Shown here piece by piece: positions 1 to 26,184 of a DNA stretch of 26,184 nt. This DNA comes from Candidatus Methanophagales archaeon (lineage in GTDB: Archaea; Halobacteriota; Syntropharchaeia; Alkanophagales; Methanospirareceae), in assembly GCA_021159465.1 (NCBI GenBank), contig JAGGRR010000078.1:1-26184 (forward strand), read 5' to 3'. Under the pieces are notes generated by a model. That model saw nothing but the letters and a program-made list of their open reading frames with translations. It was not told the DNA's origin and searched no databases. Every line of letters begins with the position of its first letter. The stretch's first letter is position 1. The translations under genes and the position numbers were made by a program.

Positions 1-653
1 ACACCCGCCTTCACATCCTTCGCGGACATGTTGTCGAACATGATGATATCAACATCCAGTTCTGCTGCTTTCAGAGCTTCTTCTATGCTCTCAACCTCAA
101 CTTCTATCTTACGTGTGAAGCTGACCTTCTCTTTCGCCTTCTTTATTGCATTCTCCAGCCCCATGAGCTTTATGTAATTGTCCTTTATTATTACCGCTTC
201 ATAGAGTCCGAACCTGTGGGGATCGCCACCACCGATGGCTATCGCTTTCTTCTCATATTTCCTGAAGCCAGGCGTTGTCTTACGGGTACCAGCCACTCTT
301 ATCCGTGCATTTGCTCGCCTCGCCTCCCTCACAAATCTGTCAGTTAGCGTGGCAATACCGCTCATCCTGCCCAAGAAATTGAGCACAAGTCGCTCTGCCT
401 TCAGTATCTTCATGCCTGCACCTTGCACTCTCAGGATTACATCTCCTTCTTTTATTCGCGCTCCATCCTCAAATTCCGTTGCACAAAGGACACCGAGATA
501 ATTAAATATCTGCTTCACCTCATCCAGACCCGCAAGCACACCGCCCTCCTTCACTTCTATCTCCGCTTTACATTCCGCCTCCGGGACTATCTCCTCATAA
601 TCCTCATGCCCCACATCCTCTTCCAGGAACGCTTCTATCTCCTTCAGCAACAT
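1..653 (-). CDS. nadC: Nicotinate-nucleotide pyrophosphorylase (quinolinate phosphoribosyltransferase), 3' end truncated by window edge
   Basis: Absent from the ORF track because it runs off the window. My own reverse-strand translation from ATG 653 gives MLLKEIEAFLEEDVGHEDYEEIVPE..GGVLAGLDEVKQIF..LKAERLVLNFLGRMSGIATLT..RVAGTRKTTPGFRKYEKKAIAIGGGDPHRFGLYEAVIIKDNY..DIIMFDNMS and stays open to position 1. These are the NadC family motifs. It is divergent from nadX. Confidence 0.85.
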   Translation of the reverse strand, partial: MLLKEIEAFLEEDVGHEDYEEIVPEAECKAEIEVKEGGVLAGLDEVKQIFNYLGVLCATEFEDGARIKEGDVILRVQGAGMKILKAERLVLNFLGRMSGIATLTDRFVREARRANARIRVAGTRKTTPGFRKYEKKAIAIGGGDPHRFGLYEAVIIKDNYIKLMGLENAIKKAKEKVSFTRKIEVEVESIEEALKAAELDVDIIMFDNMSAKDVKAG

Positions 654-692
654 CTACTTGCAAGAATAACTTTACCTTTACCTTACTTCTTA

Positions 693-700
693 CTTATAAG
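693..700. promoter_or_regulatory. Palindromic TATA-like element CTTATAAG in the nadC/nadX divergent spacer
   Basis: Perfect 8-bp palindrome in a 65-bp spacer, 19 nt upstream of the nadX ATG and 40 nt upstream of the nadC ATG. It could serve both orientations. Confidence 0.4.
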
Positions 701-718
701 ATAAAGAAAGTTAATAAG

Positions 719-1576
719 ATGGCAGATAGCATGGTCATGAGAGTGGGTGTAGTCGGCTGTGGCGCGATAGGAACAGAGATATGCGATGCGATAGACCATG
801 GTGTGCTGGGGAAGGAGCAGGGGATGGAGCTGAAATTCCTGATTGACAAGCATCCTGAGCGGATAGAGAAATTAATTAAGCGCTTGAAGAGGAGACCGGG
901 AATAACAATGACAGGAAGCGAAGGGCTAACAGAGATTCTGGATGAGGTGGACCTGGTGATAGAATGTGCTTCGCAGGATGCGGTACGTGAGTTTGTGATT
1001 CCAGCACTGCATGCAGGTAAGGAAGTGATGATAATGAGCGTAGGAGCATTGATATGTGATGAGGGGCTATTCGATGAGATTATAGGTATTGCAAAAGAAA
1101 AGGGTTGCAGGGTTTATATCCCATCAGGGGCAGTTGCAGGTATAGATGGTTTGAAATCGGGTTCTATTGGCGGTATCCATAGCGTGTCGTTAACGACGAG
1201 GAAGCCACCACAGGGATTTGAGAGTAATGTCTATGTCAAGGAGCGGGGGATAGACCTGAGCGAGATAGAGAACGAAGAGACTCTTTTTGTGGGACCAGCG
1301 AAGGAAGCGGTACGGTATTTCCCGGAGAACGTGAATGTAGCAGCTTCTTTAAGCATCGCTGGTATAGGTCCTGACGCGACGAAAGTGAAGGTCGTTGCAG
1401 ATCCATTTGCTACGGAGAATGTACACGAGATAGAGGTGATAGGGGAATTTGGTAAACTGATGGTGCGTGTAGAGAATGTGCCATCACGAACGAACCCAAA
1501 GACGAGCCATTTAGCTGCTCTTTCTGCTATTGCCACTCTCAGAGGTATAGTATATCCCGTAAGGGTGGGTACTTAG
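719..1576 (+). CDS. nadX: L-aspartate dehydrogenase
   Basis: 285 aa with a Rossmann N-terminus MRVGVVGCGAIGTEI, then SVGAL, PSGAVAGIDGLK and NVAASLS..GIG, ending ..NPKTSHLAALSAIATL, typical of the NadX family. It is paired with nadC. The start could instead be ATG 731 or 737 if the transcript is leaderless. Confidence 0.85.
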   Translation: MADSMVMRVGVVGCGAIGTEICDAIDHGVLGKEQGMELKFLIDKHPERIEKLIKRLKRRPGITMTGSEGLTEILDEVDLVIECASQDAVREFVIPALHAGKEVMIMSVGALICDEGLFDEIIGIAKEKGCRVYIPSGAVAGIDGLKSGSIGGIHSVSLTTRKPPQGFESNVYVKERGIDLSEIENEETLFVGPAKEAVRYFPENVNVAASLSIAGIGPDATKVKVVADPFATENVHEIEVIGEFGKLMVRVENVPSRTNPKTSHLAALSAIATLRGIVYPVRVGT

Positions 1577-1606
1577 TACCAATATCATATCCAAACTTCA
1601 GTCTTT

Positions 1607-2326
1607 TCAGCCTTTATAGTTTAGTCGTATGAGTTGTGGTATCTCACCCCATTTTGCAAGTACATCACGGTATATTATGAGCGCGCCTTTAATACCTGGT
1701 ACATGAGAGATAGTACGAAAGGACTCAGGCAAGGTATGAGGAGTATCACCCCTGACGGAATTGCTGAGTGCAGTTGCAGCAGCATCTGAGAGAGACGCGC
1801 TGTCGCTCAGTACCGTTGCCGCGTCAGCGTATCCAAAATTTATAGAATGCCCAACAGTCCCCGATGAGGTACATATACCGATAAGCGAAGATGACGGTCT
1901 AATTCTGAGTGCAATACGATTTGAGAATGGGCTGTTACCCGCATAAATACCAACAAGCACCTCTCTATCATTTATCAATGCGACGTCACCTCCGTTGTCC
2001 ACCACCGCATGAGTGGCACCAGCATCGTGCATAGCTTCCACTGCCAGTTCTGCCAATGTACCTGCAACTGCGGACATCGGTCCTATACCGAACTTTGAGG
2101 ATGCTTCTATCATCCGCTGCACCACCTCTGGTATCTTCCCTCCCTCTCTATCTTCAATATGACAGTGATAAGGCTCGAGGGTGACGAGGAAGAAGGGATG
2201 CCACCGTATGAACCTTTCCAGCTCCTTTCTCTGTTCCTTTAGCTGCTGCTTCGCTATCTCTATATATTTCCTGTCGTCTGCAGTAATCCATACAGAGGTC
2301 TCTTTCAATACGAAATGCTCCCTCAT
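1607..2326 (-). CDS. UPF0280 / ApbE-like superfamily protein
   Basis: 239 aa. GIGPMSAVAGTLAELAVEAM..AVVDNGGDVAL and ICTSSGTVGHSINFGYADAATVL resemble the archaeal UPF0280 (ApbE-like) family. Exact function is unknown. Confidence 0.7.
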   Translation of the reverse strand: MREHFVLKETSVWITADDRKYIEIAKQQLKEQRKELERFIRWHPFFLVTLEPYHCHIEDREGGKIPEVVQRMIEASSKFGIGPMSAVAGTLAELAVEAMHDAGATHAVVDNGGDVALINDREVLVGIYAGNSPFSNRIALRIRPSSSLIGICTSSGTVGHSINFGYADAATVLSDSASLSDAAATALSNSVRGDTPHTLPESFRTISHVPGIKGALIIYRDVLAKWGEIPQLIRLNYKG

Positions 2327-2396
2327 TGATTTGATTATATTTACAGTATTTGCTTTGCGGAAATGATAGAGGCAATCCCCCTTTCCTGCTTACAGC

Positions 2397-3959
2397 TTAT
2401 ACATTACCAACTGCTATTCGCACAAGCTCGTATATGTGGAGCGATAATATATCCATATATGGTGAGAATATTCCAACAACTCTGAGAATAAAAGCTACGA
2501 AGAAGATAATGGAGAATATCGCGGTTATCGTCAGTGGAACGAGCATGAATATCGGTGCCTCCTTCATTTTGGGCTCTTTGCCATCCCCATCCTCTGGCTC
2601 CTTGAAGAATGCTGTATGTATAATCGGGAAGAAATAAACGACATCCAGCAGGGACGCTATCAGTAGCGTAAACAAGAATACTATCATTACAGGTGAATAC
2701 GTCAGTGATGCCTGATACGCACCTAAGCAAAGATACCACTTACTTATGAATCCGACCACTGGCGGGAGCCCACACATACCCAATGCCCCCACTGAGAATG
2801 CCAGCATCGTTATCGGCATTGCTCTACCTATACCAGCCATCTCACTTATGTTCTTCTTACCCGAAGCTACCATTATCGCACCCGCACACATGAATAGAGT
2901 AATCTTCATGAATCCGTGAAAAGGTATATGCATCATCGCTCCTCTAATTCCATCCTGCGTCAATAGCGCGGCACCCAGAATAATATATGAGAGCTGATTT
3001 ATCGTGGAGTACGCCAGCCTTCTCTTCAGGTTGTCCTGCGCAATTGCGAATAGATTAGCAACTATCATTGTGAAACCCGCAATACATGCGAGTATCAGCC
3101 CGAGTCCGAGCGAGTTCATCAGGTCCACACCATAGATGTAACATACAATCCTGACAATCCCGAACACACCCGCCTTGACCACTGCAACAGCATGCAGTAG
3201 CGCACTCACGGGCGTTGGCGCAACCATAGCAGTAGGCAGCCATGAATGGAAAGGCATCCATGCCGCTTTCATGAACCCCAAGAGGAAACAGAAGAAGCAC
3301 ACTGTCAGTATCAACTTATGCGTGGGCGCCAGCGCACTCAACGCCTTTATACCACCATTTGTGAAATCGGTAGTACCGGTCAGCACATAGACCATTATCA
3401 CACCAAATAGAAAGAATACACCGGCAGTCATCAGATACGCAAGGTACTTACGTCCCCCACTTATCGCTTCTGGAGTCTGGTCATGCGCCACCAGTGGATA
3501 AGTTGAGACCGTGAGTATCTCGTAGAATATATACATCGTTATCAAATTCCTTGATAACGCAACTCCAATCGCACCGAGGATAGCAAATGCGAACGAGAAG
3601 AAATATCGAGTTTGAGCATGCTCGCGCAATGAACGCATGTACCCGATAGAATAGAAAGAGACGAGTATCCAGAGAGAAGAGGAGGTGAGAGCGAAGATGA
3701 GCCCAAAAGCATCCACTCTAAATCCTATCTTTAAGTATCCAGAGAGAGAATCCCTGAATATCGTCTGGAATAGAACGCAATCAAGAACATCACCACTCAA
3801 GACTGTATGTATCATGGAGAATATAAGCGAGAACATTACCAACCCTGCCGCTATCGTCCATCCTTCTCTTATGTTCGGATGCTTACCGAAGAGCAGTATC
3901 AAGGGAGCAGCAAAAGCCGGGCATAAAATGGCTAATAACGGTATCAGTGATTCCACCAT
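2397..3959 (-). CDS. Proton-conducting membrane transporter subunit, NuoL/M/N-MrpA/D family (copy 2)
   Basis: Polytopic protein with FYEILTVSTYPLV and GFMKAAWMPFHSWLPTAMVAPTPVSALLHAVAVVKAGVFG signatures. I moved the start to ATG 3959 (MVESLIPLL), which overlaps the upstream TGA by 1 nt (TGATG). I treat the track's start at 4049 as a spurious extension. Confidence 0.8.
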   Translation of the reverse strand: MVESLIPLLAILCPAFAAPLILLFGKHPNIREGWTIAAGLVMFSLIFSMIHTVLSGDVLDCVLFQTIFRDSLSGYLKIGFRVDAFGLIFALTSSSLWILVSFYSIGYMRSLREHAQTRYFFSFAFAILGAIGVALSRNLITMYIFYEILTVSTYPLVAHDQTPEAISGGRKYLAYLMTAGVFFLFGVIMVYVLTGTTDFTNGGIKALSALAPTHKLILTVCFFCFLLGFMKAAWMPFHSWLPTAMVAPTPVSALLHAVAVVKAGVFGIVRIVCYIYGVDLMNSLGLGLILACIAGFTMIVANLFAIAQDNLKRRLAYSTINQLSYIILGAALLTQDGIRGAMMHIPFHGFMKITLFMCAGAIMVASGKKNISEMAGIGRAMPITMLAFSVGALGMCGLPPVVGFISKWYLCLGAYQASLTYSPVMIVFLFTLLIASLLDVVYFFPIIHTAFFKEPEDGDGKEPKMKEAPIFMLVPLTITAIFSIIFFVAFILRVVGIFSPYMDILSLHIYELVRIAVGNV

Positions 3960-5479
3960 CACGGCATCACCCCCGTGCACAAATTCGTTAATGGCTCTAT
4001 CAATGGCGTTGCGAGACTGGTAAGCCAGAAGAGCCCAGCAATAATGCATAATGCAGCGAAGAGGAACATAGGTATCAGCATGCTATGGGGGATTTTTTTC
4101 TCATCCCTTGTACCTCCATCTAGCTCTGACTCTGACTCCTCATGCAGAAGGTATATCCGCTCGATCAGTCTACCGAAATAAACAAGTTCAAGCAGACTGT
4201 TCAGCAGCAGTACGCCCGCAAATGCATAATTGGATGTCTGCAATGTCGCTACCATAAGAAACAGTTTCGTTGCGAACCCTACTGTTGGCGGTACACCAAT
4301 CATTGAAAGCGCAGCTATTGTGAAGACCGCACTTGTATATGGCATTCGCTTGCCCAGCCCTCTGAACTCCCTTATGTCTCGTAAACCCGCTTTATAAATG
4401 AACGCGCCGGCTACGAGGAACAGACAGCCCTTCATTAGGGTATGGTTCAATATGTGTGCCACGGCGCCGAAGAAGCCCCAGGTGGTAGCTGGCGCTAAAC
4501 CCACACCCAGCACGATATAGCCTATCTGTGAGACACTGGAATATGCAAGCATACGCTTGAAGTTGTTCTGTGTTATCGCGAGTACCGAACCTGCGATTAT
4601 TCCTATCGCCGCTACCCAGCAGATTGCTAAATCCATACCTATATAAGCCTTGACGAAATCGAGCGTGAATACAGAGAATATAACTCTGATCAATGCATAG
4701 ACGGAGATATGTGACATCGTTGCTGCTATAAATGCGCTCACTGCTGATGGCGCGTACGTGTATGCATCGGGCTGCCATAGATGGAGTGGGAATAGCGCCA
4801 TCTTTATACTCATACCTATGATGAAGAATACAAATGCAGCCTGTACCATCCTGTTACCGTATAGGGGCGGTAATAGACGCATGAGGTCTTCCATGTTCAA
4901 CGAGCCAGTCACTGCATAGAGGAATCCTACACCCAGGAGATAGAAACAGGCACCTATGGAACCCATTATGACATAATTGTAGCTCGCTTTCAATGCCCGT
5001 CCACCTGCAGCTGCTATCAATGCGTATGCCGCCAGGGAGGATATCTCCAGGAATACATAGAGGTTAAACATATCCCCGGTCACTGTTATACCACACAGCC
5101 CGGTAATGAGGAGCTGGAATAAGACATAAAATGAGACTGTCTTCTTTGCTGGCAATTCACTCTGTACACTACGCCAGGAATATATCGCAATCAGTAGGGA
5201 TGCAAATAGAAGTATAAGCAACACGTATGCATTCAATACATCTACCACATACTCGATACCCCATGGAGGTGCCCATCCACCCAGCCAGTAATGTATCGTT
5301 CCCCGTGTCAGGACATGGTACAGGATGAAGAGAGCCAATATCAACTGGAAAGTAATGGTTGCAATGGATATGAAACAGCTGCTCTTCCTGTTCAGCCAGC
5401 CTGCAACCAGTATGGTATATGCAGAGATCAGCGATACCGCAACTACCAGTATTGGAAATTGTTCGATCATTCCTTCCAC
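3959..5479 (-). CDS. Proton-conducting membrane transporter subunit, NuoL/M/N-MrpA/D family (copy 1)
   Basis: 506 aa polytopic protein with LYVFLEISSLAAYALIA and GMSIKMALFPLHLWQPDAYTYAPSAVSAFIAA motifs. The purine-rich leader GAGGGTGGAAGGA precedes the ATG. Confidence 0.8.
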   Translation of the reverse strand: MEGMIEQFPILVVAVSLISAYTILVAGWLNRKSSCFISIATITFQLILALFILYHVLTRGTIHYWLGGWAPPWGIEYVVDVLNAYVLLILLFASLLIAIYSWRSVQSELPAKKTVSFYVLFQLLITGLCGITVTGDMFNLYVFLEISSLAAYALIAAAGGRALKASYNYVIMGSIGACFYLLGVGFLYAVTGSLNMEDLMRLLPPLYGNRMVQAAFVFFIIGMSIKMALFPLHLWQPDAYTYAPSAVSAFIAATMSHISVYALIRVIFSVFTLDFVKAYIGMDLAICWVAAIGIIAGSVLAITQNNFKRMLAYSSVSQIGYIVLGVGLAPATTWGFFGAVAHILNHTLMKGCLFLVAGAFIYKAGLRDIREFRGLGKRMPYTSAVFTIAALSMIGVPPTVGFATKLFLMVATLQTSNYAFAGVLLLNSLLELVYFGRLIERIYLLHEESESELDGGTRDEKKIPHSMLIPMFLFAALCIIAGLFWLTSLATPLIEPLTNLCTGVMP

Positions 5480-5624
5480 CCTCGTACTCTACTCTATCCT
5501 ACCCTCTTATCCTATCATAGCCGATTATTTAGCCTATTTCCCTACTTCCTACTTATAAGTGTATAATCCAGTTCATAGGCGAAATCATATAAATGCTTTT
5601 CGGTTTTTACCTGCCAATCACCAA

Positions 5625-6155
5625 TCACCAGGGCACTTCTTTCATGCCCAGTTTGAAGCCTGCGAAATTCGTGAGCAGATGCAGCAGGGGCGTAATAAGG
5701 ATGACCACGACCATCACATCAGCAGAGAAGTTGGAGGAGAACCAGTCACGGGCGACAAGAAATAGAAGCAACCATGCCCCACCTACAAAGTCCAGCTGGT
5801 CCACCACGGGTAGAGGAGCACCTCTTCTCAGTCCCAGTCGCCTCTTCACAAAGCTACCCATTATATCACCGAGCATTGCACCTGCGGATAGAGCCAGCAA
5901 TACAATAATGAAGTATGGGAAAGAGCCAAAAGAGCCGTTATAAAGATGTTGGAGCAAGCCGCAGAGGAAGCCCGCAGAGCAGCCTTTGATCAGCCCCTCA
6001 AAAGTCTTACCGTCGCCAAGCAGCCGGTTTCTACCCAGATGAACGCCCCTGTCTATCGGTATCTTGCCACCGAAGAACGCTGCACTTGCATTCGTTATAT
6101 ATGCAGGGAGCATAAGCCAGATCGCGGTACCAACTATGGTTATCGTCATAATCAT
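5625..6155 (-). CDS. carS: CDP-archaeol synthase
   Basis: Small polytopic protein with LPAYITNASAAFFGGKIPIDRG..LLGDGKTFEGLIKG and GDIMGSFVKRRLG motifs of CarS (DUF46). I moved the start to ATG 6155 (MIMTITIV) because the track ORF start at 6206 overlaps the tRNA. Confidence 0.8.
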   Translation of the reverse strand: MIMTITIVGTAIWLMLPAYITNASAAFFGGKIPIDRGVHLGRNRLLGDGKTFEGLIKGCSAGFLCGLLQHLYNGSFGSFPYFIIVLLALSAGAMLGDIMGSFVKRRLGLRRGAPLPVVDQLDFVGGAWLLLFLVARDWFSSNFSADVMVVVILITPLLHLLTNFAGFKLGMKEVPW

Positions 6156-6170
6156 AATTATGAAACGCAA

Positions 6171-6244
6171 TGCCGGGGGCGGGGTTCGAACCCGCGACTT
6201 CGGCATTATGAGTGCCGCGCCCTAACCAACTAGGCCACCCCGGC
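6171..6244 (-). tRNA. tRNA with CAU anticodon (elongator Met type; Ile2/agmatidine type not excluded), no encoded CCA
   Basis: The reverse complement GCCGGGGTGGCCTAGTTGGTTAGGGCGCGGCACTCATAATGCCGAAGTCGCGGGTTCGAACCCCGCCCCCGGCA folds as a 74-nt cloverleaf. Acceptor GCCGGGG/CCCCGGC, D stem GCCT/GGGC, anticodon stem CGGCA/TGCCG with loop CTCATAA, T arm GCGGG-TTCGAAC-CCCGC, discriminator A. Confidence 0.92.
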
Positions 6245-6254
6245 TCTTCATTTT

Positions 6255-7211
6255 TCACTTATATCCATCGCCCACCGCCAGCTCTCTGCGCAGATCGCCC
6301 ATCGAAGCGACACGCTCCGCAACCGCGTCATGCTGGTGGATGCTCTCCTCGTTTATCTGCCTTATCGTGATGATAGAATCGTCAGGAAGCTCAGTAAAAC
6401 TCTCTACCACTCGCTTCGCCATCTCACGAACACAATCTTCAACGAACATTGGCTTCTTATGCGCTATCTCTACCACCTTCGCCTCATCCGGGCGTTTCAG
6501 TATCTCATACGTCTTTGCACTCATCGAACGCTCTATTATCCTTATTATCTTATCCATTGGTACTTTAATATCATCTTCCACCTCTATCATGATTATTCCC
6601 TTCCCTCTCTGGTTATGCGTTGGCATCGGAACCATACGCAGAAAAGTCTCTATTTTCTCTTCGCCCATTCCCAGCTTTCTCAACTCCTCCACCGCTTGCT
6701 CCTTTATCAATTCCTGTGCGCATGGGCAGGTTGTCACTCCTGCTACCTCCGCGCCTATTATCTTCTTTATTTGCACCTTTGACTGAGTGCGATATGCTCT
6801 CGCTTCTGCATGGATAATCGCAGGCTCCTGACAAGAGATTTTCATCTTCGGCGTCTTCCTCTTTAACATATATTCACTCTTCATGCCTACTTCCGCTGTG
6901 GTAGCGTACTCATGAAGTAGTAGTAGCCGCTTTGCTACCTCGCTGCACAGCTCCTCAACCTCATATATCGGCGTGTTAACCGCCTCTTCCAGCACTTCAT
7001 ACATCGCTTCAAAGTTCCTCGATAGGTTCGCACCCTTTATATCACTTGGAAGGTCAACGAAGATATAGAAGTCTGAGATGAGGATAACGGGTCTTTTGCC
7101 TCCTGCTCTTGCCACCTCCACCAGTTTCTTTACATTCTTCACTCCAACTCGCGTCAGATTTATCCTTATGTCAGGACTGCTTGCCTGCACATCCGGTAGT
7201 TGCAACGACAT
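6255..7211 (-). CDS. mptA: GTP cyclohydrolase MptA (FolE2/type IV family), methanopterin/pterin biosynthesis
   Basis: 318 aa. The N-terminus [36 protein letters not shown] and THNQRG are characteristic of the MptA/FolE2 family. Confidence 0.85.
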
Positions 7212-7405
7212 GTATCTATACTCCTCCCTTAACTTCTTGACCTTTTTATTTTAAAAAGATGCAAGAAAAGCTCGGCGGTGGTAGGAGCGAGTATAAGAAG
7301 GACAGATTGATAACAGGGATTCTACCAGGAATCTGGAGATCTGAATCTTCATTTGTAGCCCCCCTCTCTCACTATATGTTCAATAAATCATAGTTGGAAT
7401 GATGG

Positions 7406-7413
7406 TTTATATA
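7406..7413 (+). promoter_or_regulatory. Candidate TATA box TTTATATA upstream of ccdA
   Basis: The same 8-mer occurs at the cytochrome (11213) and tbp (23863) promoters. It predicts a TSS near 7435 and a leader of about 58 nt. Confidence 0.4.
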
Positions 7414-7421
7414 TACCTGTA

Positions 7422-7443
7422 CTATATCCTTTCTATATCCTTT
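7422..7443 (+). repeat. Perfect tandem direct repeat 2 x 11 bp (CTATATCCTTT)
   Basis: Read directly: CTATATCCTTT at 7422-7432 and again at 7433-7443, between the candidate TATA box and the ccdA Shine-Dalgarno sequence. Confidence 0.95.
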
Positions 7444-7492
7444 AAAAGTTAAGAGGGAGTGAAATGAGTGTTATCTATCAGGAGGGGCTGCA

Positions 7493-8152
7493 ATGGTAAC
7501 GTTACCACTTCCCCTCATCGCTTTCGGTTTTGGGATATTAAGCGTTCTATCACCCTGTATACTCCCGCTCGTTCCACTCATTGCGGCATATTCGACCAGA
7601 ACGAGTAAAATTACGCCTCTAACTGTGGCTATTGGACTCTCTATCTCATTTGCGCTTATGGGTGTACTGGCATCTATCTTTGGCTCGATATTCCAGCGAT
7701 ATAAATTGGTGTTGCAGATTATAGGTGGTCTTCTGATTATATTTCTCGGTTTGTGTATGATATTCGAGTTATTAGAGCAGAAGATACACACAATCATACC
7801 CAGGAAAGGCACCACAAGCACAGGGTTCTCCATTAACCACGTGCATGGAACAGCAGGGGGGCTATTACTCGGTTTTTCGCTCGGTATCGTCTGGACACCT
7901 TGCATTGGTCCCATACTTGGTACTATACTCACAATGGTAGCGGTTGAAGGCGATATACTCTACGGCGCCTTTCTTCTGGTCATCTATTCGCTTGGACTGG
8001 GGTTGCCTTTGCTCGTAATTGCGTATACCACTCATTTCTCAATGAAACCGTTCCTCAAATACAGTATAGCAATAAAGAGGCTTTCGGGAGTTATTCTGGT
8101 GCTGGTCGGGATTTATTTCATATATAATTCGATCATAATCTACGGTTTTTAG
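7493..8152 (+). CDS. ccdA: Cytochrome c biogenesis thiol-disulfide transporter CcdA/DsbD-like
   Basis: 219 aa, six predicted TM helices, with the two signature Cys motifs LSPCILPLVP and WTPCIGPILG. An AGGAGGGG Shine-Dalgarno sequence lies 6 nt upstream. Confidence 0.85.
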   Translation: MVTLPLPLIAFGFGILSVLSPCILPLVPLIAAYSTRTSKITPLTVAIGLSISFALMGVLASIFGSIFQRYKLVLQIIGGLLIIFLGLCMIFELLEQKIHTIIPRKGTTSTGFSINHVHGTAGGLLLGFSLGIVWTPCIGPILGTILTMVAVEGDILYGAFLLVIYSLGLGLPLLVIAYTTHFSMKPFLKYSIAIKRLSGVILVLVGIYFIYNSIIIYGF

Positions 8153-9939
8153 CAGCCAGGCATGGATTCCACTTCTACTTCTCTTACATTTACTGCCACT
8201 CCTCTTTCTGACTCCACCATCTCCCAGCCGCTCATTTTCGCTCTGCCCACTCCAAATGCTTTATCACCGCGAAATATAACTTCGTCATTCTCCCTTATCT
8301 CTTCACCGGCATTCAGGACCCCGGGTGCCAGTATTGAACCCTTTGGTACAAAATCGCCTATTTCCACTATATAAGGGGTAAATTTCCCGATTCTCCGTGC
8401 ACCTTTTGTTGTGAGGGTTATGAGTCCATATTCGGGTGCAATGCGTGCAAGGACACCCTCAGTTGATATGAGCCTGAAACAGGGGTATTTCCCTTTCAGT
8501 GTCAGTTCTCCTTTCACAAGCTCCTCACCAGTGCCGAGCCCAAACTGGTAATCAGCCATCGCCTTAAATATCCTTGTGCCCATCTCAAGTTTGGATAGTT
8601 TCTTTTTCGCACCACAGAGCGCTGCTATACAACTTCTCAAGCGTTCGAGAGCCTCTTTTGTGTACTCCTTCTCGTTCTCCTCGCATGTGAATATGACCCC
8701 CATGCCCAGTTCTTCTGCCACTGTTGCGCATATCTCTTTATATGCACCCCTGAGATGTGCAACAACCATGTCGTAATTACCACGATTTCTATCAAGGTAG
8801 GCACGGAGACAGGAAGTCACCCACGCACGCTCCTCCGCATCCCAGTACCCTGTCACGGGTATGTCATAAAACGCAGCGGGATAGACAAGTTCTAATTCTC
8901 TCGGAACAGCGCCAAGTGGTGAGGTTAAGATCAGCTCGTGAATGTTGCCCCTGTAATCCCCAATTGCAGTAATGAACTTCCTATGCGATTGCGACGCAGA
9001 ATAGGGTTTCTTAGCAGAACATGGCAGAATCACCAGTACCCGACTCGCGGGTGGTCTGTATCTATCCAGAACACGACTTGCAAATCTCTTCACTTCTATT
9101 CGCCGTAACGACTCCATTGTGTTCACCTTCATGACATGTTTACGGGCAACAGGTATCCTTCTTTCAAAATATTCACTCTCGGCATCCAAAAATCGTAATA
9201 CGGCTGTTAAAAACGTGGACGACCTCACGCGCATCTCAACATACTCGCGCAGGATGCCTAACTTTATATATTCCCTTATCTTCTTCACTTCCCGTTCTAA
9301 TATCAGTCTATTATGCTTTGCAAGCAGTTCCGCTCGCTCCTTAACACTTCGCGCTCTCAACTCTTCTATACTCAGGGAAGAGCAAACGGCGCAGGTGCAT
9401 GGTAAATCCACCATATCATTCACTATTAACTCGCATTCCTCCAGTTGATAAATACCCGCATAACCACTCATCACCGCGTTCGTATCATCTATTATATCCA
9501 CACCCATATAGGCAAGAAGTGCGGCATTCTCCACCGTTGCTATCGCGGGCACCCATAACGCCACATCTGGTGATATCGCCCGCCGTGCATCTATAACCCC
9601 GCGAACGAAATCCTCGGGCGTGTGGAGCATGGAAGAAGCGAAGGCGAGTACGAAGAAATCAACGAATAGCGGGGATGCTTCTTTTAGCTTTGCGAGCAGT
9701 GGATGTACCTCAGGCAGGAGGACCGTGCCGCGCGGACCGTTCCATGTCTCTTCTTTGCTCAACTCTGTGAATAGCGGGGATTCTACACCTATCACCTCCA
9801 TCTTCTCTTCTCCGCCACTGCTCAGCGACTCTATATTGAGTAAAAGTGGCGTTTGCATCTCCTTACTCCTTCCTTTTAATAGTAGCCGCCCTATTCTCGC
9901 TGCACCATCCCGCTTCTTCACCTCATAGAATCTACTCAT
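8149..9939 (-). CDS. arcS: Archaeosine synthase ArcS (TgtA2-type, TGT-like with C-terminal PUA)
   Basis: 596 aa. N-terminus FYEVKKRDGAARIGRL, TGT zinc motif LPCTCAVCSS, degenerate catalytic region (AIATVENAALLAYMGVDIIDD instead of the TgtA consensus), and a C-terminal PUA-like IVEIGDFVPKGSILAPGV..GDKAFGVGRAKMSG. A TgtA identity cannot be fully excluded without alignment. Confidence 0.72.
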   Translation of the reverse strand: MSRFYEVKKRDGAARIGRLLLKGRSKEMQTPLLLNIESLSSGGEEKMEVIGVESPLFTELSKEETWNGPRGTVLLPEVHPLLAKLKEASPLFVDFFVLAFASSMLHTPEDFVRGVIDARRAISPDVALWVPAIATVENAALLAYMGVDIIDDTNAVMSGYAGIYQLEECELIVNDMVDLPCTCAVCSSLSIEELRARSVKERAELLAKHNRLILEREVKKIREYIKLGILREYVEMRVRSSTFLTAVLRFLDAESEYFERRIPVARKHVMKVNTMESLRRIEVKRFASRVLDRYRPPASRVLVILPCSAKKPYSASQSHRKFITAIGDYRGNIHELILTSPLGAVPRELELVYPAAFYDIPVTGYWDAEERAWVTSCLRAYLDRNRGNYDMVVAHLRGAYKEICATVAEELGMGVIFTCEENEKEYTKEALERLRSCIAALCGAKKKLSKLEMGTRIFKAMADYQFGLGTGEELVKGELTLKGKYPCFRLISTEGVLARIAPEYGLITLTTKGARRIGKFTPYIVEIGDFVPKGSILAPGVLNAGEEIRENDEVIFRGDKAFGVGRAKMSGWEMVESERGVAVNVREVEVESMPGC

Positions 9940-9986
9940 TTGTTATCCCTATCCCTCATTTACGCTTTATCTGGTATGCAAGTCTC

Positions 9987-9994
9987 TTTTATAA
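9987..9994. promoter_or_regulatory. TATA-like TTTTATAA in the arcS/trm1 divergent spacer
   Basis: This is the only AT-rich box in the 62-bp spacer. It lies about 50 nt upstream of the arcS ATG and 8-17 nt upstream of the trm1 ATGs, which suggests a leaderless trm1 transcript. Confidence 0.4.
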
Positions 9995-10001
9995 GGTAAG
10001 A

Positions 10002-11168
10002 ATGGAATGTATGAGCTATAAGCTTATAGAACGAGTAGAGGGGAGCACGAGAGTACTGGTGCCGAAGCGAGCTAAGAGGGCACTTTTTTATAATCCCAGA
10101 ATGGAACTCTGCCGGGATATAGATATAGCCGCATTAGCTGCTTTCACTCATCATTCTAAGTCTAAGTCTAAGTCTAACTCCAGCTCCAGCACAATGGTGT
10201 ATGTGGATGCACTTGCAGGCACTGGTGTGCGCGGTGTCAGGGTGGCGAACGAACTCGGGCTGCAGGTGGTGCTAAATGACCTGAGTAGAGGGGCTTACGA
10301 GGTGATCAATCGCAATGTGAAGCTGAACGGGATAGAGGAAAGAACGAGTATATATAACGAGGATGCAAATGTGCTTCTGCACCGCAACAGGTGCAGGTAT
10401 GATATCGTAGATATAGACCCTTTTGGCTCGCCAGTCCCTTATCTCGATTCGCTATCACAATCGGTGAAGAAGTTGATTATGGTCACTGCAACAGATACAG
10501 CGCCTTTATGTGGCGCTCATACCGGGGGTTTGAGGAAGTATGCCGCAAAACCGCTGAATACCGAATATCATAAGGAGATGGCAACACGTATCCTGCTGGG
10601 GCGAGTAACGAGGGACCTGTGCAGACATGACAGGGCAATACAGCCGCTGCTGTGCTATTCGTGGAGCCATTTCGTGAGGCTCATAGCAAGAGTGGAAAGA
10701 GGTGCAAAGCGAGCAGATGAGTGCATGAAGAGACTTGGCTTCATTCTTCATTGCTTCTCCTGCGGTAGCAGATATGCTATTCATTGCTCTGAACTGCAGG
10801 ATATGAATATGAGCACGAGATGCGAGGTCTGTGGTGCTAAAATCAGGATTGCAGGACCCCTGTATTTGAGTCCGATAAAGGATAATAGCTTTTGCAAACA
10901 TGTATATGAAGAGTTAAGAGTGAGACAACTGGGAAAGAAGCGAGAAGCGCAGAAAATCGTCGCTACATGCATGAATGAACTGGACATACCATTCTATTAT
11001 GACTATCACGAGATATGCAAGGCTTTGAAGATATCTCCGCCTTCTATCCACTTCCTGATTGAGAGATTGAATGATAGTGGTTTTAGAGCGAGCAGGACAC
11101 ATTTCTCTGATACAGGATTTAAGACAGAAGCGAAGATGGAAGAGGTAAAGGAGATTTTAAGGAGGTAA
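10002..11168 (+). CDS. trm1: tRNA (guanine26-N2)-dimethyltransferase Trm1
   Basis: IERVEGSTRVLVP, FYNPRMELCRD, DALAGTGVRGVRVANE, NDLS and DIDPFGSPVPYLDS motifs, plus a C-terminal Zn ribbon CFSCGS..CEVCG. The track start at 9846 overlaps arcS on the opposite strand and I rejected it. ATG 10002 or 10011 is the likely start. Confidence 0.85.
   Translation: MECMSYKLIERVEGSTRVLVPKRAKRALFYNPRMELCRDIDIAALAAFTHHSKSKSKSNSSSSTMVYVDALAGTGVRGVRVANELGLQVVLNDLSRGAYEVINRNVKLNGIEERTSIYNEDANVLLHRNRCRYDIVDIDPFGSPVPYLDSLSQSVKKLIMVTATDTAPLCGAHTGGLRKYAAKPLNTEYHKEMATRILLGRVTRDLCRHDRAIQPLLCYSWSHFVRLIARVERGAKRADECMKRLGFILHCFSCGSRYAIHCSELQDMNMSTRCEVCGAKIRIAGPLYLSPIKDNSFCKHVYEELRVRQLGKKREAQKIVATCMNELDIPFYYDYHEICKALKISPPSIHFLIERLNDSGFRASRTHFSDTGFKTEAKMEEVKEILRR
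10155..10190 (+). repeat. In-frame hexanucleotide repeat (TCTAAG)x3, then TCTAAC and (TCCAGC)x2, inside trm1
   Basis: Read directly. It encodes SKSKSKSNSSSS immediately before the SAM-binding DALAGTG motif. Confidence 0.95.
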
Positions 11169-11212
11169 CAGACCAGACATATGATGGAGAAGAGTAGGAA
11201 AAAATCGAAAAA

Positions 11213-11220
11213 TTTATATA
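11213..11220 (+). promoter_or_regulatory. Candidate TATA box TTTATATA for the NapC/NirT-like cytochrome gene
   Basis: AAAAATTTATATATC lies 68 nt upstream of the ATG, with A-rich BRE-like sequence upstream. Confidence 0.45.
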
Positions 11221-11287
11221 TCATTTCTGAGAATCAGATACTGAGTAATGGAAATGTGGAAGGATATATCTGTTAGGAGGGCTGGAA

Positions 11288-11899
11288 ATGGAGAAAGGTG
11301 AAAAGATAATTATTTCGGTGGTTGTTCTGGTTACCATTGTTGTTATTGTTGGTGCGGCGGTAGTGATACCTACAATGATGCAAGAGATGACGAAACCGGA
11401 AAGCTGTGCCAAGAACTGTCATGAGATGCAACCATTTTATGATTCATTGCAGGATTCGCCTCATGCGGGGGTAGACTGTCACGAATGCCATGAGAGTACG
11501 GAGCCAGAGATGTTTCTGTATATGAAAGAGATGACCAACCATCTTGAGGGTATAAGCGAAGGTCTGAAGGCGGGCAAGAGTTTAGATGAGACCACAGCGG
11601 AAATGGCAGAGAAACTGGAGAGTGAGCCACCCACAAGTGCTTCTCTTCCAAAGAATGAGTATTGTATGAGATGTCATAGCACCAATTATAAACCATTAGC
11701 AGAGATTGCAGACCCCGGTATCTCGTGCTTTAAATGTCACTCCACGATTGCACACACCGAACATAAGGTCGCTCTCTACCAGGGATACTGGAGTCCTGAT
11801 TTAGAAGACCACGAATGTGTAGCATGTCATAACGAGCATGATGTAACGGTAAAGGAAGAGACCTGCAAAGCGTGTCACCCACCGGAGAAACATCCTTAA
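11288..11899 (+). CDS. Membrane-anchored multihaem cytochrome c, NapC/NirT/NrfH-like with two extra C-terminal haem motifs
   Basis: N-terminal TM helix followed directly by CAKNCHEM (compare the CxxCHxM of the family). Then CHECH, CMRCH and CFKCHSTIAH (family-like), plus CVACH and CKACH. That gives five CxxCH motifs and one CX3CH. TATA at 11213-11220 and AGGAGG at 11275-11280. Confidence 0.85.
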   Translation: MEKGEKIIISVVVLVTIVVIVGAAVVIPTMMQEMTKPESCAKNCHEMQPFYDSLQDSPHAGVDCHECHESTEPEMFLYMKEMTNHLEGISEGLKAGKSLDETTAEMAEKLESEPPTSASLPKNEYCMRCHSTNYKPLAEIADPGISCFKCHSTIAHTEHKVALYQGYWSPDLEDHECVACHNEHDVTVKEETCKACHPPEKHP

Positions 11900-11942
11900 T
11901 CCTTAATTTAATTTCTCCGGATATTCTTTCTTTTCATTCTAC

Positions 11943-13889
11943 CTACCTGCTTTTATGCGCTTCATTGCATATCAGAATGACCATACCTGCTGCCAGCAAT
12001 ATCACGCCAGACCATACGAGCCATATTAGTGGTACCCGCTTCACTTTTATCCTGAAATCCGCTGGCTGCCGCTTCTCTCCCATGAGCGCATAGAATAGCG
12101 AGTTATAGCTGGAGTTCGTGTGCTCCATAAAGATATAGAGGTCGCCTCGCAACGTGGAGATGATCAGTGGTTTGGACAGAATACCATAGTTTGTATAATA
12201 ATACATCCTTAGACTTTTGTTAGTGTATACAGTAGTGCCATCAACGATAGAGACGTCAAGAGCCAGACTCGAGTATTCAGGCATGGTAAAGAAATGCCCG
12301 GTACTGGCGTAAACATGCCCTCTGCCCGGATATATCGTGGGAGTCCCCAAGGTTATCTTCGCATCGAGCGCATCAACAGTCGAGTTGGGCTTTGCAATTA
12401 TGCCCCTGCTCTCTGTCTGCGCGGTGGAGCTGACGAATACGCCTATTAATATAATAATGATGGCGATATGGATTAGCGCCTTGCCCCATATATATGGAGA
12501 TTGCCTCCCCCCCTTAGTGCACAGAGCGGATCCGAGATAATAAGCGATGGCAAATCCTGCGGCGAGCAGTAGAGGCAGTCCAAAGTTAGCCATCCAGTTC
12601 GGCGTTGGAACACGAAGCAGTACCAAAATCACGCCAATCGCTGCTATTGAGGCGATTGACCATATAAATCTCTTTACCTTCATGCTCATACTGCAGCCCA
12701 TCAATGCAGCGACGAATACGAGTGTGAAAGGGTAGCACCATCTATTATAGAATTCCGGGGTTGTACTCATTGGTGCACCACCCAATGCACCCCCTATTAT
12801 CGGTGCAAGGTCACCCAGGAAACATATAATCATGAGGAACATCAACGACCAGAACGCCACGAATAGAGAGATGGAACTCAGTAACGAGATATCAACTTCC
12901 GGACTGTAAATGGGTCTGGCTCTCTCTGTCCCTGTCCTCAATGCGAGATAGAAGAAGTAAAGGACGACTCCAAGTGCGAATATCAAAAGTGCGGGTCCAA
13001 CAGGCGATTTCCCGAATGCATGAACCGATTCTAAGAGTCCGCCACGGGTAAGTGCAGTGGCAAAGATGACCATGAAGAAGGTAATCATAAGTGTGAGCTC
13101 TCTCATCATATCTTTACTTTTTCCTGGCAGGTGGAAGTATGCAGTAAGAGCAAGCCAGGGGACTAAAGAGGCAGTCTCCACAGGGTCCCATGCCCAATAG
13201 CCACCCCAGCCGAGGACTTCGTAAGACCACCACCCTCCAAGTGCTATTCCAAACGCAAGGAACAGCCACGCTGAATATAGAATAATGCTGTTTAGCTCTT
13301 CTTCGCCTTCTCTCTCGCCTGTTGCCAGCCCCGCAAGCATGAAAGCGCATGCGAAGAATACTAATACATAGCCAATAAAGACTACCGGAGGATGCACAAG
13401 TACCCAGAACGTTTGAAGCAGTGGATTGAGTCCTGCACCATCGGGAGGGTTCATGGGTAGAAGCTCAAAAGGGCTCTTCAATATTGTGAGAACAAGGATA
13501 AAGAAGAGAAAGATGTCCAGTATTCTGGATGCAGCTATGTTGAACCTGCGCTCTCGTCCCAAGACTCTTATGCGATATATAAAGTATATAATAGAGAATA
13601 TGAAGGCGATGAAGAGCATTGACCCGCTACTGCCTATCCACGGATCACCGATCTTGTAAGGTAGAGCGAGACTGGAAGAGCTGTAAGTGTAGACCTCTTC
13701 CAGCCAGAAAGCATCATGTATAAAAGCCATAGTTAGTCTGAAGTATGCAGCGACTACCAGCACGCATGCGAGCGAAGAAGCGAGAAAAGCAGCTTCAAAC
13801 CTCTTCCTCGTGCCAGCCCGCATTAGCAAACTCAGATCGAATAAAAGCAGAACGGCAGCCAGTATTATGAGTGCATCTCCTATATCCAT
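11943..13889 (-). CDS. ccmF: Cytochrome c-type biogenesis protein CcmF (System I haem lyase subunit, NrfE-like)
   Basis: 648 aa polytopic protein. It has the WWD-type motif LGWGGYWAWDPVETASLVPWLALTAYFH, conserved His contexts VLVHPPVVF and ESVHAFGKSP, and a typical C-terminal periplasmic domain with a final TM helix. GGAGGATGGGG precedes the ATG. Confidence 0.9.
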   Translation of the reverse strand: MDIGDALIILAAVLLLFDLSLLMRAGTRKRFEAAFLASSLACVLVVAAYFRLTMAFIHDAFWLEEVYTYSSSSLALPYKIGDPWIGSSGSMLFIAFIFSIIYFIYRIRVLGRERRFNIAASRILDIFLFFILVLTILKSPFELLPMNPPDGAGLNPLLQTFWVLVHPPVVFIGYVLVFFACAFMLAGLATGEREGEEELNSIILYSAWLFLAFGIALGGWWSYEVLGWGGYWAWDPVETASLVPWLALTAYFHLPGKSKDMMRELTLMITFFMVIFATALTRGGLLESVHAFGKSPVGPALLIFALGVVLYFFYLALRTGTERARPIYSPEVDISLLSSISLFVAFWSLMFLMIICFLGDLAPIIGGALGGAPMSTTPEFYNRWCYPFTLVFVAALMGCSMSMKVKRFIWSIASIAAIGVILVLLRVPTPNWMANFGLPLLLAAGFAIAYYLGSALCTKGGRQSPYIWGKALIHIAIIIILIGVFVSSTAQTESRGIIAKPNSTVDALDAKITLGTPTIYPGRGHVYASTGHFFTMPEYSSLALDVSIVDGTTVYTNKSLRMYYYTNYGILSKPLIISTLRGDLYIFMEHTNSSYNSLFYALMGEKRQPADFRIKVKRVPLIWLVWSGVILLAAGMVILICNEAHKSR

Positions 13890-13909
13890 CTGTTATACCC
13901 CATCCTCCG

Positions 13910-14341
13910 TCAATTCACCTCCTGTTCCTTCTCAGCCTGTGCCAATGTTCTGCCCTTCTCATTCACCACACGTACAATCATCATCACCCTATCGCCTTTT
14001 TTCAGCACGACATCCCGGGGGAACCCAATGGTGAAATTATAGGTACCGTTACCATGATAGCTCTGGGCAGCCCAATAGCTCATCTTAGCTCTGTTTACTA
14101 TCGCTTTAGCCTCAACAGCCGGGAAAAACACACCGGAATTACCCTTTGGACTTTGTAAAGGATTCATCTTCTCCTGCTTCATCTCCACTATTCTTACCGC
14201 TGGTCTGTCATCGGTCACTGTAACCACTGCCTGGACTTTTATTACCGGTACCTGCCCCATACTCACCATGGAGTATAGAGCGAGACCTACAACCGCCACA
14301 ACGACGATGGTGACGATGACATTGACGCTGGGCAACCTCAT
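13910..14341 (-). CDS. Hypothetical N-terminally membrane-anchored extracytoplasmic protein (143 aa), unrecognised family
   Basis: MRLPSVNVIVTIVVVAVVGLALY anchor followed by a beta-rich domain with no Cys and a single His. Its ATG overlaps the upstream cytochrome stop (TAATG), and a strong GAGGGAGGAAGAG sits 8-18 nt upstream. It lies 20 nt upstream of ccmF. Evidence for coding is positional, not homology. Confidence 0.6.
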   Translation of the reverse strand: MRLPSVNVIVTIVVVAVVGLALYSMVSMGQVPVIKVQAVVTVTDDRPAVRIVEMKQEKMNPLQSPKGNSGVFFPAVEAKAIVNRAKMSYWAAQSYHGNGTYNFTIGFPRDVVLKKGDRVMMIVRVVNEKGRTLAQAEKEQEVN

Positions 14342-15003
14342 TACTCTCTTCCTCCCTCTATAAACCTCAATAGTGCTTTTAACATATTTAAGATGGTGGG
14401 ATATCTCTTCTCTTCTTCGCTCTTTATTACTGGCACACCCTCCTTCATCTGATAGCCCTCCCCCTTATATTTTATGCCAAAGGAGCCATGGCAGGCGACG
14501 CATAACTCCCCTGTTCTGTTACCATGGATAAAATGAACGCCACCCTGATGGCAGGAGTTGCAATCACCACTTTCTGGCATCCTCAAGTTCTTACCCGCTC
14601 CATGACATCCCCCGCAATCCACATTTATGTGCACACGATGGATTTCATTAGCGGATATCTCCCCAGCTTTTGCTATTCCCGTTCCTATATGACAGTCAAT
14701 ACATGCTTGTATGCCGTGTGCCCTGGTTCTGATTTTTTCATTGTCTATCGCTCCACCGGTCACGTATTCTTTCCCATGACACACACAGGAGCTGACCATT
14801 GAGCGCAATCTGCTCTCAGGGAGGAGTGAGACATGGCATTGCACACATTCCGGTGCTGGATGCCAGGAGCCGATGAAACCCGTTGGATTCGGTGGTATCA
14901 CCTCACTGTTCTCATCGCTCATACCCATACATGTAGTTACAGCGAGGTTTACGATTACAATGAAGAGTAACGCTAACACACACAATTTAAGTTTCCTCAT
15001 CAT
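14341..15003 (-). CDS. Secreted or lipid-anchored pentahaem cytochrome c
   Basis: Signal-like N-terminus MMRKLKLCVLALLFIVIVNLAVTTC. Five CxxCH motifs (CVQCH, CIDCH, CGGCH, CNSCH, CVACH) plus an odd CVCH. I prefer ATG 15003 over the GTG start at 15021 given in the track. Confidence 0.85.
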   Translation of the reverse strand: MMRKLKLCVLALLFIVIVNLAVTTCMGMSDENSEVIPPNPTGFIGSWHPAPECVQCHVSLLPESRLRSMVSSCVCHGKEYVTGGAIDNEKIRTRAHGIQACIDCHIGTGIAKAGEISANEIHRVHINVDCGGCHGAGKNLRMPESGDCNSCHQGGVHFIHGNRTGELCVACHGSFGIKYKGEGYQMKEGVPVIKSEEEKRYPTILNMLKALLRFIEGGRE

Positions 15004-15043
15004 TCGATATATATTTTGCACCAGAGAAATAAAAGTTATACGA

Positions 15044-15059
15044 TCTTAACTTCTTAACT
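15044..15059. repeat. Perfect tandem direct repeat 2 x 8 bp (TCTTAACT) in the cytochrome-operon/proB divergent promoter
   Basis: Read directly: 15044-15051 and 15052-15059. It is flanked by the minus-strand CTTTTATTT box (15027-15035) and the plus-strand TTTATTTATTTATTG. Confidence 0.95.
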
Positions 15060-15085
15060 GATTTATTTATTTATTGATTTATTGC

Positions 15086-16312
15086 ATGGATGAGGATATA
15101 GCAGTAGCAAAGGCAAAGCGGATTGTAATAAAGGTGGGTACAAGCACCCTCACGGATGATAACCACCGACTTGCGCCTGATAAGGTGAAGAAGCTTGCGC
15201 GAGAGATAGTAGAACTGAGGAGACGGGGGAAAGAGGTCATCCTGGTCTCATCAGGTGCGATCGGTGCAGGCATAGGGAAATTAAACCTGAAGCAGAGACC
15301 CCGAGATATCAAGCTCTTACAGGCTACTGCTGCTGTTGGACAGAGCATTCTGATGAGCACCTATGACCGGTATTTCTCTGCTTATGGTCAGACAATTGCG
15401 CAACTTCTGTTAACACACGCCGATTTCCTCAGTCGTCAGAGGTATCTCAATCTGAGAAACACTTTACTCACATTGCTCAAATCGGGTGTGATCCCGATAG
15501 TAAATGAGAATGATACCACAGCAGTAGATGAGATTAAGGTAGGGGACAATGATAACCTATCGGCTCTTGTAGCAAGCAACCTCGAAGCCGACCTGCTTAT
15601 TATCCTTACTGATACTGATGGCTTGTTCACTCGAGACCCGCGTAGGAGTGAGAGAGCGGAGCTCATCCCGGTTGTGCGTGATATAACACCCGAGATTGAA
15701 CGAATTGCAGATACCGGTGAGAAGACGAAGACGAGTAGTGTTGGAGGCATGAGGACAAAAATACAGGCGGCAAAGCTCGCAATGAATGCGGGTATTCCTG
15801 TTGTCATTGCGAATGGTGCTGAAGAGGACATCCTGCTGCGCATTGTAGAGGGTGAGCCGGTTGGAACACGGTTCTTACCGCGTAAAAGCGACAGGATGAA
15901 TGACAGAGAGCACTGGATTCGGTTTGTATCGCCGCCGAGGGGTAGAATAAAGGTGGACGAAGGAGCAAAAGCTGCTTTAGTCGCTAAGGGTAGTAGTCTG
16001 TTACCATCAGGCATCATCGGGGTAGAAGGAGTCTTCATGCCCGGTGACACCGTTAGTATCATTGATTCTCATAACATCGAATTTGCTCGTGGCATAACCA
16101 ATTACTCCTCTGTGGAGATAGAGAAGATAAAGGGGCTTCATACCAGTGACATCGAACGCGTTCTGGGGCATAAAGAGTATGACGAAGTGGTATATCGCGG
16201 TAATCTCTACCTGATACAGGAACAGGATGAGGAAGGAGATGTCAGGAGAGAGGATAGCACTCAAGATAGGTTATCTTGGAACCAATTATCACGGTTTCCA
16301 GATTCAGCCTGA
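15086..16312 (+). CDS. proB: Glutamate 5-kinase with C-terminal PUA domain
   Basis: KVGTSTLTD, VSSGAIGAG, NENDTTAVDEIKVGDNDNLSALVA and GGMRTKIQAAK motifs. PUA segment RGRIKVDEGAKAAL..GSSLLPSGI..GDTVSI. The track start at 15074 is TTG; ATG 15086 is more likely. Confidence 0.85.
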   Translation: MDEDIAVAKAKRIVIKVGTSTLTDDNHRLAPDKVKKLAREIVELRRRGKEVILVSSGAIGAGIGKLNLKQRPRDIKLLQATAAVGQSILMSTYDRYFSAYGQTIAQLLLTHADFLSRQRYLNLRNTLLTLLKSGVIPIVNENDTTAVDEIKVGDNDNLSALVASNLEADLLIILTDTDGLFTRDPRRSERAELIPVVRDITPEIERIADTGEKTKTSSVGGMRTKIQAAKLAMNAGIPVVIANGAEEDILLRIVEGEPVGTRFLPRKSDRMNDREHWIRFVSPPRGRIKVDEGAKAALVAKGSSLLPSGIIGVEGVFMPGDTVSIIDSHNIEFARGITNYSSVEIEKIKGLHTSDIERVLGHKEYDEVVYRGNLYLIQEQDEEGDVRREDSTQDRLSWNQLSRFPDSA

Positions 16313-17066
16313 ACCGGAATTGCCGACGATAGAAGGGATGCTCTTCAGAGCTTTTACACGGCTTGGACTATTTGGATTCGAATCACGGCAATCAGCAAAC
16401 TACTCCGCTGCTGGTAGAACAGATAAAGGTGTTCACGCTCTTGCGCAGGTAATATCCTTTGATACCGCTAAGGAAGTGACTCCTCGTATGATAAACAGCA
16501 TGCTGCCGGACGATATCTGGGTCTATGCAATTGCAAGACCCTATCCGGGATTCAATGCGCGCAGGGATGCAAAATCAAGAAAATACCGGTATTTCCTATT
16601 CTCAGAGCCAGAACTGGATGTATCGCGAATGAAGGAGGCATCAGAACTACTTATTGGTAGACATAATTTCTATAACTTCGCACAGGGGCATGAAGCGGAA
16701 TCACATATCAGGGAGATAAAGCGAATAGAGCTCATGAGTAACGGTTCTTTTATCGTTATTGATGTGGAAGCGAACGGTTTTCTCCGCAAGATGGTGAGGA
16801 AGATCGTATCGGCTTTGTGCATGGTAGCCAGGGGCGATAGGGATGAGAGCTGGTTAGAAGCGCTACTGGAATTGCAGTTAAAGGATAGTATAGAACCAGC
16901 GCCTCCTTTTGGTCTCGTATTGAGAGAGGTCGTTTATGATAACATAGAGTTTGTGGAAGATAGATATGCAATGAGGCGAATAGAGGAGCGATTGAAGCGT
17001 GATTTTGTCATGCACAGCACAATTGCCAGTGTGTTACGGGAGCTTATACCACATAATAAGAATTAA
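16239..17066 (+). CDS. truA: tRNA pseudouridine(38-40) synthase TruA
   Basis: RIALKIGYLGTNYHGFQIQP, the catalytic GRTDKGVHALAQV, and FLRKMVRKIV. The start is ATG 16239 or 16227; either one overlaps the proB 3' end. Confidence 0.85.
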   Translation: MSGERIALKIGYLGTNYHGFQIQPEPELPTIEGMLFRAFTRLGLFGFESRQSANYSAAGRTDKGVHALAQVISFDTAKEVTPRMINSMLPDDIWVYAIARPYPGFNARRDAKSRKYRYFLFSEPELDVSRMKEASELLIGRHNFYNFAQGHEAESHIREIKRIELMSNGSFIVIDVEANGFLRKMVRKIVSALCMVARGDRDESWLEALLELQLKDSIEPAPPFGLVLREVVYDNIEFVEDRYAMRRIEERLKRDFVMHSTIASVLRELIPHNKN

Positions 17067-17089
17067 TTACTTAAAAACATCATTGGATA

Positions 17090-17749
17090 TTGAAGATAAA
17101 AGAAGATAAGAGTATGGTACTCGAAGCGGGAAAGAAGAAGGAATTGTTGAAGAGCCTTATAGAAGGAGCGGTTATGGGTCTCGCTCTCTTTGTTATGTTA
17201 GGCTCGATGCTGTATCGTAAAGAGATAAGCTCAATCTTGAATGTAGTTCTTGCCCCTCTCGCATCTTTCACCGGCAATTTCCTGATCACTGTCTTAATTC
17301 TGGCAGTTCTCACCGGCATATACACCTCGATAATCCAGAAATACACAACAAATTGGGAGTTGATGGCGAAGTCGAAGGAGTTTCAAAAGCAGTTAAAGGA
17401 GCTACAGAAAGAGTATATAGAGGCGAAGCAAGAGAACAACAGGCACAAGCTAAAGCGAATAGAGAAGAAGCGTGCAGAGGTGATGAGTGAGCAGGCGCGA
17501 TTTTCCGGTGAGTTGATGCGGCAGCAATTCAAGCCGATGGCTTATATTATTATCATCACTCTTCCGATATTCTTCTGGATGTGGGAATATGCTCCGAGTG
17601 AGGTGGTGATCTTCCCCCTTATAGGCACAAAGAACCTCACACATATCGTTATATTCGGAATACCTTACTGGCTGCTATGGTATATGGTGTGTTCACTCCC
17701 TTTAACGGCTGTGATAAGGAAACTGCTGGGCATAAAGAGTACGATGTGA
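17090..17749 (+). CDS. DUF106 family membrane protein (archaeal Oxa1/YidC/EMC3-like insertase candidate)
   Basis: Three TM segments with a long charged coiled-coil (KEFQKQLKELQKEYIEAKQENNRHKLKRIEKKRAEVMSEQ) between TM1 and TM2, the typical architecture of the DUF106/Mj0480-like family. The start may be ATG 17114. Confidence 0.7.
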   Translation: MKIKEDKSMVLEAGKKKELLKSLIEGAVMGLALFVMLGSMLYRKEISSILNVVLAPLASFTGNFLITVLILAVLTGIYTSIIQKYTTNWELMAKSKEFQKQLKELQKEYIEAKQENNRHKLKRIEKKRAEVMSEQARFSGELMRQQFKPMAYIIIITLPIFFWMWEYAPSEVVIFPLIGTKNLTHIVIFGIPYWLLWYMVCSLPLTAVIRKLLGIKSTM

Positions 17750-17751
17750 AG

Positions 17752-18531
17752 ATGGAAGAAGAGGTGCTATACACCAGGCGTGAGGGCGTGGCGATGATAA
17801 CGCTGAATCGTGAGAAAGCTCTTAATTCATTGAATACCGCATTATTGGAGAAGTTAAGGGCTGCACTGGAGGATGCAGAATCTGATGTCATGGTACGGGC
17901 AATTGTAATAACCGGTGCGGGCAACAGAGCCTTCTGTGCAGGTGCGGACGTTAAGGAGGTAAAAGATAAGAGCCACATTGAGGCAAGAGACTGGTCATTG
18001 TGGTTTCAGAACATCACGAACTACATGGAACGACTCAGGAAGCCGATAATAGCACGCATAAATGGGTTCTGTCTGGGTGGAGGTCTGGAGCTTGCAATGG
18101 CATGTGACTTCCGAATAGCATCAGATAACTCAGTATTCGGGCAGCCGGAGGTGAATCTGGGAATTATACCGGGTGGTGGTGGTACACAACGTCTGACGCG
18201 GTTGATAGGCAAGCCAAAAGCGATGGAGATGCTCATGACTGGCGAGCAGATAGAAGCAGAGGAGGCACTGCGATTGGGACTTGTGAACAGAATTGTGCCT
18301 GCAAGAGAGCTTGATGCTGCTGTTGACGCTCTGGTTAACGAGTTGAAGACGAAGAGCGCGCTCACTCTCGGAATATTGAAGCTCGCAGTGAATAACGGGC
18401 TGGAGATGAGCCTGGAGCGGGCATTGAGTTATGAAGCGGAATGTTTCGGTTCCGCAGTTGCGAGCGGTGATGCAAAGGAGGGGATGCAAGCGTTCTTAGA
18501 GAAACGGAAGCCGGAATTCAAGGGTGAGTGA
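17752..18531 (+). CDS. Enoyl-CoA hydratase/isomerase (crotonase) family protein
   Basis: ITGAGNRAFCAGADVKE, GFCLGGGLELAMACDFRIAS, FGQPEVNLGIIPGGGGTQRL and EGMQAFLEKRKPEFKG. ATG 17752 lies 2 nt after the DUF106 stop. I rejected the track start at 17677. Confidence 0.85.
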   Translation: MEEEVLYTRREGVAMITLNREKALNSLNTALLEKLRAALEDAESDVMVRAIVITGAGNRAFCAGADVKEVKDKSHIEARDWSLWFQNITNYMERLRKPIIARINGFCLGGGLELAMACDFRIASDNSVFGQPEVNLGIIPGGGGTQRLTRLIGKPKAMEMLMTGEQIEAEEALRLGLVNRIVPARELDAAVDALVNELKTKSALTLGILKLAVNNGLEMSLERALSYEAECFGSAVASGDAKEGMQAFLEKRKPEFKGE

Positions 18532-18540
18532 ATATAAGAA

Positions 18541-18954
18541 GTGCGTAAGAAGAGGGTGATAGTGGATACAAATGCGCTACTCATTCCGGGAACGTTCAGG
18601 ATTGATATCTATGAGGAACTTAAAGATATGGGCTATCTGGAGATAATCATACCAGAAGCGGTAATAAAGGAGCTGGAGGCACTGAGCAAGAGCGAAGAAA
18701 AAGGGAGGACGAAGAAGGCTGCTCAGATCGGTCATCAACTGGTGCTCCGACATCTTGCGAATAGCGGTAGCAGGGTGTTCATAGAGCGAAAGGATAGGAG
18801 TGCGGATAGTGATACGGATAGCGAGATCATAAGGGTGGCGAAGATGCAGGATGCCGCGGTTCTCACAAACGATGCGGAATTGAGACGCAGATTGCATCAG
18901 GAAGGGATACCAACGGTGTTCCTGCGGGGCAAGAATAGATTGGCGGCTGACTGA
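18541..18954 (+). CDS. PIN-domain endoribonuclease, Fcf1/Utp24-like (COG1412-type)
   Basis: VIVDTNALLIPGTFRIDIYEEL.., IPEAVIKELEALSK, DSEIIRVA and AVLTNDAELRRRL..GIPTVFLRGKNRL match the archaeal Fcf1-like PIN pattern. There is no ATG, so the start is a GTG at 18541, 18556 or 18562. Confidence 0.72.
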   Translation: MRKKRVIVDTNALLIPGTFRIDIYEELKDMGYLEIIIPEAVIKELEALSKSEEKGRTKKAAQIGHQLVLRHLANSGSRVFIERKDRSADSDTDSEIIRVAKMQDAAVLTNDAELRRRLHQEGIPTVFLRGKNRLAAD

Positions 18955-18981
18955 CTGGCTGAATTAAACTAAGAACAAAAA

Positions 18982-19635
18982 CTAAATCTCTATCATCTTA
19001 CCAGCTTCGCACTTCTTCGCCTCTTCGGGATACATATCCATTATCTCTCTCTTATGTGTGGTGCAATGGCATGGTATGATAATCTTCAGCCCGCTCAGAA
19101 TCTCGAGATGGTCAAAACCATGAAAACCGCCCATCACTCCTCCTAACTTACCGAATTGGTGTGCAGAATCCATAATAACGTCCAGACCTGGATGTGCACA
19201 GCCTGTTAAAACCAGCTCGCCCACTCCTGTATCAAGAACCAGTGACTGCTCCTTTATCCCAACACCAAGCTCTCCTGTTGTATGAACGCCGGGAATGATG
19301 TCCGCGGGTCCAGATACTTCAATTATGCCTGCTGCGTTTCGTTTAATCCTCTTCTTCGTTGCCGCTGTGAAAGAAGCAGGCAGGTACACCATCGCATCGG
19401 GATGCAATACCGCACTCAGACCACCAATATGGTCCCAATGTTCATGTGAGAGCGCAATAATCTCAATCTCCTCTCTCTGTATTCCCAGCTTCTCCATGTT
19501 ACGCGATAGTATCGCTTCTGAAGCGCCGGTATCGAACAGAAGCCTTCTATCTGCAGATTCTATCAGACATGAAAAGCCCCAATCACGCTCTAAACCCTCC
19601 TTCGCTTCATTATCATACACAATTCTCAATCTCAT
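18982..19635 (-). CDS. Metallo-beta-lactamase fold hydrolase (COG1237-like)
   Basis: IVYDNEA..DWGFSCLIE..LLFDTGAS and the metal motif SHEHWDHIGGL. Substrate is unknown. Confidence 0.72.
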   Translation of the reverse strand: MRLRIVYDNEAKEGLERDWGFSCLIESADRRLLFDTGASEAILSRNMEKLGIQREEIEIIALSHEHWDHIGGLSAVLHPDAMVYLPASFTAATKKRIKRNAAGIIEVSGPADIIPGVHTTGELGVGIKEQSLVLDTGVGELVLTGCAHPGLDVIMDSAHQFGKLGGVMGGFHGFDHLEILSGLKIIIPCHCTTHKREIMDMYPEEAKKCEAGKMIEI

Positions 19636-19742
19636 CTTCTTGCCTCTTTCCTCATATAATAAACTTTTTGCGTAATTATAAATATGATATGACGAAGAAA
19701 AGCGGGAATGAGCAAATATTTTTTATTTTATTTATTTTAATT

Positions 19743-21155
19743 TTAATGCATCGCCGTTTTCATCAGCTTCCGTATATACAGCCGAGCCCATGAGAATGCT
19801 ACTGCTACACCAGCGGTGTTCGCTGCAACCAGCCCCCACCAGATTCCCACCAAGCCCAATCCAAGGCTGAAACCAAATACTACTGTAAATAGAGGAGTTA
19901 GTATAAGTGTTCGCAAAATCGTGACAATCAGTGCGTTCATCCCTTTCCCTGTACCTTGAAAAAGCGAAGAAGATAGCATGCCAAATGATATGGTTGGATG
20001 GTAAAAACTGATAATCCTGAGGAAAGTCGTCAAGCCAGGTGCGATACGTGCCGCCTCCTCAGCGTGTGTAAATACCGCAGCTATCTGAGGTGCGAAAATG
20101 AAGGTTGCCACCGCTATAACTGTCTCCATCAAAAACCCGAGCTTCACTGCATAGAGATGAGCAATACTTACCTTCTCAAATGAGCGTGCACCAAAAGCAG
20201 CTCCACTTACCGGGACAAGAGCAGTAGCGATACCCATCGTCGGCAGGACTGCTATGCTTACCACACGCCATCCGGTGGAGTAGATTGCCACGCCGTCGGT
20301 GTTACCCACCATTACTATTATAGCGTTCATTATCAACATCATGAAAGACATGGAAATCATCATCACTGAAGATGGCAGACCAACTCTGAAGATGTCCATA
20401 ATAATCTCCTTGCTCCATTTGAAATCGCTGAATGAGAACGATACATAGGTATCTCTTTTGAATAGAAACCAGTTTAGCATGATAATGGATGAAACAGCCA
20501 AGGATATGAGCGTAGCCCATGCAGCGCCTGCAACACCGAGACCAAAGTAGTAGATAAAAATCGGGTCCAATACGATATTCAGACCAGCACCGAGTGCCAT
20601 GGCATACATGGCTCGCCTGGCATCTCCTTCACTCCGTAGTATTGAATTCGCAACGTTAGTGAAAAATATGAAAATACTACCGGCAAAGATAACCCTGCCA
20701 TAAGCTACTGTCATACCTGTGGTCTTACCCGCGCCTATCAGAGCGAATATGTCGTGAGCAAGAACGAAAAACGGTATGGTAAAGGCAACTGCGAATAACA
20801 GCATTATAACGATTGTATGAACTGCTACATTGTCTGCACCCGGCTTATCACGAGCACCAATCCTGCGGGATATGGCAGACCCTGCACCTACACCCAACCC
20901 ATTAGAGAGCCCCATAGCGAGGAAGAAGAAGGGATAGACGAAACCAATTGCCGCGAGTGCATCAGCACCAATACCCGAAACCCAAATCGCATCAACAAGA
21001 TTGTAGATTGTTTGTACGGACATAGCCGCGATCATGGGTAATGACAGTTTGATAATGGCTCTTTTGGGGTCGCCAAGTAATGTCTCCACGCCCTTCGTTT
21101 CCTTATTCCGCGATAGGGCACCATAAGTGCCCTTTTTTGATAATTTATTATTCAC
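19743..21155 (-). CDS. MATE family efflux transporter
   Basis: 470 aa, 12 TM helices. The N-terminal LSLPMIAAMSVQTIYNLVDAIWVSG and an internal repeat around IFRVGLPSSVMM are typical of MATE/NorM. GTG start. Confidence 0.85.
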   Translation of the reverse strand: MNNKLSKKGTYGALSRNKETKGVETLLGDPKRAIIKLSLPMIAAMSVQTIYNLVDAIWVSGIGADALAAIGFVYPFFFLAMGLSNGLGVGAGSAISRRIGARDKPGADNVAVHTIVIMLLFAVAFTIPFFVLAHDIFALIGAGKTTGMTVAYGRVIFAGSIFIFFTNVANSILRSEGDARRAMYAMALGAGLNIVLDPIFIYYFGLGVAGAAWATLISLAVSSIIMLNWFLFKRDTYVSFSFSDFKWSKEIIMDIFRVGLPSSVMMISMSFMMLIMNAIIVMVGNTDGVAIYSTGWRVVSIAVLPTMGIATALVPVSGAAFGARSFEKVSIAHLYAVKLGFLMETVIAVATFIFAPQIAAVFTHAEEAARIAPGLTTFLRIISFYHPTISFGMLSSSLFQGTGKGMNALIVTILRTLILTPLFTVVFGFSLGLGLVGIWWGLVAANTAGVAVAFSWARLYIRKLMKTAMH

Positions 21156-21270
21156 CTGAGTATCCTCTTGCTCTTGTATTCTTTATTCTATTTTCTATTC
21201 TCCACCAACAGCACGGATGCCTTATATCTCTCTATATCGCTCTAATTATGCAAATCATGTAATTTAAGGA

Positions 21271-21819
21271 CTAAGGACAGTCTCGATCTCGAGCATGACT
21301 CTGAGCATGAACATGAGATTTAAGCATGTGTTTGCATTTATCACAGAGTTCTGCTGGCTTCTTCTTCGCTTCATATACCGAATTTGAGAATTGCATCACA
21401 CATTTATTGGAGCAGTGCTGCAGCCCGAATACGTGCCCCATCTCGTGTATCGCTTCCTTCTTTATCATATTGAGTGAATCAAGCCTGCATGTAGATAGAA
21501 CCGCCCCTTTACCCGGCTTTGCAACCCCAAATACAAAATTCATGCCACGTACAAATATGTCTTCGCTCACTATCCACAAATAGAAAGAACTGGCAGTCTT
21601 AGTCTTAGTCTTAGCCTTGGCCCTCCAAGTGGTGGTAATAGAATTGAGTAGAATCGAGGCGTTGTATTGCATCCTGTTCCTATCATAAGCATCCCTGTCA
21701 GCATCCTTTACAATCGCCTCATCTCCGGGTTCTATCATGAATACAGCTTCAAGCGCTTCTATCACTTCTGACACCACACCTCTGCTCCTGCTGTCATAGA
21801 ATAATTGCAGTTTCTTCAT
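21271..21819 (-). CDS. amzA: Archaemetzincin (zinc metalloprotease)
   Basis: HEMGHVFGLQHC metzincin-type motif followed by the Cys pairs CVMQ and CDKC. NFVFGVA motif. Its ATG overlaps the secY stop (ATGA). Confidence 0.85.
   Translation of the reverse strand: MKKLQLFYDSRSRGVVSEVIEALEAVFMIEPGDEAIVKDADRDAYDRNRMQYNASILLNSITTTWRAKAKTKTKTASSFYLWIVSEDIFVRGMNFVFGVAKPGKGAVLSTCRLDSLNMIKKEAIHEMGHVFGLQHCSNKCVMQFSNSVYEAKKKPAELCDKCKHMLKSHVHAQSHARDRDCP
21595..21618 (-). repeat. In-frame hexanucleotide repeat inside amzA, (AAGACT)x3 preceded by AAGGCT on the coding strand
   Basis: The plus strand reads AGTCTT x3 then AGCCTT. It encodes KAKTKTKT. Confidence 0.95.
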
Positions 21820-23279
21820 TCCTCACCAAAGAACCTTCGTATCGCCGGGTACATCTCCATCATCTGCTCCGATGCCACTTGTTCATAAAGGTTATAAGCA
21901 ATACTCACAGCCAGTAATAACCCGGTGCCGGAAGCTTGACCAAGTGTACCAAATATATTTGCCAGCACACACAGTCCACCAAGAAGTGCACCACCCATTA
22001 TCGCTATTCGTGGTATATAACCCTCCATCATTCGCTCTATCGTTGCGGGATTCCTGCGATGCCCGGGTATTTGCAACCCAGAGCGATGTATCTGCTGTGC
22101 AACATCTTTAGCACCCATACCTGTGGTATTTATCCAGAACAGTGCAAATATCGCACCCCCTGCTACCATAAAAACCAGGTCAATACCAAGGCGCAGGGCT
22201 ATTTGCCAGCCCGCATGTGGTGTTGACATGAGAGTGGGGAACCAATCCCAGGGTCCATAAATCGGACTCAGATAATACATCAAACCAGATACCGCATTGC
22301 CCCATTCATTATACGTACCGAATACAGTAATCCCATGCATTGAGAGTGCTCGCCCGAAACCCTGAATACTCATTTGCAGCGCTCTCACGAGGATCATTGG
22401 TAGTACGCTTGCATATAATAGCTTGATAGGGAACTTACCACGGGCTCCTCGCGCCATCGAATGTGCCAGCGGTATCTCCAGGCGCGTGCTCTCGAGATAG
22501 ACAACAATGAAGAACACCGCGATAGTAGATATGAGGGCGATCAGGTGATGTTGAAATAGGAATGTAACACCTCCTTCAAGTATCTCATACACTTCCACAT
22601 GCAGTGGCGAGCCGGGCCAGAGTAACTGGAACCACCTGGGAATTACACCAACTGGCAGCCCATACTGGTCGGGTTGCCAATTAACGAGCCCGGTAATTAC
22701 CTGCTGCGATACGCCAGCGAGGATGAAGAGCGAGACACCGGACCCTATACCCCACTTCGATACCACCTCATCCATGAAATATATGAGCATCCCACCGAGA
22801 AATACCTGAATGAACAACAGTATAGAGACAATTTGAAGAGATACACCGAGTTTTGAGGCTATCCCAGCATCAGGCATATAGAAGCCCATTACATAGACCA
22901 GACTCATGAAGAGTGCGAATACCACAACGAGAATCTTCTGGATGTTCTGGTAGAATGCCTGGTCGCTGGAGTTACTCAAGTCCAGTTTAAGTATCCCGGC
23001 ACCTACGAGTAGCTGCAGAATGATTGACGCATCTACAATCGGCATTATACCCAGTGCAGTCAATGAATATCGCGTACCTGCGAATATAGTGCGCCATCGT
23101 CCAAAAAGGTCCAATGATTCTGGAGAAAGCCCAAAAAGGGGCACATTACCAAGTACAAAATAGAGTATAAGTATGCCCAGAGTCCATCCCAGCTTGGTCT
23201 TGAAATGGACATGCCAACTCGGGCGCTCAACCATCGGGAATCTATCCAGAATCGGTGTCAGTATCTCTCTTAAGTTCAT
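21816..23279 (-). CDS. secY: Preprotein translocase subunit SecY
   Basis: 487 aa, 10 TM helices. N-terminus ..FKTKLGWTLGILILYFVLGNVPLFG and the C-terminal loop GLQIPGHRRNP are characteristic of archaeal SecY/Sec61alpha. Confidence 0.92.
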   Translation of the reverse strand: MNLREILTPILDRFPMVERPSWHVHFKTKLGWTLGILILYFVLGNVPLFGLSPESLDLFGRWRTIFAGTRYSLTALGIMPIVDASIILQLLVGAGILKLDLSNSSDQAFYQNIQKILVVVFALFMSLVYVMGFYMPDAGIASKLGVSLQIVSILLFIQVFLGGMLIYFMDEVVSKWGIGSGVSLFILAGVSQQVITGLVNWQPDQYGLPVGVIPRWFQLLWPGSPLHVEVYEILEGGVTFLFQHHLIALISTIAVFFIVVYLESTRLEIPLAHSMARGARGKFPIKLLYASVLPMILVRALQMSIQGFGRALSMHGITVFGTYNEWGNAVSGLMYYLSPIYGPWDWFPTLMSTPHAGWQIALRLGIDLVFMVAGGAIFALFWINTTGMGAKDVAQQIHRSGLQIPGHRRNPATIERMMEGYIPRIAIMGGALLGGLCVLANIFGTLGQASGTGLLLAVSIAYNLYEQVASEQMMEMYPAIRRFFGEE

Positions 23280-23281
23280 TT

Positions 23282-23297
23282 ACTTACTCACTTACTC
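23282..23297 (-). repeat. Tandem 2 x 8 bp repeat (plus strand ACTTACTC) in the uL15-secY intercistronic spacer
   Basis: Read directly. The coding strand reads GTGAGTGAGTAAGTGAGTAAGTAA followed by the secY ATG, with stops in all three frames. Confidence 0.9.
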
Positions 23298-23312
23298 ACT
23301 CACTTTATTCAT

Positions 23313-23759
23313 TCACTCCTCAATAGGCATTTCAATCCTGCCACCCGCTTCCTCTATCTTCTCCTTTGCTATACCTGATATCTCATTCACTCTCACTATC
23401 AGCTTCGGCTTTCCTCTCAATTCTCCCCTGCCCAGTATCTTCCTTATTCCGAGTTGTGTAGCATCGAGGAAAACAGCATCACCTCGTTCTTCCGCTTTAC
23501 CGGCTTTTATCAGCTCCGGCAGCTTTTCATCCAGTTCACCCACGTTCATTATTGCATCGTAAGTCTTGGAATGGCGTGCAGAACCAGAACCAAAACCCTG
23601 TTTCCCTTTTTTCATGCCCAGCTTCAAGGAACGTACGAAATGATGCGCATAAGCGCCCGCATTACCTGAACCACCCTTACTTCCTTTACCTCGCCTCTTC
23701 TTGTGTGAGCCACCACCACAGGTTCTTGTACCCCTTATCTTCTTTACTCTCTTCTTCAT
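23313..23759 (-). CDS. rpl15: 50S ribosomal protein uL15
   Basis: KKIRGTRTCGGGSHKKRRGKGSKGGSGNAG N-terminus typical of uL15. It lies directly upstream of secY, as in spc-type operons. Confidence 0.9.
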   Translation of the reverse strand: MKKRVKKIRGTRTCGGGSHKKRRGKGSKGGSGNAGAYAHHFVRSLKLGMKKGKQGFGSGSARHSKTYDAIMNVGELDEKLPELIKAGKAEERGDAVFLDATQLGIRKILGRGELRGKPKLIVRVNEISGIAKEKIEEAGGRIEMPIEE

Positions 23760-23862
23760 CTCTACTCTTACCTACCCTATTACCCTATTTGCACCGAATT
23801 TATCGTTCTTGCTTATTATTTATATATCTTGCTTTTTATATCACAACATTAGTTTTATCATA

Positions 23863-23870
23863 TTTATATA
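23863..23870 (+). promoter_or_regulatory. Candidate TATA box TTTATATA upstream of tbp
   Basis: Its end is 17 nt before the tbp ATG, implying a near-leaderless transcript. Further TATA-like boxes at 23834-23841 and 23818-23827 could serve tbp with a leader, or uL15 on the other strand. Confidence 0.4.
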
Positions 23871-23887
23871 ATTGGAGATCAGGGGGG

Positions 23888-24439
23888 ATGATGGAGGTAG
23901 ATATAAAAGTAGAGAATGTTGTAGCGAATGCAAGGATTGCTGATGAGTTAGATCTGAAATACATAGAATCAAAGTTAGAGAATGCGGTATTCACGAAGAA
24001 GAAATTCCCCGGGCTGGTGTATAGGACACACAACCCGAAAGCTGCTTTCCTTATCTTCCGTTCGGGAAAAGTGGTTTGTACCGGCTCGAAGACCGAGGAA
24101 GGTGTGCGTAAAGTGATGGACATACTTGCCGCAGACCTCAGGCGTATAGGAATAGAAGTGGCAGAGCATCCGGAGTTCAGGGTACAGAACATCGTTGCTT
24201 CCGCCAATCTTGGAAAAGAACTTAATCTTGGTGCTATTGTTGTGGGTTTAGAACTTGAGGGTATGGAATACGAGCCCGAGGTATTCCCCGGACTGGTATA
24301 TCGTATAGAGGAGCCGAAAAGTGCTATACTGATATTCAGCTCAGGACGACTGGTTATAACAGGTGGGAAGACAGTTGAGGACTGCAAGAGGTCGGTGAAT
24401 GTTTTATTGAACAAATTAAAGGATTTAGAACTGATTTAA
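23888..24439 (+). CDS. tbp: TATA-box-binding protein
   Basis: 183 aa with two direct repeats: ENVVANARI..FPGLVYRTHNPKAAFLIFRSGKVVCTGSK and QNIVASANL..FPGLVYRIEEPKSAILIFSSGRLVITGGK. The track ORF start at 23552 is an antisense-to-uL15 extension, which I rejected. Confidence 0.93.
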   Translation: MMEVDIKVENVVANARIADELDLKYIESKLENAVFTKKKFPGLVYRTHNPKAAFLIFRSGKVVCTGSKTEEGVRKVMDILAADLRRIGIEVAEHPEFRVQNIVASANLGKELNLGAIVVGLELEGMEYEPEVFPGLVYRIEEPKSAILIFSSGRLVITGGKTVEDCKRSVNVLLNKLKDLELI

Positions 24440-24445
24440 AGTGAG

Positions 24446-24862
24446 ATGTTTGAGCCCAAGATCGTGGCTTTCTGCTGTAATTGGTGCTCCTATGCAGCTG
24501 CAGACCTCGCAGGTGTATCGCGCTTTCGGTACCCGCCAAATGTGCGCATACTGCGTGTGATGTGCTCAGGACGGGTAGAACCTGAATTCATCTTCGATGC
24601 TTTCAAACACGGTGCCGACGGTGTTATTATCACTGGTTGCCATCCGGGGGAATGTCACTACATATCGGGCAACCTGAATGCCGAGCGGAGGGTAGAGAAC
24701 GTAAAGAGGGCAATGAAGTATCTGGGAATAGAACCAGAACGTCTCCGTCTGGAATGGATGTCCGCTGCCGAGGGCGAGAGATTTGCATCGGTTATGCGTG
24801 ACTTCACAACCGAGATAAGAGCGCTGGGTCCTCTTATGGGAGGGAATGAGAAACATAAATGA
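24446..24862 (+). CDS. mvhD: MvhD/FlpD-type [2Fe-2S] protein (methyl-viologen-reducing hydrogenase delta subunit family)
   Basis: IVAFCCNWCSYAAADLAG, RVMCSGRV, GADGVIITGCHPGECHY and ERLRLEWMSAAEG are the MvhD signature. It starts 6 nt after the tbp stop and overlaps the hdrA start (ATGA). Confidence 0.87.
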   Translation: MFEPKIVAFCCNWCSYAAADLAGVSRFRYPPNVRILRVMCSGRVEPEFIFDAFKHGADGVIITGCHPGECHYISGNLNAERRVENVKRAMKYLGIEPERLRLEWMSAAEGERFASVMRDFTTEIRALGPLMGGNEKHK

Positions 24863-26184
24863 ATAAGAGGAGTGTAGTGGTCATAGGAGGTGGTATCGCG
24901 GGTATAGAGGCAGCGAACGAGCTCAGCGATATGGGGTTCCATGTATATTTATTGGAGAAAGAGCCGGTGATAGGTGGGCGAATGGCATATCTCAACAGGA
25001 TATTTCCCACAAATGAGAATGCTATCGCCATACTGGAGCCGAAGATGCGGGCGCTCGTAGCCAAAGAGAATGTGGAGCTCATTACATACGTGGAGATTTT
25101 GGCTGTTAAGGGTTCGGTAGGCGATTTTGAACTCACAATAGAGCACAAGCCACGCTATGTGGATACAAATAAGTGCACAGGTTGCCAGCGGTGTACAGAG
25201 GTATGCCCTGCGGAGCAGCCGAACCGTTTCAACGAGGGCTTTGGTACCCTGAAGGCTATTTACATCCCCTATGCCCACGCTATCCCCTCATGTGCAGTCA
25301 TAGATATTGAGACTTGTCTGCGAAGCGAAGATAAGGGTAAGGATAAGGACTGCAGTATATGTATGAATGCATGCGAATATAATGCGATAGATTTCACGCA
25401 GGAGGGGCATAAGCATAATAGCAAGAGTAAGCTGAAAGCGGGCGCTATAATTGTGGCAGTCGGGTCTGCAACTTACGACCCCGAACCAGGGCACGATTAT
25501 GGATATGGGCTATTAGACGATGTGATCACAACGATGGAGTTTGAGCGACTTATCGCTCCTGATGGTCCAACCGGCGGGAATCTCATCAGACCCTCAGACT
25601 GCCGGGAGCCAATGCGTGTGGGGTTCATCAATTGCGTTGGGTCACGGGATATAAACAAGAATCCGTATTGCTCTGGTGGTGTATGCTGCATGGAGAACAT
25701 AAAGAATGCGATACTGTTGAAGGAGAAGCGCCCGGATGTGAGATGCTATATATTTTATATAGATATAAGAGCAGCTTTCAGGGGTTATGAAGCGTTTTAT
25801 ACACGTGCGCGGGAGCTTGGTATCCGATTTATTCGCGGTAGACCTGCGGAGGTGATAGAGAATGAGAAAGGCAATCTGGAGATAAGAGTAGAAGATACGT
25901 TGAAGGGTATAGTGAGGACTATAGAGGTGGAGATGGTGGTTCTCGGAACTGGTAGTGTGCCAGGCGAAGATATCGAGAGGTTATCGGAGATGCTGAAGCT
26001 CCCGCTTACTACAGAAGATGGGCTATTCAGAGAGTTGCATTCCAGAGTAGCGCCGGTAGATACGGAACAGCGGGGTATATTCATAGCGGGTGCAGTGGCA
26101 GGTCCGAAGGATATCGCACTTGCTGTTGCTCAGGGCAGTAGTGCAGCGGCGAGGGCGGCTTCCACACTCCTTATGCTTGATTAA
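24859..26184 (+). CDS. hdrA: HdrA-like flavoprotein (heterodisulfide reductase subunit A family), short 441-aa form
   Basis: VVVIGGGIAGIEAA FAD fold, inserted ferredoxin CTGCQRCTEVCP, EFERLIAPDGPTGG, CVGSRD..YCSGGVCC, and GIFIAGAVAGPKDIALAVAQGSSAAARAA. The stop codon falls at the last base of the window. Confidence 0.85.
   Translation: MNKRSVVVIGGGIAGIEAANELSDMGFHVYLLEKEPVIGGRMAYLNRIFPTNENAIAILEPKMRALVAKENVELITYVEILAVKGSVGDFELTIEHKPRYVDTNKCTGCQRCTEVCPAEQPNRFNEGFGTLKAIYIPYAHAIPSCAVIDIETCLRSEDKGKDKDCSICMNACEYNAIDFTQEGHKHNSKSKLKAGAIIVAVGSATYDPEPGHDYGYGLLDDVITTMEFERLIAPDGPTGGNLIRPSDCREPMRVGFINCVGSRDINKNPYCSGGVCCMENIKNAILLKEKRPDVRCYIFYIDIRAAFRGYEAFYTRARELGIRFIRGRPAEVIENEKGNLEIRVEDTLKGIVRTIEVEMVVLGTGSVPGEDIERLSEMLKLPLTTEDGLFRELHSRVAPVDTEQRGIFIAGAVAGPKDIALAVAQGSSAAARAASTLLMLD
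25331..25348 (+). repeat. In-frame imperfect hexanucleotide repeat (ATAAGG GTAAGG ATAAGG) inside hdrA
   Basis: Read directly. It is part of the codons GAT AAG GGT AAG GAT AAG GAC, encoding DKGKDKD. Confidence 0.9.

Follow-up and report, generated by a model that had tools for sequence, protein, structure and literature searches.

A conserved cytochrome c gene cluster of ANME-1 archaea in which an orphan gene appears tied to a small multihaem cytochrome rather than to CcmF

A previously annotated 26,184-nt stretch of DNA (JAGGRR010000078.1:1-26184, assembly GCA_021159465.1; hereafter the window) comes from the metagenome-assembled genome of an ANME-1 (Methanophagales) archaeon and carries four consecutive cytochrome-related genes. 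The initial annotation proposed that these genes form an nrf-like unit in which a dedicated CcmF lyase matures special substrates together with an orphan protein. We confirmed that the four genes exist as a conserved cluster; it is, however, no dedicated nrf-like maturation unit. Judged by gene neighbourhoods, the orphan (gene C) is tied to a small multihaem cytochrome (gene B) and not to CcmF (gene D), which is the general System I lyase. We propose, at a probability of about one in two, that the cluster encodes the membrane-proximal part of the ANME-1 electron export chain, co-expressed with haem attachment.

ORF calling in the window recovered all four genes at the coordinates and with the 1-nt and 20-nt spacing first reported. 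Gene A (11288-11899, plus strand, 203 aa) encodes a NapC/NirT/NrfH-family membrane-anchored cytochrome c. It converges on an operon of the minus strand that comprises gene B (14341-15003, 220 aa; a secreted small multihaem cytochrome), gene C (13910-14341, 143 aa; a predicted TM-anchored Ig-like beta-sandwich protein) and gene D, ccmF (11943-13889, 648 aa; a full-length CcmF). The stop codon of B and the start codon of C share 1 nt (TAATG), and a gap of 20 nt separates C from ccmF. The longest ORF for gene B spans 14341-15021 (226 aa, GTG start at 15021); public gene calls and the sequence prefer the ATG at 15003, which gives 220 aa. The stop codons of the converging genes A and ccmF are separated by 43 T-rich nt (11900-11942), probably a bidirectional oligo-T termination zone. 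Upstream of gene A, a candidate region read from the sequence (11206-11287, plus strand) is likely its own promoter and leader, with a TATA-like element, AAAAATTTATATAT, about 60-75 nt upstream of the gene and GGAGG 8 nt 5' of the ATG. Between the divergent genes B and proB, the A/T-rich intergenic region (15004-15073, minus strand) places the TATA-like elements CTTTTATTT and AAAATATATAT immediately upstream of the gene B ATG, and the B-C-ccmF transcript is therefore probably leaderless or short-leadered. The transcript tables searched held no entries for the cluster genes. The neighbouring genes are as the initial annotation described them: a ccdA-like DsbD_TM gene lies at 7493-8152, arcS and trm1 are in their described places, and the window contains no NrfA, CcmH/NrfF/NrfG or ccmABCE.

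Haem-motif density, together with a gene order kept in many independent contigs, places the cluster far beyond chance expectation. The B-C-D triplet, for which synteny had been suggested as a check, is conserved across ANME-1 down to about 43-49% identity while its flanks change, and it is also present in deep-branching ANME-1c. A metagenome pattern scan returned 26 B loci, with C directly downstream in 18 and the full B-C-D order in 15. Convergent gene A follows D in most ANME-1 lineages; in ANME-1c it is not beside the operon. Moreover, C follows B even where ccmF is absent, contrary to the initial placement of the orphan in a CcmF unit. Such pairs were found in Ca. Syntrophoarchaeum, another Halobacteriota MAG and one ANME-1 lineage (loci of S. 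caldarius, L107, L113, L136 and ANME-1 L105/L111), and it is because they occur without any ccmF that we link C to B. In the loci examined, C was never observed without B directly upstream, and B without C was seen in one ANME-1 lineage and in L134. It is well supported that B-C is an older, mobile two-gene cassette, behind which ccmF stands as the third gene of the operon.

Could this gene order be neutral? Shared membrane or secretory expression might be all that holds the genes together, with C an unrelated surface or scaffold protein hitch-hiking with B, and ccmF placed by chance in the ANME-1 ancestor. The flanks are variable housekeeping genes, ccmF and A are each absent from the locus in some lineages, and the Ig-like fold of C is unspecific, all of which would suit such an explanation. 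We nevertheless consider it the least credible of the readings weighed here, since B and C are very tightly coupled (-8 to +37 nt in loci other than the window), the pair is kept between ANME-1 and Syntrophoarchaeum despite identities of about 28-35%, and B-C-D is preserved over order-level divergence.

What is the product of gene C? Its AF2 model (pLDDT 84) has a helix at residues 3-27 and a seven-strand Ig-like beta-sandwich, for which Foldseek gave weak matches to Ig/C2-like domains (TM <0.5). There was no Pfam or NCBIfam match, in agreement with its first description as an unrecognised protein. An exhaustive profile search found 97 representatives with E<=1e-3, 34 of them with E<=1e-10, and also hit a small number of large proteins that carry Ig-like repeats; the relatives fetched are about 140 aa long and begin with a TM segment or a lipobox. 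The gene C product is a predicted TM-anchored or lipoprotein Ig-like beta-sandwich protein of an uncharacterised family. The family shares the motif Y-x-G-x-G-x-Y (YHGNGTY in the window protein), and only P74, G97, G99 and Y101 are conserved family-wide, none of them a catalytic-type residue.

We rejected two identifications of gene C with known maturation factors. CcmE has an OB-fold and an HxxxY/CxxxY motif, whereas gene C is modelled as a seven-strand sandwich and its His96 is not conserved, being Lys in ANME-1c and varying across the family. PF03100 and the other Pfam and NCBIfam profiles gave no match, and CcmE appeared neither in the PDB profile search (E<=10) nor among the 50 top-ranked PDB matches listed by Foldseek. 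Canonical CcmE is listed elsewhere in ANME-1 genomes (Chadwick 2022 table). As for a CcmH/CcmG thiol-redox partner, gene C contains no cysteine and hence no CxxC, and the PDB profile search returned no CcmH.

The assignment of gene D to CcmF, like that of gene A to the NapC/NirT/NrfH group, held up against Pfam cut-offs. Gene D scores 93.9 bits with PF01578 (cut-off 29.9) and 39.7 bits with CcmF_C PF16327 (cut-off 28.7). It aligns end to end with TIGR03145 (NrfE), its top NCBIfam match, and with TIGR00353 (CcmF/NrfE), at scores under the cut-offs (194.2 against 927 and 188.8 against 569), which indicates a divergent member of the CcmF/NrfE family. The protein has about 13 predicted TM segments and a WWD motif, WGGYWAWDPVE, at residues 228-238. 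Aligned with Thermus thermophilus CcmF (6zmq_A; E 1e-44), H166, H253, H290 and H474 each fall on a His of that protein. We take them to be P-His1, TM-His1, P-His2 and TM-His2, respectively, that is, presumably the haem b ligands and periplasmic His of the CcmF literature. The closest non-ANME relatives are 36-39% identical, and those of Bathyarchaeia, the closest of all, have neither B nor C nearby.

Gene D is the one CcmF per ANME-1 genome in the Chadwick 2022 table. The CcmF listed for GB60 is PXF53690.1, and the adjoining PXF53691.1 shares gene A's 90% cluster; the one listed for ex4572-4 is B6V00_02360, adjoining B6V00_02350/02355. The same table sites ccmAB and ccmC-(D)-E elsewhere in the genome, away from ccmF. 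With a ccmF paralogue count of one, the table leaves no second copy, and the idea of a dedicated NrfE-type paralogue was dropped: gene D is the general lyase because it is the sole CcmF listed. The resemblance to nrfEFG, where a CcmF paralogue is dedicated to the CxxCK haem of NrfA, consists in a CcmF/NrfE-family gene that is clustered with cytochromes, including one with a non-canonical motif, and in TIGR03145 being the top NCBIfam match. The differences are this single listed CcmF, its score of 194 far under 927, and the absence of NrfF, NrfG and a CxxCK site from the window and related loci.

A CcmF gene also lies beside a multihaem cytochrome in other methanotrophic archaea, namely the CcmF2 and ANME MHC-B of ANME-2/-3 (Chadwick et al. 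2022). As a further likeness, a signal peptidase gene and additional MHC genes stand a short way upstream in several ANME-1 loci. CcmF2, however, is an additional paralogue beside a giant S-layer-domain MHC, whereas the single ANME-1 CcmF follows a 220-aa cytochrome and a predicted Ig-like anchor protein, and the holders of CcmF2 named by those authors do not include ANME-1. ANME-1 resembles the streamlined archaeal System I (CcmABCEF without CcmD/H/I; Allen 2006, Gupta 2022) in having scattered ccm genes and no CcmH or CcmI. It differs in that gene D is one 648-aa chain, while Methanosarcina CcmF is split, and in that gene D shares an operon with B and C. The missing CcmH, at first regarded as a noteworthy gap, is the usual archaeal condition (Gupta 2022).

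Gene B was described as a pentahaem cytochrome. Its N-terminal hydrophobic signal peptide and five invariant CxxCH sites stand, but an additional CxCH (C79-V-C81-H82) had been overlooked. This motif is an invariant column across 45 aligned sequences and is present, with differing residues in the middle position, in 49 of 53 gene B ORFs. Across the same 45 sequences 12 His are invariant, six inside motifs and six elsewhere; both the window protein and its S. caldarius homologue contain exactly 12 His in total, and the distant homologues of Syntrophoarchaeum and L107 retain CxCH and the six extra His. The six motifs, invariant CxCH included, are matched by exactly six other invariant His, which makes gene B probably a hexahaem cytochrome that uses CxCH as a haem-binding motif hitherto undescribed, and both conservation and the His count suggest covalent haem at this site. 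The signal peptide, multiple CxxCH sites and matching distal ligands are those of a c-type multihaem cytochrome. Pfam and NCBIfam searches gave only weak c7/c3-type family matches, and the AF2 model (pLDDT 50) is too poor for use. The suggested likeness to NrfB was not recovered: a 45-sequence profile searched against all of the PDB at E<=1 produced local c7/c3 matches and no NrfB. With the c7/c3 periplasmic cytochromes (PpcA, STC, GSU1996 domains) gene B shares these weak local matches and an all-His ligand pattern. It differs from them in having no full-length similarity (best PDB E-value 1e-3), in its invariant CxCH and conserved amphipathic C-terminal Y-P-T-I helix, and in its downstream partner gene C, which L134 and one ANME-1 lineage lack.

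The CxCH motif invites a reading in which the ANME-1 CcmF, aided by C, is specialised for non-canonical sites and stays beside its difficult substrates, by analogy with NrfEFG and the CxxCK of NrfA. A and B, which flank ccmF, each have one invariant non-canonical motif (Cx3CH and CxCH), and gene D is divergent, both in its NCBIfam scores for CcmF and NrfE and in its distance from non-ANME relatives. The Ccm system of E. coli accepts Cx3CH and Cx4CH but is not known to accept CxCH. In addition, the NrfE precedent was invoked by Chadwick et al. 2022 for the CcmF2 of ANME-2. We regard such specialisation as improbable. Gene D, as the only listed CcmF, must also process ordinary CxxCH cytochromes; CxCH-bearing B occurs without an adjoining ccmF in Syntrophoarchaeum, L107 and ANME-1 L105/L111; C accompanies B rather than ccmF; and the haem at CxCH is itself putative.

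Gene A, already named 'NapC/NirT family cytochrome c' at NCBI, passes the gathering score of PF03264 (NapC/NirT; 35.2 bits, cut-off 24.1) over residues 6-158, profile positions 5-171 of 174. Its top NCBIfam match is NrfH TIGR03153 (51.1 bits against a cut-off of 134.2), aligned over profile positions 3-138 of 138. A single hydrophobic segment at residues ~7-25 precedes every haem motif. The six haem sites of the initial annotation were confirmed in number but not in kind: the first is Cx3CH-E-M (C40-AKN-C44-H45), followed by five CxxCH. In the top PDB sequence match, Desulfovibrio vulgaris NrfH (2j7a_C), CTSCHIM aligns with CAKNCHEM, and the x-M after the haem-1 motif is kept in 34 of 35 family members. 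Gene A thus has the N-terminal TM anchor of NrfH/CymA/NapC, a four-haem core that covers the entire NrfH profile, and, like D. vulgaris NrfH, a Met two residues past the His of haem 1. Where these proteins have four haem sites, gene A has six, of which the first is Cx3CH, and it carries a c7-like di-haem extension at its C-terminus; it comes without an NrfA, NapAB or Tor partner and scores under both the NrfH and TorC equivalog cut-offs. We therefore rejected gene A as an NrfH equivalog, on its score, its haem-1 Cys spacing and the lack of NrfA, which is absent from the window and from every related locus examined. It is well supported as a NapC/NirT-family, NrfH/CymA-type membrane-anchored hexahaem cytochrome, and it is confined to ANME-1 relatives (48 of 48 organism-named clusters at 90% identity). 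From sequence, a quinol-oxidising function is likely. ANME-1 encodes menaquinone (mqn) and Fqo genes (PMC5244752), and an obvious quinol:cytochrome c oxidoreductase candidate is missing in these organisms, according to Chadwick et al. 2022.

In the electron export chain that we propose, gene A would take electrons from the membrane quinol, menaquinol, at haem 1, the haem nearest the membrane, and pass them to B, which would be held by membrane-anchored C. B would then supply abundant small and extracellular multihaem cytochromes, and through them the sulfate-reducing partner. Co-transcription of ccmF would couple production of B, as a core cytochrome, to haem attachment, while CcmF would serve every ANME-1 cytochrome as general System I lyase. 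Some observations count against this export chain: gene A is detached from the operon in ANME-1c, it falls far under the NrfH equivalog cut-off and begins with a Cx3CH site, and B occurs without C in one ANME-1 lineage and in L134.

B, with or without C, lies beside haem-pathway genes in four independent settings, and a biogenesis role would fit these neighbourhoods no less well than a respiratory role. In ANME-1 the neighbour is ccmF; in S. caldarius, ahbA-ahbB-hemA stand directly upstream of B-C in the same orientation; in L113 and L134, hemA precedes B(-C); and in L107, a uroporphyrinogen-III methyltransferase gene is two genes from B-C. This repeated linkage to haem biosynthesis and attachment genes leaves room for B-C, possibly with A, to be an archaeal cytochrome c or haem biogenesis module and not a respiratory one. 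Such a module could support reductive haem attachment by passing quinol-pool electrons to CcmF haem b or to holo-CcmE, or it could stand in for the absent CcmH/CcmI/CcmG in apocytochrome handling; Gupta et al. 2022 left undecided whether archaeal CcmD/H/I have non-orthologous replacements. We hold this to be rather unlikely. Methanosarcina needs only CcmABCEF (Gupta 2022), C lacks Cys and shows no other conserved residue of redox or ligand type (its His96 being variable), Bathyarchaeia, with the closest CcmF relatives, have neither B nor C nearby, and the L105/L111 B-C locus has no ccmF. Proximity to haem genes may also simply reflect co-regulation of a large haem consumer.

ANME-1 archaea are major consumers of methane in marine sediments, and their electron export is thought to run through multihaem cytochromes. 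The locus described here joins two such cytochromes to a haem lyase. Gene A (11288-11899, +; ORF of 203 aa), a membrane-anchored NapC/NirT/NrfH-like cytochrome, converges on a triplet made up of gene B (14341-15021, -), a secreted small multihaem cytochrome; gene C (13910-14341, -; ORF of 143 aa), a membrane-anchored orphan; and gene D (11943-13889, -; ORF of 648 aa), the System I lyase gene ccmF. The longest ORF of B has 226 aa; public gene calls prefer the ATG at position 15003 (220 aa), and on inspection of the sequence a TATA-like A/T stretch lies directly 5' of that codon. The genes B and C share a single base (TAATG), 20 nt separate C from D, and the convergent spacer between A and D is 43 nt long and T-rich. 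ORF finding and profile searches (Pfam, NCBIfam) bore out the coordinates and family labels of the initial annotation, as well as its placement of the ccdA-like gene (7493-8152), arcS and trm1 and its statement that the window encodes no NrfA, CcmH or ccmABCE. Scans for sigma-70 promoters and intrinsic terminators, models not applicable to archaea, stayed at chance level. By exact sequence match, all proteins of the window belong to Methanophagales (ANME-1) MAGs; they carry accessions in the MCD62100xx series, under the NCBI names 'NapC/NirT family cytochrome c' (A), 'cytochrome c biogenesis protein CcsA' (D) and 'hypothetical protein' (C); the families of A and D are already known and automatically annotated.

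We found that the B-C-D triplet, which had been proposed as a functional unit, is conserved within ANME-1. Where homologues of C share 47-90% identity, the order B-C-D is the same and the convergent A is present, with differing flanks. The deep-branching ANME-1c (Ca. Methanoxibalbensis) also keeps B-C-D, and encodes A elsewhere in the genome. Metagenome contigs were scanned for the C-terminal motif of B by means of a degenerate DNA pattern, and after removal of three false positives (L115, L118 and L125) from the 29 matches, 26 true B loci remained. Of these 26, 18 have C directly 3' of B, 15 have the full B-C-D order, and nine have an A converging on D. At two ANME-1 loci (L105 and L111), B-C converges directly on A without an intervening ccmF. 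In several ANME-1 lineages the module continues the known ANME-1 cytochrome cluster, mentioned by Chadwick et al. (2022), with further multihaem cytochrome genes and a signal peptidase. In one ANME-1 lineage, a B gene with ~72% identity to the canonical ones has neither C nor ccmF downstream and adjoins very large surface proteins (L122:7979-8632; L132:422-1075; L139:143-796); this gene may be a paralogue or a rearranged orthologue. Divergent from B in many ANME-1 loci is a gene for a secreted protein of ~365-390 aa with a C-terminal TM anchor (L013:5171-6268(-); L016:6072-7232(-); L101:5780-6880(-); L105:7226-8329(+)). It matches no Pfam or NCBIfam family and is possibly a third conserved component alongside B and C; in the window it is not beside B, and proB takes its place.

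Gene A scores above the Pfam gathering threshold for NapC/NirT (35.2 vs 24.1), and its best NCBIfam match is NrfH, with the whole model aligned at a score below the equivalog cut-off. The initial annotation described A as hexahaem. Six motifs are indeed present, but only five are CxxCH; the sixth is a Cx3CH (C40-A-K-N-C44-H45, followed by E-M). Cx3CH-E-M occurs in 34 of 35 A-family ORFs; when A is aligned with D. vulgaris NrfH, its top sequence match in the PDB, this site falls on the CxxCH-x-M. In one ANME-1 lineage (L105:4835-7182; L111:1885-4232), A has beside it an NrfH-like paralogue of 156 aa, the tetrahaem A', which is also present further downstream at L138. According to Chadwick et al. 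(2022), ANME-1 lacks an obvious candidate for a quinol:cytochrome c oxidoreductase, and mqn and Fqo genes are present in these archaea (PMC5244752). We read A as a putative quinol dehydrogenase of the NrfH/CymA type because of its N-terminal anchor, the NrfH-like Met at haem-1, the presence of mqn/Fqo and the lack of another candidate. Our literature search returned nothing on a NapC/NirT protein in ANME-1 and no description of A as a candidate quinol dehydrogenase there. A is a concrete, order-wide candidate for the missing quinol step, and B-C a candidate first acceptor.

Cytochrome B has only c7/c3-type matches in Pfam and NCBIfam. Besides five CxxCH motifs it carries an extra C79-V-C81-H82, a CxCH whose two Cys and His are invariant in 45 family sequences and whose middle residue varies freely (V, N, E, Q, I or K). 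CxCH is present in 49 of the 53 B ORFs collected later, and the other four may be N-terminally truncated. Exactly twelve His are invariant across the 45 sequences, six in the motifs and six elsewhere; the B of the window and its Syntrophoarchaeum homologue each have exactly twelve His in total, and the six outside the motifs are retained in homologues at only about 35% identity. This arithmetic fits six bis-His haems and suggests that B is probably a hexahaem cytochrome with a CxCH site. An AlphaFold (AF2) model built from the 45-sequence alignment (pLDDT 50) was too poor for haem geometry to be examined. CxCH and a C-terminal Y-P/I-T-I amphipathic segment are kept in the distant homologues of S. 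caldarius, L113, L134, L107 and L105/L111. A conserved CxCH (GPG-C-D-C-H-R; L016:953-1657 and L014:488-1177) is also found, next to three CxxCH, in another ANME-1 family of cytochromes, which are unrelated to B and about 230 aa long; therefore the motif is not unique to B. Among the other multihaem cytochrome ORFs in the fetched loci there was no CxCH, except for a CCDCH containing a normal CxxCH. Our searches of the literature returned no account of CxCH as a site at which haem c is naturally attached. If it binds haem, the CxCH of B would add to the haem c motifs known so far, and one would have to ask how a single CcmF copes with it.

Gene D passes PF01578 and CcmF_C, and the CcmF/NrfE NCBIfam models align with it end to end at scores below their cut-offs. 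It has a WWD motif at 228-238, and H166, H253, H290 and H474 each match a His in T. thermophilus CcmF; we take these to be the haem b ligands and periplasmic His of CcmF. These residues are what one would expect in a functional lyase. The idea that D is a special, NrfE-like paralogue did not hold up. Chadwick et al. (2022), in their supplementary table for Fig 18, give a single CcmF for each ANME-1 genome, with CcmAB and CcmC-(D)-E under other locus tags. The CcmF listed for the thermophilic ANME-1 GB60 is PXF53690.1, the next accession to that of PXF53691.1, a member of the 90% identity cluster of A; the one listed for ex4572-4, B6V00_02360, comes after the homologues of B (B6V00_02350) and C (B6V00_02355). 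The initial annotation had reasoned that a sole, general lyase among freely varying neighbours would speak against a dedicated unit; by the published table D is the only copy and general lyase, whereas its neighbours do not vary freely. Our own contig scan with CcmF returned mostly bacterial CcmF through the universal WGGYWAWD peptide. The ANME-1 ccmF and the nearby peptidase are already tabulated, and archaea normally lack CcmH (Chadwick et al. 2022; Gupta et al. 2022). The nearest CcmF relatives beyond ANME-1 are from Bathyarchaeia (36-39% identity); the two we inspected stand alone beside oxidase-like genes, as read from translations, with no B or C nearby.

Could this CcmF be a lyase adapted to CxCH and Cx3CH? 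Both cytochromes flanking ccmF bear one odd motif, and the Ccm system of E. coli is not known to mature CxCH. However, the ANME-1 CcmF must serve all the ordinary cytochromes too, and in other taxa B with its CxCH is encoded at a distance from any ccmF, so we regard such an adaptation as very unlikely. The ccdA-like gene (+ strand), which scores below the cut-off of DsbD-type models (53.5 vs 330) and contains the DsbD_TM Pfam domain, lies near the module only in the window's lineage and is therefore not part of the conserved unit.

Distant members of the B and C families occur in other surroundings. Ca. Syntrophoarchaeum caldarius (LYOS01000004.1) has the order ahbA-ahbB-hemA-B-C (L109:5191-8423), followed by unrelated STAS genes, and no ccmF. 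NCBIfam scores are 197.6 vs 125 for AhbB, 383 vs 209.6 for HemA and 139.9 vs 140 for AhbA. The start of B overlaps the hemA stop by 8 nt, with C next, which places the cytochrome gene within the last part of an operon for the alternative haem pathway. L113 has hemA-B-C and L134 has hemA-B without C. A Halobacteriota MAG outside ANME-1 (L107) has B-C without ccmF and a uroporphyrinogen-III methyltransferase gene two genes off. Its homologue of the secreted ~365-aa protein (L107:3998-5170(-)) is encoded upstream of B in divergent orientation, an arrangement shared with many ANME-1 loci. Among the contexts examined, C was never seen without B directly upstream, and B lacked C in one ANME-1 lineage and L134. 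C accompanies cytochrome B, not the lyase, and what evolution has preserved as a unit is B together with C; ANME-1 has its ccmF behind this pair, and A usually faces it. Neutral gene order is a highly improbable explanation, since B and C overlap by 1 nt and persist together across orders. In the searchable literature we found neither the B-C cassette nor its linkage to haem biosynthesis genes described. This linkage to haem synthesis and attachment genes in two alkane- or methane-oxidising orders is a testable lead, and bears on how a streamlined archaeal System I works without CcmH/I.

The orphan C matches nothing in Pfam or NCBIfam. An exhaustive profile search gave 97 representatives at E<=1e-3, 34 of them at E<=1e-10. 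The members fetched and aligned are about 140 aa long, with a TM helix or lipobox Cys and then the same domain, and the only positions conserved family-wide are P74 and, inside Y-x-G-x-G-x-Y, G97, G99 and Y101. Its AF2 model (pLDDT 84) has one TM helix and a seven-strand sandwich, whose structural neighbours are weak and Ig/C2-like. The 50 best structural matches listed include no CcmE chain, and a profile search of PDB sequences gave no CcmE, CcmH or CcmG. We considered C as a divergent CcmE with His96 (YHGNGTY) as haem ligand and rejected it: this residue is Lys in ANME-1c (YKGAGDY) and varies elsewhere in the family motif, the fold is an Ig-like sandwich, and a canonical CcmE is listed elsewhere in ANME-1 genomes. 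A CcmH analogue was ruled out because C has no Cys. The large multi-repeat matches to the C profile that were checked carry Ig- or cadherin-like repeats of a generic kind (Big_9, He_PIG, MucBP) and do not truly belong to the family. In one fusion protein (P0183, 659 aa, on a 2829-bp JGI contig) the C domain forms the C-terminal 117 residues, behind Sortilin/Vps10/BNR-type beta-propeller repeats, and P0015 (233 aa) is another N-terminally extended variant.

What do B and C do? From family assignments, motifs and synteny only, we infer as the most economical mechanism that A would reduce B, that C, an Ig-like anchor with no redox residues, would hold B at the membrane surface, and that electrons would pass from B to the abundant outer cytochromes. 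Co-transcription with ccmF would couple synthesis of this core cytochrome to haem attachment. Alternatively, B-C may have a role in the biogenesis of haem or cytochrome c. In four independent settings (ccmF, ahbAB-hemA, hemA and cobA) the cassette has genes of the haem pathway as neighbours, and a non-orthologous replacement of CcmH/I in archaea is an open question (Gupta et al. 2022). However, Methanosarcina needs no more than CcmABCEF, no ligand or redox residue is conserved in C, and some B-C loci have no ccmF; we consider this role unlikely. That B both carries its sixth haem on CxCH and forms with C an unrecognised accessory of archaeal haem/cytochrome c biogenesis is, as a joint claim, decidedly unlikely. 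If true, B-C might supply electrons to CcmF/holo-CcmE, or chaperone substrates in place of CcmH/I/G, and this would explain its position behind ahbAB-hemA in Syntrophoarchaeum and before the only listed ccmF in ANME-1. The electron-transfer route through A and B is the reading we prefer.

The window has some further features of note. An EMC3/TMCO1-family gene (PF01956; 17090-17749, +), a family which we take to comprise archaeal YidC/Oxa1-like insertases, and secY (21816-23279, -) lie within 10 kb of the cytochrome locus; neither is conserved beside the module in other lineages, and their proximity is probably coincidental housekeeping synteny. A tRNA-Met (CAT) gene is found at 6171-6244 (-). 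The longest ORF of the CarS-like gene (5625-6206) runs into it, which favours the shorter call of some assemblies, and this 174-aa call is probably correct. Finally, a metallo-beta-lactamase-fold protein (18982-19635, -) has a precomputed Pfam match to anti-Pycsar Apyc1 (PF23023), and its gene adjoins a PIN-domain gene (18541-18954).

Follow-up and report, generated by a model that had tools for sequence, protein, structure and literature searches.

How multihaem cytochromes are held at, and wired to, the membrane of archaea that have no outer membrane is the question raised by a small gene, here called X, that lies between a multihaem cytochrome (MHC) gene and a gene for the haem lyase CcmF. 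ANME-1, Syntrophoarchaeum, and Methanoperedens depend on multihaem cytochromes to hand over to partners or minerals the electrons that come from oxidizing methane or alkanes. A second question at stake is the anchoring or assembly of archaeal cytochrome nanowires. The X protein is small, conserved, and so far unannotated, and is almost always encoded beside a conserved, probably hexahaem cytochrome and, in other lineages, beside nanowire cytochromes of the AvECN/MmcX type; it is a concrete candidate for a cytochrome-holding or nanowire-anchoring role. The window analyzed here is the whole stretch of 26,184 nucleotides, which comes from an ANME-1 archaeon, and its relevant features are collected in Table 1. 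The original prediction described X as a membrane-anchored protein that might handle haem in the manner of CcmE or CcmH, or might be an unrelated cell-surface protein. X most likely serves multihaem cytochromes as a partner in docking or assembly, not as a haem chaperone.

Table 1. Features of the X locus, with coordinates in the window.
Feature	Position	Strand	Description	Basis
NapC/NirT/NrfH-family membrane cytochrome, convergent	11288..11899	(+)	203 aa; conserved CX3CH and 5 CXXCH	Pfam, NCBIfam
CcmF	11943..13889	(-)	648 aa	Pfam Cytochrom_C_asm and CcmF_C; NCBIfam
X-ccmF spacer	13890..13909	(-)	20 nt; contains SD-like GGAGGATGGGG at 13898-13908	read from sequence
Gene X	13910..14341	(-)	143 aa; membrane-tethered beta-sandwich protein	ORF listing, homologues, dN/dS
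Extracytoplasmic beta-sandwich of X	13913..14257	(-)	residues 29-143; 7-8 strands	AF2, Foldseek
Most conserved stretch of X	14039..14080	(-)	S88-Y-W...Y95-H-G-N-G-T-Y101	family alignments
N-terminal membrane anchor of X	14261..14329	(-)	residues 5-27	Kyte-Doolittle; AF2 helix at residues 4-27
Translational-coupling signals	14339..14358	(-)	SD-like GAGGGAGGAAGAG at 14346-14358 within the cytochrome gene; TAATG overlap at 14339-14343	read from sequence
Partner multihaem cytochrome	14341..15021	(-)	226 aa as listed; signal peptide; 5 CXXCH and 1 CXCH; 12 invariant His	
Conserved C-terminal amphipathic helix of the cytochrome	14359..14403	(-)	YPTILNMLKALLRFI	conservation; hydrophobic moment 0.64-0.68
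Non-canonical CXCH motif of the cytochrome	14776..14787	(-)	C79-V-C-H82	invariant in 19 orthologues

The open reading frame of X is present as first described, with the correction that it lies on the minus strand, where it ends in a TGA stop codon (13912-13910). It is a real gene, beyond what chance would produce: its homologues form 17 clusters of 44-99% identity, its dN/dS values against three orthologues (0.25, 0.19, and 0.16) place it under purifying selection, and its gene order is kept in 15 of 16 species loci, all of which contradicts the alternative of a spurious frame. On the minus strand the junction with the cytochrome gene reads GAGGGAGGAAGAG-AG-TAATG, in which the cytochrome stop TAA (14343-14341) and the X start ATG (14341-14339) have one base in common, and the ccmF ATG at 13889 follows exactly 20 nt past gene X. 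The overlap, the strong Shine-Dalgarno sequence, and the spacer before ccmF had all been described and are borne out by the sequence; translational coupling, the N-terminal anchor, and a beta-rich extracytoplasmic domain are likewise upheld by the stop/start overlap, a hydrophobic segment, and a structural model.

In the X protein, a single hydrophobic segment (residues 5-27; mean of 2.76 over 19 residues on the Kyte-Doolittle scale) precedes an all-beta domain. The anchor is poorly conserved in sequence, and many homologues have a lipobox-type signal (..SGC or ..CGC) in its place, so the anchor sequence is interchangeable and the X domain lies outside the cell, a location also backed by secreted fusions of the domain. 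A domain-only AF2 model built from a 51-sequence alignment (pLDDT 93.6, pTM 0.86) is a two-sheet beta-sandwich of 115 aa; it supersedes an earlier model of full-length X from 18 sequences (pLDDT 77.5), whose Foldseek matches were diluted by the TM helix. The count of 7-8 strands fits the class of Ig-like/C2-like sandwiches, and the top structural match (TM 0.58, E = 2.6e-3) is too weak for X to be placed at the level of a family. The best 50 of about 1100 weak PDB matches contain generic sandwiches only and none with E<1e-3; the highest-ranked belong to Bacteroides M64-like peptidases (their N-terminal sandwich), to C2 domains, and to the sandwiches of glycosidases. The modelled fold is that of a generic sandwich. 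The view that X belongs to no recognizable family also holds. Pfam and NCBIfam scans of X returned sub-threshold noise only (FeoB_associated on the TM helix; AGOG), a Pfam scan of 51 family members gave no consistent match, and a profile search of the family against PDB sequences found no relative. The literature that was found does not name X, and in the Met12 paper the X-like gene features solely in a supplementary table, as an ORF without annotation.

The absence of Cys from X and its single His (H96, within SYHGNGTY, H-x4-Y) are confirmed, and these residues bear directly on the reading in which X is a divergent CcmE-like haem chaperone acting through His96 and Tyr101, or a CcmH/NrfF-like lyase subunit that handles apocytochrome thiols for CcmF. 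This reading, which is now highly improbable, drew on the N-terminal anchor, the beta-rich domain of about 115 aa, and the position beside ccmF; His96 and Tyr101 are moreover both invariant within the closest ANME-1 clade, and the CXCH and CX3CH motifs of the adjacent cytochromes might need special handling. Across the family, however, G97, G99, and Y101 are invariant and W90 is nearly so, but H96 is kept in that closest clade only. K, T, R, N, or S takes its place in the wider family and in orthologues that still lie in MHC-X-CcmF or hemA-MHC-X operons, two of which keep the MHC-X-CcmF arrangement with an X that has no His at all (P0023) or that reads YKGAGDY at this motif (Ca. Methanoxibalbensis). 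Since some orthologues have no His, and no Cys apart from that of the lipobox, His-based haem binding is not the function of the X family, and without Cys the thiol chemistry is impossible for X. Family alignments contain no His, Cys, or Met conserved as a potential haem or metal ligand, and a CXXCH-type haem-binding motif is absent from X and all homologues inspected.

The fold points the same way. Structure prediction followed by Foldseek comparison, which had been suggested as a check, revealed no resemblance to the CcmE OB fold or to CcmH/NrfF: the model is neither an OB barrel nor a helical bundle, and the best 50 PDB matches include no CcmE, CcmH, or NrfF. None of the 51 family members scanned matches PF03100 or any ccm family, and X itself has no CcmE profile match at E<=1. 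Cytochrome-bearing ANME-1 genomes are reported with CcmABCE (PMC9012536), so the CcmE slot is not vacant. The CXCH motif is found also where CcmF is not adjacent, and the travelling partner of X is the cytochrome and not CcmF. Conservation and fold largely refute a CcmE- or CcmH-like role, and a tempting mis-annotation of X is thereby removed.

The genes on either side of X are themselves informative. Judged by its sequence, the downstream gene is a bona fide ccmF: its product matches the Thermus CcmF structure 6ZMQ (E=1e-44) and keeps the WWD motif and all four His. In a published CcmF tree, ANME-1 forms a single clade with essentially one gene per genome, which indicates that the CcmF encoded here is the sole CcmF-type haem lyase of ANME-1 genomes; the same single clade led us to reject the idea of a dedicated NrfE-like paralogue for odd haem motifs. 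The upstream cytochrome, which probably begins at the MMRKLKL Met near 15003, had been called pentahaem. Five CXXCH motifs are indeed present, but an invariant CXCH and 12 invariant His accompany them, and the protein is probably hexahaem. In homologues from Methanoperedens, a canonical CXXCH stands at the position aligned with its CXCH. Searching the literature for a 'CXCH' haem motif gave nothing relevant, and a tie between CXCH and CcmF adjacency was rejected, as Syntrophoarchaeum and L074 have the motif without a neighbouring CcmF. This strictly conserved haem-binding site leads one to ask which range of substrates the single ANME-1 CcmF accepts. Neither a TM segment nor a PGF-CTERM signal was found as a membrane anchor in the cytochrome, and its conserved C-terminal amphipathic helix is a candidate docking element.

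Together with the convergent NrfH-like cytochrome gene, the MHC, X, and CcmF genes form a conserved four-gene module, whose order (MHC->X->CcmF<-NrfH-like) is found in 15 of 16 GTDB species loci of ANME-1 and relatives and also in Ca. Methanoxibalbensis. X lies directly downstream of the cytochrome in 37 of 42 metagenomic loci that were found via the cytochrome and have enough flanking DNA; these loci were gathered with the cytochrome alignment, not X, as the query. The suspected tie of gene X to cytochrome and ccm genes is genuine. Whether homologues always neighbour ccmF had been proposed for checking, and they do not: CcmF is beside X in ANME-1 but does not flank it in Syntrophoarchaeum, L039, Methanoperedens, or Met12, and the MHC-X pair persists without it. 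Ca. Syntrophoarchaeum caldarius and a related contig have ahbA/B-like genes, hemA, MHC, and X; the order in L039 is MHC-X-NrfH-NrfH; and Methanoperedens-type loci encode AglB, a DUF11-like secreted protein, a hexahaem MHC, an X lipoprotein, AvECN-like cytochromes, and an S26 signal peptidase. More distant X-like genes, from Methanoperedens (L030) and Met12 (L029), directly precede those for AvECN homologues, which match PDB 8E5G at E=1e-13 and 5e-11, respectively; the Met12 gene is immediately upstream of the characterized cytochrome MmcX. X-like genes in ANME-1 also share clusters with AvECN/MmcX-type cytochromes, and another X-like gene adjoins a 13-haem NapC-like cytochrome (L026). Cytochromes of at least three types are encoded directly beside X genes, and the constant partner of X is the upstream cytochrome, not CcmF.

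The family itself is recognized in four alignments by a length of about 135-165 aa, an N-terminal TM segment or lipobox, and the pattern FP(G/A/S)V ... (S)YW ... YxGxGxY ... GD, and we propose it as a new family of multihaem-cytochrome-associated tethered sandwich proteins. It was seen only in ANME-1, Syntrophoarchaeum, Methanoperedens, Met12, and relatives, that is, in archaea rich in multihaem cytochromes; homologues among protein representatives were sought with a single-sequence query, and a profile would reach further. The domain is fused C-terminally to a NosD-like beta-helix protein (L016), a BNR propeller (P0018), and another lipoprotein (P0015), and is duplicated in tandem in proteins of about 275-296 aa; in these proteins it behaves as a portable module. 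Giant Ig, cadherin, or MucBP repeat proteins (P0041, P0042, P0053, P0061) gave weak phmmer matches that were set aside as generic repeat-sandwich noise, not relatives of X.

These fusions, and the structural neighbours of X (C2 domains, glycosidase sandwiches, a peptidase N-domain), could also suit a general cell-envelope sandwich that binds lipid, glycan, or S-layer in a C2/CBM-like manner, with cytochrome adjacency reflecting only shared envelope or extracellular electron transfer (EET) islands and no specific partner. AglB and DUF11-like envelope proteins in the neighbourhoods agree with this, as does a distant X subfamily (L024, L025) that has no cytochrome beside it and is flanked by genes for a cytoplasmic coiled-coil protein and an LPG_synthase_TM protein. 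Such a role is nevertheless quite improbable. The MHC->X order, often with a stop/start overlap, survives across the span from ANME-1 to Methanoperedens, over which the cytochromes diverge to about 28% identity and the flanks change wholly; X-like genes have come to lie beside three different cytochrome types in independent arrangements; and the adjacency is far above chance at a cytochrome-gene density of about 1%, which is our own estimate. The description of X as an unrelated cell-surface protein is thus half right: a cell-surface module it is, but one clearly related to cytochromes by gene context.

Our preferred reading, put forward tentatively, is that X is a non-redox, membrane-tethered beta-sandwich adaptor that partners the upstream multihaem c-type cytochrome at the outer face of the cytoplasmic membrane. 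In ANME-1, translational coupling on a single mRNA would yield both the cytochrome and X. Once its signal peptide is cleaved, the cytochrome has no anchor of its own, just its conserved amphipathic C-terminal helix. X has a TM helix or a lipid anchor, joined almost without a linker to the sandwich domain, and would dock the cytochrome at the membrane surface. There the docked cytochrome could lie beside the NrfH-type quinol-dehydrogenase cytochrome, so that electrons are relayed outward, and also beside CcmF during maturation. Physical binding between X and the cytochrome, and the tethering role, are what we infer from sequence. The conserved MHC-X pairing that persists without adjacent CcmF, the distant X-like genes next to other cytochromes, the interchangeable anchor, the anchorless cytochrome, the portable domain, and the lack of ligand residues argue for an adaptor. 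Against it stand the two cytochrome lineages that have no X downstream (L036/38/76 and L080/81), the L024/L025 subfamily without an adjacent cytochrome, the many biogenesis neighbours (CcmF, hemA/ahbAB, S26 signal peptidase, AglB), and transcript levels in Met12, where in situ transcription of the X-like gene is close to the genome median (0.89 versus a median of 0.94), roughly 10-fold below the adjacent MmcX (8.97) and unlike a 1:1 subunit.

The biogenesis neighbours are no less compatible with an assembly role than with a structural one, and the main rival, though somewhat unlikely, is a biogenesis escort: a membrane-tethered holdase or assembly factor, not a permanent subunit, that would capture the exported apocytochrome (perhaps via its C-terminal helix), present it to CcmF or nucleate or aid the polymerization of nanowire-type cytochromes, and then be released. 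Rhodobacter CcmI captures apocytochrome c2 by the C-terminal helix of the apocytochrome. The translational coupling of X between the cytochrome and the sole ANME-1 CcmF, the Syntrophoarchaeum pair in an operon with haem-biosynthesis genes, and the recurrence of the S26 signal peptidase and AglB are consistent with an escort; the Met12 X-like transcript, at about one-tenth of MmcX, is what a catalytic or sub-stoichiometric factor would give. Archaeal System I lacks CcmH (PMC9012536), which leaves room for accessory proteins; in a further reading, itself unlikely, X with the hexahaem cytochrome could substitute for the absent CcmH/CcmI module. The family is absent, however, from most archaea with this CcmH-less System I, and in most lineages outside ANME-1 X is not beside CcmF. 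C-terminal fusion of the domain to large mature surface proteins would be unusual in a chaperone, and MmcX was matured and worked in Shewanella without X (PMC11176372).

A broader version of the adaptor reading, which we regard as unlikely, makes the X family the membrane-side connector of archaeal EET: as a platform with a lipid or TM anchor, X would dock the hexahaem relay cytochrome, and in Methanoperedens, Met12, and ANME-1 the family would also anchor or nucleate AvECN/MmcX-type nanowires at the cell surface. If true, NrfH-type quinol oxidation in the membrane would be physically linked to an extracellular wire.

Several known systems resemble X in part. CcmE (PF03100) also has a single N-terminal anchor and a small beta-rich extracytoplasmic domain and is encoded with ccm genes; its fold, however, is an OB barrel, and it binds haem by a flexible C-terminal tail with HxxxY (CxxxY in archaea), whereas X is a two-sheet sandwich whose lone, non-conserved His lies mid-domain. 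CcmH/NrfF and CcmI/NrfG are, like X, small, membrane-anchored, and encoded next to a CcmF-type lyase with a translational link to it, and an unknown lyase accessory is conceivable in archaea because they lack CcmH. Yet CcmH/NrfF is helical with an essential CXXC, and CcmI/NrfG are TPR proteins, while X is all-beta in the model and Cys-free and has no TPR match in Pfam or NCBIfam scans; an obligatory association with CcmF/NrfE would be expected of a CcmH/NrfF protein, whereas the X family follows multihaem cytochromes and adjoins CcmF in ANME-1. The best structural neighbours, the Bacteroides M64-like peptidase N-domains (PDB 3P1V, 4DF9, 9QDI) and C2 domains, reach TM values of about 0.53-0.58 (normalized to X) with E of 2.6e-3 or worse, 8-11% identity, and an rmsd of 5-6 A; they have no functional or genomic link to X, and the likeness of the model to them appears to be generic sandwich similarity only. 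Cox11/CtaG, PCuAC, and FixH-type assembly factors have an N-terminal anchor and an outer-face Ig-like sandwich of about 110-130 aa, are encoded beside the redox protein served, and carry conserved Cys, His, or Met metal ligands. None is among the best 50 Foldseek matches of X, which, with its predicted sandwich, shares their overall plan but not the metal ligands. The neighbourhoods of the AvECN (PDB 8E5G) and MmcX nanowires, finally, include X-like genes, X itself being not a cytochrome but a sandwich protein encoded next to one.

The 143-aa protein encoded between a multihaem cytochrome gene and ccmF (here gene X; see table) is the product of a real gene on the minus strand, a strand that the original prediction left unmentioned. 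What that prediction read from the sequence was correct throughout on re-reading. The coding strand at the junction with the cytochrome gene is GAGGGAGGAAGAG-AG-TAATG, so written that the TAA of the cytochrome and the ATG of X have one base in common, and the purine-rich Shine-Dalgarno-like run for X sits within the cytochrome gene. Exactly 20 nt, including GGAGGATGGGG, separate the TGA of X from the ATG of the 648-aa gene that follows. The protein has one hydrophobic segment (residues 5-27), no Cys, and a single His, H96, within SYHGNGTY. Searching 5.8 billion proteins gave 17 clusters with 44-99% identity, and phmmer, run without filters on 1.84 billion representatives, returned 45 proteins at E<=1e-3; the majority share the layout of X and measure about 135-165 aa. 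These hits, together with dN/dS values of 0.25, 0.19, and 0.16 against three orthologues, speak for a genuine rather than a spurious ORF.

Features of the gene X neighbourhood in the window
Feature	Coordinates	Strand	Details
NapC/NirT/NrfH-family cytochrome, convergent	11288-11899	plus	
ccmF	11943..13889	minus	648 aa; Pfam Cytochrom_C_asm and CcmF_C; NCBIfam CcmF/NrfE models
Gene X	13910..14341	minus	143 aa
Partner cytochrome	14341..15021	minus	five CXXCH and one CXCH
C-terminal amphipathic helix of cytochrome, YPTILNxLKALL	14359-14403	minus	hydrophobic moment 0.64-0.68
CXCH motif (CVCH) of cytochrome	14776-14787	minus	orthologue alignment

The best match of X (89%) is in Ca. Methanophagaceae G60ANME1, and the window flanks are syntenic with a contig of that genome, sharing a PUA-domain amino-acid (glutamate-5-type) kinase, TruA, Trm1, and archaeosine TGT; the source of the window is therefore an ANME-1 archaeon. 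As listed, the Trm1-like ORF (9846-11168, GTG) shares 94 nt with the TGT gene (8149-9939), and its true start is probably later. One-genome-per-species GTDB contigs contain 16 X loci, all hosted by ANME-1/Methanophagales, by MAGs with no finer label than Methanosarcinales or Halobacteria, or by Ca. Syntrophoarchaeum.

Pfam and NCBIfam models do not match X, Pfam matches none of 51 family members, and PDB sequences searched with the family profile returned nothing. An AlphaFold2 model of residues 29-143 alone, built on a 51-sequence alignment, is a 7-8-strand beta-sandwich (pLDDT 93.6, pTM 0.86). Foldseek against the PDB gave no match under E=1e-3; the highest-ranked structures are Bacteroides M64-like peptidases, matched over their N-terminal sandwich (3P1V, 4DF9, 9QDI; TM 0.53-0.58, 8-11% identity), with C2 domains and glycosidase sandwiches next in rank. 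The anchor sequence is unconserved and in many homologues is replaced by a lipobox-type signal (...SGC or ...CGC), which makes specific intramembrane packing, for example against CcmF, unlikely and places the domain outside the cell. The hydrophobic segment, the sandwich model, and the lipobox homologues thus bear out the proposed N-terminal anchor with a beta-rich extracytoplasmic domain. Other proteins that carry the X domain are a longer lipoprotein (P0015), tandem-pair proteins of about 275-296 aa, and two large fusions in which it forms the C-terminus: a NosD-like right-handed beta-helix protein of 1115 aa (L016 57-3404, ANME-1 MAG B64_G16, QMVO01000198.1) and a BNR/sortilin propeller protein (P0018). 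The two fusions share M-E-E-V-P at the junction and lie on short contigs, where assembly chimeras are possible.

The idea that X is a haem handler resembling CcmE or CcmH fares poorly and is now highly improbable. None of CcmE, CcmH, or NrfF is among the 50 best PDB Foldseek matches of either X model. X resembles CcmE in layout only, failing its profile, fold, and motif; it is neither helical nor equipped with CXXC, unlike CcmH/NrfF, and fails the TPR test for CcmI/NrfG. His96 and Tyr101 are invariant solely in the closest ANME-1 clade. The wider family motif is Y-x-G-x-G-x-Y, with G97, G99, and Y101 invariant and T, K, R, N, or S in place of His96, even in orthologues sharing the operon arrangement of X: YKGAGDY in Ca. 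Methanoxibalbensis (cytochrome-X-CcmF), and KFKGSGTY in the Methanophagales protein P0023 (L028), which contains no His at all. The Syntrophoarchaeum orthologue has YRGAGNY, and one Methanoperedens member lacks both His and Cys. No column of the family alignments holds a conserved Cys, His, or Met, so a ligand-based haem or metal role is not a family property. In addition, one study reports CcmABCE in cytochrome-bearing ANME-1 (PMC9012536), and on that report CcmE is already present.

The gene downstream of X was correctly predicted and is, judged by its sequence, a bona fide CcmF: beyond its Pfam and NCBIfam matches, it aligns with structure 6ZMQ, the CcmF of Thermus thermophilus (E=1e-44), and keeps the WWD motif and four functional His. 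The published CcmF tree has a single ANME-1 clade, to which each genome contributes essentially one gene, so this CcmF is the general lyase; on the same tree, a dedicated paralogue was rejected. The convergent cytochrome has a non-canonical first motif, CX3CH (CAKNCH, CASNCH, CAENCH, or CGKNCH), and five CXXCH at 15/15 loci, and may serve ANME-1 as a quinol:cytochrome oxidoreductase; the words NapC and NrfH are absent from the comparative paper checked for it.

The partner cytochrome, previously labelled pentahaem, is probably hexahaem, with a second haem-binding site one spacer residue shorter. In an alignment of 19 orthologues from ANME-1 and Syntrophoarchaeum, 12/12 Cys and 12/12 His are invariant; the Cys form five CXXCH and one CXCH (CVCH in the window; CICH, CKCH, CNCH, or CECH elsewhere), the His equal the number that six bis-His haems need, and the CXCH site aligns with canonical CXXCH (SCQNCH, NCDNCH, GCEKCH) in Methanoperedens homologues. 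No description of a CXCH haem motif was found in the searchable literature. Apart from a signal peptide, the cytochrome has no hydrophobic segment, and it carries neither a TM nor a PGF-CTERM anchor; its YPTILNxLKALL helix is kept from ANME-1 to Methanoperedens and may be a docking or membrane-surface element. The start is listed at GTG (15021); the orthologue alignment suggests the Met of MMRKLKL about six codons later (15003-15021, minus).

In ANME-1, a cytochrome of about 217-245 aa, X, and CcmF form a module facing the NapC/NirT/NrfH-like cytochrome, found at 15 of the 16 GTDB species loci, at L028, and in Methanoxibalbensis. CcmF is not the constant partner of X. At the Ca. Syntrophoarchaeum caldarius locus (L027 3917-7423, LYOS01000004.1), two NirD/L-like (AhbA/B-type) genes and then hemA precede the cytochrome and X, with no CcmF nearby, and a related contig carries hemA-cytochrome-X; operons of this type (L027; L023/L070; L075) have overlapping stop and start codons and lack CcmF. 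Another locus (L039) has two NrfH genes after the cytochrome and X. The Methanoperedens subfamily comprises at least 80 clusters at 90% identity, and its gene order is AglB, a DUF11/CARDB-like secreted protein with a C-terminal TM, a hexahaem cytochrome homologous to the ANME-1 partner, X as a lipoprotein, at least one tetrahaem cytochrome like AvECN (the Archaeoglobus veneficus extracellular cytochrome nanowire, PDB 8E5G; PMC12954529), and an S26 signal peptidase. An EET gene island combining AglB oligosaccharyltransferase, the DUF11/CARDB-like protein, the hexahaem cytochrome, X, AvECN/MmcX-like tetrahaem cytochromes, and S26 peptidase is common to Methanoperedens-type metagenome contigs (L074, L077, L078, L079) and ANME-1 (L003 1-7500). 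In a reverse search, in which metagenome contigs were found via the cytochrome and loci with enough downstream DNA were scored by HMMs, X lies directly 3' of the cytochrome in 37 of 42 loci; the five exceptions all come from two lineages.

At least three types of multihaem cytochrome are encoded immediately beside X genes, in keeping with a predicted association with cytochrome genes, and the family is seen only in multihaem-cytochrome-rich archaea. Because X is a conserved, tethered, ligand-free sandwich with these associations and, in ANME-1, has its translation coupled to that of a hexahaem cytochrome lacking an anchor, we tentatively favour a non-redox docking or tethering adaptor, a reading that falls somewhat short of probable. 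Such an adaptor would keep the partner cytochrome at the membrane surface, place it beside the NrfH-type quinol dehydrogenase, and hold it beside CcmF while it matures.

More distant X-like genes lie directly upstream of 8E5G homologues in Methanoperedens (L030, E=1e-13) and in Met12 (L029, E=5e-11), where the 3' gene is MmcX itself, the most highly expressed Met12 cytochrome, which was electrochemically tested in Shewanella (PMC11176372). At L030 (5075-5935), the gene immediately 5' of the X-like gene and the AvECN-like cytochrome encodes a secreted lipoprotein, an FKBP-type peptidyl-prolyl isomerase that may be a folding factor for its cluster; a 12-haem NapC-like cytochrome is encoded divergently from it. 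In ANME-1 (L003), the cytochrome-X-CcmF genes are preceded, at a distance of a few kb, by two AvECN/MmcX-like cytochromes, an S26 peptidase, and a multi-TM protein, matching the ANME-1 cytochrome cluster that Chadwick et al. discuss. The Met12 X-like ORF (ATZ61494.1 / ATZ61532.2) has an mRNA/DNA ratio of 0.89, with a genome median of 0.94 and 8.97 for MmcX (PMC11176372, supplementary table); this is the sole expression evidence found for the family. A transcript roughly 10-fold below MmcX and neighbourhoods rich in biogenesis genes would suit the main rival to the adaptor, in which X is a transient assembly escort that presents the cytochrome to CcmF or nucleates nanowires; we regard this as rather unlikely.

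Genes of one distant X-like subfamily (L024 5680-8393, L025 5683-8392) adjoin no cytochrome; their neighbours are a cytoplasmic coiled-coil protein (about 430 aa, no family match) on one side and a flippase-like membrane protein, LPG_synthase_TM, on the other. The suggestion of an unrelated cell-surface protein holds in that X is extracytoplasmic and fails in the word unrelated, given the adjoining multihaem cytochromes; a generic envelope protein is correspondingly improbable and, like a CcmE/CcmH-like factor, is less likely than the adaptor or the escort. The remaining probability belongs to some explanation outside these four.

X defines an undescribed family: the protein is unnamed in the searchable literature, and the available text of Chadwick et al. 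discusses CcmF paralogues, a signal peptidase, and an 8-TM protein with no mention of the X gene. Its importance would be much greater if it turned out to anchor archaeal cytochrome nanowires in the membrane or to nucleate them. X would be a kind of accessory partner of extracytoplasmic redox proteins, and its nearest functional analogues are presumably respiratory-enzyme assembly or tether proteins that combine an anchor with a sandwich (Cox11, PCuAC, and FixH type); these, unlike X, carry ligand residues.
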